Shown piece by piece: positions 1 through 64,000 of a stretch of DNA of 64,000 bases (positions are counted from its first letter, which is position 1; every line of letters begins with the position of its first letter). The notes under the pieces were generated by a model. It did no database searches and was not told the DNA's origin. It saw nothing but the letters and a program-made list of their open reading frames with translations. A program made the translations under genes and the position numbers. Source of the DNA: Zoogloea sp. GTDB lineage: Bacteria > Pseudomonadota > Gammaproteobacteria > Burkholderiales > Rhodocyclaceae. Location of the stretch: NCBI RefSeq assembly GCF_028693495.1, contig NZ_JAQUVG010000003.1, forward strand, positions 8,416 to 72,415, given 5' to 3'.

Positions 1-191
1 GGTTTTCCCCCTGCGGATGGTCTCCCTTGCACCCGGATGCAGCTGCCCCGTCGCCGGATCCTTGAACACCAGCTCCAGCTCGGTGTGCTCCCGTACCTGC
101 ACCCGCCCGAAGTCCGTGCGTACCCCTTCCTTCAGGTTGTCACCCCCTGTGAACGTGGCATCCTCAAAACGGGAACGAGCACATCACTCAT
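1..191 (-). other. Possible 5' part of an unidentified protein gene running off the left edge; start unclear and possibly frameshifted
   Basis: The minus-strand frame reads ...FEDATFTGGDNLKEGVRTDFGRVQVREHTELELVFKDPATGQLHPGARETIRRGK with protein-like composition and G/C-rich third positions. Plus-strand alternatives are Ser/Cys/Arg/Pro-rich. The frame is closed upstream by TGA with no ATG. An ATG at 191-189 (MSDVLVPVL...) sits in a neighbouring frame across a TTTT run. Confidence 0.25.
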
Positions 192-571
192 GCACCAGGA
201 CAGGGCATGCGAACGTGATTGGTGCGCCCTCAGTCCAGTTCTAAACCCGCCTTGTAGCGCCAGGCCGACTGCCCTTTTTTTAGGCAGCCCTTAAAAACCT
301 TTCCAAATCATTCCCTTGAAAACAAGGCTCACACCTTATCCACAGCTTTGACCACGACCCCCGGGGATAACCCATCTCTTCCTTCCGCAAGTGAACAACA
401 TGGGTGGCCAACCCCACTCATCCTGAGCAGGATGCACACCGAAAGAACCACCCAGACCTAAATTGCACAAAATTTAAGCATCCAAAAAATTCTCATTGAA
501 ATCAATTCCCTGGCAAAAAATCTCACATTTTGTCCACAAGCCTGCCCACGGCGGACGGGGATAAAACCGGC

Positions 572-1864
572 TTATTCCACATCCTCCCGCATCTCCCACT
601 GGAAATTCACGCATTCCGGACGCCCGGGAATGTGCAGCCGGCTCGCCGCCGGCGGTGCGGAAGCCACCACACGTCCTGCCCGGAGCACCAGCCGCCGCGT
701 AGCCCTCAGGCGGATCGCCTCCACCGGATCCCGAGCCTGCAGGAGTACCAGATCGGCACGGCAACCCGGCGCAAGGCCATACCCCTCCAGCCCGAGAATG
801 CGCGCCGGCGTCTCCGTCACCGCAGCAAAGCAGGCGGCCATGCCCGCCTGGCTGGTCATCTGGGCCACGTGGAGGCCCATTGCCGCGACCTCAAGCATGT
901 CGCCGCTGCCCAGGGCATACCAGGGATCCATCACGCAGTCATGGCCAAAGGCCACCGACACGCCCGCCGCCAGGAGCTCCGGCACCCTGGTCATGCCACG
1001 ACGCCTGGGATAGCCGTCATGGCGGCCCTGCAGCGTAATGTTGATCAAGGGATTGGCAATGGCTGCAACCCCCGCCTCGGCGATCAAGGGGAGCAGCTTG
1101 GACACATAGTTGTTATCCATGGAATGCATGGACGTGAGATGCGATGCAGCCACCCGCCCCTGGAGCCCCAGTCGCTGGGCGTGATAAGCGAGGGTTTCGA
1201 TGTGGCGCGAGAAGGGATCGTCGGATTCGTCACAGTGCATGTCCACGGGCAGCCCCCGCTCTGCGGCCAGTTCGCAGAGGATGCGAACCGACTCTGCCCC
1301 TTCCGCCTGGGTACGCTCGAAATGCGGAATCCCGCCCACCACCTCCACGCCCAGGTCGAGGGCCCGTGTGAGGTGCTCCAGACTCCCCGGACACCTCAGC
1401 ACCCCATCCTGGGGAAAGGCAACCAGCTGGAGATCCAGATAGGGCTGCACCTGCGCCTTCACATGGAGCAGGGCTTCCACGGCCAGCAGGCGCGGATCAC
1501 ACACATCCACGTGGGAGCGGATGGCCAGGAGCCCCTGCGCCACCGCCCAGTCGCAGTAGGTCATGGCCCGCGCCACCAGGGTCTCCTGAGTCAATCGGGG
1601 CTTCAGCTCCCCCCACAGGGCGATCCCTTCCAGGAGGGTACCGGAGCGATTGACCCGGGGCAGGCCATAAGACAGGGTGGCGTCCATGTGGAAATGGGCA
1701 TCCACGAAAGGAGGTGTCACCAGTTGCCCCGCTGCGTCCACCTCCTCGTGTGCCCGGGCCGCCAGGGAAGGCTCGAGGGCAGCGATGCGCCCATCCAGAA
1801 TGCCTATGTCCAGGCCCCGGCGACCATCGGCCAGACTGCAATTGCGCAGGATGAGATCAAGCAT
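572..1864 (-). CDS. codA: Cytosine deaminase (amidohydrolase superfamily)
   Basis: 430-aa ORF collinear with E. coli CodA as I recall it. Shared motifs: PPFVDAHFHMD, SGTLLEGI, HVDV, LQLVAFPQDG, GGIPHFE, DMHCDESDD, AFGHDCVMDPWY. Confidence 0.88.
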   Translation of the reverse strand: MLDLILRNCSLADGRRGLDIGILDGRIAALEPSLAARAHEEVDAAGQLVTPPFVDAHFHMDATLSYGLPRVNRSGTLLEGIALWGELKPRLTQETLVARAMTYCDWAVAQGLLAIRSHVDVCDPRLLAVEALLHVKAQVQPYLDLQLVAFPQDGVLRCPGSLEHLTRALDLGVEVVGGIPHFERTQAEGAESVRILCELAAERGLPVDMHCDESDDPFSRHIETLAYHAQRLGLQGRVAASHLTSMHSMDNNYVSKLLPLIAEAGVAAIANPLINITLQGRHDGYPRRRGMTRVPELLAAGVSVAFGHDCVMDPWYALGSGDMLEVAAMGLHVAQMTSQAGMAACFAAVTETPARILGLEGYGLAPGCRADLVLLQARDPVEAIRLRATRRLVLRAGRVVASAPPAASRLHIPGRPECVNFQWEMREDVE

Positions 1865-2116
1865 GGTGACTCCTTTCTTGTGCGGGGTACTCAGCGCGTA
1901 CCGAAAATACGGTCTCCCACATCGCCCGGGCCGGGCACGATGCAGTTGTGATCACGAGAGGAACGAAGCAGGCCACGCGATGCCTTGCCCGTTTCCCCCA
2001 GCGTCACACCAAAATGAAAATTTTTCATCAATACGTGCGCAAATCCTGCGTTTCATGTATAGTGCGCGCCTCTGACACGCAACGCAAAACAACGCCAAGC
2101 GCTGATTCAGTCCCAT

Positions 2117-2192
2117 GCGGCAGTAGCTCAGTTGGTAGAGCGCAACCTTGCCAAGGTTGAGGTCGAGAGTTCGAGACTCTTCTGCCGCTCCA
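2117..2192 (+). tRNA. tRNA-Gly (anticodon GCC)
   Basis: 76 nt, GCGGCAGTAGCTCAGTTGGTAGAGC...CTTGCCAAG...GGTTCGAG...CCGCTCCA. Cloverleaf is consistent, the anticodon loop is CU-GCC-AA, and CCA is encoded. Confidence 0.95.
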
Positions 2193-2240
2193 GTTTCAAG
2201 CCTGTCAGGTGCATGTCTGACAACGCATGGCGCAGTTCAA

Positions 2241-2315
2241 GCTCATGTAGCTCAGTGGCAGAGCACTCCCTTGGTAAGGGAGAGGTCGGCAGTTCAATCC
2301 TGCCCATGAGCACCA
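2241..2315 (+). tRNA. tRNA-Thr (anticodon GGU)
   Basis: 75 nt, GCTCATGTAGCTCAGTGGCAGAGC...CTTGGTAAG...AGTTCAATCCTGCCCATGAGCACCA. Very close to the enterobacterial tRNA-Thr(GGU) pattern. Confidence 0.95.
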
Positions 2316-2322
2316 GTCGCCC

Positions 2323-2360
2323 GAAAGGCCGGTTCCCACGGAACCGGCCTTTCGTTTTTT
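2323..2360 (+). terminator. Rho-independent terminator after the tRNA pair
   Basis: Perfect 14-bp stem GAAAGGCCGGTTCC / GGAACCGGCCTTTC with a 3-nt loop, followed by GTTTTTT. Confidence 0.85.
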
Positions 2361-2428
2361 GGCGCCCCTCACAGATCAGAAGCCAGGGTACTGGTGGAGC
2401 AGGCCGGTTACGGCCCGCCCCCTAAGCC

Positions 2429-4750
2429 TCAATGGCGACTCTGGATTTCCTCGATGAAGCCCTGCATGCCGGTGCGGATGTTGGCGGCGTTGCCCTCGTC
2501 CGTATCAATATGCATGGCCAGGCGGTAGGCCGGATTCACCCGCACGACCACGTCGCCGAAGATCAGCTCCCGGTCCCCCTCGACGCGCACCCGCACCACA
2601 TACTTGTCACGGACGCGGAAGCGCCGGGCATCATCGGGCGACATGTGGATGTGGCGCTGGGCACAGATCACCCCGCGCTCGATGGTCGTGCTGCCAGCCG
2701 GCCCTTCCAGGGTCACGCCCGGCGTATTGGCCAGGTCACCGGACTCCCGGATGGGCGGCTGGACGCCAAGCTTGAACTGTTCGGTCATGGCAATTTCCAC
2801 CTGGGTTTCCTTGCGGGTGGGTCCGAGGACGCGCACATTGGCAATCCGCCCCTTGGGGCCTACCAGATGAACCTTTTCGGCACAGGCAAACTGACCTGGC
2901 TGGGACAGCTCATGCTCGGGCGTGAGCTGATGATCCTTGCCGAAGAGCTTTTCCACATCCGCCTGACACAGGTGCACATGGTGAGCTGAAATCTCGATGG
3001 GGATGGCCGGCGGCTCCTCAGCCCGGGACTCCAGCAACAGCTGGTTGCGTTCGATGGCCCGAAGAGTTTCCCAAGCCAGCAGACGCTGATGGTCATTGGC
3101 GATGACCAGGATGGTCACCGGGGAGTCGTCCGCCGAGATGGTGGCATGAGAGCCCACCATCTCCAGGTTGCGGTTCTTCTCCTCGTCCAGCTTGATGCCC
3201 ATGTAAGCCAGACCCTGACAGGCCAGGCTGCGTACGGCCGCACTGGTTTCACCCACATCGCCGGTAAAGGCCAGCACATCAATGCCCCCCATCGCCGCCA
3301 CATAGGCACCGATGTTCTTGCGCACCTGGTAGCAATAGGCCTTGTGGGCCAGCAGCGCACGGTGATGACCGTTGCTGGCCGCCGTCTCGATGTCGTGGAT
3401 GTTGCTGGAGATGCCGGAAATGCCCTTCAGGCCGCTGCCGGTATTGATCAGGCTGGACAGCTCCTGCGGGGACATGCCGTGCTGCTCCATGAGATGGATC
3501 ATCACCGCCGGATCAATGCTGCCGGAACGGCTGGCCATGATCACACCGTCGGTGGGCGTCATCCCCATCGAGGTATCCACCGAACGGCCATGATCGATGG
3601 CGCACAGGGACGAACCAATGCCCAGGTGGCAGGAGATGATCTCCAGCTCACCGAGAGGGCGCTTGAGCACCTCCGCCGACTTGAGGGATACATATCGGTG
3701 AGACGTGCCATGGAAGCCATAACGGCGGATACCCTCCTGTTTGTACAGGTCGTAGGGCAAGCCGTAGAGGTAGGCGTAGGGCGGCAGGGTCTGATGGAAA
3801 GCCGTATCGAAGACCGCCACATGGGGCACACCGGGCAGCTGCTTCATCGCCATCCGGATGCCGTCCACGTTCACCGGATTATGCAGGGGCGCAAACACCG
3901 ACAGGGATTCGATCTCCGAAATCACCTGAGGGGTGATCACCACCGCACTGGAAAACTTGTTTCCCCCATGGACAACCCGATGCCCCACCGCGCTCACGTC
4001 CTCGGGATGGAAGGCAAACGCGTCTCCCAGCAGGCGGGTAGATTCCTGGATGATCCGGAACAGCTCGGCCAGGACAAAGGGCTCACGCATCTGGGTACGG
4101 GTCTGGGTACCCACGGAGACGGTCACGCACGCCACGGCCGGGTCTGCATTGTCGATGATCCCATGGACATCCGACCCCAGATCCTTGGTGTCGTAAATGC
4201 CAAAATGGATCTGGCTGAGGCCCACGTTGAGGGCCACCACCTTGCCGGTGCTGCCAGTGTGCAGCGACAAGGCGTAGGGGTCATCGGTGCGGGGGGAGCC
4301 CTGAGCCTGTCCGGTGACGATATCCACCGACATCCGGCGCATCCGGTCCAGCAGCAGCCGGGAAAGATACGCCACGGCCTTGGGGTTGGTCAGGATCCGG
4401 GAATTGAAGACATCCTGAGGCACCAGCAGCACGTAGCAACGGTTACCGGCAATCACATCCGCAGCAAGCTTGTCGCCCGTGAGGATGGACATGACGCCGA
4501 ACACATCCCCCGGCCCCAACTGGCTGAGCACGGTGCGGGTGCCCGTATTGTCGGTGATGGAAATCTCCGCATGCCCGGTGATCAACACACCAAGGTATTT
4601 GCTGTCGTCGCCGGTTTCCAGGATCGCCTCATTACCCTCGTAGGTGGCCAGGCGGCCCCGGCTGACGATCTCCTCGACCCTGTCGGCCGGGAAGTGCTCG
4701 AAAAGGCGTACCTGTTCGAGGAAAAACCGTTTCAGATCAATTTCGCTCAC
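2429..4750 (-). CDS. Three-domain fusion protein: cNMP-binding-like effector domain + acetate/propionate kinase-family domain + PduL-type phosphate acyltransferase
   Basis: Single open frame. The N-terminal CAP-type domain reads LFEHF...GPGDVFGVMSILTGDKLAADVIA. Kinase signatures are RVVHGG, APLHNP, VAVFDTAFHQTLP, YGFHGTSHRYV and DTSMGMTP. PduL signatures are IEISAHHVHL, AQRHIHMSPDDA and MHIDTDEGNA. The start is set at in-frame GTG 4750 (VSEIDLKRF...). The ORF track's start at 4852 is a TTG adding 34 Cys/Ala-rich residues, so the start is uncertain. Confidence 0.85.
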   Translation of the reverse strand: MSEIDLKRFFLEQVRLFEHFPADRVEEIVSRGRLATYEGNEAILETGDDSKYLGVLITGHAEISITDNTGTRTVLSQLGPGDVFGVMSILTGDKLAADVIAGNRCYVLLVPQDVFNSRILTNPKAVAYLSRLLLDRMRRMSVDIVTGQAQGSPRTDDPYALSLHTGSTGKVVALNVGLSQIHFGIYDTKDLGSDVHGIIDNADPAVACVTVSVGTQTRTQMREPFVLAELFRIIQESTRLLGDAFAFHPEDVSAVGHRVVHGGNKFSSAVVITPQVISEIESLSVFAPLHNPVNVDGIRMAMKQLPGVPHVAVFDTAFHQTLPPYAYLYGLPYDLYKQEGIRRYGFHGTSHRYVSLKSAEVLKRPLGELEIISCHLGIGSSLCAIDHGRSVDTSMGMTPTDGVIMASRSGSIDPAVMIHLMEQHGMSPQELSSLINTGSGLKGISGISSNIHDIETAASNGHHRALLAHKAYCYQVRKNIGAYVAAMGGIDVLAFTGDVGETSAAVRSLACQGLAYMGIKLDEEKNRNLEMVGSHATISADDSPVTILVIANDHQRLLAWETLRAIERNQLLLESRAEEPPAIPIEISAHHVHLCQADVEKLFGKDHQLTPEHELSQPGQFACAEKVHLVGPKGRIANVRVLGPTRKETQVEIAMTEQFKLGVQPPIRESGDLANTPGVTLEGPAGSTTIERGVICAQRHIHMSPDDARRFRVRDKYVVRVRVEGDRELIFGDVVVRVNPAYRLAMHIDTDEGNAANIRTGMQGFIEEIQSRH

Positions 4751-5102
4751 GCTGATTCTCGCTTCCAAGGGGTATAGCCATGAATGACAGGATAGTCCTG
4801 CTGCTGCAATGCAGCAAAGAACAATCGCGGCGGCACCGGCGGGACTCCACAACTCCGTTGCGAAAGGGCGACGGCAGGCCTGACCACGAGTCTATGACAA
4901 TCCTATGACGAAAATAAGGCACACGCCGGGCCAGGCTGCCAGCGCTGCCAGATGACGCCGCGGAGCTGCCGGACGGACAACCGTACCCCCGGCTGCAGGG
5001 ATTCCACAATTTATTGGCGACGGCCGTTCCTGGCTCATTACCCGAGGGGCTGGCGGCAGGTGCCCTCAACCTCGTGATTGCCATCAACCACCGCCCGGAC
5101 CC

Positions 5103-6218
5103 TTACTTTGACCCGTGATTCAGAGGCTGGAACTCCCCGTTGCGGATCCGGGCGAAGAATACCTGCCGCTGGGTATCCCCGTTGGCATCGAAGACGATCT
5201 CCTGCTGGAGGCCCTGGTAAGGACCATACTTGAGCACAGCCTGCTTGGCAGACTCCCCGCGTTCGCGACGGCTCATGGCCGTAAACAGCACCATCGCCGC
5301 ATCGTAGGCACATACGGCGCTGTAGTCGGGGCGCTTGTTGAAGCGCTGGAAATAGGCCTCGCGAAATGCCGCATACCGCTCGGAACCATCATGGCGGTTG
5401 TAGTTCTCGATGATCACCAGCCCCTCCACCATTTCACCCCCCAATTCCAGCATCTGGAGGGACGCACCCCATTCAGCAGCAGCAATGGGCAGTTCGGGCG
5501 CCCGCTTGCGTGCCTGGTGGGCCAGCCTGGCCACGTCGATCCCTCCCGAGATGAACAGCAGCGCATCGGGCCGGGCCGACACCATGTCTGCCACGACCCG
5601 GGCAAAATCCAGGTCCACCCGGGATTCATAGGGAACAGCAACGACCAGAACGCCCCCGAGCTCGGTATAGAACCGACGGAATTCATTCAGCCAGGACTCC
5701 GTAAACACCTGGTTCCGCACATCGTAAGCAATCGCCATGCGCTTCTGCCCCATGCCCAAGAGCGTCTGGGCATAATCGCTGGCATTGTCACGGGTGGTTC
5801 GGTTGATACGGATCAGATTATCATCCTTGCCATGCAGCTCCATCGCCGTGATCGTCGGACTGATCGCCAACGTACCTGTCCGGGCCAGCACCGGCACCGC
5901 CGCCGCTGCCATGCCGCTGGAGAACGGGCCGATCACCGCCTCCACCTTCAGGGCAGCAAGCTCCTCCGCAGCACGGACAGCTGTCGCCGGTGTGGCGGCA
6001 TCATCCCTGGCGACCAGCCTGACCTTCCGGCCAGCAACGCCCCCAGCCCGATTGGTCTGCTCCACGGCCAGCTGAACACCATGGAGTCCCGATTCGCCGA
6101 CATCGGAATTACGGTCGGAAAGCCCTCCCAGGAAACCCACTACCAAGGGCGCCTCCTGGCTGCAGGCGGCCAGCCAAACAACCAGCATAAGGGACAGCAA
6201 GAAACAGGCTCTGGGCAT
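5103..6218 (-). CDS. Periplasmic solute-binding lipoprotein, LivK/Peripla_BP_6-like (branched-chain amino acid type ABC substrate-binding fold)
   Basis: Start moved to ATG 6218, giving the lipoprotein signal MPRACFLLSLMLVVWLAAC. The body (VVGFLGGLSDRNSDVGESGLHGVQLAVEQTNRAGGVAGRKVRLVARDD...VIGPFSSG) is typical of type I periplasmic binding proteins. No ABC permease or ATPase genes are adjacent. Confidence 0.82.
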   Translation of the reverse strand: MPRACFLLSLMLVVWLAACSQEAPLVVGFLGGLSDRNSDVGESGLHGVQLAVEQTNRAGGVAGRKVRLVARDDAATPATAVRAAEELAALKVEAVIGPFSSGMAAAAVPVLARTGTLAISPTITAMELHGKDDNLIRINRTTRDNASDYAQTLLGMGQKRMAIAYDVRNQVFTESWLNEFRRFYTELGGVLVVAVPYESRVDLDFARVVADMVSARPDALLFISGGIDVARLAHQARKRAPELPIAAAEWGASLQMLELGGEMVEGLVIIENYNRHDGSERYAAFREAYFQRFNKRPDYSAVCAYDAAMVLFTAMSRRERGESAKQAVLKYGPYQGLQQEIVFDANGDTQRQVFFARIRNGEFQPLNHGSK

Positions 6219-6401
6219 GGAGTTTCTCAAAAATTCAAAAAAGCCAACAATTTCACTAAAAATTTTAGTGTTTTTAACAAAAATATCAAATAATGATTTT
6301 TGCCTTGCGCTGTGACGAGATACGCTCTCCGCAAGACTTTCCAAGATGGGGATCTTCAAACACGCACAGCCACCACAGATGACCATATAGCCCGATCAAT
6401 C

Positions 6402-9347
6402 ATGACATCAGCTTTCAAACGGCCTCGCTGGCATATGCGCTGGCGAAACTCGGTCCGGCAACGCCTGATGGTCCTGGGACTGGCACCCCTGCTGGTCGCC
6501 CTGCCTGTCATCGTGGGAATCCTGATCCTGGTCGGAGGTGCCCGGTTCGATAACCTGCTGCTTGCCACGGCGGCAGGCAACATGGCCAGCGCCCGTACCT
6601 ACATGGACCAGCTGCGCGCCCAGACACGCCAGGACATCCTGGAAGTCGTACGCTCCGACACGATTGTCCGGCTGCTGGAAGAGCGGGCCGCCCACCCCGC
6701 TGGGGACGCAACGGAAACCATCGACCGGGCCCTGAGGGCCCGGGCGGACGCTGCCCATCTCGACTATCTGGTGATCTCTACGCCCGAAGGGCATGTGATC
6801 GCCTCAAGCTCAGGACTCCGGCCCGGCAGCCAGATCCCCATCAGCAACGTAGCCCGACAAGCACGCACCGGGATCCCAAGCTCATCCTACGAACGCTTTG
6901 AAGTCGCGGAACTGGCGGCTCTCAACCCGGAGCTTCCCGCCAAGACCCTCATCAAGACAGACAACGCCCTGCACACCAATGCACCTCCGTCCAAGGATGA
7001 ATCACGGGGCCTGATGATCGCCGCTGCGGCCCACTTTCCCCTGAGCACGCGACACCCCGAAGCCATCGTATTGGGAGGAATCCTCCTGAACAACAACATT
7101 CCGCTGACCAATCGCATCCGGGAAGTGGTCTTTCCCATCAACGCCAACTTTGGCGAAGTCAGCGGCCATGCCTCCCTCCTCCTCGGGAATACGCGGGTGG
7201 CCACCACCCTGACCGGGCACCGGAACGAATATCTGCTTGGCACGCTCCTCAGCCCGGAGATCCAGGCACAGGAAACCCAGGAAACCCTGATCCTGGGCAA
7301 AACACTGACCCTGCGCACCCACATTGCAGGAGAATGGTACGTGGCGGGGTATCAGCCCATTCTGGACAGCCAGGGAGAACAGATCGGGATTTTTGCCACC
7401 GGCTTTCCTGAACATCATTACAGCCGGGAAAAATGGCTGCAAGTGGGAGGCATCACCTTGCTGCTGGCCATCAGCATGCTGACACTCACTTTTTCCTTTC
7501 TGCGAGCCGGCAACGACATCACCCGACGTCTGACGGCCATTGGCGGCACGATGCGGGCCATTCACAACGGCGAGACGGGCAGCCGCGTCACTCTGGATCA
7601 CGAAACCGACGAGATCGCCCAGCTGGCCCGCCACTTCAACGAGCTGCTGGATGCCCTGGATGCCCGGGAGCAGGCCGAACGGGCCGCACGCCAGGCCATC
7701 GCCGAAGAAGCCATGCGCCGTCGCGCCCTGTTCGAAATGGCCCGGGACGGCATCGTCGTGGTAGACATGAACTGTGCCGTCGTGGACGCCAATCCCCAGT
7801 TCGCCACCATGCTGGGGTATTCCCTGGAGGAAATGAAAGCCCTGCATGTATGGGACTGGGATCCGGGCATCGCCCCTGCCGAACTGCTGGAGATGGTCCG
7901 CAGTGTCAGTCCCGAAGGAGAACAATTCGAAACCCGGATCCGCAGCCGTAGTGGCTGCAACCTGCCGGTGGAAATCAAATCGAGCCGCGTCCTCTGGGGC
8001 GACAAGGTGTACGTGATGTGCACGGTGCGGGAAATTTCAGAGCGCAAGCAACTGGACCAGGAGCTTGAGCGCCACCGCCACCACCTGGAAGACCTGGTCG
8101 GCCAGCGCACTCTGGAACTGGCCTCTGCCCGGGACGAAGCTGAAAGTGCCAACCGGGCCAAGAGTGCCTTCCTAGCCAACATGAGCCACGAAATCCGGAC
8201 CCCGATGAACGCCATCATCGGCCTGACTCACCTCCTGCTGCGGGACGTGGAAAACCCGGAGCAGGCTGAACGCCTGGGAAAGGTGGACAGCGCTGCGCGA
8301 CATCTCCTGCGGGTGATCAACGACATCCTCGACCTGTCGAAAATCGACGCCAACAAGATCACCCTGGAAAACATCGACTTCCCCCTGTCCGCCGCCCTGG
8401 ACCGGGCCACCTCGATGCTGCGGGCCAGCGCAGCCCAGAAAGGACTCCAGCTGCAGCTCGACGTGGATCCCGTCCTCCCCACCTGGGTCTGCGGCGACCC
8501 GGTGCGTCTGGAGCAGATCGTTGTAAATTATTTGTCGAATGCGATCAAATTCTCCGAAAAAGGCTGCATCACCCTGCGCGCCCGGGCGCAGCCGCCTCTC
8601 GGCGACGGCCGCCTCGTGGTGTGCATCGAGGTGGAGGATCAGGGCATAGGCCTCAGCCCCAAGCAGATTGACTCCCTCTTCAGGGCCTTCGAACAGGCCG
8701 ACAACTCCACCACCCGACGCTATGGCGGCACGGGTCTGGGCCTGGCCATCAGCAAGCGCCTGGCCGAGCTGATGGGCGGGAGCGTCGGGGTGACGAGTGC
8801 CGAGGGTACAGGGTCCACCTTCCGGGTGACGCTGCCCTTTCTCCCTGCCAGCACAACCCTGCTGTACGCAGGAAGCCCTGCCACGGACGCGGGCTTTGGC
8901 GAGGACAAAACCGAGGGCCTTGCCGAGCAGATCTGCACGGGCCATGCAGGTCAGCACATCCTGCTGGTGGAGGACAACCACCTCAATCAGGAGATCATCT
9001 GCGAATTGCTCGGGGATACCGGACTCCGGGTGACTGTCGCCAACAACGGGCAGGAAGCGCTGGACATGCTCGCCCGAACCCCCTGTGACCTGGTCCTGAT
9101 GGACCTCAGCATGCCGGTCATGGGAGGTCTGGAAGCGGCTGCCCTGATCCGCCGGCAGCTTCATCTGACGGATCTGCCGATCCTGGCAATGACGGCCAAT
9201 GCTTTTGACGAGGACCGGGATCGCTGCCTGGAAGCGGGCATGAACGACCATGTGGCAAAACCGGTGGATCCGGAGATCTTCTTCCAGGCTCTGTTGCGCT
9301 GGCTGCCCCTCCAGTCGCACCCTGCAGCACCTGATGCCAGACAGTGA
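6402..9347 (+). CDS. Hybrid sensor histidine kinase (periplasmic sensor domain, HAMP, PAS, HisKA, HATPase_c, receiver)
   Basis: A TM segment (LMVLGLAPLLVALPVIVGILILVGG) is followed by a ~300-aa extracytoplasmic region and a second TM. Then come HAMP, PAS, an H-box (ANMSHEIRTPMNAIIG), a G-box (GGTGLGLAISKRLAELMGG) and a C-terminal receiver (ILLVEDNHLN...LVLMDLSMPVMGG). Start taken at ATG 6402; the track start at 6300 is TTG. Confidence 0.9.
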   Translation: MTSAFKRPRWHMRWRNSVRQRLMVLGLAPLLVALPVIVGILILVGGARFDNLLLATAAGNMASARTYMDQLRAQTRQDILEVVRSDTIVRLLEERAAHPAGDATETIDRALRARADAAHLDYLVISTPEGHVIASSSGLRPGSQIPISNVARQARTGIPSSSYERFEVAELAALNPELPAKTLIKTDNALHTNAPPSKDESRGLMIAAAAHFPLSTRHPEAIVLGGILLNNNIPLTNRIREVVFPINANFGEVSGHASLLLGNTRVATTLTGHRNEYLLGTLLSPEIQAQETQETLILGKTLTLRTHIAGEWYVAGYQPILDSQGEQIGIFATGFPEHHYSREKWLQVGGITLLLAISMLTLTFSFLRAGNDITRRLTAIGGTMRAIHNGETGSRVTLDHETDEIAQLARHFNELLDALDAREQAERAARQAIAEEAMRRRALFEMARDGIVVVDMNCAVVDANPQFATMLGYSLEEMKALHVWDWDPGIAPAELLEMVRSVSPEGEQFETRIRSRSGCNLPVEIKSSRVLWGDKVYVMCTVREISERKQLDQELERHRHHLEDLVGQRTLELASARDEAESANRAKSAFLANMSHEIRTPMNAIIGLTHLLLRDVENPEQAERLGKVDSAARHLLRVINDILDLSKIDANKITLENIDFPLSAALDRATSMLRASAAQKGLQLQLDVDPVLPTWVCGDPVRLEQIVVNYLSNAIKFSEKGCITLRARAQPPLGDGRLVVCIEVEDQGIGLSPKQIDSLFRAFEQADNSTTRRYGGTGLGLAISKRLAELMGGSVGVTSAEGTGSTFRVTLPFLPASTTLLYAGSPATDAGFGEDKTEGLAEQICTGHAGQHILLVEDNHLNQEIICELLGDTGLRVTVANNGQEALDMLARTPCDLVLMDLSMPVMGGLEAAALIRRQLHLTDLPILAMTANAFDEDRDRCLEAGMNDHVAKPVDPEIFFQALLRWLPLQSHPAAPDARQ

Positions 9348-9494
9348 AGCGCTCTCCGCCCCCTTCAGCCCAGACGACACCCGGAAGCACTCACACCTCC
9401 TGACACACATCCAGTCACCTTCCCGGAACCTTTACCTACCCTTAGCACTCTCTCAAGGAGAGTGCTAATATCCGGTTGAAGGAGGTGCCTACTG

Positions 9495-10352
9495 ATGTCC
9501 AATGCCCTGTCGTTTCCTGTTCCGTCCGCGGTTGGCAGCCTGGATCAATACATCCAGAGCGTGAATCGCATCCCGTTGCTGACCGAGAAGGAAGAATCCG
9601 ACCTGGCCCACAGCTTCCGGGAAGAAGGCGACCTGGAAGCGGCCCGCAAACTGGTGATGTCCCACCTGCGCTTGGTAGTAGCCATCGCCCGGGGTTATCT
9701 GGGTTATGGTCTGCCCCATGCCGACCTGGTCCAGGAAGGCAACGTCGGCCTGATGAAGGCCGTCAAGCGCTTCGATCCCGAGCGGGGCGTGCGCTTGGTG
9801 TCCTTCGCCATCCACTGGATCAAGGCCGAAATCCACGAGTACATCGTCAGGAACTGGCGTCTGGTCAAGATCGCGACCACCAAGGCCCAGCGCAAGCTGT
9901 TCTTCAACCTGCGCAGCATGAAGACCAGCAACAGCACCCTTCAAGGGGAGGACGTGCTGGCCGTGGCCCAGCAACTGGGGGTCAAACCCGAAGAAGTCCG
10001 GGAAATGGAAACCCGTCTGTCGGGAGGCGACGTGGCCCTGGAAAGCGGCCCTGATGACGAAGAAGAGCGCTTTGCTCCGATCGCTTACCTGGCCGACCCC
10101 CACGCCGAGCCTTCCGAAGTCATCGCCCAGCGGGAATATGCCCGCCTGCAGGATTCGGGCCTGCATGAAGCCTTGGCTGCCCTGGATGAGCGTAGCCGGA
10201 CCATCGTCCAGCGTCGCTGGCTGGCGGAAGGGGATGCCGCCACGCTTCATGAACTGGCAGCAGAATATGGAGTTTCCGCTGAGCGGATCCGCCAGATCGA
10301 AGCCAAGGCGATGCAGAAGATGCGCACCCAGCTGGCAGCCCTGACGGCCTGA
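9495..10352 (+). CDS. rpoH: RNA polymerase sigma-32 (heat-shock sigma factor)
   Basis: 285 aa with sigma-70 regions 2-4 and the RpoH box QRKLFFNLR. A GAAGGAGG RBS lies 9 nt upstream of the ATG. Confidence 0.95.
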   Translation: MSNALSFPVPSAVGSLDQYIQSVNRIPLLTEKEESDLAHSFREEGDLEAARKLVMSHLRLVVAIARGYLGYGLPHADLVQEGNVGLMKAVKRFDPERGVRLVSFAIHWIKAEIHEYIVRNWRLVKIATTKAQRKLFFNLRSMKTSNSTLQGEDVLAVAQQLGVKPEEVREMETRLSGGDVALESGPDDEEERFAPIAYLADPHAEPSEVIAQREYARLQDSGLHEALAALDERSRTIVQRRWLAEGDAATLHELAAEYGVSAERIRQIEAKAMQKMRTQLAALTA

Positions 10353-10391
10353 AGGCCAGCGGGCTCCTGCTAGCACTCGGCTGGCTCTGCA

Positions 10392-10414
10392 GGGCGGCCT
10401 CCGGGAGGCCGCCC
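10392..10414. terminator. GC-rich hairpin between convergent rpoH and the SCO-family gene (probable bidirectional terminator)
   Basis: GGGCGGCCT-CCGGG-AGGCCGCCC, a 9-bp perfect stem, followed by TATTTG on the plus strand. It overlaps the stop of the minus-strand gene. Confidence 0.55.
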
Positions 10415-11022
10415 TATTTGCCAGCCAGCAACTGACGGATATCCGCCGCAATCTGTTCGGGCCTCTCGCCGTGTTTCACATACAGGCGCAGCCGCCCCTG
10501 AGGGTCGAAGACATAGGTTCCGGTGGAATGATCCACGGTGTAGGTGCCCCCCCTGGTACCCCCCTGCTTCTGGTAGAACACCTTGAACTCCCTGGCCACC
10601 GCCTCGGTGGCCGCTTCGTCCCCACGCAAACCGACAAAACGCGGATCGAACACCGGTACATATTCGGCCAGCAAGGACTGGGTATCCCGCTCGGGATCCA
10701 CCGTAATGAAGAGCACCTGCACCTGCTCTGCATACGCCCCGAGCTGGCGCATCACTTCCGCCATGCCCAGCAGGTTGGTAGGGCAGATGTCGGGACATTG
10801 GGTATAACCAAAGAACAGGGTCACCACTTTTCCCCTGTAATCCGCCAGGCTACGCACAGCGCCGGTGTGGTCCTTCAGCCGAAAATCCTTGCCATAATTG
10901 GCACCGGTAATGTCCGAACTGGCAAACCCGACCCTCCCCTGCCCTTCACCGGAAGGCGAGCACCCCACAAGAACCCCTGCTGCCAGCAAGGCAGCCACAC
11001 TGTATCGAAGGCGGAAACTCAT
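10414..11022 (-). CDS. SCO1/SenC-family copper chaperone (thioredoxin fold)
   Basis: CPDICP (CxxxCP) motif in FGYTQCPDICPTNLL. Start moved to ATG 11022, giving the lipoprotein-like signal MSFRLRYSVAALLAAGVLVGC. Confidence 0.88.
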   Translation of the reverse strand: MSFRLRYSVAALLAAGVLVGCSPSGEGQGRVGFASSDITGANYGKDFRLKDHTGAVRSLADYRGKVVTLFFGYTQCPDICPTNLLGMAEVMRQLGAYAEQVQVLFITVDPERDTQSLLAEYVPVFDPRFVGLRGDEAATEAVAREFKVFYQKQGGTRGGTYTVDHSTGTYVFDPQGRLRLYVKHGERPEQIAADIRQLLAGK

Positions 11023-11146
11023 AAATATTTTTTTTGATAAAAAAAACAATATCAATGCTAGACTTCGGCCAGAATTTAACTTGTAGCAAATTGATACAAG
11101 TGGGGCCTGGAGGAGACGCCAAGGCCAAAACCATAAGAAAGCCTGT

Positions 11147-11174
11147 CGGGGGTGCGGCGAAAGCCGCGCCCCCG
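11147..11174 (-). terminator. Hairpin downstream of mpl (possible terminator)
   Basis: On the minus strand, CGGGGGCGCGGC-TTTC-GCCGCACCCCCG forms a 12-bp stem with one G-U pair. The U tract is weak (ACAGGCTTTCTT). Confidence 0.45.
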
Positions 11175-11221
11175 ATCCATTTCAGGCTCAGCCTGTTGGG
11201 TGACCAGGCCGCAGGAATGGC

Positions 11222-12568
11222 TCAAGCCGCCAGCGCCGTCAGCAGCTTGTCATGGATTCCACCGAAGCCCCCATTGCTCATGACCAGGACCTGGTCCCCT
11301 GCCCGGGCTTCCGCGACAATCGCCGCGACCAGCGCCGCCAGGTCATCCTCCACCACAGCCTTGCCGGCAATCGGCGCCAGCGCGCTCCTGGCATCCCAGC
11401 CCAGGTTTGCCGCATAACAGAACACCTTGTCTGCCTGGGCCAGGCTGGCAGGCAGTTGCTCCTTCATCACCCCCAGCTTCATGGTATTCGAGCGAGGCTC
11501 CAGCACGGCCAGGATACGCGCCGCACCCACCTGACGACGCAAGCCCTCCACCGTCAGGGTGATCGCCGTGGGATGGTGGGCAAAATCATCGTACACCGCC
11601 ACGCCACGCACGGTTCCCCGCAATTCCAGGCGGCGCTTGACCCCCTCGAAACGGCTCAAGGCATCCAGGGCCACCTCCGGGGTTACCCCCACGTGGCGGG
11701 CCGCAGCCAACGCAGCCAGCGCATTCGCCCGGTTGTGGCTGCCTGACAGGGGCAAGCGCCGCCGGCCAAGCTCCTTGCCCAGGTGACGAATCACCACCTC
11801 ATCCTCAAAACAGCCTTCGGCCACCGACCAGCCCGCTGCGTCATTGAACCACTCGAGCTCAGACCAACAGCCCCGCTGGATCACCCGCGCAAGAGACTCT
11901 TCGGCTGCATTCGCGACGATCCGTCCAGACAGGGGGATAGTCCGCACCAAATGGTGGAATTGCGTTTCGATCGCGGCAAGATCACCAAAAATGTCTGCAT
12001 GATCGAACTCCAGATTATTCAGGATCACGGTCCGGGGACGGTAATGGACAAACTTGGAACGCTTGTCGCAGAAGGCCGTGTCGTACTCGTCAGCCTCGAT
12101 CACGAAAAAGGGCGACTCGGTGAGCCGCGCCGACAGACCGAAATTCTTGGGAACCCCCCCCACCAGGAAACCCGGATTCAGCCCTGCGTCCTCCAGGATC
12201 CAGGCCAGCAGGGAAGTGGTGGTGGTCTTGCCATGAGTTCCCGCCACCCCCAGAACCCAGCGCCCCTGGAGCACATGCTCGGCCAGCCACTGGGGACCCG
12301 AAACATAAGGCAGCCCCTTGTCGAGAATGGCCTCCAGGAGGGGATTCCCGCGGGAAATGGCGTTTCCCACCACGAAGACATCCGGGGCAAGCCCGAGTTG
12401 CTCGACCCCGTAACCCTCGACCAAGCCAATACCCTGCTCCTCCAACTGGGTACTCATCGGCGGGTAGACATTGGCGTCGCAGCCGGTCACCTTATGGCCG
12501 GCGGCCCGCGCCAGCAGTGCCACGCCACCCATGAAGGTGCCGCAGATTCCAAGAATGTGAATATGCAT
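11222..12568 (-). CDS. mpl: UDP-N-acetylmuramate:L-alanyl-gamma-D-glutamyl-meso-diaminopimelate ligase
   Basis: Start moved to ATG 12568. MHIHILGICGTFMGGVALLARAAGHKVTGCDANVYPPMSTQLE is the characteristic Mpl N-terminus, and Mur-ligase motifs follow (GVAGTHGKTTTTS). Confidence 0.92.
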   Translation of the reverse strand: MHIHILGICGTFMGGVALLARAAGHKVTGCDANVYPPMSTQLEEQGIGLVEGYGVEQLGLAPDVFVVGNAISRGNPLLEAILDKGLPYVSGPQWLAEHVLQGRWVLGVAGTHGKTTTTSLLAWILEDAGLNPGFLVGGVPKNFGLSARLTESPFFVIEADEYDTAFCDKRSKFVHYRPRTVILNNLEFDHADIFGDLAAIETQFHHLVRTIPLSGRIVANAAEESLARVIQRGCWSELEWFNDAAGWSVAEGCFEDEVVIRHLGKELGRRRLPLSGSHNRANALAALAAARHVGVTPEVALDALSRFEGVKRRLELRGTVRGVAVYDDFAHHPTAITLTVEGLRRQVGAARILAVLEPRSNTMKLGVMKEQLPASLAQADKVFCYAANLGWDARSALAPIAGKAVVEDDLAALVAAIVAEARAGDQVLVMSNGGFGGIHDKLLTALAA

Positions 12569-12651
12569 GGTCAGATGCAGCAGAAACCGTGCCGCAATAG
12601 TCGTGTGTAGAATGGCTGATATTCTAATCGAACGGGGAGCTCCGACCTGCC

Positions 12652-13281
12652 ATGCCGCGCCCTGCCGTTCCATATCGCAGCAACCTGCGCCGGGAAATCG
12701 CCGCCCTCGCCGCCCGGATGATCGCCGAGGACGGAATCAGCGACTATGGCTTCGCCAAGCGCAAGGCTGCCCGCCAGTTGGGCGCCACCAGTGCCGACGA
12801 GCTGCCCAACAATGCCGAAATCGAGACCGAGGTCCGCACCTATCTGACCCTCTTCCAGGACGACGAGCACCTGGAACGCCAGCGGCTGCTGCGGGTTGCC
12901 GCCGCCGAAGTGATGCGTGAACTGGAGCCCTTCCGCCCCTATCTCACCGGCTCCGTACTGGAAGGCACCGCGGGGCGCTATTCCGAGGTGGACATCGACC
13001 TCTTCCCGGAAAGCGCCAAGGAAGTGGAAATCTTCTTTCTCAACCACAATGTGGACTACGAGCATAGGGAGCCCCGCCGCACGCAACCCGAAGCCCCGGA
13101 GGCGATCCTGGTCTTCGACTGGGGTGATGTCCCCATCCGCCTGCGGATCTACTCTCCGGAAGTGGAACGACTGCACCGCAGGGGCAGTCACGGAACCCGA
13201 GGCATGGAACGCGCCCGCCTTCCCACCGTCGAAGCCCTGATCAACAACACGCCACCGGCAACGGTCGACATCGAGCCATGA
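12652..13281 (+). CDS. Conserved hypothetical protein with a Pol-beta-type nucleotidyltransferase-like motif
   Basis: 209 aa. LTGSVLEGTAGRYSEVDIDLF fits the hG[GS]-x9-13-DhDh minimal nucleotidyltransferase signature. Its stop overlaps the next gene's ATG (ATGA at 13278-13281). Confidence 0.55.
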   Translation: MPRPAVPYRSNLRREIAALAARMIAEDGISDYGFAKRKAARQLGATSADELPNNAEIETEVRTYLTLFQDDEHLERQRLLRVAAAEVMRELEPFRPYLTGSVLEGTAGRYSEVDIDLFPESAKEVEIFFLNHNVDYEHREPRRTQPEAPEAILVFDWGDVPIRLRIYSPEVERLHRRGSHGTRGMERARLPTVEALINNTPPATVDIEP

Positions 13282-13832
13282 AAACCCGCCTGAACACCCT
13301 GTTCCTGATACTGATCGCCGTCGCGACAACCATCGCCGGGATCTATGCCGCCCGCAAGGAAACACAAAGCCTGACCGCTCCGGACATCACCGCCGCCCAG
13401 CAGGACGCCGTGGCCCAGTTGATGGCCCTGGACCTGCCCGACAGCGCTGGCAAACAGCACCCCCTGCACCAGTGGCAGGGGAAGGTCATGGTGGTCAATT
13501 TCTGGGCAACCTGGTGCCCGCCCTGCCGCAAGGAAATGCCGGCCTTCTCCCAACTGAGCGAGAAATATGCACACAAAGGCATCCAATTCGTCGGCATCAG
13601 CATAGATACCGCAACCAACGTACGGGATTTCCAGGCAGCCAACCCCGTCGCTTACCCTCTCGTGGTGGCCGCACCCAGCGTTGTGAGTCTCACGGAGGTC
13701 CTGGGCAACACTTCTCAGGGTCTACCCTTTACAGTCATCATTGACCGGCAGGGCAAGCTCAGTCTGGTCAAGCTGGGGATGCTTGCCGAAGAGGATCTGG
13801 AGCGCAAGCTGGCGGAACTGAGCCAGTCCTAA
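13278..13832 (+). CDS. TlpA/ResA-like periplasmic thiol:disulfide oxidoreductase
   Basis: N-terminal membrane anchor, then the thioredoxin motif [14 protein letters not shown]. Confidence 0.85.
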
Positions 13833-13893
13833 GCATCATCCGAAGCTGGCCCGTTGTGGACAACTTCCGGCAAATTACGGCAAACTTGCCAGC

Positions 13894-14382
13894 ATGACGC
13901 GGAAAAACAGCCCCCAGGATGCCACCTCGAACGACGCCCGGCAAAGCCGGATCCTCGTTTTGCATGGCCCCAACCTCAATCTGCTCGGTCGCCGGGAACC
14001 CGGCATTTATGGCCTGACCACCCTGTCCGACATCCATGAAGCGATGGAAAGCCGGGCCCGTGCGGACGGTGTGCTCCTGGAGTCTTTCCAGAGCAACCAC
14101 GAAGGAGAGCTGATTGACCGGGTGCAGGCGGCTGCCACCGAAGGCGTCGACTTCATCGTCATCAATCCGGCAGGCTACACCCACACCAGCGTGGCCTTGA
14201 GAGACGCCCTTGCCGGTGTGGACATCCCCTTCGTGGAAGTACACCTGTCCAACATTCACGCCCGCGAGCCCTTCCGGCATCACTCCTATTTCTCCGACAA
14301 GGCCATTGGGGTGATCTGCGGCCTGGGCGCCCAGGGCTATCTGCTGGCCCTGGAATTCGCCCTGTCCCGCCTGCGCGGCTGA
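13894..14382 (+). CDS. aroQ: Type II 3-dehydroquinate dehydratase
   Basis: [21 protein letters not shown] and [16 protein letters not shown]...[15 protein letters not shown] signatures. Confidence 0.93.
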
Positions 14383-14443
14383 CACCAGACATCGGCCCGT
14401 CCCCTCCTGCGGACGGCCATCAACACATCAAGGGGAAACTACA

Positions 14444-14902
14444 ATGGATCTTCGCAAGCTCAAGAAATTGATTGACCTGGTCCAGGAGTCCGGCATTTCC
14501 GAACTGGAAGTGACGGAGGGCGAGGAAAAGGTTCGTATCGCCAAGCATGTAAGCGGCCCGGCGCCGGTGAATTACGTCTCCCACATGCCAGGCCATGCCC
14601 CGGCGCCGGCGCCCGTTGCGGCAGCCACCACCGTCCCGGCGGCAGCGGACGAAGATGCCCTCCCCGAGGGTCACGTGGTCAAGTCTCCCATGGTGGGCAC
14701 CTTCTACCGGGCCAGCTCGCCGGGTGCCAAGCCCCTGGCAGAAATTGGCCAGAGTGTGGCTGCCGGCGACGTGCTGTGCATCATTGAGGCCATGAAACTG
14801 ATGAACGAAATCGAGGCGGAAGTCTCCGGCACCATCAAGGCCATCCTCGTGGAAAACGGAGAACCCGTCGAGTTCGGCGAACCCCTCTTCGTCATCGGCT
14901 AA
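14444..14902 (+). CDS. accB: Acetyl-CoA carboxylase biotin carboxyl carrier protein
   Basis: Biotinylation motif [12 protein letters not shown], an Ala/Pro-rich linker, and the position upstream of accC. Confidence 0.95.
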
Positions 14903-14910
14903 GCCCCACC

Positions 14911-16272
14911 ATGTTTGAAAAGATCCTTATCGCCAATCGGGGCGAGATTGCCTTGCGCGTGCTGCGAGCCTGCCGTGAGCTGGGCATCAAGACCGTCGCC
15001 GTACACTCCGAACCGGACGCCGAGGCCAAATACGTCAAGCTCGCCGACGAATCCGTGTGCATCGGCCCGGCTTCATCCACCCTCAGCTACCTCAACATCC
15101 CGGCCCTGATCTCGGCGGCTGAAGTCACCGATGCCGAAGCCATCCACCCGGGCTACGGTTTTCTGTCCGAAAACGCCGACTTCGCCGAGCGGGTCGAGCA
15201 ATCTGGTTTCGTCTTCATCGGCCCCCGCGCCGAGACCATCCGCCTGATGGGTGACAAGGTCTCCGCCAAGGACGCCATGAAAGCCGCCGGGGTACCCTGC
15301 GTCCCCGGCTCCGAAGGCGCCCTGCCGGACGACCCCAAGGAGATCGTCAAGATCGCCCGCGCCATCGGCTACCCGGTGATCATCAAGGCAGCCGGCGGCG
15401 GCGGTGGGCGCGGCATGCGCGTGGTGCACACCGAAGCCGCCCTGCTCAACGCCGTCACCACCACCCGCTCCGAAGCCGGCGCCTTCTTCGGCAACCCGGT
15501 GGTGTACATGGAGAAGTTCCTGGAAAACCCGCGTCACGTGGAAATCCAGATCCTCGCCGACCAGCACGGCAACGCCATCCACCTGGGCGAGCGCGACTGC
15601 TCCATGCAACGGCGCCACCAGAAGGTCATCGAGGAAGCCCCCGCGCCCGGCATCGAGCGCCGCCACATCCTGCGCATCGGCGAACGCTGCGCCGAGGCCT
15701 GCCGCAAGATCGGCTACCGGGGCGCCGGCACCTTCGAATTCCTTTATGAGAATGGCGAGTTCTACTTCATCGAGATGAACACCCGGGTCCAGGTCGAACA
15801 CCCGGTCACCGAACTCATCACCGGTGTCGACATCGTGCAGGAGCAGATCCGCGTCGCCGCCGGCCAGAAGCTGCGCTACCGTCAGAAGGACATCGAGTTC
15901 CGCGGCCATGCCATCGAGTGCCGCATCAACGCCGAAGACCCGTTCAAGTTCACCCCCTGCCCGGGCAAGATCGGCAACTGGCACGTCCCCGGCGGCCCCG
16001 GCATCCGCGTGGATTCCCACGTGTACAACGGCTACACGGTGCCCCAGCACTACGACTCGATGATCGGCAAGCTGATCGCCTACGGCGACACCCGCGACCA
16101 GGCCATCCGCCGCATGCGCATCGCCCTGTCCGAAATGCTCGTCGAGGGCATCAAGACCAACATCCCGCTGCACCAGGAGCTGATGCTTGACGCCCGCTTC
16201 GTCGAAGGCGGCACCAGCATCCACTACCTGGAACACAAGCTGGCGGGGCGCAACGAGGTCTCGAAGAACTGA
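14911..16272 (+). CDS. accC: Acetyl-CoA carboxylase biotin carboxylase subunit
   Basis: 453 aa. [26 protein letters not shown]..., an ATP-grasp region, and [14 protein letters not shown]. Confidence 0.97.
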
Positions 16273-17174
16273 TGTGGATCTCCGTCATCCTGCAGGCTGA
16301 CGCGACGCGCGCCGAAGCCCTCTCCGAAGCCCTGATGGAGCACGGTGCCCTGTCGGTCAGCATCGACGACGCCGACGCCGGCACCGACGCCGAAAAACCC
16401 CAGTTCGGCGAGCCGGGCATGCACCCAGCCAGCCTGTGGGACCACAGCCGCGTCGTCGCACTGTTCGACACCGACATCGACCTGGCCCAGGCGCTGGCCA
16501 CCGCCTCCGCTGCAGCCGGGCTCGATGCCGTACCGCCCTTCACCATTGAGGAAATCGAAGAGCAGAACTGGGTCCAGCTCACCCAGAGCCAGTTCGACCC
16601 GATCCGCATCACCGACCGCCTGTGGATCGTGCCCTCGTGGCACGAATCCCCGGCGCCGGACGCCATCAACCTGGTCCTCGACCCGGGCATGGCCTTCGGC
16701 ACCGGTTCCCACCCCACCACCCGGCTGTGCCTCGAGTGGCTCACCACCGAGATCCAGCCCGGCGTCAGCGTGCTTGATTACGGCTGTGGCTCCGGCATCC
16801 TGGCCATCGCCGCCGTCAAGCTGGGTGCTGGCGAGGTGACCGGCGTGGACATCGACGAGAAGGCTGTCGAGACCGCTGCCGACAACGCCGCCAACAACAG
16901 CGCCAGCCTGCACCTGCAGGTCTCGGCCCAGCCCCTGGACGGCACCTTCCAGCGCGTGGTGGCCAACATCCTGACCAATCCCCTTAAGGTACTGGCACCC
17001 CTGCTGGCGGCCCGGGTCGCCCCTGGCGGAAAGCTGGCCCTGTCCGGCGTCCTGGAGGCCCAGGCCGAGGACGTGATCAAAGCCTACGCACCCTACATCT
17101 CCCTCCAGGTAGGTGCGACCCATGAAGGCTGGGTTCGTCTGGAAGGCGAGCGGCCGGAGCAGGCAGTGTCATGA
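16272..17174 (+). CDS. prmA: Ribosomal protein L11 methyltransferase
   Basis: FGTGSHPTTRLCLEWL and VLDYGCGSGILAIAAVKLGA motifs. Sits in the conserved accBC-prmA order, with the start overlapping the accC stop (TGATG). Confidence 0.93.
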   Translation: MWISVILQADATRAEALSEALMEHGALSVSIDDADAGTDAEKPQFGEPGMHPASLWDHSRVVALFDTDIDLAQALATASAAAGLDAVPPFTIEEIEEQNWVQLTQSQFDPIRITDRLWIVPSWHESPAPDAINLVLDPGMAFGTGSHPTTRLCLEWLTTEIQPGVSVLDYGCGSGILAIAAVKLGAGEVTGVDIDEKAVETAADNAANNSASLHLQVSAQPLDGTFQRVVANILTNPLKVLAPLLAARVAPGGKLALSGVLEAQAEDVIKAYAPYISLQVGATHEGWVRLEGERPEQAVS

Positions 17175-18562
17175 TCCTGGCGCGCTGCCCGGCGTGCTCC
17201 ACCGTTTTCCGGGTACGTCCCGAGCAGTTGCGCGCCCGGAGCGGGCTGGTCCGCTGCGGGCAGTGTCAGCATACCTTCAATGCCCTGGATACGCTGGTGG
17301 ATGAAGGTGATGAAGTCCCCGCTGCGCCCCCCCTCCTGCAGGCCATGGAGGAACCGGGGCCACCACCCAGCCCATCCGGCCCCCTCTTCGTACTGGAAGA
17401 AAAAGAACCGGAAAATGCCCTGCTCGATCCGCTGGAGGTGTCTGCCCCAACCCACGAGCTGCCCCTTCCTCCTGGCGAACTGCCTTCATCCGGCCCCCCA
17501 CCCGCAGACATCTCGCCTTGGGAGGATGTGCCCCTAGATCCAGACGACAGCTGCGCCCCCCTCCCCTCTGGCCTTCCCCTTCCAGGCAGCGGGATGGTCG
17601 GGACCCCACCGCCTCTTGAACTGGATTTCGACCTGGAGCTCGTCCCCTCGTCCGGGAACGCTGGGCACCTGGAGAAGAGCCTTGAGCCAGCTTCCGGACA
17701 GGTGGCGGATGAGCGCGACCTGAGTGCTGTCGCTGCGACCCTGACCTGGCCAGCCGAGCTCACGTCATTGCGGAACGAGCCCTCCATCACACCGGATTTT
17801 GAGCTGGACGATCTGCACCAAAGCCTTCCCGAGCCACTGACATCCCCCTCTTTCGAGCCGGCTCTGGATGAGGCTGCGGCCCCGCTGGACTTCGAATCGC
17901 TGATTCACACCCGCGACCAGGGCAGGGAGAATGAGCCCCCCCAGGCGCCACTGTTGCAAGGGGCACGGGCAGGAACAACCGCGCCAAACCAGTCGCGCCC
18001 CCCCTTGCCGGCCTCCGATCTGGAAAAGCCCGCGGCCGAGGCCGACGAAGACACCGCGGAGGAAGCCGACGAAGAGGGAGACAAGGGCTGGGGACAGGCG
18101 CTCTGGGCTGCAGCAGCGACGCTTCTGCTCCTGACCATGGCCGCCCAGGGCGTGCTCGTGTTCCGTAACGAGGTTGCCCTCGCCAATCCCCACCTGCGCC
18201 CCTTCCTGGAGAGCCTGTGTGCCGGCATCGGCTGTGAGCTGCCATTACCCCGTGAATCCTCGTTGATCGCCATCGAGAGCTCGGACATCCAGCCCGATGC
18301 TGGTCATGAGGCCCTGTTCACCCTCCACGCAACCCTGCGCAACCGGGCGGAGTTCCAGCAAACCTGGCCCCACCTGGAAATCACCCTGACGGATGCCCGG
18401 GATAAAGCCCTGGTGCGCCGGGTCCTCTCGCCAGATCAGTGGCGCCCCGCCGAAGCGCCGAAGGCGGCCTTCCCTGCCAAAAGCGAAATCGTCAGCCGGG
18501 TCGCCTTCGAAGCACCCGGCATAGCGGCTGCTGGCTACCGGGTCTATGCCTTTTATCCCTGA
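17171..18562 (+). CDS. MJ0042-type zinc-ribbon protein with C-terminal DUF3426-like domain
   Basis: N-terminal CPACSTVFRV...RCGQCQHTFNAL zinc ribbon. Then ~250 aa of Pro/Glu/Asp/Leu-rich low complexity, one TM (ALWAAAATLLLLTMAAQGVLVF) and a conserved C-terminal domain. ATGA overlap with prmA. Confidence 0.72.
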   Translation: MILARCPACSTVFRVRPEQLRARSGLVRCGQCQHTFNALDTLVDEGDEVPAAPPLLQAMEEPGPPPSPSGPLFVLEEKEPENALLDPLEVSAPTHELPLPPGELPSSGPPPADISPWEDVPLDPDDSCAPLPSGLPLPGSGMVGTPPPLELDFDLELVPSSGNAGHLEKSLEPASGQVADERDLSAVAATLTWPAELTSLRNEPSITPDFELDDLHQSLPEPLTSPSFEPALDEAAAPLDFESLIHTRDQGRENEPPQAPLLQGARAGTTAPNQSRPPLPASDLEKPAAEADEDTAEEADEEGDKGWGQALWAAAATLLLLTMAAQGVLVFRNEVALANPHLRPFLESLCAGIGCELPLPRESSLIAIESSDIQPDAGHEALFTLHATLRNRAEFQQTWPHLEITLTDARDKALVRRVLSPDQWRPAEAPKAAFPAKSEIVSRVAFEAPGIAAAGYRVYAFYP

Positions 18563-18620
18563 CCACGTCCGGGATTAACGCAGCCTCGTCCCGCTCAACC
18601 TCGCACCACGCAACAACATC

Positions 18621-19556
18621 ATGTCCACACTCATCTGCGGCTCCATCGCCTTCGATTCGATCATGGTGTTCCATGATCGCTTCCGCAACCATATCCTGCC
18701 CGAGCAGATCCACATCCTGAATGTCTCTTTCCTGGTACCGGAGATGCGTCGGGAATTTGGTGGCTGCGCCGGCAACATCGGCTACAACCTCAAGCTGCTG
18801 GGGGGGGAGCCGCTGCTCATGGCCACCGTCGGCGACGATGCCACCCCCTATCTTGAACGTCTTGATCGACTGGGCATATCCCGTGCCCACGTGACTCAGG
18901 TGCCAGGCACCTTCACCGCCCAGGCCTTCATCACCACAGACCTGGATGACAACCAGATCACTGCCTTCCACCCCGGGGCAATGGTGCACTCTCACCGCAA
19001 CAAGGTCAGCGATGCCCAGGGAGTCACGCTGGGGATCGTTTCCCCGGACGGCCGCGACGGCATGCTCGAACACGCCCGCCAGTTTTCGGAGGCAGGCATC
19101 CCCTTCATCTTCGATCCGGGCCAGGGTCTTCCCATGTTCAACGGGGATGAACTGCTGCACTGCCTGCAACTGGCCGACTATTGCACGGTCAATGACTACG
19201 AAGCCCAACTGCTGTGCGAGCGCACCGGTCGCAGCCCGGAGTCCCTGGCCACTGAAGTCAAGGCTCTGGTCGTGACCCGGGGCGGCGAAGGGTCAGAAAT
19301 TCATGTGGACGGGCGCAAGCTGGAGATTCCCTGCGCGACACCGGCCAGCCTGACCGACCCCACCGGCTGCGGTGATGCCTACCGGGCCGGCCTGCTGTAT
19401 GGAATCGAGCAGGGTATGGACTGGGAGCAGACCGGACGTCTGGCGTCCCTGATGGGCGCCCTCAAGATCGCCTGCCGGGGCGGACAGAACCATGCCCCGA
19501 GCCGGGATGAAATCGCCGAAGCCTATCGGCAGACTTTTGGTTCAACCCTGTGGTGA
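18621..19556 (+). CDS. PfkB-family carbohydrate/nucleoside kinase
   Basis: 311 aa. Ribokinase-like fold motifs GGCAGNIGYNL and DPTGCGDAYRAGLLYG. Confidence 0.85.
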   Translation: MSTLICGSIAFDSIMVFHDRFRNHILPEQIHILNVSFLVPEMRREFGGCAGNIGYNLKLLGGEPLLMATVGDDATPYLERLDRLGISRAHVTQVPGTFTAQAFITTDLDDNQITAFHPGAMVHSHRNKVSDAQGVTLGIVSPDGRDGMLEHARQFSEAGIPFIFDPGQGLPMFNGDELLHCLQLADYCTVNDYEAQLLCERTGRSPESLATEVKALVVTRGGEGSEIHVDGRKLEIPCATPASLTDPTGCGDAYRAGLLYGIEQGMDWEQTGRLASLMGALKIACRGGQNHAPSRDEIAEAYRQTFGSTLW

Positions 19557-19567
19557 AAGGAACCCTC

Positions 19568-20023
19568 ATGCGAATCCTGAACATCGGCCTGGCCCTGGCG
19601 GCCGCCATCAGCATTACCGGCTGTGCCTCCGGCCTGGGTGGAGGCGACTACGAACGTACCGAAGCACGACGCGTGATGAGCGTGCGGATGGGCACCATCG
19701 AAGGTGTCCGCCTGGTCAAGCTGGAAGGCACCAACTCTCCGATCGGCTCCATCGGCGGCGCTGCCATCGGCGGTGTTGCGGGCAGCACCGTCGGTCAGGG
19801 CAAAGGTGCAGCCATCGCGGCCGTGGTGGGCGCTGTAGTGGGCGGCATTGCCGGCGCCGCCGCCGAGGAAGGCCTGACCCGCAAACAGGGGGTCGAAGTC
19901 ACTGTCAAACTCGACAATGGCGAGCTGCTGGCCATCGTCCAGGAAGACGGTGGCGAGAACTTCAAACCCGGTGAGCGGGTCCGCCTGCTCCAGGATGGCC
20001 GCAACACCCGCGTCACCCGCTGA
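19568..20023 (+). CDS. Glycine-zipper outer-membrane lipoprotein (SlyB/17-kDa antigen-like)
   Basis: Start moved to ATG 19568. Lipobox AAISITGC, and glycine-zipper repeats GSIGGAAIGGVAGSTVGQGKGAAIAAVVGAVVGGIAGAAA. Confidence 0.8.
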   Translation: MRILNIGLALAAAISITGCASGLGGGDYERTEARRVMSVRMGTIEGVRLVKLEGTNSPIGSIGGAAIGGVAGSTVGQGKGAAIAAVVGAVVGGIAGAAAEEGLTRKQGVEVTVKLDNGELLAIVQEDGGENFKPGERVRLLQDGRNTRVTR

Positions 20024-20167
20024 ATCAGCCAGTTCATCCATATCCACTGGGGGATCAGATGCCCCCCAGTTCCTTTCCGGGCCGGCGTCATACACCCGTC
20101 ATCACTCGTTCACGGCAGCGCAATCTGGTCTTTCCAGAATGGATGGAAACCTACAGAGGATTCCGTC

Positions 20168-20926
20168 ATGCTGCAGAAGCAACAGAACATCACCCAGCGC
20201 TCCGGGCGCAACCTGCATGCAGGCCTGGCCAGCTGCCCCACCGAGATTCTGGAAGCCCAGAAGCTTCGCTATCGCGTCTTTGGTGAGGAGATGGGTGCTC
20301 GACTGTCCAGCCGCATCCCTGGAGTGGATCGGGATCTGTACGACCCCTTCTGCAAACACCTGATTGTCCGCGACGAGGACGCAGGAAAGATCGTTGGCAC
20401 CTACCGGATCCTCTCACCGAGTGCAGCGAGGGAAGTGGGCAGCTACTACTCCGAAAGCGAATTCGACCTGACCCGCCTGCGCCACCTGCGCAACCGGATG
20501 GTGGAAGTCGGTCGCTCCTGCATTGACGCTGAATACCGCTCCGGTGCGGTGATCACCCTGCTCTGGGCAGGCCTGGCCCGCTACATGGTGGAAAACGGCT
20601 ACGACTACCTGATTGGCTGCGCATCCATCAGCATGGCTGACGGCGGGCATGCAGCGGCCAGCCTGTATAATCGCCTGAAGGATGAGCACATGTGCCCGCT
20701 GGAGTACCGGGTCTTCCCCCGTACCCCTCTGCCCCTCCAGGCCCTCCGTCAGGATCTGGACGCCGAAACCCCGCCCCTGATCAAGGGCTACCTGCGTGCG
20801 GGTGCCTGGATTTGTGGCGACCCCGCCTGGGATCCCGACTTCAACACGGCGGATCTGCCCATCCTGCTGCCGGTGTCCCGGATGGACGCCCGTTATGCCA
20901 AACACTTCATGGGACGCAAGGACTGA
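20168..20926 (+). CDS. olsB: GNAT-family N-acyltransferase, OlsB-type (ornithine lipid synthesis, first step)
   Basis: AQKLRYRVFGEEMGA...LYDPFCKHLIVRD...GTYRILSP is typical of OlsB/hemolysin-like acyltransferases. It is followed by a PlsC-type acyltransferase. Confidence 0.82.
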   Translation: MLQKQQNITQRSGRNLHAGLASCPTEILEAQKLRYRVFGEEMGARLSSRIPGVDRDLYDPFCKHLIVRDEDAGKIVGTYRILSPSAAREVGSYYSESEFDLTRLRHLRNRMVEVGRSCIDAEYRSGAVITLLWAGLARYMVENGYDYLIGCASISMADGGHAAASLYNRLKDEHMCPLEYRVFPRTPLPLQALRQDLDAETPPLIKGYLRAGAWICGDPAWDPDFNTADLPILLPVSRMDARYAKHFMGRKD

Positions 20927-21678
20927 AACCCGCCAGCCCCACTCCACCGCTGCTTCGCACCCTGCGCTACGTCCGTCTGTCGGTTCACGTGCTGAGAGGA
21001 TTCATCCTCTCGGCGCTGTATCTTCCCCTCATCCGCCCATCCCGACGGATACGCCTCAAGCAGAACTGGTCCAGGCAGTTGTTACTCATTCTGGGCATAC
21101 GGATCGTGGCAGACGAGCCTTTTGTAGCGCCCGGTAGCCTGCTGGTCGCCAATCACATCTCGTGGCTGGACATTTTCGTGATCAACGCCGCCTTCCCTGC
21201 CGCCTTCGTCTCCAAGGCCGAGGTAGGCCAGTGGCCCTTGATCGGCTGGCTGGCGGCCCGCCACGAAACCGTGTTCCTGCGCCGGGGCAGCCGCGGTCAC
21301 GCGAAGATCGTCAATGGGGAAATCGAGGCACTTCTCGGCCAGGGGCGCCACGTGGCAATCTTTCCGGAAGGTACCACCACCGACGGGCGTCATGTCCAGG
21401 GCTTCCATGCCGCCCTGCTCCAGCCTGCAGTCGAGATCGGCGCTCCGGTCCAGCCTGTCGCCCTGACCTACCGCCTGCCCGACGGTGCTTACACCCGGGC
21501 GCCTGCCTACGACGGGGACGTCAGTCTGCTGGAATGCCTGCAGGCCGTGATCGCAGAACGGGAGATCATTGCCCGGGTGGGGGTCTTGCCCGCCCTGAGC
21601 AGCACCGCCGGACTTGATCGCAAGGCCATGGCGCAGGCAGCGCGAGCTGCCATCATGGCACGCATCGCCGACCACTGA
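20923..21678 (+). CDS. olsA: Lysophospholipid/lyso-ornithine-lipid O-acyltransferase (PlsC family, OlsA-type); start codon non-canonical or uncertain
   Basis: HX4D motif (VANHISWLDIF) and FPEGTTTDG motif. The track ORF start (GTG 20692) overlaps olsB by 235 nt. The conserved N-terminal helix LRTLRYVRLSVHVLRG lies upstream of the next GTG. The only nearby start-like codon is CTG 20923, inside a CTGA overlap with the olsB stop. Confidence 0.78.
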   Translation: MKPASPTPPLLRTLRYVRLSVHVLRGFILSALYLPLIRPSRRIRLKQNWSRQLLLILGIRIVADEPFVAPGSLLVANHISWLDIFVINAAFPAAFVSKAEVGQWPLIGWLAARHETVFLRRGSRGHAKIVNGEIEALLGQGRHVAIFPEGTTTDGRHVQGFHAALLQPAVEIGAPVQPVALTYRLPDGAYTRAPAYDGDVSLLECLQAVIAEREIIARVGVLPALSSTAGLDRKAMAQAARAAIMARIADH

Positions 21679-21691
21679 ATCCGACGTGCCA

Positions 21692-22525
21692 TCAGGACGG
21701 CCGGGGCTTGCCGTGTGCCAGCCCCGGGCAGGGGATCTGAAACACGCTCCTGTCCTCCAGGCGCACAGCCGTCAGCTCACGTCCCCACAGGCAACCGGAA
21801 TCCAGGGCCAGCAGATTGGGCTCGACGCGCAAACCCAGCGCTGACCAGTGCCCGAACACCAGGGTGGTGTCGGCACTGCGGCGGCCGGGCACCTCGAACC
21901 AGGGCAGATAGCCCTTCGGTGCCTTGGTCACTTCGCCCTTCACCTTGAAGTCCATCTGTCCATCCACGGTGCAGAAACGCATCCGGGTCATCGCGTTAAC
22001 CACCACCCGCATCCGCTCGTGGTCCCGCAGGTCATCCCGCCAGGCCACCGGTTCACTACCCCACAGGTTATGGAGCAGCTCGGCATGATACGGTCCCGCC
22101 AGCGCGCCCTCCACCTCACGGGCCAGCGCCCGGGCCTGAGGTACGGTCCAGCCCGGCAGCAGGCCCGCATGAACCATCGCACAACCGCTTTCCACATGCA
22201 TCAGCGGACGCGTGCGGAGCCAGCTCAGCAAGCTCTCCCGATCCGGGGCATCAAGCACCGCCTGCAGCGTGTCGTCCTTGCCCCGGCTGCGGATCGCCCC
22301 GTAAGCCACCATCAACAGGTAGAGGTCATGGTTGCCCAGGACGGTGATTGCCGCCGGACCGAGGTCACGAATGAAGCGCAGCGTCTGCAGGGAATCGGGG
22401 CCACGGTTGACCAGGTCCCCCACAAGCCACAGACGGTCCCGGGCCGGGTCGAAGGAAACCCGCTTGAGCAAGGCGGCCAGGGAAGTGAAGCAGCCCTGGA
22501 TGTCACCGATTGCGTAAGTCGCCAT
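21692..22525 (-). CDS. apaH: Bis(5'-nucleosyl)-tetraphosphatase, symmetrical
   Basis: MATYAIGDIQGC...LWLVGDLVNRGPDS...GNHD metallophosphatase motifs, 277 aa. Confidence 0.93.
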   Translation of the reverse strand: MATYAIGDIQGCFTSLAALLKRVSFDPARDRLWLVGDLVNRGPDSLQTLRFIRDLGPAAITVLGNHDLYLLMVAYGAIRSRGKDDTLQAVLDAPDRESLLSWLRTRPLMHVESGCAMVHAGLLPGWTVPQARALAREVEGALAGPYHAELLHNLWGSEPVAWRDDLRDHERMRVVVNAMTRMRFCTVDGQMDFKVKGEVTKAPKGYLPWFEVPGRRSADTTLVFGHWSALGLRVEPNLLALDSGCLWGRELTAVRLEDRSVFQIPCPGLAHGKPRPS

Positions 22526-22526
22526 G

Positions 22527-24443
22527 TCAGGCTCGCTGTTCCTTTTTGGCCACCACGGTCAGGGGTGGCGCGGTGGGCTGAGCTGGGGTGTACTCGGGCA
22601 CCCAGCGTCTCAATTCCTTGCGTACTTCCACAGCCCCCACCGACCGGCGCTGGCGCAACCAGTGCAGCAGCGCTTCAAGCCAGCCGTCCTCCACCTCCTG
22701 AGCCCGGGCGATCCGCAGCTTGGGATGGTGGGTGGCTCGGGTCTGCTCGGTATCAGCGAGGACTTCCTCATAGAGTTTCTCACCCGGGCGCAAGCCGGTG
22801 AATACAACCCGGATCTCGCTCTCCGAATGGCCTGACAACCGGATCATGTCCCGGGCCATGTCAGCGATGCGCACCGGCTCACCCATGTCGAGCACGAAAA
22901 TTTCACCGCCATGTCCCATCGACCCCGCCTGCAGCACCAGCTGGGCAGCCTCAGGAATGGACATGAAAAAACGGGTGATGTCCGGGTGCGTCACGGTCAC
23001 CGGTCCGCCTGCCGAAATCTGCTCCTGAAACTTGGGAATGACACTCCCCGCGCTCCCCAGCACATTACCGAAACGGACAATCTCGAACTGAGTCTTACCC
23101 CTCGCCGACAGCGACTGACAGACCCGCTCGGCCAAGCGCTTGGTGGCACCCATCACGTTGGTCGGATTGACCGCCTTGTCGGTGGAAACCAGCACGAAGC
23201 GGGGAACCCCGAAAGTCACCGCACTACGGGCCACCTGCCAGGTTCCGAGAACATTGTTGCGCACAGCCTCCCAGGCGTTGTCATCCTCCATCAGGGGAAC
23301 ATGCTTGTAAGCCGCCGCATGGAAGACCACATGGGGACGGTAACGGCCGAGCACCTCATCCACCCGGATCGCATCCTTGACATCCCCTGCCAGCAACAGC
23401 ACCTGCACCCCGGGGAAATGGCTGGCGAACTCCTCCCCCAGGCGGTACAGGGAAAATTCGCTCACATCGAAGCAAATCAGCAGGGACGGCTCGAAACGGG
23501 CAATCTGGCGACACAGCTCCGATCCGATGGAGCCTCCCGCACCGGTCACCATGACCACCTTGCCGCGCAGATACTCCCTGACTTCCGCGGTATGAATATG
23601 CACCGGGTCACGGCCGAGTAGGTCTTCCAGGTCCACCTGGCGGACTGCGCTGTACTCCACCCGGCCGGCCATCACGTCCTCGATGGCCGGAAGAATCATC
23701 GCCTTCACGCCAGCCCTCACACAGGCACTGGTCACCGCACGGCGGACCTGGTGACGGGCGGACGGCATGGCAATGATGGCCGTGCGGACCTTGAACTCTT
23801 CGGAAAGGTGCTCAAGATCGGCGATTCGCCCCAGCACCTTGCAGCCATAGACCTCACGCCCCTGGCGCCGGGGGTCGTCGTCGAGCAAGCCCACAACCCG
23901 CCATTCGGAGGAGCGGGCCAGATCCCGGATCAACCCGGCAGCCTCCTCCCCCGAACCGAGTACGATGACGGGCTGCCCCTGTGCCCGCAAGGCACCGTAC
24001 AGGTGGAACTCCTTCCAGGTTCGATAAAGGGCACGGGTTCCCCCCATATAGACTGCCAGCAACAGCGGCTGGAGCAGGAATACCAACCGGGGCACCGCCG
24101 GGAAGGCGCCAGCGGTCACCACCACCACCAGCAAGGGGGTGACGAGGGTCGCCACCAGGACCGCCCGGGCAATCCGCAACAGATCCGGCAGACTGGCAAA
24201 CACCCAGACGCCCCGGTAAAGGCCAAAGGCACGCATCAGGGAACCCTGCACCACCAGCGCAGCTCCCAGGCCTGCGATGGCCGCCGGGTGGAAGTCGGCA
24301 GGGACGTCAAGATTGAAGCGGATCAGGTAGGCCAGCCACCAGGACAGCGCGACCCCCACGAGATCGGACAGGAACACCAGCAGGGGATGAAAGTTTTTGG
24401 GGATCAAGGTCGGGAAGCACTGCGAGCCAGGTGCCGACGCCAT
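22527..24443 (-). CDS. Membrane-bound nucleotide-sugar 4,6-dehydratase/epimerase (CapD/WbpM/PglF family)
   Basis: Start moved to ATG 24443. Four N-terminal TM segments, then the Rossmann motif VMVTGAGGSIGSELCRQI and an SDR-extended core. The 838-aa track ORF overlaps the upstream gene. Confidence 0.9.
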   Translation of the reverse strand: MASAPGSQCFPTLIPKNFHPLLVFLSDLVGVALSWWLAYLIRFNLDVPADFHPAAIAGLGAALVVQGSLMRAFGLYRGVWVFASLPDLLRIARAVLVATLVTPLLVVVVTAGAFPAVPRLVFLLQPLLLAVYMGGTRALYRTWKEFHLYGALRAQGQPVIVLGSGEEAAGLIRDLARSSEWRVVGLLDDDPRRQGREVYGCKVLGRIADLEHLSEEFKVRTAIIAMPSARHQVRRAVTSACVRAGVKAMILPAIEDVMAGRVEYSAVRQVDLEDLLGRDPVHIHTAEVREYLRGKVVMVTGAGGSIGSELCRQIARFEPSLLICFDVSEFSLYRLGEEFASHFPGVQVLLLAGDVKDAIRVDEVLGRYRPHVVFHAAAYKHVPLMEDDNAWEAVRNNVLGTWQVARSAVTFGVPRFVLVSTDKAVNPTNVMGATKRLAERVCQSLSARGKTQFEIVRFGNVLGSAGSVIPKFQEQISAGGPVTVTHPDITRFFMSIPEAAQLVLQAGSMGHGGEIFVLDMGEPVRIADMARDMIRLSGHSESEIRVVFTGLRPGEKLYEEVLADTEQTRATHHPKLRIARAQEVEDGWLEALLHWLRQRRSVGAVEVRKELRRWVPEYTPAQPTAPPLTVVAKKEQRA

Positions 24444-25408
24444 GCGACATCGATCCCCAGCCCCAGAAGAAAATGCATCAACAGCACGATTGTAATGAGG
24501 GCCCACTGCCAGGAGAAGTCCAGTCTCAGCATGCCCACGGCAGAGGCGCCCGAACCGGCCATCAGAAAGTAAGCCAGCAGCGCCGTCCGGCGATGACCGA
24601 ACCCCAGCTGAACCAGGCGCTGATAGTAATGGGTCCGGTGAGCCTGCCAGACCCGTTCCCGTCGCAGGGCCCGCTGCAGCAGGGTCACGCTTGCATCCAG
24701 GATGAAGGGCGCGAAGACCAGGAGTGGAAACCACAGGGGCCAGGCGCCGGCACCCGAGCCGCACAGCCCGAGGGCGCCCGCCAGAAACCCCAAGGGCACC
24801 GATCCTGCATCCCCCATGAAGATCCGTGCCGGATGAAAATTGAAGCACAGGAAACCTGCCGCCGCCGCTGCGATGCTGGCAGCCAGCAGGGCCAGGGCAG
24901 GCAGGTCCCCCAGCCAGGCCGCAGCCGCCAACGCCGAAAAACCGAACAGCCCCATGCCTCCCGCCAGCCCGTCGGCGCCATCCATGAAATTGTAGAGATT
25001 GGCCATCCACACCAGCCCGACGGTCATCAGCACCCGCAGCCACCCGGGCTGTTCCAGCCCCAGCAATGCCAGCACACTCGCCGCAGCCACGAACTGAACC
25101 AGGAAACGGAGCCGTGCCGGCAGGCTGCGCCGGTCATCCAGCAAGCCGATGGCGGCCAGCAGCATGGCCCCCCCCAGGGCTGCGAAAAGCCCGTTTCCCA
25201 GGCCATCCGCAAGCCACAGGGCCAGGCCAGCGGCAAGCACCCCTGCCATGACCCCCACGCCACCGGTTCGCGGCGTCGGACGGACATGGAGGGAACGCTC
25301 ATTGGGATGATCCAGGAAATACAGCCAGGATCCCGGACGGCAGCACTGCCGGGTGACCCCCCAGGCTACCCCGAAGGCCAGCACGGGAATCAACCATTCA
25401 ACGGCCAT
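24404..25408 (-). CDS. Glycosyltransferase family 4 polyprenyl-phosphate sugar-1-phosphate transferase (WecA/WbpL/MraY-like)
   Basis: Polytopic membrane protein with NLYNFMDGADGLAGG and FMGDAGSVPLGF motifs. Start at ATG 25408 (MAVEWLIPVL...). Confidence 0.88.
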   Translation of the reverse strand: MAVEWLIPVLAFGVAWGVTRQCCRPGSWLYFLDHPNERSLHVRPTPRTGGVGVMAGVLAAGLALWLADGLGNGLFAALGGAMLLAAIGLLDDRRSLPARLRFLVQFVAAASVLALLGLEQPGWLRVLMTVGLVWMANLYNFMDGADGLAGGMGLFGFSALAAAAWLGDLPALALLAASIAAAAAGFLCFNFHPARIFMGDAGSVPLGFLAGALGLCGSGAGAWPLWFPLLVFAPFILDASVTLLQRALRRERVWQAHRTHYYQRLVQLGFGHRRTALLAYFLMAGSGASAVGMLRLDFSWQWALITIVLLMHFLLGLGIDVAWRRHLARSASRP

Positions 25409-26363
25409 GCAACATCTCCTCCAGGCCCTCCGCCAACCCGACCCGGGCCTCCCAGCCGAGCTCACAGGCAATCCGCGCAGGTGAATGGCAGGCGGACCCC
25501 AGCAGCCGCTCCAGCACGTCCTTGTCGAAGGGAAGGCGCCGCCTCATCAGCACCTCGCCCACGTCTCCCAGACGAGCCAGCCCGACGAGGAGCGGACGCG
25601 GAACGGCCCAGCCCAGGGGCGGCAGCCCGAGCACCGCCCGCAGGGCATCGTACAGCCCGCGTCCCGAAGGTGCCTGGGCGTGTGCAACGGTATAGGTCCG
25701 CCCCGCAGCCTGGGGCGCCGTCAGCGCCAGCTCGATGGCCGCCACCAGATCGCTCACATGCACCAGGGAGCGCCGATTTCCGGTCTCTGGCAAGGGCGGG
25801 AAAAAACCCCGGCGGATCAGGGCCGCCATGCGCTCCAGGTTGCCCCGCCCCCCCGCGCCATACACCATGGCCGGGCGCAGGATCACCACCTCCATGCCGT
25901 AGCGCTGACCCGTTTCCAGAAGAGCCTCTTCCGCAGCCCGCTTGGCCCGCCCGTAGTCGGAGACCGGAGGCAACGGCCACTCCTCATCGGCACACGCCTC
26001 TCCCGGCTCCCCCACCGCCTTGACGCTGGACAGGAAGACAAAACGCCCGACTCCCGCTCGCCCAGCGGCCTCCGCCAGGTGACGGGTCCCTTCAAAGTTG
26101 ACCCTCCAGTGTCGTTGCACCTCTGCCGGCCCGAAGGCGCCAAAGGCATGGGCATGGCCCGCACAATGGACCACCCGGCGCACCCCTCCACAGGCCACCG
26201 CCAGGGCCGCCGCCTCGGCCAGGTCCCCCTGGCACTCATGAGGCACGTGCGGACGGCCACGCGTCAGCACCCGAAGGGGCGTGCCCTGCGCTGCCAGACG
26301 GGTCACCAGACGCCGGCCTATGAAGCCCCGGCCACCCGTGATCAGGATGGACGCCGGATTCAG
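25398..26363 (-). CDS. NAD-dependent nucleotide-sugar epimerase/dehydratase (WbpV/WbpK-like); probable CTG start
   Basis: SDR-extended body. The Rossmann motif ILITGGRGFIGRRLV lies upstream of the first canonical start (GTG 26306), in the same open frame. The only start-like codon is CTG 26363, in a CTGA overlap with the ligase stop. Confidence 0.78.
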   Translation of the reverse strand: MNPASILITGGRGFIGRRLVTRLAAQGTPLRVLTRGRPHVPHECQGDLAEAAALAVACGGVRRVVHCAGHAHAFGAFGPAEVQRHWRVNFEGTRHLAEAAGRAGVGRFVFLSSVKAVGEPGEACADEEWPLPPVSDYGRAKRAAEEALLETGQRYGMEVVILRPAMVYGAGGRGNLERMAALIRRGFFPPLPETGNRRSLVHVSDLVAAIELALTAPQAAGRTYTVAHAQAPSGRGLYDALRAVLGLPPLGWAVPRPLLVGLARLGDVGEVLMRRRLPFDKDVLERLLGSACHSPARIACELGWEARVGLAEGLEEMLHGR

Positions 26364-27208
26364 AAAGCCTCCCGGGGACGCAGAAAGCTGGCAAAGCGGG
26401 GGACTCCATCCCGGGTCAGCTGGCGGTAACGATAGGTGATCTGACTCCCGACTGGGGGCGGGCTGCGCCGCTCCGCGTCGGTAAAGCCGGTACCGATCCG
26501 GAAACGACGCCCCTCGGGCGTCTCCACCACAAGCGCCCCCAGCAAACCGGTCAGGCGCCCTTTGCCCGGCAGATGGGCCACCACGATGGCCTCCGCATCC
26601 TGCTGCGGCTTCAGCTTGAGCAGGACGTCGCTACGCCCGGTGAGATAAGGAGCATCGGCCCGATGGAGCATCAATCCCTCGCCCCCTTCGCGCACCACTT
26701 CCTCCAGACGGGTCTGCAGTGCCGGACGGTCAGCAATCCGGAACTGCTCCACCGCCTGCAGCCAGGGCGTGCCGCTGCGCTCCACCAGCAAGCGGATCGC
26801 CTCGACCCGGGCCGTGAAATCACCGGGTGCTCCGGGTAACTCGAAGACCATGTAGCGCACCTGCCGCCAGGCTTCGTCATCGGGTTGAAGGCGCCGGACG
26901 GTGGCCGACAGGGCCTCGAAACGACCTCGTCCGAGCCAGAGCTCCCCGTCCAGGGAATGCTGCCTGGGCAGCCCCGCCACGAACCAGTCGGGGGCCGGCA
27001 CCACATTCCCACTGCGAAAGCGCAGGACCTTGCCGTCCCACAAGGCCCGCACACCGTCAAGCTTTTCGCTGACCCAGTAATCCGCCGGCGCGACCGCCCC
27101 TTTCAGGGTTTCCGCCAGCAGCAGCAGCGGCGCAGCCGTCCCCACAGCGGGGGTAACAGCCAGAACCAGCATGAGCGCCCACGCCCGTAAACAGGATTTC
27201 AGAACCAT
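26360..27208 (-). CDS. Minimal ATP-dependent DNA ligase with N-terminal signal peptide (Lig E type)
   Basis: Adenylation motif I SEKLDGVRA (KxDG), then EGLMLHR, LLKLKP and an OB-fold tail ending PRFASFLRPR. The N-terminus MVLKSCLRAWALMLVLAVTPAVGTAAP looks like a Sec signal. ATG 27208 is preferred over the track's TTG 27214. Confidence 0.85.
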   Translation of the reverse strand: MVLKSCLRAWALMLVLAVTPAVGTAAPLLLLAETLKGAVAPADYWVSEKLDGVRALWDGKVLRFRSGNVVPAPDWFVAGLPRQHSLDGELWLGRGRFEALSATVRRLQPDDEAWRQVRYMVFELPGAPGDFTARVEAIRLLVERSGTPWLQAVEQFRIADRPALQTRLEEVVREGGEGLMLHRADAPYLTGRSDVLLKLKPQQDAEAIVVAHLPGKGRLTGLLGALVVETPEGRRFRIGTGFTDAERRSPPPVGSQITYRYRQLTRDGVPRFASFLRPREAF

Positions 27209-27987
27209 TTCCAACCATGCACCCGAAAGAAGGTCGCCGCCGAACGGACGAACAGACCAACGTGGCGCAGCCCCTTGCGCGCCGCATGACCGCCATGATG
27301 CACTACCCGGACCGCCGGAACATATGCCAATCGTGTTTTTTCAGCCGCTCGCAGGCTCAGGTCGAAATCCTCGAAATACAGAAAAAAGCGCTCATCGAAA
27401 CCGCCCAGCTCGCGCAGGACAGAGGACCGGAACAGCATGCAGCAGCCACTCACGATGGGGGGGTCCCAGAGCACCTGATCACCGATCCGGTCACGCATTT
27501 CGTAGTGCCCCAGGCGCCCTGCACAACGGGCCTTCAGCCACCCCGGGGCAAAGCCCCGCAGAAACAGATCGAAGACGCTGGGCCTGCGCTTGCACAGATA
27601 CTGGACACGCCCGTCATCCCAGCGGGCCGACGGCACCAGCAAGCCACACTCCGGGTGAGCCCGCATGAAGTCACGGGCCTCGCGCAGGGCGTCGGGAGCC
27701 AGTTCGAGGTCAGGGTTGAGGATCAGATGAAACGCCCCGGCCCCCTCCAGGCTCAGGTTGTGCCCCCGCCCGAAGCCGACATTGCCATGCCCCTGCAGCA
27801 CCCGCACCTGCCACGCCTCCGGCAGCCGCAGCCCTGCCAGCGCGGCCGCGCTTTGGCCATTGTCGATCAGGAAGAGCTCAGGGACCCAGGCGGCCTCATC
27901 ACAGGCACGCACAAGGGAGGTCAGGGTTGCCTCCAGCAAGCGGGGATCCGGCCGGTAGAGGACGACACTGACCGTCAGACGTTCCAT
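27199..27987 (-). CDS. Glycosyltransferase family 2
   Basis: VSVVLYRPD...IDNGQS... followed by a DxD-type region (YFEDFDL), 262 aa, GT-A fold pattern. Confidence 0.82.
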   Translation of the reverse strand: MERLTVSVVLYRPDPRLLEATLTSLVRACDEAAWVPELFLIDNGQSAAALAGLRLPEAWQVRVLQGHGNVGFGRGHNLSLEGAGAFHLILNPDLELAPDALREARDFMRAHPECGLLVPSARWDDGRVQYLCKRRPSVFDLFLRGFAPGWLKARCAGRLGHYEMRDRIGDQVLWDPPIVSGCCMLFRSSVLRELGGFDERFFLYFEDFDLSLRAAEKTRLAYVPAVRVVHHGGHAARKGLRHVGLFVRSAATFFRVHGWKWF

Positions 27988-28039
27988 GGGTGAACTCCCG
28001 GCGGAAGCGTTTCATCCGGAAGGGCGAGTCTGGAGCGGA

Positions 28040-29047
28040 TCAAACCTGGTAGTAGGCGCGATACCACTCCACAAAGCGGGCGACCCCCACGTCCACCGGC
28101 GTGGCCGGAACGAAGCCCGTCCAGGCGTTGAGGGCATCCGTATTGGCATAGGTGGCCGGCACATCCCCATCCTGGAGAGGCAGGAAATTCTTCTCGGCCT
28201 GTTTGCCCAGTGCGTTTTCGATGGCTTCAACAAAGGCCATCAGCTCCACAGGATTGTTGTTGCCGATGTTGAAGACCCGGTAAGGCACGTTGCTGGTACC
28301 GGGATTGGGCAGGTCTGCGTTGTAGAGCGGATCGGCCTCCGCAGTGTGGTCGAGGGTCTTGATCACGCCCTGAACGATGTCATCCACGTAGGTGAAGTCA
28401 CGCTTCATCTTGCCGTGGTTGAACACGTCGATGGGCCGTCCCTCAAGGATCGCCTTCGTGAACAGGAACAACGCCATGTCCGGGCGCCCCCAGGGACCAT
28501 ACACCGTGAAGAAGCGCAGGCCAGTCGTGGGCAACCCATACAGATGGCTGTAGGTATGGGCCATCAGCTCGTTGGCTTTCTTGGTAGCCGCATAGATGCT
28601 GACCGGGTGGTCGACACTGTCCTCTTCCGAGAAAGGCATTCTGGTATTGCCGCCATACACACTGGAGCTGGATGCATACACCAGATGCTGCACCCGATGA
28701 TGGCGGCAGCCTTCCAGGATGTTCATGAAACCCACCAGGTTGCTTTCCACGTAGGCGTGGGGATTCACCAGGGAGTAACGCACACCCGCCTGGGCAGCCA
28801 GGTGGATCACCTTGTCGAACTTTTCCTCGGCAAACAGCTTTTCCATGCCGGCCTGATCGGCCACATCCAGCTTGATGAAACGGAAATTGTCGTGAGGAGT
28901 CAGGCGCGCCAGACGATCGTGCTTGAGCTGGACGTCGTAGTAATCATTCAGGTTGTCGAGGCCGACCACATGGTCACCCCGTGCCAGCAGGACCTGACTG
29001 GCCTGCATGCCGATAAAGCCGGCGGCGCCGGTAACGAGAATTTTCAT
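28040..29047 (-). CDS. NAD-dependent UDP-glucuronate 4-epimerase-like protein (CapI/WbnF family)
   Basis: Start moved to ATG 29047. [42 protein letters not shown], and YASSSSVYG...YAATKKANE (YxxxK). Confidence 0.9.
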
Positions 29048-29225
29048 GGTCGCGAAACTGCCTGAAATGGGAAAACCGGACCGATTTGGCACACAACGAC
29101 ATTGGAATGCCAAGTCAGATAGCCCGACATTCTGGCATGCTGCTCCGCAGCGGTAAATCCATCTGTCACCCTGCGCGTGGCGTCTGTAACGGCCGTTATA
29201 CTTTTACACCGTCCCGCCACCAGGC

Positions 29226-30518
29226 ATGAACTTGACTCTCCGTATCCTGTACACCCTCGTCTGGCACCTCGCCCTGCCGCTGATCGGGCTGCGCCTGCTC
29301 TGGCGTGCCCGGCGCCAGCCGGAATACCTGCAGCATGTAGGCGAACGCTTTGGCCGCTATCCGGACCGGGTGGCGGGTCCCGTGATCTGGCTACACGCAG
29401 TTTCTGTCGGAGAGACCCGCGCAGCGGCCCCCCTGATTCATGCCCTGCTCGCAGCCCACCCCGACTGCCGGCTGCTGCTCACGCACATGACCCCCACCGG
29501 GCGGGCTACCGGGGTCGAGCTCTTTGGCGCCCTGAGTCCACGGGTACGCAGCGTCTATCTACCCTACGACCTGCCCTGGGCCATGCAGCGCTTCCTCAAG
29601 CACTTCCGGCCACGCCTGGGGATCCTGATGGAAACCGAACTGTGGCCCAACCTGATTGAAGCCTGCCACCAGCGACACATTCCCCTGGCCCTGGTCAACG
29701 GACGCCTGTCCGAACGCTCGGCCCGGGGCTACGCCCGGATCGGAACCCTCGCCCGGGACGCCTTTGCCCACCTGTCGGCGATTGGCGCCCAGACCGAAGC
29801 GGACGCCCAGCGGATGACTGCACTGGGAGCCCGCTATCTGAGCGTGACCGGCAACATCAAGTTCGACATCGCTCCTCCCCCAGCGATGGACGCCCTCGGC
29901 GCCACATTCCGCAACCGCATCGGCCCCCGCCAGATCCTCCTGGCCGCAAGCACCCGGGAAGGTGAAGAAGAGCCGCTGCTGGAGGCATTTGCCCGCCTGG
30001 CCGGGCCGGAAGTCCTGCTGCTGCTGGTCCCACGCCACCCCCAACGCTTTGGCGAGGTGGAGCGGCTGGTCCAGCGCTGCGGCCTGACCCTGCAATTGCG
30101 CTCCCAGGCGGTCCCGGTAATGGCGGATACCCGGGTCTGGCTGGGAGACTCCATGGGCGAAATGCACGCCTACTACGGCGCAGCCCACGTGGCGCTCATT
30201 GGTGGCTCCTGGAAGGAGCTGGGGGGCCAGAATCCCATCGAGGCCTGCCAGATGGGCTGTCCGGTCATCGTCGGCCCCCACACCTTCAACTTCAAGGCGG
30301 TGTGCGAACAAGCCATCGAAGCGGGCGCCGCCTTGCGGGCTGGCGCTATCGAGGAAGGCCTGAAGCAGGCACTGCTGCTCCTGGACACCCCCACCCGCAG
30401 GGCCAGCATGGGCGCAGCAGGAAGGGAGTTTGCCCAATCCCATCGGGGGGCTACGGCCCGTACCGTCACCCTGCTGATGCCCCTTTACCGGGGCTCTCAT
30501 CCCCAGCCCGGCCAATGA
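29226..30518 (+). CDS. waaA: 3-deoxy-D-manno-octulosonic acid (Kdo) transferase
   Basis: LYTLVWHLALPL...PEYLQHVGERFG...IWLHAVSVGETRAA is the characteristic KdtA/WaaA N-terminus; 430 aa. Confidence 0.92.
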   Translation: MNLTLRILYTLVWHLALPLIGLRLLWRARRQPEYLQHVGERFGRYPDRVAGPVIWLHAVSVGETRAAAPLIHALLAAHPDCRLLLTHMTPTGRATGVELFGALSPRVRSVYLPYDLPWAMQRFLKHFRPRLGILMETELWPNLIEACHQRHIPLALVNGRLSERSARGYARIGTLARDAFAHLSAIGAQTEADAQRMTALGARYLSVTGNIKFDIAPPPAMDALGATFRNRIGPRQILLAASTREGEEEPLLEAFARLAGPEVLLLLVPRHPQRFGEVERLVQRCGLTLQLRSQAVPVMADTRVWLGDSMGEMHAYYGAAHVALIGGSWKELGGQNPIEACQMGCPVIVGPHTFNFKAVCEQAIEAGAALRAGAIEEGLKQALLLLDTPTRRASMGAAGREFAQSHRGATARTVTLLMPLYRGSHPQPGQ

Positions 30519-30528
30519 GGCCAAGGAT

Positions 30529-31422
30529 TCAGGCTGCCAGCAGGTAATCCAGGACCCACCCACCGAAGATCACCGCCCCCACCCAGTTGTTGTGCAGAAA
30601 GGCCTTGAAGCAGCGGGGCCGGTCCCGGTCGCGGATCAGGATGTAGTGATAAATCATGAGCACCGCTGCAGCCCCCAGCCCCGCCAGAAAGTACATTCCC
30701 CGACCGGTGTGCAGCCCGACCCAGGCCAGCAGCGCCAGGGTTAGCCCGTAACAGAGCATGATGGCCGTGACCTCGAAGCGGCCGAAGGTGATCGCCGAAG
30801 TCCTGATGCCGATTTTCAGGTCATCGGGACGGTCCACCATCGCGTACTCGGTATCGTAGGCCACCGCCCAGAACACATTGGCCAGCAGCATCACCCAGGC
30901 CTCCAGGGGCACCTGGCCCTGCAGCGCCGCAAAGGCCATCGGAATTCCGAAACCGAAGGCCATCCCCAGGTAAGCCTGAGGAATCGCCAGAAAACGCTTG
31001 GTGAAGGGATAACTGCCGGCGAGGAAAACCGCCGGCACGCTGAGCAGGATGGTCAGCCCGTTGAGGGGCAGTACCAGCAGGAAGGACACCAGGGCCAGGG
31101 CCGCCGCGAGCCCCAGGGCCTCCCCGGGGCGGACCCGCCGGGCAGCCAGGGGGCGGTTGCGGGTACGTTCCACATGCCCGTCGAAATCCTTATCGGCATA
31201 ATCGTTGATCACGCAGCCTGCCGAACGCATCAGCACCGTACCGACCACGAAGATCGCCACCACCCACGCCACCGGCCGGCCGTCACTGGCGACCCACAGG
31301 GCCCACAAGGTCGGCCACAGCAGCAGCAGGATTCCGATCGGCTTGTCGATACGCATCAATCGGGCGTATTCGGCGAGGCGCTGGGACAGGGTCAGCTCAG
31401 GAAAGGGACTCAAGATACTCAT
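30529..31422 (-). CDS. ubiA: 4-hydroxybenzoate polyprenyltransferase
   Basis: Start moved to ATG 31422. [22 protein letters not shown] and [21 protein letters not shown] (UbiA motif). Confidence 0.93.
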
Positions 31423-31973
31423 GGGGCAAGCGCTCCTATGGCAGGCAAAAAGGCTTCGGTGACCAGCAGCGGGGAACCGCAACGCCAGAAGGCGGAGCGT
31501 CGCGCCCACAGGGGTGGCAGGTCGGGCATCCCGGTGGCCCGGGCGGCATGATGCCAGCGGGTATCCCGGCCATCCAGGCGGGCCGCCTCGAGGGGCGAAC
31601 GGCGCACCCGGGGATCATCGAAGAGCACTGCCGCCAGGGGGCGTGCGCCCAAGCCATGGAGGAGGTGCCAGGCAGCAGGAATGCGGGTATCCACCACCAG
31701 CGAACGGGCAAACACCACTGGCCGCCCATCCGCCATCAGCAGGACTTCCCGGATCCACAGTTCGCCATGCCCATGCACCCCCAGGGCCGCCAGTTCATCC
31801 GGCATCACCCGCCCCTTGCCCTGGCTCACCACCCGCAGGGAGAAGCGCTCACATCGACTGCGGATGCGCGCCGTCAGGGAACGGTCATCAGTCAGCCAGC
31901 CCCGCATCGCCCTGGGAGCCTGCCAGGCAGCCATGCGGAAGGGATCACGGCCCGGAAAGTGGGCAAGGGTCAT
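31419..31973 (-). CDS. ubiC: Chorismate pyruvate-lyase
   Basis: [13 protein letters not shown]...[19 protein letters not shown] pattern, and an ATGA overlap with the ubiA start. The N-terminal boundary is uncertain (in-frame starts at 32054, 31973, 31934). Confidence 0.78.
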
Positions 31974-32149
31974 CGGAACAGGGAAAGAGGCAAAGGGCCG
32001 TATTGTGATCACTCGGGGATCAAGAGTGAAGGGGCGGGGTTCCCGCGCAGACACGCCGCCGCGATCGCGGCCAGGGTCGCCCTGCCCCCGAGACAGGTGG
32101 CTGCGGACACCCCCTGGCCGCAGGCCACGGCCGTAACGGCACGGGGCTA

Positions 32150-34285
32150 TCAGGCCTTGAGCAGGCTGGCCCGTCCGCCGAACCAGCGGGCGGTGATGGC
32201 ATCGGCCACCTGCGGGGCATCGCGCAAAATCTCTTCGGCCAGGCCGCGGGCGATGTCCACCAGCACTGCATCCTCCTCCAGGTCGGCATAGCGCAGCAGG
32301 GGCACACCACTCTGGCGGGCACCGATGAACTCCCCAGGGCCCCGGATGCGCAAGTCCTCGCGGGCAATCACGAAACCGTCAGTGTGCTCATAGATGGCCT
32401 TCAGGCGCTCACGGCCGGTCTGGGACAGGGGTTGGGCGAACAACAGGATGCACACGGACTCATGCACCCCCCGGCCCACCCGGCCACGCAACTGATGGAG
32501 CTGGGCCAGACCGAAGCGCTCCGCGTGCTCGATGACCATCAGGCTGGCATTGGGCACATCCACGCCCACCTCGATCACCGTCGTGGCCACCAGCACCTGC
32601 ACCTCGTTGCCGATAAAGGCTGCCATCGTCGCCGATTTCTCGTCATTCTTGAGACGTCCATGCACCAGCCCCACCCGGAGTTCCGGCAGTGCCGCAGAAA
32701 GCATCTCGTAGCACTCCTCGGCGGTCTTGAGCTGGAGCGCCTCCGACTCCTCGATCAGCGGACACACCCAATAGGCCTGACGCCCCTCCAGACAGGCCTG
32801 GCGGACCCTCAGGATCACCTCGTCGCGGCGCTCGTCCTTGATGAGTTTGGTAACGATGGGGGTCCGCCCGGGCGGCAGCTCATCCAGGACCGACACGTCC
32901 AGGTCGGCGTAATAACTCATGGCGAGGGTCCGCGGAATGGGCGTGGCAGACATCATCAGCATGTGGGGCGACTCCCCGGCCTGGCCCTTCTCGCGCAGCG
33001 CCAGACGCTGGCGGACCCCGAAGCGGTGCTGCTCGTCCACCACGGCCAGGGCCAGCAGTGGCAGGGAAACCGGGTCCTCGATCAAGGCATGGGTGCCCAC
33101 CGCCAGCAGGATTTCAGCGCTGGCCAGGCGGGCAAGGGTGGCTTCCCGCTCCTTCTTGCGGCGGCTGCCTGACAGCCAGGCCACCTCGAGACCCAGAGGC
33201 GCCAGCCAGGCGGCGAGCTTGCGGTAATGCTGTTCGGCGAGGATCTCGGTGGGCGCCATCAGTACCGCCTGGCGACCGTTTTCAGCGGCCTGGAGCATGG
33301 CCAGGGCGGCCACGCAGGTCTTGCCGCTGCCCACATCCCCCTGCAGCAGGCGCTGCATGGGATGGGCCGAGGCCAGATCCCGGGCAATCTCCCCGAACGT
33401 CCGGGCCTGGGCGCCGGTCAGGGCAAACGGCAGCTGGCCGAGCAGGGCCCGGGTGAGGGTGTCATGCGGTGGCAGACTGGGCGCGTTCTTGGCCCGGCGG
33501 GCCGCATAGGCCCGGCGCAGGGAAATCTGCTGGGCCAGGAGCTCATCCAGCTTGATGCGCTGCCAGGCCGGATGGCCCCGGTCTTCGATGTCGGCGATGG
33601 CCATGGAGGGCGGCGGAGCATGAAGGGTGCGCAGGGCATCAGGCAGGGAAGGCAGGTGAAGGCGCTGGCGGAGCCCGTCCGGCAGCTCGTCGCGGAGGCC
33701 GTTGTGACGCAGGGCTCCCGTCACCAGCTTGCGCAGGGCCGACTGGGCGAGGCCCGCCGTGGTCGGATAGACCGGGGTGAGGCTCTCGGGCAGAGGCGCC
33801 CCGGGCTCCACCCCCCGCACCCGCGGATGGATCATCTCGAGGCCGAAAAAGCCCGGCCGCAGCTCACCGAACACCCGCAGGCATGCACCTGCGGCCATCT
33901 GCTTCTGCTGCGCGGCATAAAAATGCACAAAGCGCAGGGTGACCTCGCCGCTGGCATCCCTCGCCCGCACCACCAGCTGGCGCCGCCCACCCAGGGTGAT
34001 CTCGGAGGACAGCACCTCCACCTCACACTGGACGGCCACGCCGGGACGGGCATCCGCCAGCGGGGTCAGGCGGGTCTCGTCCTCGTAGCGCAGGGGAAGG
34101 TGCAGGATCAGGTCCGAGGGGCCGAAGACATCGATCTTCGCCAGCCGCTCCGCCAGCTGCGGCCCGACCCCGGGCCACCCTTTCAAGGCAGGCCGGGACC
34201 CAGTCCGGCCCTCACCCTTCGGCCGGCGCGCAGGCCCGGCCGGCAGCTCGGCGGGAACGAGGTCAGCAAGCGGCTCGGCGGACAT
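32150..34285 (-). CDS. recG: ATP-dependent DNA helicase RecG
   Basis: 711 aa. Wedge domain, then SF2 helicase motifs (LLQGDVGSGKT, DEQHRFG, MSATPIPRT, HGRLK..., QLHQLRGRVGRG). Confidence 0.95.
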   Translation of the reverse strand: MSAEPLADLVPAELPAGPARRPKGEGRTGSRPALKGWPGVGPQLAERLAKIDVFGPSDLILHLPLRYEDETRLTPLADARPGVAVQCEVEVLSSEITLGGRRQLVVRARDASGEVTLRFVHFYAAQQKQMAAGACLRVFGELRPGFFGLEMIHPRVRGVEPGAPLPESLTPVYPTTAGLAQSALRKLVTGALRHNGLRDELPDGLRQRLHLPSLPDALRTLHAPPPSMAIADIEDRGHPAWQRIKLDELLAQQISLRRAYAARRAKNAPSLPPHDTLTRALLGQLPFALTGAQARTFGEIARDLASAHPMQRLLQGDVGSGKTCVAALAMLQAAENGRQAVLMAPTEILAEQHYRKLAAWLAPLGLEVAWLSGSRRKKEREATLARLASAEILLAVGTHALIEDPVSLPLLALAVVDEQHRFGVRQRLALREKGQAGESPHMLMMSATPIPRTLAMSYYADLDVSVLDELPPGRTPIVTKLIKDERRDEVILRVRQACLEGRQAYWVCPLIEESEALQLKTAEECYEMLSAALPELRVGLVHGRLKNDEKSATMAAFIGNEVQVLVATTVIEVGVDVPNASLMVIEHAERFGLAQLHQLRGRVGRGVHESVCILLFAQPLSQTGRERLKAIYEHTDGFVIAREDLRIRGPGEFIGARQSGVPLLRYADLEEDAVLVDIARGLAEEILRDAPQVADAITARWFGGRASLLKA

Positions 34286-34301
34286 GACGGGAATGCACGG
34301 G

Positions 34302-34682
34302 TCAGCCGATCACCAGCACCGCATCCGCTTCCACCTGGGCACCCCGGGGCAGCTCCTTCACACCCACCGCAGCACGCGCCGGGTAAGGCTCGGTGAAGTA
34401 GCGGGCCATGATCTCGTTGACCTGGGCAAAATTGGCCAGGTCAGTCAGGTAGATGTTGAGCTTGACCACATCCGCGAGACGGCCTCCGGCCGCTTCGGCC
34501 ACCGCCTTCAGGTTTTCGAAGACGCGCACGGTCTGGGCCTCGAAGCCTTCCACCAGCAGCATCGAGGCCGGGTCGAGGCCGATCTGGCCAGACAGGTAGA
34601 CGGTGTTGCCGGCCTTCACGGCCTGGGAATAAGTGCCGATGGCCGCAGGGGCATTCGGGGTGGCGATGATCTCTTTGGTCAT
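34302..34682 (-). CDS. ridA: RidA/YjgF-family reactive intermediate deaminase
   Basis: Start moved to ATG 34682. [22 protein letters not shown]...[18 protein letters not shown]. Confidence 0.92.
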
Positions 34683-34812
34683 TGATGGGCTCCGGAGCAA
34701 GGTGGACCGCCGTGGCGGCAGGAAATTGGCAAAGGGGGGAGTTTACCCTGCTCCTGCAGCCTGCACGGCAATGGCAAGATGCGGGTTTGGCCTGCTTGAA
34801 CCGGAAGATCCC

Positions 34813-36213
34813 ATGCCTGCCCTGCCCCCATCCCTTGTCCAGCAGCTCTCAGAACGCTTCGGGAAGCGCTTCTCCACCGCCGGATCCGTCCGCGCCCATC
34901 ATGGCCACGACGAATCCCATTTCCCCGACGCCCTTCCCGATGGGGTCGTGTGGCCCCACTCCACCGCCGAGGTGGTCGAGATCGTGAACCTGTGCCGGGC
35001 GCATCGGGTACCGCTGATTCCGTTCGGCGTGGGCAGCTCCCTGGAAGGACACATCCTGGCCACCCAGGGGGGCATCAGCCTCGACATGTCCGAAATGAAC
35101 CAGGTCCTCGCCATCCATGGGGAAGACATGGACGCAGTGGTCCAGCCAGGGGTCACCCGCAAGGCCCTCAACGCGGCGCTGCACGGCACCGGGCTGTTCT
35201 TCCCGATCGACCCGGGAGCGGACGCATCCCTCGGCGGCATGACCGCCACCCGCGCCTCGGGCACCAATGCAGTCCGCTACGGCACCATGCGCGAAAACGT
35301 GATGGCCCTGGAAGTGGTCCTGGCCGACGGCCGGGTGATCCGTACCGGCGGCCGCTCCCGCAAGTCATCCGCCGGCTACGACCTGACCCGGCTCTTCGTC
35401 GGCTCCGAGGGCACCCTCGGCGTGCTCACCGAGGTCACCGTCCGCCTGCATCCGCTGCCGGAAGCCATCTCCGGCGCCACCTGCGCCTTCCCGGACGTGG
35501 GCAGCGCGGTGCAGACGGTGATCCAGACCATCCAGCTGGGCATCCCGGTGGCCCGCATCGAGCTCCTCGACACCCTCACCGTGCAGGCGGTCAACCGTTA
35601 CAGCAAGACGGCCCTACGGGAGTCGCCGATGCTGTTCTTCGAATTTCATGGATCTCCCGGCAGTGTCGAGGAACAGGCCTGTACCGTGCAGGACATCGCC
35701 CGGGACAACGGCGGCCAGGACTTCGAATGGGCCACCCGCCCCGAAGAGCGTACCCGCCTGTGGCAGGCCCGCCACGACGTGCTCTACGCCAGCCTGGCCT
35801 TGCAACCGGGCAGCCGTGGCGTCACCACCGATGTCTGCGTGCCGATCTCACGCCTCGCCGAGGCGATCGCCAGCACTCAGGCGGCCATCGCCGAGAGTGG
35901 CCTCCTGGCCCCCATCGTCGGCCACGTGGGCGATGGCAATTTCCATGTGGTGATCCTGACCACACCCGACGATCCGGATCAGGTCCGCCGGGCCGAGGCA
36001 CTCGGCAGGCGCATTGTCGAGTGCGCCCTGGCCCTGGACGGCACCTGCACCGGCGAGCATGGAATCGGCATCGGCAAGCAGGACTTCCTGCGCGCCGAAC
36101 ATGGCGAAGCGGTGACGGTGATGGCCAGCCTCAAGGCCGCCCTGGACCCGCTGAACCTCCTCAACCCCGGCAAGGTGCTGGCGCCGGCGCTGAAAGCACA
36201 GCCGACCAGGTGA
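34813..36213 (+). CDS. FAD-linked oxidase (D-lactate dehydrogenase / GlcD-like)
   Basis: Start moved to ATG 34813. FAD_binding_4 pattern (VPLIPFGVGSSLEGH) and a C-terminal FAD-oxidase domain ending GEHGIGIGKQDFL...LKAALDPLNLLNPGKV. Confidence 0.88.
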   Translation: MPALPPSLVQQLSERFGKRFSTAGSVRAHHGHDESHFPDALPDGVVWPHSTAEVVEIVNLCRAHRVPLIPFGVGSSLEGHILATQGGISLDMSEMNQVLAIHGEDMDAVVQPGVTRKALNAALHGTGLFFPIDPGADASLGGMTATRASGTNAVRYGTMRENVMALEVVLADGRVIRTGGRSRKSSAGYDLTRLFVGSEGTLGVLTEVTVRLHPLPEAISGATCAFPDVGSAVQTVIQTIQLGIPVARIELLDTLTVQAVNRYSKTALRESPMLFFEFHGSPGSVEEQACTVQDIARDNGGQDFEWATRPEERTRLWQARHDVLYASLALQPGSRGVTTDVCVPISRLAEAIASTQAAIAESGLLAPIVGHVGDGNFHVVILTTPDDPDQVRRAEALGRRIVECALALDGTCTGEHGIGIGKQDFLRAEHGEAVTVMASLKAALDPLNLLNPGKVLAPALKAQPTR

Positions 36214-36372
36214 TACCCACACGCCGGCTGCAACATTTCCAGAGCAATCCACTTGCATTAAAAAAACAACACCTGACGAGCAGAGGTCAGATACGTCAGC
36301 GGACTGCGCTAAAATCTGTCTGACATTGCATGTGCAATGCTCGAAAACAGAAAGAAAAAAGAGGACCCAGTC

Positions 36373-36855
36373 ATGAAGAAAATCATTCTTGCCGCGCTCG
36401 TTTCCGTCCCCTTCACCGCTTTCGCTGCGGCCAACAACGTGGGCTCCTGCGGCCTCGGCTCCAAGGTCTTCGAAGGCCAGCGCGGCGTCGCCCCGCAGGT
36501 CCTGGCTGCCACCACCAACGGCACCTTCGGCAACCAGACCTTCGGCATCACCTCCGGCACCCTGGGCTGTACCCAGGACGGCGTGGTCAGCTCCAGCTGG
36601 AAGACCGCCATGTTCATCGACGGCAACAAGTCCCAGCTGGCCCGTGACGCCGCCTCCGGCCAGGGCGAAACCCTGGATGCGCTGGCCGCGCTGCTGAAGG
36701 TCGATGCTGCCGACAAGGCCGCCTTCGTCAGCCTCACCAAGGCCCGCCACTCCGAGATCTTCGCTTCGGTTGAATCCGCCGAGAGCATCGCCACCCGCCT
36801 GAAGGCCGCCCTGCAGTCCGACGCCCGCCTCGCCAAATACGCTGAAGCCGTCTGA
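36373..36855 (+). CDS. Secreted DUF3015-like protein
   Basis: Start moved to ATG 36373. Signal peptide MKKIILAALVSVPFTAFAAA, then NVGSCGLGSKVFEGQ...GNQTFGITSGTLGC and GQGETLDALAALL, as in DUF3015 proteins I recall. Confidence 0.72.
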   Translation: MKKIILAALVSVPFTAFAAANNVGSCGLGSKVFEGQRGVAPQVLAATTNGTFGNQTFGITSGTLGCTQDGVVSSSWKTAMFIDGNKSQLARDAASGQGETLDALAALLKVDAADKAAFVSLTKARHSEIFASVESAESIATRLKAALQSDARLAKYAEAV

Positions 36856-36905
36856 TTACCGCAGCACCGCGGGTCCTGGTCAGCCAACGGCCCGCAGCAC
36901 ACCCC

Positions 36906-36931
36906 AGCCCTGTGCCCGCACAGGGCTTTTT
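36906..36931 (+). terminator. Rho-independent terminator after the DUF3015 gene
   Basis: AGCCCTGTG-CCCG-CACAGGGCT followed by TTTTT. Confidence 0.75.
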
Positions 36932-36956
36932 AACGCCCGCAGCACACCTTCATCCC

Positions 36957-38855
36957 ATGCGCACACTGCTCGCCCTCGGCGCCGTCCTGAGTCTGGCCGC
37001 AGCCGCCCTGCCGGCCCGGGCCGACGGCCCCGGCGACCTCCAGGCCCAGGCCCGCAGCCTGCATCTCGCTGACGACCCTGGCTGGGCCGACCTGCTCCAG
37101 TACGAACCCCACCCGCTCACCCGCCGGCTGCGCAGCCTGGCCGACGACCCGGGTTTCTTCAACGCCCCGGACGGTGCCAGGAACCCGGCCGCCGAGCTCG
37201 ACGCGACCCTCGCCCGGCTGTTTGAGCCGGCCCGCCCGGACGATCCCGACAGCCACCCCCAGTGTCGCTTTCCGGCACGCCTGCACTGGCTGCGGGCGCG
37301 GCTCGGCATGAGCATCGACACCCTGCCGGCCCAGCCCTGCCCGCGCCTGGAGGCCTGGATGGCGGCGATCAACCCGGCCGGCGCCACCCTCGTCTTCCCG
37401 TCAGCCTACGTAAACAGCCCGGCCTCAATGTTCGGCCATACCCTGCTGCGCATCGACGCCGTCGGCCAGACCGAGGCTACCCGGCTGCTCGCCTACACCA
37501 TCAACTACGCCGCCAAAGCCGACGCTACCGATGGCTTCAGCTTCGCCCTCAAGGGCCTCACCGGGCTTTACCCTGGCATGCTCTCCAGCTCGCCCTACTA
37601 CGTGAAGGTGCGCGAATACAGCGACATGGAAAGCCGCGATGTGTGGGAATACGGCCTCAACCTCAGCACCGCCGAAACCCGCCAGTTGCTGCGCCACGCC
37701 TGGGAGATCGGCGCCACCCGCTTCGACTACTGGTTCTTCGACGAGAACTGTTCTTACATGATGCTGCGCCTGCTCGACGTGGCGCGGCCGGGCCTGCGCG
37801 TCTCGCAGCAGTTTTTCTGGACGGCGATCCCGGTGGATACCGTCAAGGGCGTGGTCGCCGCAGTGCCGGGGCTGGTCACCGACATCCACTTCCGCGCCTC
37901 GGCCGGCACCGAGCTCGCCCACCGCGCCGGCCGGCTGGCCCCCGGGCAGATGGAGGCCGCCATCGCGGTGGCCGACGGACGCGCCGCGCCGGAGAGCCTG
38001 GGCGACAGCCCGCTGGCCATCGAGCAGCTCGAGTTTGCCGACCGCCTGGTGTCCTTCCGTGGCCACGGCGGCAAGCTCGGGCAGGACGAAGCCCTCGCCC
38101 GCCTGAAGGGCATCCAGACCCGCCGCAGCACGCTTCCAGCCATGGACAGCGGCCCCGTCCCCATTCCGGCGCGCCCGGAAACCGGCCACGCCTCGGCCCG
38201 CGCCGGCCTCGCCGCAGGCAGCCTGGCGGGCGACGCAGCCGTGTTCCTCGAGCTCCGGCCGGCCTACCACGAGCTCCTTGACCCCGAACGCGGCTACGCC
38301 CGCGGCGCCCAGATCCGCTTCGGCGACCTGGCCGCCAGCCAGCGCGAAGGCCGGGGCTGGCAGCTCGACCGCTTCCTGCCCGTGGACATCGTCTCGGTAG
38401 CGCCGCGCCAGGCATGGACCCAGCCCCTGTCGTGGAAGGTGCGCTTCGGCTGGGAGCGCAGCCTGGGTGCCAGCCGCGCCATCGCTCCGATGCTCGCCGG
38501 AGGCCCTGGCGCGGCGTGGGAGTGGAAGCTCGGCGGGGAGCCGCTGCTGGCCTACGTGTTCCTCGAAAACCAGCTCCTCAGCCACCCCGCCCTGCAGAAG
38601 AGCTGGGCCATCGGGAGCGGCCCGCTGGCCGGCGTGCTGCACGACCTGGGCAAGCACAGCCGGGTGCAGGTCGAAGCTGGCCGCCAGTGGTACATCGACC
38701 AGCGTCTGCAACGCAGCAGCTTCCGCGCCCGCCTGCGCACGCGCCTTGACCCGCACAGCAACCTGGTGGCCGGCTACGAATGGACACAACTCGAGCTGCC
38801 CGGGACGCACCACAGGGAGCGCAGCCTCCAGGTGGGCTGGCAACTCTATTTCTGA
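36957..38855 (+). CDS. Secreted DUF4105 (Lnb N-terminal periplasmic domain)-like protein with barrel-like C-terminal region
   Basis: Start moved to ATG 36957 (signal MRTLLALGAVLSLAAAALPARA). The SMFGHTLLRID...YFFDENCSY region is typical of DUF4105. The C-terminal ~200 aa has alternating hydrophobic patterns and ends in ...SLQVGWQLYF, with a terminal aromatic residue. Confidence 0.72.
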   Translation: MRTLLALGAVLSLAAAALPARADGPGDLQAQARSLHLADDPGWADLLQYEPHPLTRRLRSLADDPGFFNAPDGARNPAAELDATLARLFEPARPDDPDSHPQCRFPARLHWLRARLGMSIDTLPAQPCPRLEAWMAAINPAGATLVFPSAYVNSPASMFGHTLLRIDAVGQTEATRLLAYTINYAAKADATDGFSFALKGLTGLYPGMLSSSPYYVKVREYSDMESRDVWEYGLNLSTAETRQLLRHAWEIGATRFDYWFFDENCSYMMLRLLDVARPGLRVSQQFFWTAIPVDTVKGVVAAVPGLVTDIHFRASAGTELAHRAGRLAPGQMEAAIAVADGRAAPESLGDSPLAIEQLEFADRLVSFRGHGGKLGQDEALARLKGIQTRRSTLPAMDSGPVPIPARPETGHASARAGLAAGSLAGDAAVFLELRPAYHELLDPERGYARGAQIRFGDLAASQREGRGWQLDRFLPVDIVSVAPRQAWTQPLSWKVRFGWERSLGASRAIAPMLAGGPGAAWEWKLGGEPLLAYVFLENQLLSHPALQKSWAIGSGPLAGVLHDLGKHSRVQVEAGRQWYIDQRLQRSSFRARLRTRLDPHSNLVAGYEWTQLELPGTHHRERSLQVGWQLYF

Positions 38856-38973
38856 ACACTGGAACCCGCGCGCTGCTGTCGCCTCAAAGAGGAGTCAGAC
38901 AGTGTCGCGCGGGGTACCCGCACAGCCGGGTTGGCGCGCGAATCGTCCCACCGATTTTTGCGAGGACAAAACC

Positions 38974-41900
38974 ATGGCCGAGCAGGATCCACGCCCTGTC
39001 CGCAGCGCATCCCTGGACGACAAATACACCACCGAGTCCGGCCGAACATATCTCACCGGCTACCAGGCCCTCGTCCGCCTGCTGATGATCCAGCGCAACC
39101 GCGACCGGGCCGCCGGGCTCGAGACCGCCGGCTTTGTCTCCGGCTACAGGGGTTCCCCCCTGGGCGGGCTCGATCTGAGCCTGTGGAAGGCCCGGGACCA
39201 CCTCGCCCGCCACGACATCGTCTTCCAGCCCGGCATCAACGAGGACATGGCGGCCACCGCCGTGTGGGGCAGCCAGCAGGTAAGCCTGTCGCCCAAGGCC
39301 CGGGTCCAGGGCGTGTTCGGCATGTGGTACGGCAAGGGCCCGGGGGTGGACCGCTGTGGCGACGTGTTCCGCCACGCCAATGCCGCCGGCAGCGCGCAAT
39401 ACGGCGGGGTGCTGGTGATCGCCGGCGACGACCACGCGGCCAAATCGTCCACCCTGCCCCACCAGACCGACCACTTCTTCAAGTCGATGATGATGCCGGT
39501 GCTGGCCCCGGCTGGTGTGCAGGACTATCTCGACTTCGGCGTGCATGGCTGGGCCCTGTCCCGTTATTCGGGCTGCTGGGTGGCCTTCAAGGCCCTCGCC
39601 GATACCGTCGAGACCTCCGCCTCGGTGGACGTGGACCCCCACCGGGTGAAGACGAAGATTCCTGAAGATTTCGCCTTGCCCGAAGGCGGCCTCAACATCC
39701 GCTGGCCCGACCCGCCCCTGGTGCAGGAAAAGCGCCTGCTCCACGCCAAACTCTACGCCGCCCTGGCCTACTGCCGGGCCAATGGCCTCAACCGGATCAT
39801 CATCGACTCGCCCCAGCCGCGCCTGGGCATCATCACCGCCGGCAAGAGCTATCTGGATGTGCGCCAGGCCTTCGACGATCTGGGCATCGACGAGGCCCTG
39901 GCCGCCGAGATCGGCATCCGCCTGTACAAGGTGGGCATGGTGTGGCCGCTGGAGGCCGAGGGCGTGCGCCACTTTGCCGAGGGCCTGGACGAAATCCTGG
40001 TGATCGAGGAGAAGCGTCAGCTGATCGAATACCAGCTCAAGGAAGAGCTCTACAACTGGCGCGAAGACGTGCGCCCGCGGGTGGTGGGCAAGTTCGACGA
40101 GAAGGGCGAGTGGTCGCTCCTCACCACCCAGGGCCCCGACGGACGCGCCACCGTGGACCATGGGGAATGGCTGCTCCCCGCCGCCGGCGAGCTGACCCCG
40201 GCGATGATTGCCCGGGTCATCGCCGTGCGCATCGGGCGCTTTTTCACCTCCGAGCGCATCGAAACCCGGCTGGCCTTCCTGCAGGCCAAGGAGGCCACCC
40301 TCGGCCGCCGTGTCTTCGCCATCGACCGGGTGCCCACCTTCTGTCCCGGCTGCCCCCACAACACCTCCACGGTGGTGCCCGAGGGCAGCCGCGCCATGGC
40401 CGGCATCGGCTGTCACTACATGGCCACTTTCATGCCCGACCGCAAGACCGGCACCTTCACCCACATGGGGGGCGAGGGCGTCCCCTGGGTTGGTCAGGCG
40501 CCCTTCCTGAACGAGGAGCACATCTTTGCCAACCTGGGGGACGGCACCTACTTCCACTCGGGCCTGCTGGCCATCCGCCAGGCGGTGGCGGTCTTCAACC
40601 GGCCCGGGGTGACAAGCGGCATCACCTACAAGATCCTCTACAACGACGCCGTGGCCATGACCGGGGGGCAGCCGGTAGACGGGGAACTGAGTGTGCCCAG
40701 GCTGCTGCGCCAGCTGCAGGGCGAAGGCGTGAACACCATCGTGCTGGTCACCGACGGCACCGACCGCCCCTGGCATGTGGCCGACATCCCCCACGGTATC
40801 CCCATCCGCCACCGGGACGAGCTGGAGGTGATCCAGCGGGAACTGCGCAGCACCGCCGGCGTGTCGGCCCTGGTTTTCGACCAGACCTGCGCTGCCGAAA
40901 AGCGCCGCCGCAGGAAGCGCGGCACCTACCCCGACCCGCAGACCCGCGTCTTCATCAACGAGGCAGTCTGCGAAGGCTGCGGCGATTGCGGGCGGGAATC
41001 CAACTGCATGGCCATCCTGCCCGTGGAGAGCGAGTTCGGGCGCAAGCGCCAGATCGACCAGTCGGCCTGCAACAAGGATTTCTCGTGCATGAACGGCTTC
41101 TGCCCCAGCTTCGTCACCGTTGAAGGTGGCCGGCTGCGCAAGGGCCGTGGCCTGCAGGGCGATGACAACCGCTTCGCCCCCCTGCCCGCCCCCAGCCTGC
41201 CCTCCGCCCGCGAGCCCTGGGGTATCCTGGTCACGGGTGTCGGTGGCACCGGCGTGGTCACCATCGGCGCCCTGATCGGCATGGCGGCACATCTGGATGG
41301 CAAGGGCGTCACCGTGCTGGACATGACCGGTCTGGCCCAGAAGGGCGGTTCGGTGTTCAGCCACGTGCGCATTGCCGAGCGCCCCGAAGACCTCCACGCC
41401 GTGCGTATCGCCACCGGCGAAGCCAACGTGGTGATCGGCGGCGACCTGGTGGTCACCGCCAGCGTGGACGCCCTGGCCAAGATGGCCACCGGCCGCACCC
41501 GCGGCGTGGTGAACTGTGCCGAGACGCCCACCTCCGAATTCACCCGCAACCCGGACTGGCAGTTTCCGCAGGAAAAGATGCAGGCAGCCATCGTCGAGGC
41601 GGTCGGCCAGGGAGCCTGCGACTTCCTGGATGCCCGGTGGCTGGCCACCCGGCTGATGGGCGACGCGATCGCCACCAACCTGTTCCTGCTGGGCTACGCC
41701 TGGCAGAAGGGCTGGGTACCGGTCAGCGAGGACAGCCTGCTGAAGGCCATCGAGCTCAACGGTGCTGCCATCGAGATGAACCGCAAGGCCTTCACCTGGG
41801 GCCGCCGGGCCGCCATGGACCTGCGCGCCGTGGAGCGGGAGGTCCGCCCTGCGCCGGTCATCCCGATCCGGCCGGAAACCCTTGAGGACCGGATAGCCCG

Positions 41901-42531
41901 CCGGGCAGCCCTCCTCACCGACTACCAGGACGTGGCCTACGCCCGTCGCTACACCGACCTGATCGCCCGGGTGCGGGCCGCAGAAGCCCCCCTGGGCAGC
42001 GACACGCTCACCGAGGCAGTGCTCCGCAATCACTTCAAGCTGCTGGCCTACAAGGACGAGTACGAGGTGGCCCGGCTCTACAGCGCCCCCACCTTCCGGG
42101 ACGCCCTGGCCGCCACCTTCGAAGGAGACTTCACCCTCCACTTCCACCTGGCACCCACCTTCCTGGCCCGGCCCGACTCAGCCTCCGGACGCATCCGCAA
42201 GCTCGCCTTCGGCCCCTGGATGCTCACCGCCTTCAAGTGGCTGGCGCGCCTGAAAGGCCTGCGCGGGACGCCCTTCGATCCCTTCGGCTACCACCCGGAA
42301 CGCCGCGCCGAGCGGGCCCTGCTCGCCCAGTACGAAGCCGATCTCCTGGGTATCCTGCCGGACCTGACCACGGATCGACTCCCGCTGGCCATCGAGCTGG
42401 CGAACCTGCCGGAAGACATTCGGGGGTTCGGACACGTGAAAGGACAGGCCATCACCCGCGCCGAGCAGAAACGTCAATCCCTGCTGACCCGCTGGCACGC
42501 CCGCCTCACTGGCGCCAGTCAGGCCGCATGA
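38974..42531 (+). CDS. Indolepyruvate ferredoxin oxidoreductase family protein (fused alpha/beta, 2-oxoacid:ferredoxin oxidoreductase)
   Basis: Start moved to ATG 38974. SLDDKYTTESGRTYLTGYQALVRLLMIQ...FVSGYRGSPLGG, a TPP-binding region (GIGCHYM...GDGTYFHSG) and a 4Fe-4S cluster motif (CEGCGDCG...C). About 1185 aa. Confidence 0.9.
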   Translation: MAEQDPRPVRSASLDDKYTTESGRTYLTGYQALVRLLMIQRNRDRAAGLETAGFVSGYRGSPLGGLDLSLWKARDHLARHDIVFQPGINEDMAATAVWGSQQVSLSPKARVQGVFGMWYGKGPGVDRCGDVFRHANAAGSAQYGGVLVIAGDDHAAKSSTLPHQTDHFFKSMMMPVLAPAGVQDYLDFGVHGWALSRYSGCWVAFKALADTVETSASVDVDPHRVKTKIPEDFALPEGGLNIRWPDPPLVQEKRLLHAKLYAALAYCRANGLNRIIIDSPQPRLGIITAGKSYLDVRQAFDDLGIDEALAAEIGIRLYKVGMVWPLEAEGVRHFAEGLDEILVIEEKRQLIEYQLKEELYNWREDVRPRVVGKFDEKGEWSLLTTQGPDGRATVDHGEWLLPAAGELTPAMIARVIAVRIGRFFTSERIETRLAFLQAKEATLGRRVFAIDRVPTFCPGCPHNTSTVVPEGSRAMAGIGCHYMATFMPDRKTGTFTHMGGEGVPWVGQAPFLNEEHIFANLGDGTYFHSGLLAIRQAVAVFNRPGVTSGITYKILYNDAVAMTGGQPVDGELSVPRLLRQLQGEGVNTIVLVTDGTDRPWHVADIPHGIPIRHRDELEVIQRELRSTAGVSALVFDQTCAAEKRRRRKRGTYPDPQTRVFINEAVCEGCGDCGRESNCMAILPVESEFGRKRQIDQSACNKDFSCMNGFCPSFVTVEGGRLRKGRGLQGDDNRFAPLPAPSLPSAREPWGILVTGVGGTGVVTIGALIGMAAHLDGKGVTVLDMTGLAQKGGSVFSHVRIAERPEDLHAVRIATGEANVVIGGDLVVTASVDALAKMATGRTRGVVNCAETPTSEFTRNPDWQFPQEKMQAAIVEAVGQGACDFLDARWLATRLMGDAIATNLFLLGYAWQKGWVPVSEDSLLKAIELNGAAIEMNRKAFTWGRRAAMDLRAVEREVRPAPVIPIRPETLEDRIARRAALLTDYQDVAYARRYTDLIARVRAAEAPLGSDTLTEAVLRNHFKLLAYKDEYEVARLYSAPTFRDALAATFEGDFTLHFHLAPTFLARPDSASGRIRKLAFGPWMLTAFKWLARLKGLRGTPFDPFGYHPERRAERALLAQYEADLLGILPDLTTDRLPLAIELANLPEDIRGFGHVKGQAITRAEQKRQSLLTRWHARLTGASQAA

Positions 42532-42662
42532 ACCGAACTGTACGGAACAACGGGCCACGGAAATATCCAGCCACCCCGTGGCCTGGTTGACTGGCCCCGC
42601 ACGCCCAAAGGCGTCATCATCCGGCCTGACGTCCTTTTCAAAAACGGTCCCGGAACGCTCCG

Positions 42663-43160
42663 ATGAAATCCCTCTCCCTCCTGCTCACCACGCTGCTGCT
42701 GTCCACTCCGCTGATGGCTTCGCCGCCGAGTCCCGAGTCCGTGCACCAACTGCTGACCCTGAGTGGCGTGGAGCGTGCGCCTGCCAACGCCCAGCAGGGG
42801 CTAGAGACGGTGCTCCGCAACTCCCTCAACCAGGCCCTCCAGGGCAAGACCCTGACGCCCAAGGGGCAGCAGATCATCGACAAATTCAATGCGGACAGTC
42901 TCAAGACCATCCGGAGCGAGATCAGCTGGGCAAAACTCAAGGACGGCTACGTCAAGGCGTATACGGAGACCTTCACCCAGGAAGAAGTGAATGGCCTGAT
43001 CGGCTTCTACAAGAGCCCGACCGGCCAGGCGCTGCTGACCAAGATGCCCCAGATCGCCCAGAAGACCAACCAGCTCAACCAGCAGAGGCTCGGACCCATG
43101 GTCGAGCAGCTGAAGAACGGGCTGCAGAAGGCGATCCAGGACGCCCAGGCAGCCAAGTAA
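42663..43160 (+). CDS. Secreted DUF2059-like protein
   Basis: Signal peptide MKSLSLLLTTLLLSTPLMA. ...YTETFTQEEVNGLIGFYKSPTGQALLTKMPQI... matches the DUF2059 pattern. Confidence 0.72.
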   Translation: MKSLSLLLTTLLLSTPLMASPPSPESVHQLLTLSGVERAPANAQQGLETVLRNSLNQALQGKTLTPKGQQIIDKFNADSLKTIRSEISWAKLKDGYVKAYTETFTQEEVNGLIGFYKSPTGQALLTKMPQIAQKTNQLNQQRLGPMVEQLKNGLQKAIQDAQAAK

Positions 43161-43177
43161 CGGGTGTCCTGTCGCCC

Positions 43178-43951
43178 ATGGCCCCCGCACTCAAGGCCCT
43201 CGTCGCCCAGGTGACGGGCTGGCTGGTGACCTTCGGACTGGCACGCAGTGGCCTGCTGCCCGCCGGGCTGCTTGCCATTGTCTTAACGCAGGCCCTGACA
43301 GCGGCGGCAACCGCGACCGCCCTGGGGAGCGCCCCCTGGTGGCGCTGGATTCACCTGGGCTTCACCCCCCTGGTGATCGGGGCACTCCAGCTGGAGATCG
43401 CCCCGGGATGGTATCTGGCGGGCTTCACGGGCCTGGTGCTGGTTTACTGGAGCAGTTTCCGGACTCAGGTTCCCCTGTTCCTGTCCAGCCGGGCGACCGC
43501 TGCGGCGGTCGCCGGACTCCTGCCACGAGGACGCCCTGGGCACCTGCTCGATCTGGGCAGCGGTACCGGCGCCCTGCTCCGTCCCCTGGCCCGGTTACGC
43601 CCCGATCTGCGCCTGGAAGGGGTGGAGTCCGCGCCGGCACCCTATGCCCTCTCCCGCTGGCTGTCCCGCAAGTCACCCACCATCGCCCTGGCCCGGGGGG
43701 ATTTTTTCCAGATACCCTGGTCAGATTACGACCTGGTCTATGCCTTCCTGTCACCGGCACCCATGGCCCAGGTCTGGGAGAAGGCCTGCGCAGAGATGCG
43801 CCCGGGAGCACTCCTGGTCAGCAACAGCTTTCCCGTCCCCGGAGTGGAGCCGGAACGGGTAATCGAGGTGGACGATCCGCGCAGGACCCGGCTTTACTGC
43901 TACATCCCTGCCGGAACGGAATGGCACAAAGGACGAATAGGGGTACCATAA
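43178..43951 (+). CDS. Membrane-anchored class I SAM-dependent methyltransferase
   Basis: Start at ATG 43178. About 4 predicted TM helices, then SAM motif I LLDLGSGTGALLRPLA and post-I/II motifs (VYAFLSP). The upstream part of the 457-aa track ORF overlaps the DUF2059 gene in another frame. Confidence 0.72.
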   Translation: MAPALKALVAQVTGWLVTFGLARSGLLPAGLLAIVLTQALTAAATATALGSAPWWRWIHLGFTPLVIGALQLEIAPGWYLAGFTGLVLVYWSSFRTQVPLFLSSRATAAAVAGLLPRGRPGHLLDLGSGTGALLRPLARLRPDLRLEGVESAPAPYALSRWLSRKSPTIALARGDFFQIPWSDYDLVYAFLSPAPMAQVWEKACAEMRPGALLVSNSFPVPGVEPERVIEVDDPRRTRLYCYIPAGTEWHKGRIGVP

Positions 43952-44033
43952 GCCCCCACTTCAAAAGACTTTTTCCGGGAGATCCGCCGATAATGGCGTC
44001 ATCCCATCGTGTGTTCAGCAAGAGGCGCATACC

Positions 44034-44738
44034 ATGTCCCGGATCATCTGCATCATCGGCAACAAGGGCGGTACCGGCAAGACCACCCTGTCCCACATGC
44101 TCTGCCAGGGTTTCGGCCTGCTGGGGCAACGTTCCGCCTGCGTGCTGACCGACACCCAGCGGGAACCCCTGTCGCCGGACGGACGCCGCTATGTGACAGC
44201 CGATGGTCGTACGCCGGAAGCCCTGCACAAGGTGGTGGGCAAGCTGCGCACCATGAATGGCTGGATCGGAGTGATCGACGGCGGTGGCAACCGGGCCGAA
44301 ATGGATCGTATCCTGGACGAACTCGCGGACATCGTGCTGCTGCCCTTCCGGGAATCCCACGAGGACATGCGTACGGTCCTCAAGGATCTCGAAGCCTTCC
44401 CCCACGCCTATGCACTGCCCTCCCAATGGCCCACGAACGCCTGGGCCAGGGATGCCGCCGACCGCAACGTGATGACCCTGCTGGGCGTGCACAAGCACCG
44501 CCTGCTGCATCCCGTCGCCAACCTGTCTGCGACCAAGCTGCTACTCCAGAAAAATATCCCGGACGGACTTCCCTCCAATCTGGGCAACGCCTGCCGGGCC
44601 CTGGCACGTCAGGTGCTGGAAGTGCTGGAAATCGACGAGAGTGTTCCCGAACCAGATCGGGAAACCCAGCAGGACACGCACGCCACTCCTGGCGCCACCC
44701 TCCTGCCGGAAGGTTACGCCAGCACGGCACGCCACTGA
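44034..44738 (+). CDS. Orphan ParA/MinD-family P-loop ATPase
   Basis: Deviant Walker A IIGNKGGTGKTTLS and a Walker B-like IGVIDGGG, 234 aa. No parB-like gene is adjacent. Confidence 0.8.
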   Translation: MSRIICIIGNKGGTGKTTLSHMLCQGFGLLGQRSACVLTDTQREPLSPDGRRYVTADGRTPEALHKVVGKLRTMNGWIGVIDGGGNRAEMDRILDELADIVLLPFRESHEDMRTVLKDLEAFPHAYALPSQWPTNAWARDAADRNVMTLLGVHKHRLLHPVANLSATKLLLQKNIPDGLPSNLGNACRALARQVLEVLEIDESVPEPDRETQQDTHATPGATLLPEGYASTARH

Positions 44739-44863
44739 CCTCCCGCGGGCAGGATGCGCCCCGGGAGCCTCCGGGGGCCCATTTACTTGACCCATGCGGT
44801 TGTTCCGCCCGGGTCCGTCGGGCAGAATGCGCCGACTTTTGAATTTCCCGGCCCTGCTTACCG

Positions 44864-45478
44864 ATGCTCCGTGCCCACGGACTTGCCTGTGATCGCGGTG
44901 ACCGCCGCCTCTTTTCCGGAGTGGACCTGAGAGTTCAACCTGGGGAATGGCTGCAGGTGGAAGGTGCCAACGGCGCTGGCAAGACCAGCCTACTGCGGAT
45001 CCTGGCGGGTCTGTCCCCAGCGGCAGAAGGCCGGATCGAATGGAACGAGAGCGCGGTCTGCGACGCCCGTGACGAATACCACGCCCGCCTGCTCTACCTG
45101 GGCCATGGCCCCGCCATCAAGGATGATCTGTCCGGCCTGGAAAACCTGCAGGCCAGCGCTGCCATCGCCGGTCACCCCCTGGAAGAAGGCACAGCCCTCG
45201 CCGCACTGCGGCGGATCGGTTTGAGAGGTCGGGAAGAGCTGCCCACCCGGGTACTCTCCCAAGGCCAGAAGCGTCGGGTTGCCCTGGCCCGCCTGCTGTG
45301 CAGCCAGGCCCGCCTGTGGATCCTTGACGAACCTTTCGTGGCCCTCGACGTGGCCGCAGTGGACCAGCTGTGCGGAATCCTCGACGAACACCTGAGCAGG
45401 GGCGGCCTGCTGATCTTCACCAGCCACCAGCCGGTACGCCTGGCCGGCCAGGGCGGCTGCCTGAGGCTGGGCCAATGA
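44864..45478 (+). CDS. ccmA: Heme exporter ATP-binding protein CcmA
   Basis: ABC motifs GANGAGKTSLLRILAG, LSQGQKRRVALARL and LWILDEP. First gene of the ccm operon. Confidence 0.93.
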   Translation: MLRAHGLACDRGDRRLFSGVDLRVQPGEWLQVEGANGAGKTSLLRILAGLSPAAEGRIEWNESAVCDARDEYHARLLYLGHGPAIKDDLSGLENLQASAAIAGHPLEEGTALAALRRIGLRGREELPTRVLSQGQKRRVALARLLCSQARLWILDEPFVALDVAAVDQLCGILDEHLSRGGLLIFTSHQPVRLAGQGGCLRLGQ

Positions 45479-46140
45479 ATGCTTTCGGCAGCGTGCTCCG
45501 CCGCGACCTGCTCCTGGCCACCCGGCGCAAGAGCGAGGTGCTCACGGCCCTCTTCTTCTTCATGATCGTGGTCAGCCTGTTTCCCCTGGGCATCGGGCCG
45601 GAAAGCGCCATCCTGCGCCGCATCGCCCCCGGAGTCCTGTGGGTGGCAGCCCTGCTGGCGGCCATGCTGTCCCTCAACCGGCTGTTTGCCGGGGACTACC
45701 AGGATGGAACTCTGGAACAGCTGGCCCTGTCTCCCACTCCGTTGGCGTTGCTGGTGGGCGGGAAGATACTGGCCCACTGGCTGACCTCGGGTCTGCCCCT
45801 GGTGGTGCTGGCACCGGTGCTGGGCCTGCAGTTCGACCTGCCGGCCGAAGCACTCGGGGTGATGATGCTCTCGCTGCTGCTGGGTACGCCGCTGCTGTCA
45901 CTGATCGGCGCCATCGGCGCGGCCCTCACCCTCGGCGTGCGGGGCGGGGGAGTGCTGCTGTCCCTGCTGGTGCTACCCCTCTATATTCCGACCCTGATCT
46001 TCGGTGCCGGTGCGGTGGAGGCCTACACCGCCGGCCTGGGTGCGGGCGCCAATCTGTCCCTGCTGGGGGCCCTGCTGGCCCTGGCTGTGTTTTTTGCTCC
46101 CTGGGCGGCCACCGCTGCCCTCCGCATCGCCCTGGAATGA
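45475..46140 (+). CDS. ccmB: Heme exporter membrane protein CcmB
   Basis: ATGA overlap with ccmA. Polytopic protein with the FFFMIVVSLFPLGIGPE... pattern. Confidence 0.92.
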   Translation: MNAFGSVLRRDLLLATRRKSEVLTALFFFMIVVSLFPLGIGPESAILRRIAPGVLWVAALLAAMLSLNRLFAGDYQDGTLEQLALSPTPLALLVGGKILAHWLTSGLPLVVLAPVLGLQFDLPAEALGVMMLSLLLGTPLLSLIGAIGAALTLGVRGGGVLLSLLVLPLYIPTLIFGAGAVEAYTAGLGAGANLSLLGALLALAVFFAPWAATAALRIALE

Positions 46141-46150
46141 GCTTCGTCCC

Positions 46151-46900
46151 ATGACGCCTTCGTCGATCAACTGGTTCAAATTTGCTGCCCCTGCCCGCTT
46201 TTATCCCCTGGCCGGGCGCCTGTGGCCCTGGTTTGCTGCCATCGGCACGTTGCTGGGGCTTGTCGGGCTGTGGATCAGCTTCTTCGTCGCCCCCACCGAT
46301 TTCCAGCAAGGGGAGGGCTACCGGATCATCTTCATCCACGTGCCGGCATCGTGGATGTCCATGTTCATCTACTGCGTGATGGCCTTCTACGCCCTGCTGG
46401 GGGTCACCTTCAACACCCGCCTGGCAGGCATGATGAGTTCGGCACTGGCCCCCACCGGCGCCCTGTTCGCCTTCCTGTCCCTATGGACCGGCGCCCTGTG
46501 GGGCAAGCCCATGTGGGGTACCTGGTGGGTATGGGATGCCCGCCTCACCTCCGAGCTGATCCTGTTTTTCCTCTATGTCGGCTACATCGCCCTCACGGCC
46601 GCCATCGACGACCCCCGCCGGGCCGACAAGGCCGGCTTCATCGTATCCCTGGTCGGCGTGGTGAACGTGCCAGTCATCTACTTCTCGGTGAAGTGGTGGA
46701 ACACCCTCCACCAGGGCGCCTCCGTCTCCCTGACCAAGGCGCCCTCAATGGCCACCACCATGCTCCTGGGCATGCTGATCATGGCCCTGGCGTTCTGGGC
46801 TTACACCATCGCGATGGCCCTTTACCGGGTGCGGGCCATCATCCTGGAACGGGAACGAAACGCCACCTGGGTGGCCGAACTGCCGGAGATGAAATCATGA
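46151..46900 (+). CDS. ccmC: Heme exporter protein CcmC
   Basis: WGTWWVWDARLTSELIL tryptophan-rich (WWD) heme-handling motif. Confidence 0.93.
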   Translation: MTPSSINWFKFAAPARFYPLAGRLWPWFAAIGTLLGLVGLWISFFVAPTDFQQGEGYRIIFIHVPASWMSMFIYCVMAFYALLGVTFNTRLAGMMSSALAPTGALFAFLSLWTGALWGKPMWGTWWVWDARLTSELILFFLYVGYIALTAAIDDPRRADKAGFIVSLVGVVNVPVIYFSVKWWNTLHQGASVSLTKAPSMATTMLLGMLIMALAFWAYTIAMALYRVRAIILERERNATWVAELPEMKS

Positions 46901-47079
46901 ACTGGGGCAGCACCAGCGACTTCCTGGCGATGGGTGGCTACGGCCTCTATGTGTGGGGCAGCTTCGGTGTGACCGCTGCCGCCCTGCTGGTCGAAGTGAT
47001 CCTCGTCCGCCAACGCCTCAGAAACACCCGCCGCGCCCTGCGCCGGGAAATTTCCGCCAACCGGAACAGCCAGGACTGA
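46897..47079 (+). CDS. ccmD: Heme exporter protein CcmD
   Basis: 60-aa single-TM protein ([22 protein letters not shown]). ATGA overlap with ccmC, positioned between ccmC and ccmE. Confidence 0.85.
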
Positions 47080-47083
47080 AACC

Positions 47084-47524
47084 ATGAAAGCCCGCCAGAA
47101 ACGTTTCGCCATCGTGATCGGCGGCCTTGCCGCCCTCGGCATTGCCGCTGCACTGATCCTCAATGCCTTCCAGAGCAATCTGGTGTTCTTCTTCACTCCG
47201 ACCCAGGTAGCCGCCGGGGAAGCGCCCAAGGGGCGGGCCTTCCGGGTCGGCGGACTGGTCAAGGAAGGCAGCCTGCAGCGCAACGACATCACCGCGCGCT
47301 TCATCGTCACGGATACGGCACAGGAGATCCAGGTGGCCTACACCGGCATCCTTCCTGATCTGTTCAGTGAAGGCAAGGGGGTGGTCGCCCAGGGCACCCT
47401 GAGCCCGGACGGACAGTTCACGGCCAGTGAAGTCCTTGCCAAACACGACGAGAACTACATGCCCCCGGAAGCCCAGGCCGCGGTAGACAAGGCTCATGAA
47501 GCCAGCCGCTCCCTGCAACAGTAA
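47084..47524 (+). CDS. ccmE: Cytochrome c maturation heme chaperone CcmE
   Basis: FFFTPTQV...[11 protein letters not shown]...[13 protein letters not shown], including the heme-binding His region. Confidence 0.95.
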
Positions 47525-47548
47525 CCCTGGTTTTTACCTGACAACGCC

Positions 47549-49498
47549 ATGATCCCCGAACTCGGCAGTTTTGCCCTCGTCCTCGCCCTGCTGGTTGCCC
47601 TGATCCAGGGCACCCTACCGCTGATCGGTGCCCAGCGAGGCATTCCGGCCTGGATCGCCCTGGCCAGGCCCGCTGCCTCCGCCCTCTTCCTGCTCATCGC
47701 CATATCCTTCGGCTGCCTGACGGCCAGCTTCATACAGAACGATTTTTCGGTGGTTTACGTGGTCCAGCACAGCAATTCCCGGCTCCCCCTGGAATACCGC
47801 ATTTCCGGGGTATGGGGCGGCCACGAAGGCTCGCTGCTGCTGTGGGTGCTGATGCTGTCCCTGTGGTCCCTGGCCGTGGCGGCCTTCTCCCGCAGCCTGC
47901 CGGACGACATGGTGGCACGGGTCCAGGGAGTGCTGGGTCTGGTCGCAACCGGCTTCATCCTGTTCATCCTGACCACCTCCAGCCCCTTCGTCCGTCTGCT
48001 CCCCGGCGCCGACGATGGACGCGACCTGAACCCCCTGCTCCAGGATCCTGGGCTGATTTTCCACCCACCCATGCTCTACATGGGCTACGTGGGCTTCTCG
48101 GTGGCCTTCGCCTTTGCCATCGCCGCCCTGCTGTCCGGCCGGCTGGATGCTGCCTGGGCCCGCTGGTCCCGGCCGTGGACCACGGCGGCCTGGGTGTTTC
48201 TGACCCTGGGTATCGGCCTCGGGTCCATCTGGGCCTACTACGAGCTGGGCTGGGGAGGGTGGTGGTTCTGGGACCCTGTGGAGAACGCCTCCTTCATGCC
48301 CTGGCTGGTCGGGACCGCGCTGATTCACTCCCTCGCCGTTACGGAAAAGCGTGGCAGCTTCAAGAACTGGACCGTGCTGCTGGCCATCGGCGCCTTTTCC
48401 CTGTCCCTGCTCGGCACCTTCCTGGTCCGCTCCGGGGTGCTCAGTTCGGTGCATGCCTTCGCCTCCGACCCCAAACGCGGGGTCTTCATCCTGATCTTCC
48501 TGGTGGTGGTGGTGGGCGCCTCCCTCGTCCTGTACGCCTGGCGGGCGCCCAGGGTCAGCCTGGGCGGGGCCTTCGCGCTGATGTCCCGGGAAACCTTCCT
48601 GCTCGTCAATAACGTGCTGCTGCTGTCGGCCACCGGCGCGGTGCTGCTGGGCACCTTGTACCCGCTGGTGATCGATGCCCTCAACCTGGGCAAGCTGTCT
48701 GTCGGCCCCCCCTATTTCAACGCGGTGTTCACCCCACTGATGGTGCCGGCGCTGTTCCTGATGGGGGTAGGACCGGTGGCGCGCTGGAAACACACCGACC
48801 TGGCCGACATCCTCCGCCCCCTGCGCCTGGCCTTTGCCGTGGCGGTGGCCCTGGGCGTCAGCGTGCCCTTCCTGTTCGGCGGCTGGTCCGGACCCGTAGC
48901 CCTGGGCATCGGTCTGGCCATCTGGATCGCTGGAGCTTCCGTCCTGCAGATCCTGGCGCGCGCCCGCCGCAGTCTGCCGCCACGGGCCTTCTGGGGCATG
49001 CACCTGGCACATATCGGGGTGGCCGTGTGCACCGTGGGTATCGTGATGGTCACCAACTACGAATCCGAACGGGACGTGCGCATGGCCCCTGGCGACACGG
49101 TCCAGACCGGCGGCTATCAGATCCGCTTCCTCGGCGTTGAAGCCGCCTCCGGGCCCAATTACAACGCAGCGCGGGGTAATCTGGAACTGATCCAGGACGG
49201 CCGGGTGCTGATGGCCCTCCACCCGGAAAAACGCAAGTACCTGTCTTCGGCCATGCCCATGACCGAAGCCTTCATCGACTCCGGCCTGACCCGGGATATT
49301 TACGTTTCCCTGGGAGATCCGCTGGACGGCAACGATGGCGCCTGGAGCGTGCGCGTCTATCACAAGCCTTTTGTCAGCTGGATCTGGGCCGGTGCGGTAC
49401 TGATGGCCCTGGGAGGGCTGCTTGCCGCCACCGACCGTCGCTACCGCATCCAGTCCTCTTCTGCCCGGGTGGCCAAGACCGCCGTCCACGGAGCCTGA
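47549..49498 (+). CDS. ccmF: Cytochrome c-type biogenesis heme lyase subunit CcmF
   Basis: 649-aa polytopic protein with the WWD motif (GWGGWWFWDPVENASFMPW). Confidence 0.95.
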   Translation: MIPELGSFALVLALLVALIQGTLPLIGAQRGIPAWIALARPAASALFLLIAISFGCLTASFIQNDFSVVYVVQHSNSRLPLEYRISGVWGGHEGSLLLWVLMLSLWSLAVAAFSRSLPDDMVARVQGVLGLVATGFILFILTTSSPFVRLLPGADDGRDLNPLLQDPGLIFHPPMLYMGYVGFSVAFAFAIAALLSGRLDAAWARWSRPWTTAAWVFLTLGIGLGSIWAYYELGWGGWWFWDPVENASFMPWLVGTALIHSLAVTEKRGSFKNWTVLLAIGAFSLSLLGTFLVRSGVLSSVHAFASDPKRGVFILIFLVVVVGASLVLYAWRAPRVSLGGAFALMSRETFLLVNNVLLLSATGAVLLGTLYPLVIDALNLGKLSVGPPYFNAVFTPLMVPALFLMGVGPVARWKHTDLADILRPLRLAFAVAVALGVSVPFLFGGWSGPVALGIGLAIWIAGASVLQILARARRSLPPRAFWGMHLAHIGVAVCTVGIVMVTNYESERDVRMAPGDTVQTGGYQIRFLGVEAASGPNYNAARGNLELIQDGRVLMALHPEKRKYLSSAMPMTEAFIDSGLTRDIYVSLGDPLDGNDGAWSVRVYHKPFVSWIWAGAVLMALGGLLAATDRRYRIQSSSARVAKTAVHGA

Positions 49499-49501
49499 AC
49501 A

Positions 49502-50092
49502 GTGAAACGCTTCCTGATTCCCCTGGGCCTGTTCCTGGTCCTCGTCATCTTCCTGGCCATCGGCCTCAACAAGGACCCCCACGAGGTTCCCTCGCCCCTG
49601 GTGGGCAAGCCGACACCGGACTTCCGCCTGGCCACCCTGGCTGAACCGGACAGGCAGTTTTCCCCCACAGACATGCGCGGCCAGGTCTGGCTGCTCAACG
49701 TGTGGGCCTCCTGGTGCGTCTCCTGCCGCGCCGAACACCCGCTGCTGGTCAGCTTTGCCAGACAGGGCGGGCTGCCCATCGTCGGCCTGAATTACAAGGA
49801 AGTACGCGGTGATGGCGGCCTGGATGCAAAGAAGCTGCCCCTGGAGGAGGAAACTGCCCTCGCCCGCCAGCGGGCCAACACCTGGCTCCGTCAGCACGGA
49901 GACCCCTACACCCTGTCGGTCATCGACCTGGATGGACGGGTGGGCATCGACTACGGAGTCTATGGCGTGCCGGAGACCTACCTGATCGACAAGAAAGGGA
50001 TCATCCGCTTCAAGCAGATCGGCCCGATCACCCCCGAGGCCCTGGAGAAGAAGATCCTGCCTCTGGCCCGCCAGCTGGCAAGCGAATCCTGA
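49502..50092 (+). CDS. ccmG: Thiol:disulfide interchange protein CcmG/DsbE
   Basis: NVWASWCVSCRAEHP thioredoxin motif and GVYGVPETYLID. GTG start. Confidence 0.93.
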   Translation: MKRFLIPLGLFLVLVIFLAIGLNKDPHEVPSPLVGKPTPDFRLATLAEPDRQFSPTDMRGQVWLLNVWASWCVSCRAEHPLLVSFARQGGLPIVGLNYKEVRGDGGLDAKKLPLEEETALARQRANTWLRQHGDPYTLSVIDLDGRVGIDYGVYGVPETYLIDKKGIIRFKQIGPITPEALEKKILPLARQLASES

Positions 50093-50093
50093 C

Positions 50094-50600
50094 ATGAAGC
50101 GTACCCTCACCCAACTCGCGGCAGCCCTGCTTCTAGGCCCGCTGCTGCCCGTCGCCCCCGGTCACGCGGCCGAGGCCACACCCATGGCCGCCAACCCCCA
50201 GGTGGAAGCCCGCCTCATCGCCATTTCAGAAGAGCTGCGCTGCCTGGTCTGCCAGAACGAAAGCCTTGCGGGCTCCCGGGCCGAGCTGGCCGAAGACCTG
50301 CGCCGGGAGGTACGCCTGCAGATCGAGGAGGGCAAAAGCGACACCGCGATCAAGGACTACCTGGTGGCACGCTACGGCGACTTCGTGCTCTATCGCCCCC
50401 CCGTCAAACCGACCACCTGGCTGCTCTGGTATGGCCCCTTCGTGATCCTTGCCGGGGCTGTGCTCGGCCTGATCGCCTACCTGCGGCGGCGCGCACGCCA
50501 GTCGCAGCCTCCCGCCCTTTCCGCTACCGACCGAGCTGCTGCCGAAGCCCTGCTGGCCGATGACAGCGGGACGCCCTCCCGTCCCAAGGACGCACCATGA
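50094..50600 (+). CDS. ccmH: Cytochrome c-type biogenesis protein CcmH (NrfF/CycL-like)
   Basis: LRCLVCQNESLAGS (CxxC) motif, followed by a TM segment. Confidence 0.92.
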   Translation: MKRTLTQLAAALLLGPLLPVAPGHAAEATPMAANPQVEARLIAISEELRCLVCQNESLAGSRAELAEDLRREVRLQIEEGKSDTAIKDYLVARYGDFVLYRPPVKPTTWLLWYGPFVILAGAVLGLIAYLRRRARQSQPPALSATDRAAAEALLADDSGTPSRPKDAP

Positions 50601-51835
50601 CTGCCTTCTGGATTTCTGCCGGCCTCCTGACCCTGCTGGCCCTGACCATTGTCTGCTGGCCCCTGCTGCGCCGTCGCCAGGGCAGCGCCGCCTCCCGCCG
50701 GGCAATCAATGCTGCCATCTACCGGGATCAGCTCGCCGAGCTGGAACGGGACATGGCCAACGGCACCCTTTCCCCCGCAGACCACGCGACGGCCAGGGAG
50801 GAACTGGAGCGCCGCATCCTTGAAGACCTGGGGGAAGAAGCAGAGCCCATGACAACGCCTCCTGGACGACTCCCCCGCACCGCCCTGGGTCTCACGGTGA
50901 GCCTGCCGCTGGCAGCAGTGGCCCTGTACTTCGTGCTGGGCAATCCTCAGGCGCTGGATCCGGCCAGCCATCAGGTGGCCACCCAAAGTGCCGCCGAGGT
51001 GGAGCAGATGGTCGCCAACCTGGCGGAGCGTCTCAGGACCAACCCGGACAACCCGGAAGGCTGGGCGATGCTGGCCCGCAGCTACAAGGTAATGGGCCGT
51101 CTCGACGCAGCGGCTCAGGCCTTCGACAAGGCGGGCAGCTTTGTCGAATCCGATCCGGACCTGATGCTGGACGTGGCCGAGCTGTCGGCTGAAATGAACG
51201 AAGGCAGGGTTGAAGGCCGCGGGGCCGAACTCCTCAGAAAGGTACTCAAGGAACATCCGGACAGCCCGCAGGCCCTGGTACTGGCCGGCACGGACGCCTA
51301 CTTCCGGAAGCAGTATCCCCAGGCGCTGGTCCACTGGGAAAAGGTCCTGGCCCAGCTGCCTCCCGACTCGGAGGAAGGACAGGCCCTGGCCGCAGGCGTC
51401 GCGAAGGTGCGCAGCCTGATGAGCCCCCAGGCCACAACGACAACGCCTGCAGCCCCCCTGGGCAGCAACGACAAGGTCACGCCCGACGCGGCATCGACCC
51501 TCAGTGGTCGGGTCAGCCTTGCGGCAGCCCTGAAGGACAAGGCCCGCCCCGAGGACACCGTGTTCATCTTCGCCCGTGCGGTGGAGGGCTCCCGGATGCC
51601 CCTGGCGGTGGTACGTGCCCGGGTGGCCGACCTGCCCAGGGACTTTGTCCTCGACGACAGCATGGCCATGACGCCCGACACGAAGCTGTCCTCGGTACCC
51701 GCTGTGATGATCGAAGCCCGGGTCTCCCGGTCAGGTGACGCCAAAGCCCAGCCAGGCGACCTGACTGGTGAAATTGGCCCAATCAGACCGGGTAGCAGCG
51801 GGGTCGCGATCCAGATCGAGCGGATCCTGCCCTGA
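50597..51835 (+). CDS. ccmI: Cytochrome c-type biogenesis protein CcmI (TPR-containing)
   Basis: ATGA overlap with ccmH. N-terminal TM helices, then TPR-like repeats (NPDNPEGWAMLARSYKVMGRLDAAAQAFDKA). Confidence 0.88.
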   Translation: MTAFWISAGLLTLLALTIVCWPLLRRRQGSAASRRAINAAIYRDQLAELERDMANGTLSPADHATAREELERRILEDLGEEAEPMTTPPGRLPRTALGLTVSLPLAAVALYFVLGNPQALDPASHQVATQSAAEVEQMVANLAERLRTNPDNPEGWAMLARSYKVMGRLDAAAQAFDKAGSFVESDPDLMLDVAELSAEMNEGRVEGRGAELLRKVLKEHPDSPQALVLAGTDAYFRKQYPQALVHWEKVLAQLPPDSEEGQALAAGVAKVRSLMSPQATTTTPAAPLGSNDKVTPDAASTLSGRVSLAAALKDKARPEDTVFIFARAVEGSRMPLAVVRARVADLPRDFVLDDSMAMTPDTKLSSVPAVMIEARVSRSGDAKAQPGDLTGEIGPIRPGSSGVAIQIERILP

Positions 51836-54337
51836 TCAGTGCGGCAGGAGGGGCTGACCGGCCTCCTCCTGCGGTGCCCCCGCATGGAAAAAGCGGATCG
51901 CATTGCGTCCCGCCGATTTGGCCCGGTACATGGCGATATCCGCCTGCTTGATCAATTCACCCCTGGCTTCATCCCGCCCCCGGAACAGACAGACGCCAAT
52001 GCTGGCCGAACAGCGATGGGTGACCACCGCCCCACCGGTCGGCAGGCTCAGGCAGTAAGGCTCGGCCAGCACCTGGCGCAATTTCTCTGCCACCTGCCGG
52101 GCCTGGGCGCCAGCCTGAGCCTCGTTCGCGTCAAGGCCTTCGAGGATGACAACGAATTCATCCCCACCCAGGCGGGCAACCGTGTCCGTCTCCCGCATGC
52201 ACGCAGTCAGGCGACGGGCCACCTCGACCAGGAGCTCGTCACCCATCACATGACCATGACTGTCGTTGAGCCCCTTGAAGCTGTCCAGATCCAGGAAGAG
52301 CACGGCCCCCAGATGCTGACTGCGGGCGCTCAGGCCCATGGCCTGATCCAGCCGGTCATGGAACAGACGCCGGTTGGGGAGCTGGGTCAAGGGATCGAAG
52401 AAGGCCAGCCGGTGAATCTGCTCCTCGGCTTTCTTGTGCTCGGTGATATCGGAGAAGGCCGCCACGTAATGGGTCAGACGCCCGGAAGGGTCGCGGACCT
52501 CTGAAATGGTTGCCCACTCCACAAACACCACCCCATCCTTGCGCCGGTTCCACAGCTCCCCCTGCCAGAAGCCGTCCCGGACAAGCCCCGTCCTCAACTC
52601 ATCATAGAATTCGGCCGAATGATGGCCGGAGCGCAGCAAGGCCGGAGTCTGGCCAATCGCCTCACCGGGTGTGTAACCCGTCATCACGGTGAAGGCCTGG
52701 TTGACCCGCAAGATGCGCTCCCGCGCATCCGTGATGAAGATACCCTGCTGGGTTTCAAAGGTGGCGGCGGCAATGCGCAATTCGCTTTCAGTCTCCTTGG
52801 ACTCGGTAATATCCATCGCAAAGCCATGCCAGCTTACTGAACCATCAGGATCCGCCTCGGGCAAGGCATCGATCCGGACCCACCGCAGCCCCCGCTGCGG
52901 GTGGTGGATACGGCACTCCACCCGCCAGGGGCCGAGACCTGCCGCCGCAGTGCGCTGGCTTTCCAGGTACAAGGGCACATCATCGGGGTGAACCAGCCTC
53001 AGCAGAAGACTGCTGTCGCCCATCAGATCCTCGGGTGCCAGGCCGGACAACTCCCGGACCGCGTCACTGACATAACTGAGCATTTGAACCCCGTCGGGAG
53101 CCACCCGGAACTGGAACACCACCCCGGGCACCTGGGCCACGATCGTCCGGAGACGCTGATTGAAACTGTGCTCCGCCGCCCGGGCTTCGCTCTCGACAAT
53201 GGCATCCAGAAGCCCGTTGAAAGCGCCTGCCAGAGCGCCGATCTCGTCATCCCGACGCACGGGCAGATGCCGACGCGGCAGGGTACCGTCCTTCATGCCG
53301 GCAAGCAGGCGGGCCGCCTCCCCAAGGGGGGTCAGCTCCCGTCTCAACCACCACCAGGCGAGCCCTCCCGCCATCAGGGTCAGTCCGACGGCCGCCGCCA
53401 GCAAGCGCAACTGGAGGGCATCCAGAGGAGCAAATGCCTCCTCAGCCGGCAACACCGACTGCATCAACCACCCCGTGGAGGACACCCGCTTGCTGGAAGA
53501 CAGCTCGACGACCCCCTGGGAGCTGAGGGCCAGACCCGAACCGTCGTACCCCTCGATATAACGGTCGTACACCGGATTGACTCCCTTTGGGGGACCCGGC
53601 TGCATTACCCGGCTTTTGTTGGTACCCGCAATGAAGATGCGCTGCACGGGGTCGGTAATCAGGTAACCGCCCCTGCGGCCAAAGGTATTGGCACCGATTT
53701 CATCAAGAAAATTAGGTTGTGCGAGATTCACAAGACCGATCAGGGTCCCCACGGTTTCGCCGCCCCGATCCCTCAGGGGCACGACCATCGGCACCAAGGG
53801 CTGGCCGGAGGTCCGGCCCAGCTGAGCCTGTCCAATGACGGCAACCCCTGTCTCGAGCACTTGCCGGATCACGGGGACATCCAGGTAATTGATGCCGTCC
53901 CAGCCGTGGTGTTCGGGAATACCCACCAGAGTCGTTCCTTTCTGGTCAGTGACCAGAACCCCCCAGTTGAAAAGGATCTGCAGCACCTTCTGGGCACGGA
54001 TCTGCCGGCGCAGTTGCACAGGATCCGCCAGGATCTCTTCCGTCAAGTCCCCGGCCACCATCTCCAGGGCCTTCATACGCTCATTCACCGAACGATCGAT
54101 CTCACCGGCCAGCAGGGACACCACCGAGAACTGCTGAGCCGACAGGGCCGTCTGTACCTCCTGGCGCAGGTGGTACCCCAGGCCCAGGGTAGTCAGCCAA
54201 AGGGCCAGCAGAACGCCCGTCAGGACCCCTGTGGCCACCCGCAGGCGCAGGGATCCCCGCCACAGGGAGCGGATGCTCCGCCAGCGGTCAACGGCCAAGG
54301 ATTCAGTCCATGCGCTCATGGGGCTCGTGGGTGCCAT
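51836..54337 (-). CDS. Sensor diguanylate cyclase (periplasmic Cache-like domain, HAMP, two PAS domains, GGDEF)
   Basis: A TM segment, a ~270-aa extracytoplasmic domain and a second TM. Then HAMP, PAS, PAS and GGDEF with an intact active-site motif (RLGGDEFVVIL). No EAL domain. Confidence 0.9.
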   Translation of the reverse strand: MAPTSPMSAWTESLAVDRWRSIRSLWRGSLRLRVATGVLTGVLLALWLTTLGLGYHLRQEVQTALSAQQFSVVSLLAGEIDRSVNERMKALEMVAGDLTEEILADPVQLRRQIRAQKVLQILFNWGVLVTDQKGTTLVGIPEHHGWDGINYLDVPVIRQVLETGVAVIGQAQLGRTSGQPLVPMVVPLRDRGGETVGTLIGLVNLAQPNFLDEIGANTFGRRGGYLITDPVQRIFIAGTNKSRVMQPGPPKGVNPVYDRYIEGYDGSGLALSSQGVVELSSSKRVSSTGWLMQSVLPAEEAFAPLDALQLRLLAAAVGLTLMAGGLAWWWLRRELTPLGEAARLLAGMKDGTLPRRHLPVRRDDEIGALAGAFNGLLDAIVESEARAAEHSFNQRLRTIVAQVPGVVFQFRVAPDGVQMLSYVSDAVRELSGLAPEDLMGDSSLLLRLVHPDDVPLYLESQRTAAAGLGPWRVECRIHHPQRGLRWVRIDALPEADPDGSVSWHGFAMDITESKETESELRIAAATFETQQGIFITDARERILRVNQAFTVMTGYTPGEAIGQTPALLRSGHHSAEFYDELRTGLVRDGFWQGELWNRRKDGVVFVEWATISEVRDPSGRLTHYVAAFSDITEHKKAEEQIHRLAFFDPLTQLPNRRLFHDRLDQAMGLSARSQHLGAVLFLDLDSFKGLNDSHGHVMGDELLVEVARRLTACMRETDTVARLGGDEFVVILEGLDANEAQAGAQARQVAEKLRQVLAEPYCLSLPTGGAVVTHRCSASIGVCLFRGRDEARGELIKQADIAMYRAKSAGRNAIRFFHAGAPQEEAGQPLLPH

Positions 54338-54533
54338 CTTGCGGAGCAGCGTTCATTGAACATCATCGACTATGCCCGATATCCTGCAATGGAAGTGGCC
54401 AGATCACCGGCGGCCCTTGTCCCTGATCACATGCAAGCGACAGGGTAGCGCCGGTCGGGCACGTTTGTCCCTGCGCCTTCTCAACAATAGCCTTTGCGGC
54501 TTGCGGGAGGCATACTTTACAGCTGTCCGGAAA

Positions 54534-54887
54534 ATGTTCATGACTGTCCGAAATTTGCTGCACCCCCTGCCTCCGCCAGGTCCCGAAGAACACATTGAAA
54601 CGCTCCTGGCACGCCCCGGCCTGAAGGTGGAGCGCATCGTCTCCCATGGGCACGCCAGCCCGCCTGGATTCTGGTACGAACAGACGGACGACGAGTGGGT
54701 GATGCTGGTTCAGGGCTGCGCAGAACTGCTCTTCGAATGCGGGGAAAACCTGCCCCTCCGACCAGGGGACTGGCTGCAGATCCCCGCGGGACGTCGCCAC
54801 CGGGTGGCCTCGACGGACCCCGACACGGTCTGGCTGACCATCCATGTCACGCCCGGAGACCCCACACGCTTTTCCCGATCTTTCTGA
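54534..54887 (+). CDS. Cupin-domain protein
   Basis: Small beta-barrel pattern ...ERIVSHGHASPPGFWYEQTDDEWVMLVQGCAELLF...GDWLQIPAGRRHRV. The start is uncertain (ATG 54534 or 54540; the track start at 54372 is less likely). Confidence 0.68.
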   Translation: MFMTVRNLLHPLPPPGPEEHIETLLARPGLKVERIVSHGHASPPGFWYEQTDDEWVMLVQGCAELLFECGENLPLRPGDWLQIPAGRRHRVASTDPDTVWLTIHVTPGDPTRFSRSF

Positions 54888-54919
54888 CCCACTGGAGAAA
54901 CGTCCATGCTCCTTCCCCC

Positions 54920-55591
54920 ATGCGCAGTTTCGCCCTAGCCCTGGGCATCTGCCTGCTCCCTGTAGCACCTGCCGTGCAGGCCGAAGCCCCGGCCGTGGGC
55001 ACTCAGGTCCCCGGCTTCTACCGCCTCTCCGTCGGAGATATCGAAGTCACTGCCCTGTACGACGGCTATCTCGACCTGAACAGCAAGATCCTGAAGAATG
55101 CCAGCCCTGCCGAGATCCAGCGCCTGCTGGCGCGCCAGTTCCTGGAGGGTGAGAAGGTCCAGACTGCGGTCAATGCCTTCCTGATCAACACCAGCGGCAA
55201 ACTGGTCCTGGTGGACACGGGCGCGGCCAAAAGCTTCGGCCCCAGCCTGGGCTTCGTGATCGACAACCTCAAGGCCGCCGGCTACCAGCCTGAGCAAGTG
55301 GCTGTAGTGCTGCTGACCCATCTCCATGGCGATCACATCAACGGCCTGCTGACAGCAGAGGGCAAGCCAGCCTTCCCCAATGCCGAGATCCGCGTGTCCA
55401 AGGCAGACAGCGATTTCTGGCTGTCCGAAGCCGTCGCCGCACGGAAAGCCCTGTTTGCCCGTGCCGCCAAGGAAAAACTGGCCCTGGCCGGCATGCATCT
55501 GCCCTTCCCCGGCATCGGCCATGTACGGGCCGACGGCAAGGCCTACGCCTGGGTACCCGTGGAGTTCAGCCCGTTCCGCAAGGAGCAGTAA
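54920..55591 (+). CDS. Secreted MBL-fold metallo-hydrolase, apparently lacking the central part of the fold
   Basis: Start at ATG 54920 (signal MRSFALALGICLLPVAPAVQA). HxHxDH motif (LTHLHGDHINGL) and a C-terminal ...GMHLPFPGIGHVRADGKAYAWVPVEF. At 223 aa it is shorter than the ~290-aa relatives I recall. Confidence 0.75.
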   Translation: MRSFALALGICLLPVAPAVQAEAPAVGTQVPGFYRLSVGDIEVTALYDGYLDLNSKILKNASPAEIQRLLARQFLEGEKVQTAVNAFLINTSGKLVLVDTGAAKSFGPSLGFVIDNLKAAGYQPEQVAVVLLTHLHGDHINGLLTAEGKPAFPNAEIRVSKADSDFWLSEAVAARKALFARAAKEKLALAGMHLPFPGIGHVRADGKAYAWVPVEFSPFRKEQ

Positions 55592-55604
55592 GCCCCTGGT
55601 CCTC

Positions 55605-55637
55605 AAAAAAACGGCGACCTGAAAGTCGCCGTTTTTT
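55605..55637. terminator. Bidirectional rho-independent terminator between the MBL gene and metK
   Basis: AAAAAA-ACGGCGAC-CTGAAA-GTCGCCGT-TTTTT: a perfect 8-bp stem flanked by an A tract and a T tract. Confidence 0.85.
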
Positions 55638-55653
55638 GAGGTTTGACGGGGAA

Positions 55654-56820
55654 CTACAGGCCGGCATCTGCGCGCAGGGCGGCAGCCTTGTCGGTGTTTT
55701 CCCAGGTGAAGTCCACCTCGTCACGACCGAAGTGGCCGTAAGCCGCGGTGCGGGAAAAGATCGGGCGCAGCAGATCGAGGCTGGCGATGATGCCCTTCGG
55801 ACGCAGATCGAAGTGCTCTTTCACCAGTTCGACGATTCTGTCGTCAGACACCTTGCCGGTCCCGAAGGTCTCGACCATCAGGGAAACCGGCCGGGCAACG
55901 CCGATGGCGTAAGCCACCTGCACTTCACATTTGTCGGCAAGGCCCGCAGCAACAATGTTCTTGGCCACGTAGCGGCCAGCGTAGGCCGCGGAACGGTCGA
56001 CCTTGGAGGGATCCTTGCCCGAAAACGCGCCCCCCCCGTGGTGAGCCGCACCGCCGTAGGTATCGACGATGATCTTGCGCCCGGTCAGGCCACAATCGCC
56101 GGCCGGGCCACCAATGACGAAACGGCCGGTCGGGTTGATCAGAAAACGCGTGTTGGCAGTCAGCATCTCCTTGGGCAGCACCGGCTTGATGACTTCCTCG
56201 ATCACCGCCTCGGTCAGGTCCGCATGGGAAATATCCGGGTGATGCTGGGTGGACACCACCACGGTGTCGATGGCCACCGGCTTGCCATCCACATACTTGA
56301 CCGTCAGCTGGCTCTTGGCGTCCGGGCGCAGCCAGGGCAGGCGGCCATCCTTACGGACTTCAGCCTGGCGCTGCATGATGCGGTGAGCGTAGTAAATGGG
56401 GAAAGGCATCAGGCTGGGGGTTTCGTTGGTGGCGAAACCGAACATCAGGCCTTGATCGCCAGCCCCCTGGTCCAGATCAAGGCCTTCGCCCTCGTTCACC
56501 CCTTGAGCGATGTCGGCAGACTGGCGGTTGATGGCGGTGAGTACCGCGCAGCTCTTGTAGTCGAAGCCGATATCAGAATCGTCATAGCCGATCCGCTTGA
56601 CGGTCTCCCGGGCGATGTCCATGTAGTTGATGTCGGCCTTGGTCGTGATCTCGCCGGAAATCACGACCAGCCCGGTGGATACCAGGGTCTCGCAGGCCAC
56701 CCGGCCGCGGGGATCCTGCGCCAGAATGGCATCGAGAACGGCATCGGAGATCTGGTCGGCGACCTTGTCGGGATGGCCCTCGGAGACGGACTCAGAGGTA
56801 AACAGGAATTCACGGGCCAT
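55654..56820 (-). CDS. metK: S-adenosylmethionine synthetase
   Basis: 388 aa. [39 protein letters not shown] and [19 protein letters not shown]. Confidence 0.97.
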
Positions 56821-56836
56821 GCTGGAAATGCTCCTA

Positions 56837-56883
56837 AAACAAAAATCCCCGGAGTGTCGGCGTTGCCGGCTCTGGGGATTTTC
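56837..56883 (-). promoter_or_regulatory. Terminator-like hairpin plus U tract in the metK 5' leader, directly upstream of the RBS
   Basis: Minus strand: AAAAUCCCCAGAG...CUCCGGGGAUUUU, with 12 of 13 positions paired, followed by UUUUUGUUUU, AGGAG and then ATG 11 nt further on. Confidence 0.55.
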
Positions 56884-56986
56884 GGGAGCGGCGACGCTTT
56901 AGCAGTATTTTTTTGGCCCGGCACACAGGTAATCTTGTGCACCACCTCCGCCCTGCAAGTTGTCGGATTAACTCGGCGGAATCACA

Positions 56987-57014
56987 ATTATAGCCTTACT
57001 CACCCGGCCGTCAA
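56987..57014 (-). promoter_or_regulatory. Near-consensus sigma-70 promoter for metK
   Basis: Minus strand: TTGACG (57014-57009), a 16-nt spacer, then TATAAT (56992-56987). This predicts a leader of about 160 nt. Confidence 0.6.
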
Positions 57015-57040
57015 TGCGGCCCCTAACCAGCCCCTCCCTG

Positions 57041-57901
57041 ATGGCGTCTTTGATCTTCAAGCTTCTCGCCGCCCTACCCTTCGGCTTGCTGCACTCCCTG
57101 GGGGGCCTGGCAGGCTGGCTCACCTATGCCCTCTCTCCCACCTATCGCAGACGTCTCCGGGCCAACCTGGAGCAGGCCTTGGGATCCACCGAGGCGGGCC
57201 GGGTCTGGCGCCGGGCCGTGAGCGAAACCGGCAGGCAGGCGCTCGAGATGCCGTGGCTGCTTCTGCGCCCTCAGAACGAGGTGGCCATGAAGGTGGTTCA
57301 GGTGAGCGGCTGGGAACACGTGGAAGCCGCACTCGCCCGCAAGGGCGGCATCCTGTTCATCACCCCCCACCTGGGATGTTTCGAGATCGCTGCCCAGTAC
57401 TTCTCCCTGCATGGACCGATCACCGTCCTGTTCCGGCCTCCCAAGAAACCCGTCCTGCGTCCGGTGATCGAGGCCGGTCGCAACCGGGGGCACATCCACT
57501 CCGCCCCCGCCGACGTGGGAGGAGTCCGCCAGCTGGTCAAGGCCCTGCGGGCTGGCGAAGCCGTCGGCATGCTGCCGGATCAGGTCCCTGGCGCTGGTGA
57601 AGGGCTCTGGCTGCCGTTTTTTGGCCGGGCCGCCTACACCATGACCCTGGCAGCCCGGCTCTCCGAGATCAATGGCGTAACCACCCTGTTTGCCTTTGGC
57701 GAACGCCTGCCTGATGGCAAGGGCTTTCACCTGCGCATGAGCCCCCCTCGGGAGCCCCTGGACGGGAGCACCGAAACGCGCGCGGTCGCCATCAACCGGG
57801 AAATGGAAGCCCTGATCCGCAGCAACCCTGCCCAGTACCTGTGGGGCTACAACCGCTACAAGCGCCCCTCCGGCGCACCGCCTGCCCCCACCAATACCTG
57901 A
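57041..57901 (+). CDS. Lipid A biosynthesis late acyltransferase (LpxL/HtrB family), copy 1
   Basis: Family pattern ...RRRLRANLEQALG...FITPHLGCFE...GMLPDQV...AQYLWGYNRYK. Start chosen at ATG 57041 by N-terminal alignment with copy 2. ATG 57014 overlaps the metK -35 element. Confidence 0.85.
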   Translation: MASLIFKLLAALPFGLLHSLGGLAGWLTYALSPTYRRRLRANLEQALGSTEAGRVWRRAVSETGRQALEMPWLLLRPQNEVAMKVVQVSGWEHVEAALARKGGILFITPHLGCFEIAAQYFSLHGPITVLFRPPKKPVLRPVIEAGRNRGHIHSAPADVGGVRQLVKALRAGEAVGMLPDQVPGAGEGLWLPFFGRAAYTMTLAARLSEINGVTTLFAFGERLPDGKGFHLRMSPPREPLDGSTETRAVAINREMEALIRSNPAQYLWGYNRYKRPSGAPPAPTNT

Positions 57902-57907
57902 AAAACC

Positions 57908-58780
57908 ATGAGTCGAATCATCGTCGCCCTGCTGTGGCTGCTCCACTGGCTGCCCCTTTCCGTCCAGGCTCCCATCGGGCGTGGGCTAGGCCATCTGCTG
58001 TACTGGATCATCGCCCCACGCCGCCGGGTGGTGCATACCAATCTGCGCCTGTGCTTTCCCCAGCTCCCGGAAAACGAGCGCACACGACTGGCCAAGGAGC
58101 ACTTCGCCCTCGCCGGACGCAGCCTGCTCGAGCGGGGCCTGTGCTGGTTCGCCCCCGAATCACGGATCCGCGCCCTGGTACGCGTGGAAGGAGAAGAAAT
58201 GCTCCAGTCCCTTGTGGACGCCCGCCAGCCGGTCATCCTCCTGACCCCCCACTTCCTGGGTCTCGACCTGGGCGGCACCCGCCTGTCCACCCGCTTCGAC
58301 TGCGTGAGCATCTACGCCCGCCAGCGGGACAAGGTCATCGACCGGTGGCTCTACCACGGGCGCAGCCGCTTCGGCAGCCAGCTGCTGCTCCAGCGGGGGG
58401 ACAGCATCCGCGCATCGATCAAGGGACTGAAGGAGATCCGGCCCTTCTACTACCTGCCGGACATGGACAACGGAATCGAAGACTCCCTCTTCGTGCCCTT
58501 CTTCGGCATCCCGGCGGCCACCCTCTCGGCCCTGCCCCGGCTGGCCCGCCTCGGCGGTGCCGTGGTGGTGCCCTGCGTGACCCGGATGCTGCCTGGCGGC
58601 CAGGGCTATGTGGTGGAGCTGGGCGAGCCCTGGAAGGATTTTCCGGGTCCGAGTCTGGAAGAAGACGTACGCCGGATGAACGCCTTTCTGGAAGAACGCA
58701 TCCGCACGATGCCGGCCCAGTATTACTGGGTGCACCGCCGCTTCAAGACCCGTCCGCCCGGAGAGGCGAAGATCTACTGA
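57908..58780 (+). CDS. Lipid A biosynthesis late acyltransferase (LpxL/LpxM family), copy 2
   Basis: VHTNLRLCFPQLPENER...LLTPHFLGLD...YYLPDMD...AQYYWVHRRFK. Confidence 0.85.
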   Translation: MSRIIVALLWLLHWLPLSVQAPIGRGLGHLLYWIIAPRRRVVHTNLRLCFPQLPENERTRLAKEHFALAGRSLLERGLCWFAPESRIRALVRVEGEEMLQSLVDARQPVILLTPHFLGLDLGGTRLSTRFDCVSIYARQRDKVIDRWLYHGRSRFGSQLLLQRGDSIRASIKGLKEIRPFYYLPDMDNGIEDSLFVPFFGIPAATLSALPRLARLGGAVVVPCVTRMLPGGQGYVVELGEPWKDFPGPSLEEDVRRMNAFLEERIRTMPAQYYWVHRRFKTRPPGEAKIY

Positions 58781-58819
58781 AACCAGTGGGCGGGGTGGCA
58801 CTCCTGGCAACGCCCCGGG

Positions 58820-59047
58820 TCAGGCCGCCTCGTCCTTGTCCGCCAAACGGGCCAGAACCAGGGGAAACCCCGCCGTCCCCAGCAGGGCCACGCCTGAGAC
58901 GATCAGCACCAGTTCCGCCCCCGATGCCTGCAGCAAGGGGTGGAATCCACTGCCGACGCCCGCCAGCAACCCCATGCCAAGGAGCAGGCAGGCCACCCCC
59001 GGCAGCCCCAGCGCCCAGACGCTCCAGGGAACGCGCCCCTCGGCCAT
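58820..59047 (-). CDS. Possible small two-TM membrane protein
   Basis: 75-aa ORF from ATG 59047, 3 nt after the trmB stop. It has two hydrophobic segments (WALGLPGVACLLLGMGLLAGV; LVLIVSGVALLGTAGFPLVLA). The longer track ORF (to 59326) overlaps trmB out of frame. No family recognised. Confidence 0.4.
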   Translation of the reverse strand: MAEGRVPWSVWALGLPGVACLLLGMGLLAGVGSGFHPLLQASGAELVLIVSGVALLGTAGFPLVLARLADKDEAA

Positions 59048-59049
59048 GC

Positions 59050-59772
59050 TCACACCCGCTTGAAGACCAGATCCCACACCCCATGGCCCAGCTTGAGGCC
59101 CCGGTTCTCGAACTTGGTGAGGGGGCGGTAATCGGGCTTCGGCGCGTAGCCGTCGGCGGTGTTGGCCAGCAGGGGCTCGGCAGAGAGCACCTCCAGCATC
59201 TGCTGGGCGTACTCCTCCCAGTCGGTGGCACAGTGCAGGTAGCCGCCAGGCGCGAGGCGCGAGGCGATCAGCTTGACGAACGGCCCCTGGATCAGCCGAC
59301 GCTTGTGATGACGCTTCTTGGGCCACGGATCGGGAAAATACACATGCACACCGGCCAGGGACCCCTCGGGAATCATGTCCCTCAGCACCTCCACCGCATC
59401 GTGCTGAACAATCCGCAGGTTGGTGATCCCCGCCTCATCGATCAGCTTGCACAGGCCGCCCACCCCCGGCGCATGCACCTCGATGCCCACAAAATCATCG
59501 CCCGGCCGGGCCTGGGCAATCTGCGCCGTGGCCTGGCCCATGCCGAAACCGATCTCGACGATCTGGGGCGCCCGACGCCCGAAGACCTGGCTCAGATCGA
59601 CGGGCTCAGGACGGAAGGCAATCCCCACTCGGGGCATCATCTCATCCAGGAAACGATGCTGGGCATCGGACATGCGCCCCTGGCGCAGCACGAAGCTGCG
59701 GATGGACTGGGACGTCAGACGGCCAGCGGGCTGCTGTTCGTCAGCGGGCGGCAGGGTGTTCTCTTCGCTCAT
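59050..59772 (-). CDS. trmB: tRNA (guanine-N7)-methyltransferase
   Basis: [12 protein letters not shown]..., EIGFGMG and [15 protein letters not shown] motifs. Start moved to ATG 59772. Confidence 0.9.
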
Positions 59773-59852
59773 GGCGGCATCCAAAAATACAAAGCGGCCC
59801 ACCCCCGGCGCGCCGCAAGAAACAAGGGCGAACGCATCCGCCCGACAAGGGC

Positions 59853-60638
59853 TCAGCTGCCGATCAGGCCCGTGGTGGGCGAACTCGGGCTGGCGGTATA
59901 GAACTTCCTGGGCATCCGTCCGGCCAGGTAGGCCTCGCGACCCGCCTCGACCCCCTTCTTCATGGCCCCGGCCATGCGCACCGGATCCCGGGCCAGGGCA
60001 ATCGCCGTATTCATCAGCACCCCGTCACAGCCCAGCTCCATGGCGATGGCCGCATCGGAAGCCGTGCCCACCCCCGCATCCAGCAGCACCGGCACCTTCA
60101 CCGCATCCCGCACCAGCTGGACGTTCCAGGGATTCAGGACGCCCATCCCCGAACCGATCAGGGAAGCCAGGGGCATCACCGCCACACAGCCGATGTCCTC
60201 CAGCATCTTCGCCTGGATGGGATCGTCGGAGCAGTACACCATCACCTCGAAGCCCTCCTTGACCAGCACCTCGGCCGCCTTGAGGGTTTCGGGCATGTTC
60301 GGAAAAAGGGTATGAGGATCGCCCAGCACTTCCAGCTTCACCAGGCGATGATCGTCCAGCAATTCCCGCGCCAGACGCAAGGTCCGCACCGCATCATCCG
60401 CGCTGTAACAACCCGCCGTATTGGGCAGGTAAGTGAACTCGGACGGCGGCAGGGCATCCAGCAGGCTAGGCGCCTTGGGATCCTGACCGATGTTGGTCCG
60501 GCGGATCGCCACCGTGACGATCTGCGCCCCGCTGGCCACGACGGCCTCCCGGGTCTCGCTGAAATCCTTGTACTTGCCGGTGCCCACCAGGAGCCGGGAA
60601 GAATACGCCTTGCCTGCAATCGTCAGCACATCGTCCAT
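59853..60638 (-). CDS. thiG: Thiazole synthase
   Basis: Start moved to ATG 60638. [19 protein letters not shown]..., [19 protein letters not shown] and [11 protein letters not shown]. Confidence 0.95.
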
Positions 60639-60708
60639 GGAAACGCCCGTCTGAAAAGAGGAATGAAGAAAAGAGGCCCGCAGCACCCGTCAGCCGCAGG
60701 GAGTGGTA

Positions 60709-60939
60709 TCAGCCGCCCCCCACCGCCACCACGATCTCAAGCCGGTCCCCGTCTGCGAGTTCCGTGGCGCCATGCACGCCCTTGGGCACGATCTCGCCGT
60801 TGCGCTCCACGGCCAGGCGCTTGCCCGCAAGACCCATCTGGTCGAGCAGGCCCGCCACCGTGAGCGGCCTGGCCAAATTGCGGGACTCACCGTTGATGAA
60901 CAGGGACAGGGAAACGGAGGAATGGGCTTGAGCAGACAT
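60709..60939 (-). CDS. thiS: Sulfur carrier protein ThiS
   Basis: Small ubiquitin-like protein ending in ...EIVVAVGGG (C-terminal GG), immediately upstream of thiG. The start is uncertain (ATG 60939 chosen). Confidence 0.85.
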   Translation of the reverse strand: MSAQAHSSVSLSLFINGESRNLARPLTVAGLLDQMGLAGKRLAVERNGEIVPKGVHGATELADGDRLEIVVAVGGG

Positions 60940-61007
60940 GAAGCAGAGTTTACCACGCCCGCCGGTTGCCCTCCGCCTCCGGTCTGCGTACAATTACGGA
61001 CTCCCGA

Positions 61008-61081
61008 GCGGGCGTCGTATAATGGTAATACCCTAGCTTCCCAAGCTAGAGCCGTGGGTTCGATTCCCATCGCCCGCTCCA
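61008..61081 (+). tRNA. tRNA-Gly (anticodon CCC)
   Basis: 74 nt, GCGGGCGTCGTATAATGGTAATAC...CTTCCCAAG...GGTTCGATTCCCATCGCCCGCTCCA. The acceptor and T arms resemble E. coli glyU. Confidence 0.93.
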
Positions 61082-61120
61082 CATCGGATTCCGGCAGGTC
61101 GTTGATCTGCAAGCAAAAAG

Positions 61121-61146
61121 GCCAACCTCTCGGGGTTGGCTTTTTT
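61121..61146 (+). terminator. Rho-independent terminator after tRNA-Gly(CCC)
   Basis: GCCAACC-TCTCGG-GGTTGGC followed by TTTTTT. Confidence 0.75.
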
Positions 61147-61249
61147 GTTGTCTGGTCGATATCTGGTCGGAGGTGGGTTGGGCACGATCAAGCTTCATCT
61201 GGCTGGCAGGTTAAACTTGCGCCCCCAGCCGGAAGCCAGAAGCAGATCG

Positions 61250-63385
61250 ATGAGCGCAAACCCCTTTCAGAACATCTCCAAGATCGAAGACAGCCTGTGG
61301 GAGGCTGCCGATCAACTGCGTGCCAACTCCAAGCTGACCAGCAGCGAATACTGCATGCCGGTGCTGGGCGTCATCTTCCTGCGCCACGCCTCCAACCGTT
61401 ACGACGCTGCCCTGAAGGCTATCAAGGCCGACCAGGAGGCTGGCAAGATGCCACCCCGGGCGCTGGTCAAGGGCGACTTCATCAAGCGCCGGGCGCTGAT
61501 GCTGCCCGCTACCGCCCATTACAACCACCTGCTGACACTGCCGGCCGGCACCGACCTCGGCGCCGCCCTGGTCGACGCCATGGACGCGATTGAGGCCGAC
61601 TTCGAGCCCCTAGCGGGGCAGTTGCCAAAGGATTACGACCGCTTCGACAACGAACTGCTGGAAAACCTGCTCCGCAAGTTCGACTCCGAAGTGCTGCGCA
61701 GCGCGAGCGGCGACGTGTTCGGGCGCATCTACGAATACTTCCTGATGAAGTTTGCGATCCAGGGCGCCCAGGACAACGGTGAGTTCTTCACCCCGCCGTC
61801 GCTGGTGCAGACCCTCGTCAACGTCATCGAGCCCGATCATGGCGTGGTCTTCGATCCCGCCTGCGGCTCCGGCGGCATGTTCGTGCAGACCAGCCACTTC
61901 ATCGAAGACGAAGGGCTGGAAACGATGAAGCGGGTCACCTTCTACGGACAGGAGAAAACCGCCACCACGATCCGCCTCGCCAAGATGAACCTCGCGGTGC
62001 ATGGCCTCGAAGGCGACATCCAGGAGGCCAATTCCTTCTACGACGACAAGCACCGGCTGCCGGACGGCCGTGCCCTATGGGGCAACTGCGACTTCGTGAT
62101 GGCCAACCCGCCCTTCAACGTGGACAAGGTGGACGCCACCAAGGTCAAGAACGACCGCCGCCTGCCTTTCGGCCTACCGGGCACCACCAACAAGGACAAG
62201 GAGGTCTCCAACGGCAACTATCTGTGGATCTCCTACTTCCACAGCTACCTGTCGGAAACAGGCCGTGCTGGCTTCGTGATGTCGTCACAGGCGAGCAGTG
62301 CCGGCCACGGTGAGAAGGAAGTCAGGCGCAAGCTGGTGGAGACCGGCGACGTGGACGTGATGATCGCGATCCGCTCCAACTTCTTCTACACCCGCACCGT
62401 CCCCTGCGAGCTGTGGCATTTCGACCGCGCCAAGCCGCCCGAGCGCAAGGACAAGGTGCTGATGCTCGACGCCCGGCACATCTACCGCAAGGTCACGCGC
62501 AAGATCTACGACTTCAGCCCCGAGCAGCAGGCCAGCCTCGCCGCCATCGTCTGGCTGTATCGCGGGCAGCGGGAGCGTTTCGTCGAACTGGTCCAGCAGC
62601 ACATCAGCAGCGCGATCAACGCTGCCCATACCTGTTTTCTCGACGAAACCGGCGACAAATCCTGCGAGCCCCTGGCCGACTTCGTCTCCAGCTACACGGC
62701 GCTGCGCCAGCTCATGAAGCCCTTTCTAGACCAGTTGCCGGAGGGCACGCCCCACGATACTGCCCTGGGTGAATACGGTGCTATCGACAACCCAAGCGAC
62801 CCGATCGAACTCTTTCGGGTCTTCACCAACGACATCGAGGGCCACTGGATACAAGGCTCCGAAGGCATGGCCGACGCCGTCGATGTGCATGACAACCTTT
62901 TGAAAGGCTTTGTCGACCACAGCCGCAGCCTGATTGCAGATCTGGACCACGCCTTCAAGATCACCAGCCGCACGATCGAACTGTGCGAGAAGGAGTTCGC
63001 CGCCAAGGACAGCCCCGACTGGAACAGCCGTGAGATCAACAAGGCCCGCAAGGCCGCGGATGCCGCCCGCCATGCGGCCGTGGAACGCCTCAAGCAGATC
63101 CGCTACTTCCAGCGCCACGCCGCCTGGCTGATCGAGCGCTTCCCCGATGCTGAACTGCGCGACGTGCCCGGCCTGTGCAAGCTCGTCAGCCGCGCCGACA
63201 TCGAGGCCGCCGACTGGAGCCTCACCCCGGGCCGCTACGTCGGCGTCGCCCCGGCGGAAGTGGACGAGGACTTCGACTTCGAGCAGACCATGCGCGACCT
63301 TCACACCGAACTGGCCGACCTGAACCGGGAGGCGGCGGAGCTGGCGGCGCGGATTCAGGAGAACTTCGAGGGGCTGGGGGTATGA
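61250..63385 (+). CDS. hsdM: Type I restriction-modification system DNA methyltransferase subunit (long form, 711 aa)
   Basis: Start at ATG 61250. HsdM N-terminal domain (SLWEAADQLRANSKLTSSEYCMPVLGVIFLRH), motif I VFDPACGSGGMF, motif IV VMANPPFN, and a C-terminal DWSLTPGRYVG. Confidence 0.92.
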   Translation: MSANPFQNISKIEDSLWEAADQLRANSKLTSSEYCMPVLGVIFLRHASNRYDAALKAIKADQEAGKMPPRALVKGDFIKRRALMLPATAHYNHLLTLPAGTDLGAALVDAMDAIEADFEPLAGQLPKDYDRFDNELLENLLRKFDSEVLRSASGDVFGRIYEYFLMKFAIQGAQDNGEFFTPPSLVQTLVNVIEPDHGVVFDPACGSGGMFVQTSHFIEDEGLETMKRVTFYGQEKTATTIRLAKMNLAVHGLEGDIQEANSFYDDKHRLPDGRALWGNCDFVMANPPFNVDKVDATKVKNDRRLPFGLPGTTNKDKEVSNGNYLWISYFHSYLSETGRAGFVMSSQASSAGHGEKEVRRKLVETGDVDVMIAIRSNFFYTRTVPCELWHFDRAKPPERKDKVLMLDARHIYRKVTRKIYDFSPEQQASLAAIVWLYRGQRERFVELVQQHISSAINAAHTCFLDETGDKSCEPLADFVSSYTALRQLMKPFLDQLPEGTPHDTALGEYGAIDNPSDPIELFRVFTNDIEGHWIQGSEGMADAVDVHDNLLKGFVDHSRSLIADLDHAFKITSRTIELCEKEFAAKDSPDWNSREINKARKAADAARHAAVERLKQIRYFQRHAAWLIERFPDAELRDVPGLCKLVSRADIEAADWSLTPGRYVGVAPAEVDEDFDFEQTMRDLHTELADLNREAAELAARIQENFEGLGV

Positions 63386-64000
63386 GTTGGCAATCCTGCC
63401 GTTTGGGTGACGTGCTGACACTTAAACGTGGCCACGATCTACCAGAGCACTCGCGTCAAGAGGGTGATGTGCCTGTAGTTTCATCGTCAGGCATTACCGG
63501 AACCCACAACGAGGCAAGAGCAACAGCACCGGGGGTAGTAACCGGTCGATATGGCACCATCGGCGAAGTGTTCTACCTCGAAAAAGATTACTGGCCTTTG
63601 AATACGGCGCTCTACGTGATCGACTTCAAAGGCAACGATCCTCGATTCGCCGCTTATTTCCTGAGAAATGTTCTCAAGGGATACCAGAGCGAGAAAGCAG
63701 CGGTACCCGGAGTGGATCGCAACGTCCTTCACGAGATCAGAGTTCTCGTGCCGGACTTACAGGCACAGCGTCGTATCGTTCAAATACTTGGCGCTTACGA
63801 CGACCTGATCGAAAACAACCGCCGTCGAATGACCCTACTGGAAGAATCGGCGCGGCTGCTCTATCAGGAATGGTTCGTCCATCTGCGCTTTCCCGGCCAT
63901 GAGCACGTGCGCATCACCGATGGTCTGCCGGAGGGTTGGGAAAAGGCCACCCTCGAATCGATTTGCGTCAGTGGTGACGGCATTCAAACCGGACCTTTTG
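63382..64000 (+). CDS. hsdS: Type I restriction-modification specificity subunit (5' partial, runs off the window)
   Basis: Not in the ORF track because there is no stop in the window. My translation from ATG 63382 (ATGA overlap with hsdM) is MSWQSCRLGDVLTLKRGHDLPE...GRYGTIGEVFY...PLNTALYVIDF...QRRIVQILGAYDDLIENNRRRMTLLEESARLLYQEWFVHLRFPGHE. That gives TRD1 followed by the conserved central helix of HsdS. Confidence 0.85.
   Translation, partial: MSWQSCRLGDVLTLKRGHDLPEHSRQEGDVPVVSSSGITGTHNEARATAPGVVTGRYGTIGEVFYLEKDYWPLNTALYVIDFKGNDPRFAAYFLRNVLKGYQSEKAAVPGVDRNVLHEIRVLVPDLQAQRRIVQILGAYDDLIENNRRRMTLLEESARLLYQEWFVHLRFPGHEHVRITDGLPEGWEKATLESICVSGDGIQTGPF

Follow-up and report, generated by a model that had tools for sequence, protein, structure and literature searches.

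The question raised by this locus is what a single polypeptide that joins a CAP-type sensor, an acetate kinase (Ack) and a PduL-type phosphotransacylase actually does. An earlier note on the window, meaning the whole 64,000-nucleotide stretch of Zoogloea sp. DNA analysed here, had proposed a ligand-gated module for the interconversion acyl-CoA <-> acyl-phosphate <-> carboxylate + ATP.

Gene, reading frame and domain layout

The gene occupies an uninterrupted open reading frame on the minus strand, positions 2429..4852 of the window. The longer of the two translation starts proposed for it, TTG 4852, would give 807 residues with a hydrophobic N-terminal extension. This start was rejected, as all 82 orthologues begin at the position of GTG 4750, most with a stop close upstream. 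The true start is GTG 4750, because an ATG or GTG is found there in 82 of 82 orthologous loci, a Shine-Dalgarno-like sequence 6 nt upstream (AAGCGAGA; 4757..4764, minus strand) is conserved in the orthologous loci shown, and an in-frame stop lies 5–15 codons upstream in most of the 82 loci. On this comparative evidence the TTG 4852 extension is an artefact of ORF calling. The complete coding sequence (2429..4750, minus strand) specifies 773 amino acids and ends with TGA at 2431–2429. A 773-residue Zoogloea sp. database entry is 100% identical to the protein, and the database orthologues are 772–774 residues long. The continuous 772–774-residue frame is common to all 82 loci, 81 of which are in other assemblies, so neither a frameshift nor misassembly accounts for the fusion.

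Profile searches of the protein returned, in this order, cNMP_binding (PF00027; E 4.7e-15, 55.8 bits against a cut-off of 27.5), Acetate_kinase (PF00871; E 1.3e-125, 419.6 bits against a cut-off of 22, model positions 1–389 of 392) and PTAC/PduL (PF06130; E 2.2e-78, 262.5 bits, model positions 1–175 of 176, both PF06130 halves covered). The NCBIfam models TIGR00016 for Ack (401.9 bits, cut-off 293.4) and NF011652 for PduL (266.2 bits, cut-off 209) were also matched. Together with the uninterrupted frame and the predicted fold, these matches confirm the single frame and the order of the three domains given in the earlier note, and every motif quoted there is present at verified coordinates. The Pfam scan of the protein detected no HTH family; after the CAP domain comes Ack, not a C-terminal DNA-binding domain. 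Assignment to the CRP/FNR type fails, the NCBIfam models of CRP and YeiL scoring far below cut-off.

An AF2 model was built from a 60-sequence alignment and compared by Foldseek. Its overall pLDDT is 88.8, and at a pTM of 0.62 the orientation of the domains relative to each other is only moderately determined. The domains are joined by a flexible linker 1 (residues 141–168; 4247..4330, minus strand; pLDDT below 50 at 143–155; dN/dS 0.54) and by linker 2 (residues 566–583; 3002..3055, minus strand; pLDDT dip at ~571–580; dN/dS 0.30). The whole-gene dN/dS is 0.17. The product is classed as a cytoplasmic protein of the CAP-like/Ack/PduL fusion family.

A hairpin with a 15-bp stem (2322..2354) lies between the 3′ end of the gene and a convergent tRNA-Gly/tRNA-Thr pair, and is likely a shared terminator. 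Gene context offers no functional support. No conserved operon was found around the gene across the loci, none of the six window neighbours that were probed recurs beside it in the 81 other loci, and the sole recurrent neighbour, a hybrid sensor kinase, is the adjoining gene in about a quarter of the loci.

Effector, PduL and kinase-derived sites

The CAP/cNMP-binding-like effector domain (residues ~5–140; 4331..4738, minus strand; dN/dS 0.20) aligns in sequence with the PKA-R, PKG and CRP domains. Its model comprises a β-barrel and a C-helix, with block pLDDT mostly 78–93, and is matched by Foldseek to GlxR/CRP. The phosphate-binding cassette, FGVMSILTGDKLAADVIA (4448..4501, minus strand), was compared by alignment with FGELALMYGTPRAASV and FGELALLYNSKRAATA from cAMP-binding domains of solved structure and is degenerate: comparison of FGVMSILTGDKLAADV with FGELALMYGTPRAASV places Val at the Glu for the ribose 2′-OH and Leu at the Arg for the cyclic phosphate. 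The cassette Arg is missing from all three-domain representatives. Because of the Glu to Val and Arg to Leu changes, binding of cAMP or cGMP by this domain is unlikely, in agreement with the doubt expressed in the earlier note, and canonical binding of either was ruled out by the alignment to solved cAMP/cGMP domains.

To judge from its residues, the C-terminal PduL domain (residues 584–773; 2432..3001, minus strand) is catalytically complete. Of the published zinc ligands and contacts to phosphate and CoA, 14 were scored, and all are present (S45, H48, H50, R97, L99, R103, Q107, E109, S127, H157, H159, R194, H204 and N211 of PduL), with His at K70. The two zinc sites (H48, H50 and E109; H157, H159 and H204) and the phosphate contacts R103 and S127 are conserved throughout the clade, the query included. 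The model superposes on 5CUO with a TM score of 0.96 and an rmsd of 1.0–1.2 Å, and the dN/dS of 0.09 is the lowest of the whole protein. With the full-length profile match, the contact residues and the fold, the completeness of PduL claimed earlier is upheld. A tblastn search of the window and the 82 loci with a PduA query gave no PduA-like microcompartment shell match. Association with a microcompartment (metabolosome) was rejected: Ack precedes PduL in place of an encapsulation peptide, and no shell protein was matched in the window or the 82 loci.

The central, acetate-kinase-derived ASKHA domain (residues 169–565; 3056..4246, minus strand; core dN/dS 0.13) has the Ack fold, its model aligning with 1G99 at a TM score of 0.93 and an rmsd of 2.0 Å over ~400 residues. 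Ack residues S10 to E385 are numbered as in M. thermophila Ack (MtACK). The acyl-phosphate side (N7, G9, R91, V93, L122, H123, D148, F179, H180, H208, P232, R241 and E334, with V93, L122, F179 and P232 in the pocket) shows no variation among the 121 clade sequences, yet all nine ATP-side positions, S10, S12, K14, N211, G239, R285, G331, N335 and E384, are replaced, the first eight by L, Q, H, I, A, H, D and T, respectively. S10, S12 and K14 belong to PHOSPHATE1 (LNVGLSQIHF, canonical LNxGSSSLKY; 4202..4231), N211 to PHOSPHATE2 (CHLGIGSS; 3608..3631), and G331 and N335 to the ADENOSINE motif (FTGDVGET; 3245..3268), all on the minus strand. In LOOP3 (MASRSG; 3521..3538, minus strand) R241 is kept and G239 is Ala, or Pro in most of the clade; R285, which stacks on adenine, lies in LOOP4. 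The three motif substitutions quoted in the earlier note are thus real, as is the cassette lacking Glu and Arg. A change absent from it concerns the Mg site, where the essential Glu384/Glu385 pair (PTNEE) is ANDHQ (IANDHQRLLA, canonical IPTNEELMIA; 3074..3103, minus strand). E384 to His and E385 to Gln are private to this genome; the clade has Asp-Glu, with an acidic residue at position 384 in 119 of 121 members.

The replacement residues are themselves nearly fixed among the 121 clade sequences (Q180, H182, I378, H452 and D/E498 in all, P406 in 117). Among 99 standalone Ack cluster representatives, 82 carry at most two ATP-side changes; canonical residues occupy the eight ATP-motif positions from S10 to N335 in 67–96%, with Gly at 331 in 95 and Glu at 384 in 98. 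N211 contacts the β-phosphate of ATP and G331 the α- and β-phosphates (PMC4390882), and G331 is conserved in every Ack apart from the PPi-dependent one of Entamoeba. Replacing N211, G239 or G331 singly lowers activity 6- to 200-fold (PMC4390882, PMC6461089), E384/E385A mutants are inactive (PMC6461089), and each single change tested in MtACK or PgAck was strongly deleterious (PMC4390882, PMC6461089). The protein also misses every NCBIfam equivalog cut-off for Ack/propionate kinase (NF009063, 395.5 against 659; NF009045, 354.3 against 580; NF005520, 299.5 against 561).

Because the replacements are fixed and the Ack core dN/dS is 0.13, the domain points to a rebuilt functional site rather than decay; pseudogenisation was also ruled out by the per-domain dN/dS. 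The protein is probably not the ATP-making machine of its annotation. The ATP-forming scheme proposed earlier is only partly supported: its carboxylate + ATP end is not supported as stated, because all nine ATP/Mg contacts, including G331 and E384, are replaced.

Distribution, proposed function and rival readings

Relatives of the protein occur in at least 423 species-representative genomes. The closest 80 genomes are nearly all labelled Rhodocyclales (Zoogloea, Dechloromonas and Azonexus), a clade that includes polyphosphate accumulators of wastewater plants, and Syntrophales/Smithella and Nitrospirota have three-domain versions that are more distantly related. The earlier note overstated the rarity of the arrangement, since the architecture is present in hundreds of species and the Ack-PduL fusion, with a channelling rationale, already appears in Erbilgin et al. 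2016 (PMC4784909). Its remark that no such protein was known to be characterised holds for the literature searched (PduL fusions, cNMP with Ack/Pta, Dechloromonas, Smithella/Syntrophus) and for the PDB, where no characterisation of the CAP-Ack-PduL architecture was found.

PduL is intact throughout the three-domain family. Its Ack domains, in contrast, are canonical at one end (Syntrophales/Smithella) and fully dead at the other (P0128, P0131, P0132 and P0143, without R91, H123 or H180). Since PduL remains intact beside a dead Ack in some lineages, the architecture works without a kinase-competent Ack. The sister lineage P0121 (53% identity) has likewise kept the acyl-phosphate site and lost the ATP site; its PHOSPHATE1 contains Lys and Arg residues. 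A neighbour-joining tree of Ack domains groups the fusion proteins loosely, but it is crude, distorted by the long branches of degenerate members, and gives no basis for claims on their origin. In a published KO table, the fusion-bearing Dechloromonas MAGs L033 and L045 each have K00925 twice and the classical pta (K00625) once. With K00925 assigned to the fusion by us, a conventional Ack-Pta route therefore exists alongside it.

The preferred reading, given a probability of about 0.55, is that the Rhodocyclales fusion is a ligand-gated PduL enzyme with an Ack-derived module that handles acyl-phosphate without the standard ADP/ATP couple. It is proposed because the acyl-phosphate pocket is kept and the grip on Mg-ADP/ATP is exchanged for conserved residues. 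PduL would interconvert acetyl- (or propionyl-) CoA and Pi with acyl-phosphate and CoA at its two-zinc site. The central domain, which descends from a true acetate kinase, would capture the acyl-phosphate made or used by PduL, and may report its occupancy to PduL or hand the phosphoryl group to a partner that is not a nucleotide. Allosteric control through some ligand would come from the N-terminal CAP-type domain. Nonetheless, changes that evolved together could still accommodate Mg-ADP in a displaced pose, as the mutational data concern single substitutions in another enzyme, and the kept catalytic and metal residues N7 and D148 and the Asp384 in the rest of the clade fit ongoing catalysis no worse than a purely sensing role.

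Binding of a non-nucleotide phosphoryl acceptor or donor in the rebuilt cleft, most simply Pi/PPi as in Entamoeba or else polyphosphate, is a speculative option to which a low probability is assigned. The phosphoryl-transfer residues are fixed, as is the acid at position 384 except in this genome, and five of the positions that distinguish the PPi enzyme are changed. The reaction would then be acetyl-CoA + 2 Pi <-> acetate + CoA + PPi, with chain extension as the alternative, and the protein would be the first acetate kinase of a bacterium to work without ATP, physically coupled to PduL and a sensor domain.

A classical bifunctional enzyme, in which Ack and PduL are both active, acyl-phosphate is channelled under CAP gating and the motif changes are tolerated or compensated, is possible although rather doubtful. 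The full-length, high-scoring Ack match with its MtACK-like fold, the retention of all acyl-phosphate and phosphoryl-transfer residues and, in 119 of 121 clade members, of an acid at 384, the strong purifying selection and the channelling proposal of Erbilgin 2016 (PMC4784909) are all consistent with it, and for the canonical three- and two-domain relatives the model very probably holds. The present protein, however, has changed nine of nine ATP/Mg contacts (G331 to Asp and R285 to His among them, with E384 to His and E385 to Gln here), at positions where the single changes tested were strongly deleterious (PMC4390882, PMC6461089); it falls short of the equivalog cut-offs (e.g. 395 against 659), and at least two fusion-bearing genomes have a separate ackA and pta.

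At the other extreme, the Ack domain might bind no ligand and be an inert scaffold or dimerisation relic, leaving PduL with a large N-terminal appendage. Ack proteins are dimers, hence the domain could persist for assembly alone, and in other three-domain lineages PduL is kept although even R91, H123 and H180 are gone. This is judged very improbable, because the buried active-site residues of a mere scaffold would not be so tightly constrained as a pocket invariant in 121 of 121 sequences, with the replaced residues fixed and a dN/dS of 0.13. Hardly any weight is given to a chance ORF, a frameshift-fused gene pair or a decaying copy: five changes at otherwise invariant columns are private to this genome (A380S, L403V, D554H, E555Q and G606D), but the frame is continuous in 82 loci, HMM E values reach 1e-125, the whole-gene dN/dS is 0.17 and the model is confident at a pLDDT of 88.8.

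What is new is that the Ack domain of a known type of fusion keeps its acetyl-phosphate pocket while every ATP contact examined is replaced. Carbon overflow, substrate-level phosphorylation, two-component signalling and the non-enzymatic acetylation of proteins all meet at acetyl-phosphate. The gene is present in hundreds of Rhodocyclales species, among them Dechloromonas and Zoogloea from wastewater-plant populations, and in genome-scale models it is entered simply as 'acetate kinase' (K00925). Should its kinase half make no ATP, such reconstructions over-count Ack activity and lack both a PduL-type phosphotransacylase and a point of regulation at acetyl-phosphate. With PduL constant and Ack canonical, rebuilt or dead, the family is a natural series in which to study the change from enzyme domain to sensor, or a switch of phosphoryl partner. 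It also bears on what determines ATP versus PPi use in acetate kinases, the question taken up by the published Entamoeba mutagenesis.

Comparison with known systems

Ack-PduL fusions were mentioned in one sentence, with substrate channelling suggested, by Erbilgin et al. 2016 (PLoS Biol, PMC4784909). Those fusions likewise have PF00871 followed by PF06130 in one chain, without an encapsulation peptide and outside a microcompartment locus, and in lacking shell genes and that peptide the present protein agrees with the non-BMC PduLs of the same study. That work included no experiments on the fusions, did not mention the N-terminal CAP-like domain and did not analyse the integrity of the Ack active site. 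At the ATP site most of the two-domain Ack-PduL fusions examined here are canonical, with no more than one altered position in 8 of 11 representatives, unlike the present protein.

The architecture is shared by MAG proteins of Syntrophales/Smithellaceae/Smithella (P0122–P0124 and P0127), which have the same CAP-Ack-PduL order, 773–776 residues, 41–46% identity, the Arg-less cassette and an intact PduL. These proteins keep LNxGSSSLKY, FTGGIGEN and PxDEE (with Ser at N211 in P0123 and P0124), whereas all nine ATP-side residues are replaced in the Rhodocyclales clade. Because they keep the ATP motifs, it is plausible that they are truly bifunctional and form ATP in syntrophic fermenters.

No Ack other than the PPi-dependent enzyme of Entamoeba histolytica (EhACK, PDB 4H0O) is known to dispense with ATP. 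EhACK differs from ATP-dependent Acks at K14, N211, G239, G331 and N335, all five of which are also changed here, and both proteins keep R91, H123, D148, H180 and R241. The replacements themselves differ, T/S/Q/E in EhACK against I/P-A/D/T here (at positions 211, 239 and 331, T, S and Q against I, A/P and D). EhACK also keeps S10, S12, R285 and E384/E385, all replaced in the present protein; its PHOSPHATE2 has an extra Gly (HLGTGGSS, against HLGIGSS without insertion here), and its Q323-M324, which occludes the adenosine pocket, corresponds to D-V. Membership in the Entamoeba PPi-Ack type was rejected on these grounds: the extra Gly and Q323-M324 are absent, and S10/S12 and E384/E385 are not retained. 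EhACK is, moreover, a standalone enzyme.

Two further systems may be analogous in layout. The Pta of E. coli and Salmonella has an N-terminal, non-catalytic regulatory domain and is under allosteric control by pyruvate, PEP, NADH and ATP. As proposed for the fusion, a C-terminal phosphotransacetylase in a ~700-residue protein is preceded by a part derived from an enzyme fold and used for regulation; however, the catalytic fold is that of Pta and not PduL, and the regulatory fold is P-loop/BioD-like and not ASKHA plus CAP. Mycobacterial Pat, a cAMP-regulated protein acetyltransferase (cNMP-GNAT) that controls acetyl-CoA synthetase, resembles the fusion in placing a CAP-type domain on an enzyme of acetate/acetyl-CoA metabolism rather than on a DNA-binding domain, and the NCBIfam model NF058543 gives a weak match (E 0.0046). 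Pat binds cAMP through a canonical cassette, whereas the cassette of the fusion lacks the Glu and Arg, and the output domains of the two proteins are unrelated.

Gene, domain architecture and distribution

The fusion gene lies in an uninterrupted minus-strand open reading frame (window 2429..4852), on which Pfam places, in order, cNMP_binding (E 4.7e-15), Acetate_kinase (E 1.3e-125, near-full model coverage) and PTAC/PduL (E 2.2e-78, full model coverage). NCBIfam agrees at the subfamily level, the ackA model TIGR00016 scoring 401.9 bits (cut-off 293.4) and the phosphate propanoyltransferase model NF011652 scoring 266.2 (cut-off 209); the equivalog-level acetate kinase (Ack) and propionate kinase models of NCBIfam all scored far under their own cut-offs. 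The three-domain order that the earlier note had read from the sequence is thus confirmed. The protein starts at GTG 4750 and comprises 773 residues; the longer form from TTG 4852, also proposed there, was discarded because ATG or GTG occupies the 4750 position in all 82 orthologous loci, most of which have an in-frame stop 5-15 codons 5' of the start. A conserved AAGCGAGA motif precedes the start codon in the orthologous loci (82 compared), and database orthologues are 772-774 residues long. One continuous three-domain frame, with no splitting stop or frameshift, was found in 82/82 loci, of which 81 come from other assemblies, so a sequencing artefact does not account for the fusion.

The AlphaFold model, computed from a 60-sequence alignment (mean pLDDT 88.8, pTM 0.62), is of low confidence only in the two linkers. 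Foldseek superposed the central domain on Methanosarcina thermophila Ack (MtACK, 1G99; TM 0.93) and the C-terminal domain on Rhodopseudomonas palustris PduL (5CUO; TM 0.96), and matched the N-terminal domain to CRP/GlxR effector domains. No PDB entry spans even two of the three domains.

A Zoogloea sp. database entry matches the protein at 100% identity, and the best 120 database matches (79-88% identity), annotated as 'acetate/propionate family kinase' or 'acetate kinase', all share its three Pfam domains. With one genome scanned per GTDB species, relatives were identified in at least 423 genomes; the best 80 of these share at least 78% identity and are nearly all labeled Rhodocyclales or unclassified proteobacteria, among them Zoogloea, Dechloromonas (with Ca. 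D. phosphorivorans), Azonexus, Ferribacterium, Propionivibrio and Azoarcus. The three-domain layout occurs in 13 clusters of a library of 1.84 billion 50%-identity representatives, which also holds about a dozen further clusters of two-domain Ack-PduL fusions and a few of CAP-Ack fusions. The distant three-domain clusters include members from Syntrophales/Smithellaceae/Smithella, from Ca. Magnetoovum (Nitrospirota) and from a 1.36-Mb genome of 38.6% GC. Erbilgin et al. noted that Ack-PduL fusions are devoid of encapsulation peptides and that fusion may help channelling (PMC4784909), wastewater-genomics papers merely tally AckA and Pta, and literature searches yielded no study of a fusion protein of this kind by biochemistry or genetics. 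As the family is large and already in databases, there is no novelty in the architecture as such; the family is uncharacterised.

Active sites of the two catalytic domains

The sequences of MtACK and of the Entamoeba PPi-dependent Ack (EhACK, 4H0O), checked against the PDB, were aligned with the query, 121 sequences of the Rhodocyclales clade of close orthologues and the other fusion lineages. On the acyl-phosphate side, 121/121 clade sequences retain N7, G9, R91, V93, L122, H123, D148, F179, H180, H208, P232, R241 and E334 (MtACK numbering), Val93 being the mark of an acetate-type pocket. On the Mg-ATP side, all nine contact positions are replaced in the query. MtACK S12, K14, N211 and R285 are Gln, His, Ile and His, respectively, in the query and the rest of the clade alike. 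S10 is Leu in the query (Ile, Leu or Val in the rest of the clade), G239 is Ala (mostly Pro), G331 is Asp (Asp or Glu), N335 is Thr (Thr or Ser) and E384 is His (Asp). In addition to these nine, E385 is Gln (Glu). N211 touches the ATP β-phosphate and G331 the α- and β-phosphates, and single substitutions at N211, G239 or G331 lower activity 6- to 200-fold (PMC4390882). R285 stacks against the adenine ring. The presumed metal ligand is E384, the counterpart of E385 in P. gingivalis Ack, and its alanine mutant has no detectable activity (PMC6461089). Standalone Acks are canonical on this side: among 99 full-length representatives, the canonical residue occurs at 67-99% at the nine positions, and 82 deviate at two or fewer.

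The clade maintains its alternative residue set. In the numbering of the fusion protein, Q180, H182, I378, H452 and D/E498 each occur in 121/121 sequences, D554 in 119/121, P406 in 117/121 and T502 in 114/121. Per-domain dN/dS values from 150 orthologue pairs are 0.20 for the CAP domain, 0.54 for linker 1, 0.33 for the Ack N-lobe (residues 169-250), 0.13 for the Ack core, 0.30 for linker 2 and 0.09, the lowest in the protein, for PduL. These patterns argue for remodelling of the Ack domain and not decay. Since a neutral relic would drift, the former nucleotide cleft presumably still has a role; it could accommodate a different ligand or acceptor, or serve as a contact surface for one of the other domains.

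The PduL residues, scored from the list in the structure paper via alignment to 5CUO, show the domain to be intact. The query and the clade retain both zinc sites (H48/H50/E109 and H157/H159/H204), R103 and S127, which contact phosphate, and S45, R97, L99 and N211, which contact CoA; K70 is His in the fusion protein.

Five substitutions are private to the present genome's copy and fall at columns that do not vary among 81 orthologues: A380S (window 3611-3613), L403V (3542-3544), the neighbouring D554H and E555Q (3086-3091) and G606D (2933-2935). The neighbouring pair arose as GAY GAR to CAT CAG, a first-position G to C change in each codon, and strips the former Mg site of its last acidic pair. 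Either the protein in its current role can do without the metal site, or this strain's copy has shifted functionally.

Across the wider family the Ack domain occurs in graded states. Two-domain Ack-PduL fusions are mostly canonical (no more than one ATP-side change in 8/11 representatives). In the three-domain proteins of Syntrophales/Smithella both catalytic domains are canonical, making these good candidates for true ATP-forming bifunctional enzymes. The Rhodocyclales clade and its sister P0121 (53% identity) have kept the acyl-phosphate side and PduL and lost the ATP side, and P0128, P0131, P0132 and P0143 have in addition lost R91, H123 or H180 with PduL perfect; a kinase-competent Ack is thus not needed for the architecture to persist. 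Degeneration is opposite in P0141 (Ca. Magnetoovum sp. WYHC-5, MCI4625386.1), which combines a canonical Ack active site with loss of most PduL zinc ligands and of every CoA and phosphate contact scored, and P0129 and P0130 have lost residues from both domains. PduL is the constant element in most lineages. Neither the conserved remodelling of the ATP site nor the gradation of kinase-domain states beside an unchanging PduL seems to have been described before. The P0121 gene (locus L082/L083, 8001-10958) resides in a streamlined 1.36-Mb ENA chromosome of 38.6% GC, and directly downstream is a gene for phasin, a PHA-granule protein, a possible link to PHA/acetyl-CoA metabolism.

The CAP-like domain and the genomic setting

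Alignment to solved cAMP/cGMP-binding domains shows that in the cassette FGVMSILTGDKLAADV the ribose-binding Glu is replaced by Val and the phosphate-binding Arg by Leu; the ligand is therefore probably neither cAMP nor cGMP, as had been proposed. None of the three-domain representatives has the Arg; most lineages outside the Rhodocyclales clade do retain the Glu. Pfam detected no DNA-binding domain on the fusion protein. The closest solved cNMP-type domain, aligned to query residues 9-115, is domain 2 of the Euglena PKA regulatory subunit (6RSX; FGEMSLMFNQPCVATV), which likewise lacks the cassette Arg. Kinetoplastid-type PKA regulatory subunits bind nucleosides and not cAMP. This resemblance may offer a lead as to what class of ligand the Arg-less three-domain family binds.

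In effect, the fusion gene is monocistronic. Plus-strand genes for tRNA-Gly(GCC) (window 2117-2192) and tRNA-Thr(GGU) (2241-2315) converge on its 3' end, and the intervening hairpin (2322-2354), which has a perfect 15-bp stem and a T-run, probably terminates both transcription units. Upstream, a Peripla_BP_6 solute-binding protein gene (5103-6386, minus strand) and a gene for a hybrid histidine kinase of 1015 aa that combines Cache, HAMP and PAS domains with a receiver (6300-9347, plus strand) are divergent and, as mechanically called, overlap; their products may form a binding-protein-dependent sensor pair. Neither gene lies beside the fusion gene in any other genome, and none of six window neighbours probed recurs at the other 81 loci. 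The sole recurrent neighbour is a hybrid sensor kinase, adjoining the fusion gene in about a quarter of loci. A tblastn search with a PduA query found no shell-protein genes in the window or the 82 loci, and the window contains no second Ack or PduL. A published KO table lists K00925 twice and classical pta (K00625) once for the Dechloromonas MAGs of loci L033 and L045; assuming that one K00925 is the fusion, both would carry a conventional ackA-pta pair alongside it, consistent with the fusion having specialised.

Housekeeping genes flank the locus (9495-10352, plus; 10414-11055, minus; 14911-16272, plus), the set comprising SCO1/SenC, biotin carboxylase (AccC), PrmA and a 285-aa ORF whose translation looks like an RpoH-type sigma factor, and they indicate an ordinary chromosomal setting with no obvious mobile element. 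The G+C content rises from ~0.61 at the window start to 0.65-0.69 over roughly 24-52 kb (24000-52000), an AT-skew spike of 0.36 occurs at 24-26 kb, and an 838-aa ORF spans 22527-25043 (minus strand).

Function of the fusion protein

The best-supported reading, to which we assign a probability of about 0.55, is that of a PduL phosphotransacylase gated by the CAP-like domain, in which the Ack-derived module would still bind acyl-phosphate and would no longer run the usual ADP/ATP couple. Its role would be to sense the product or hand it off, or else to act as a transferase toward a non-nucleotide partner. The sensor-gated, ATP-forming kinase/phosphotransacylase of the earlier note survives in part: PduL and the non-cAMP/cGMP cassette stand, and the ATP-forming kinase is disfavoured by the nine replaced ATP-side positions. 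A classical ATP-forming bifunctional enzyme is nonetheless a possibility, if a doubtful one, as the co-evolved site might still bind Mg-ADP. An Ack domain reduced to an inert scaffold is unlikely given the low dN/dS of its core, and an artefact is more improbable still.

By analogy with the Entamoeba enzyme, the Ack domain might instead carry out Pi/PPi- or polyP-linked phosphotransfer, a rather unlikely proposal that ranks behind ATP formation. Five of the positions that distinguish the Entamoeba PPi-Ack are changed in the fusion Ack too, whereas the specific features of the Entamoeba enzyme are missing from it.
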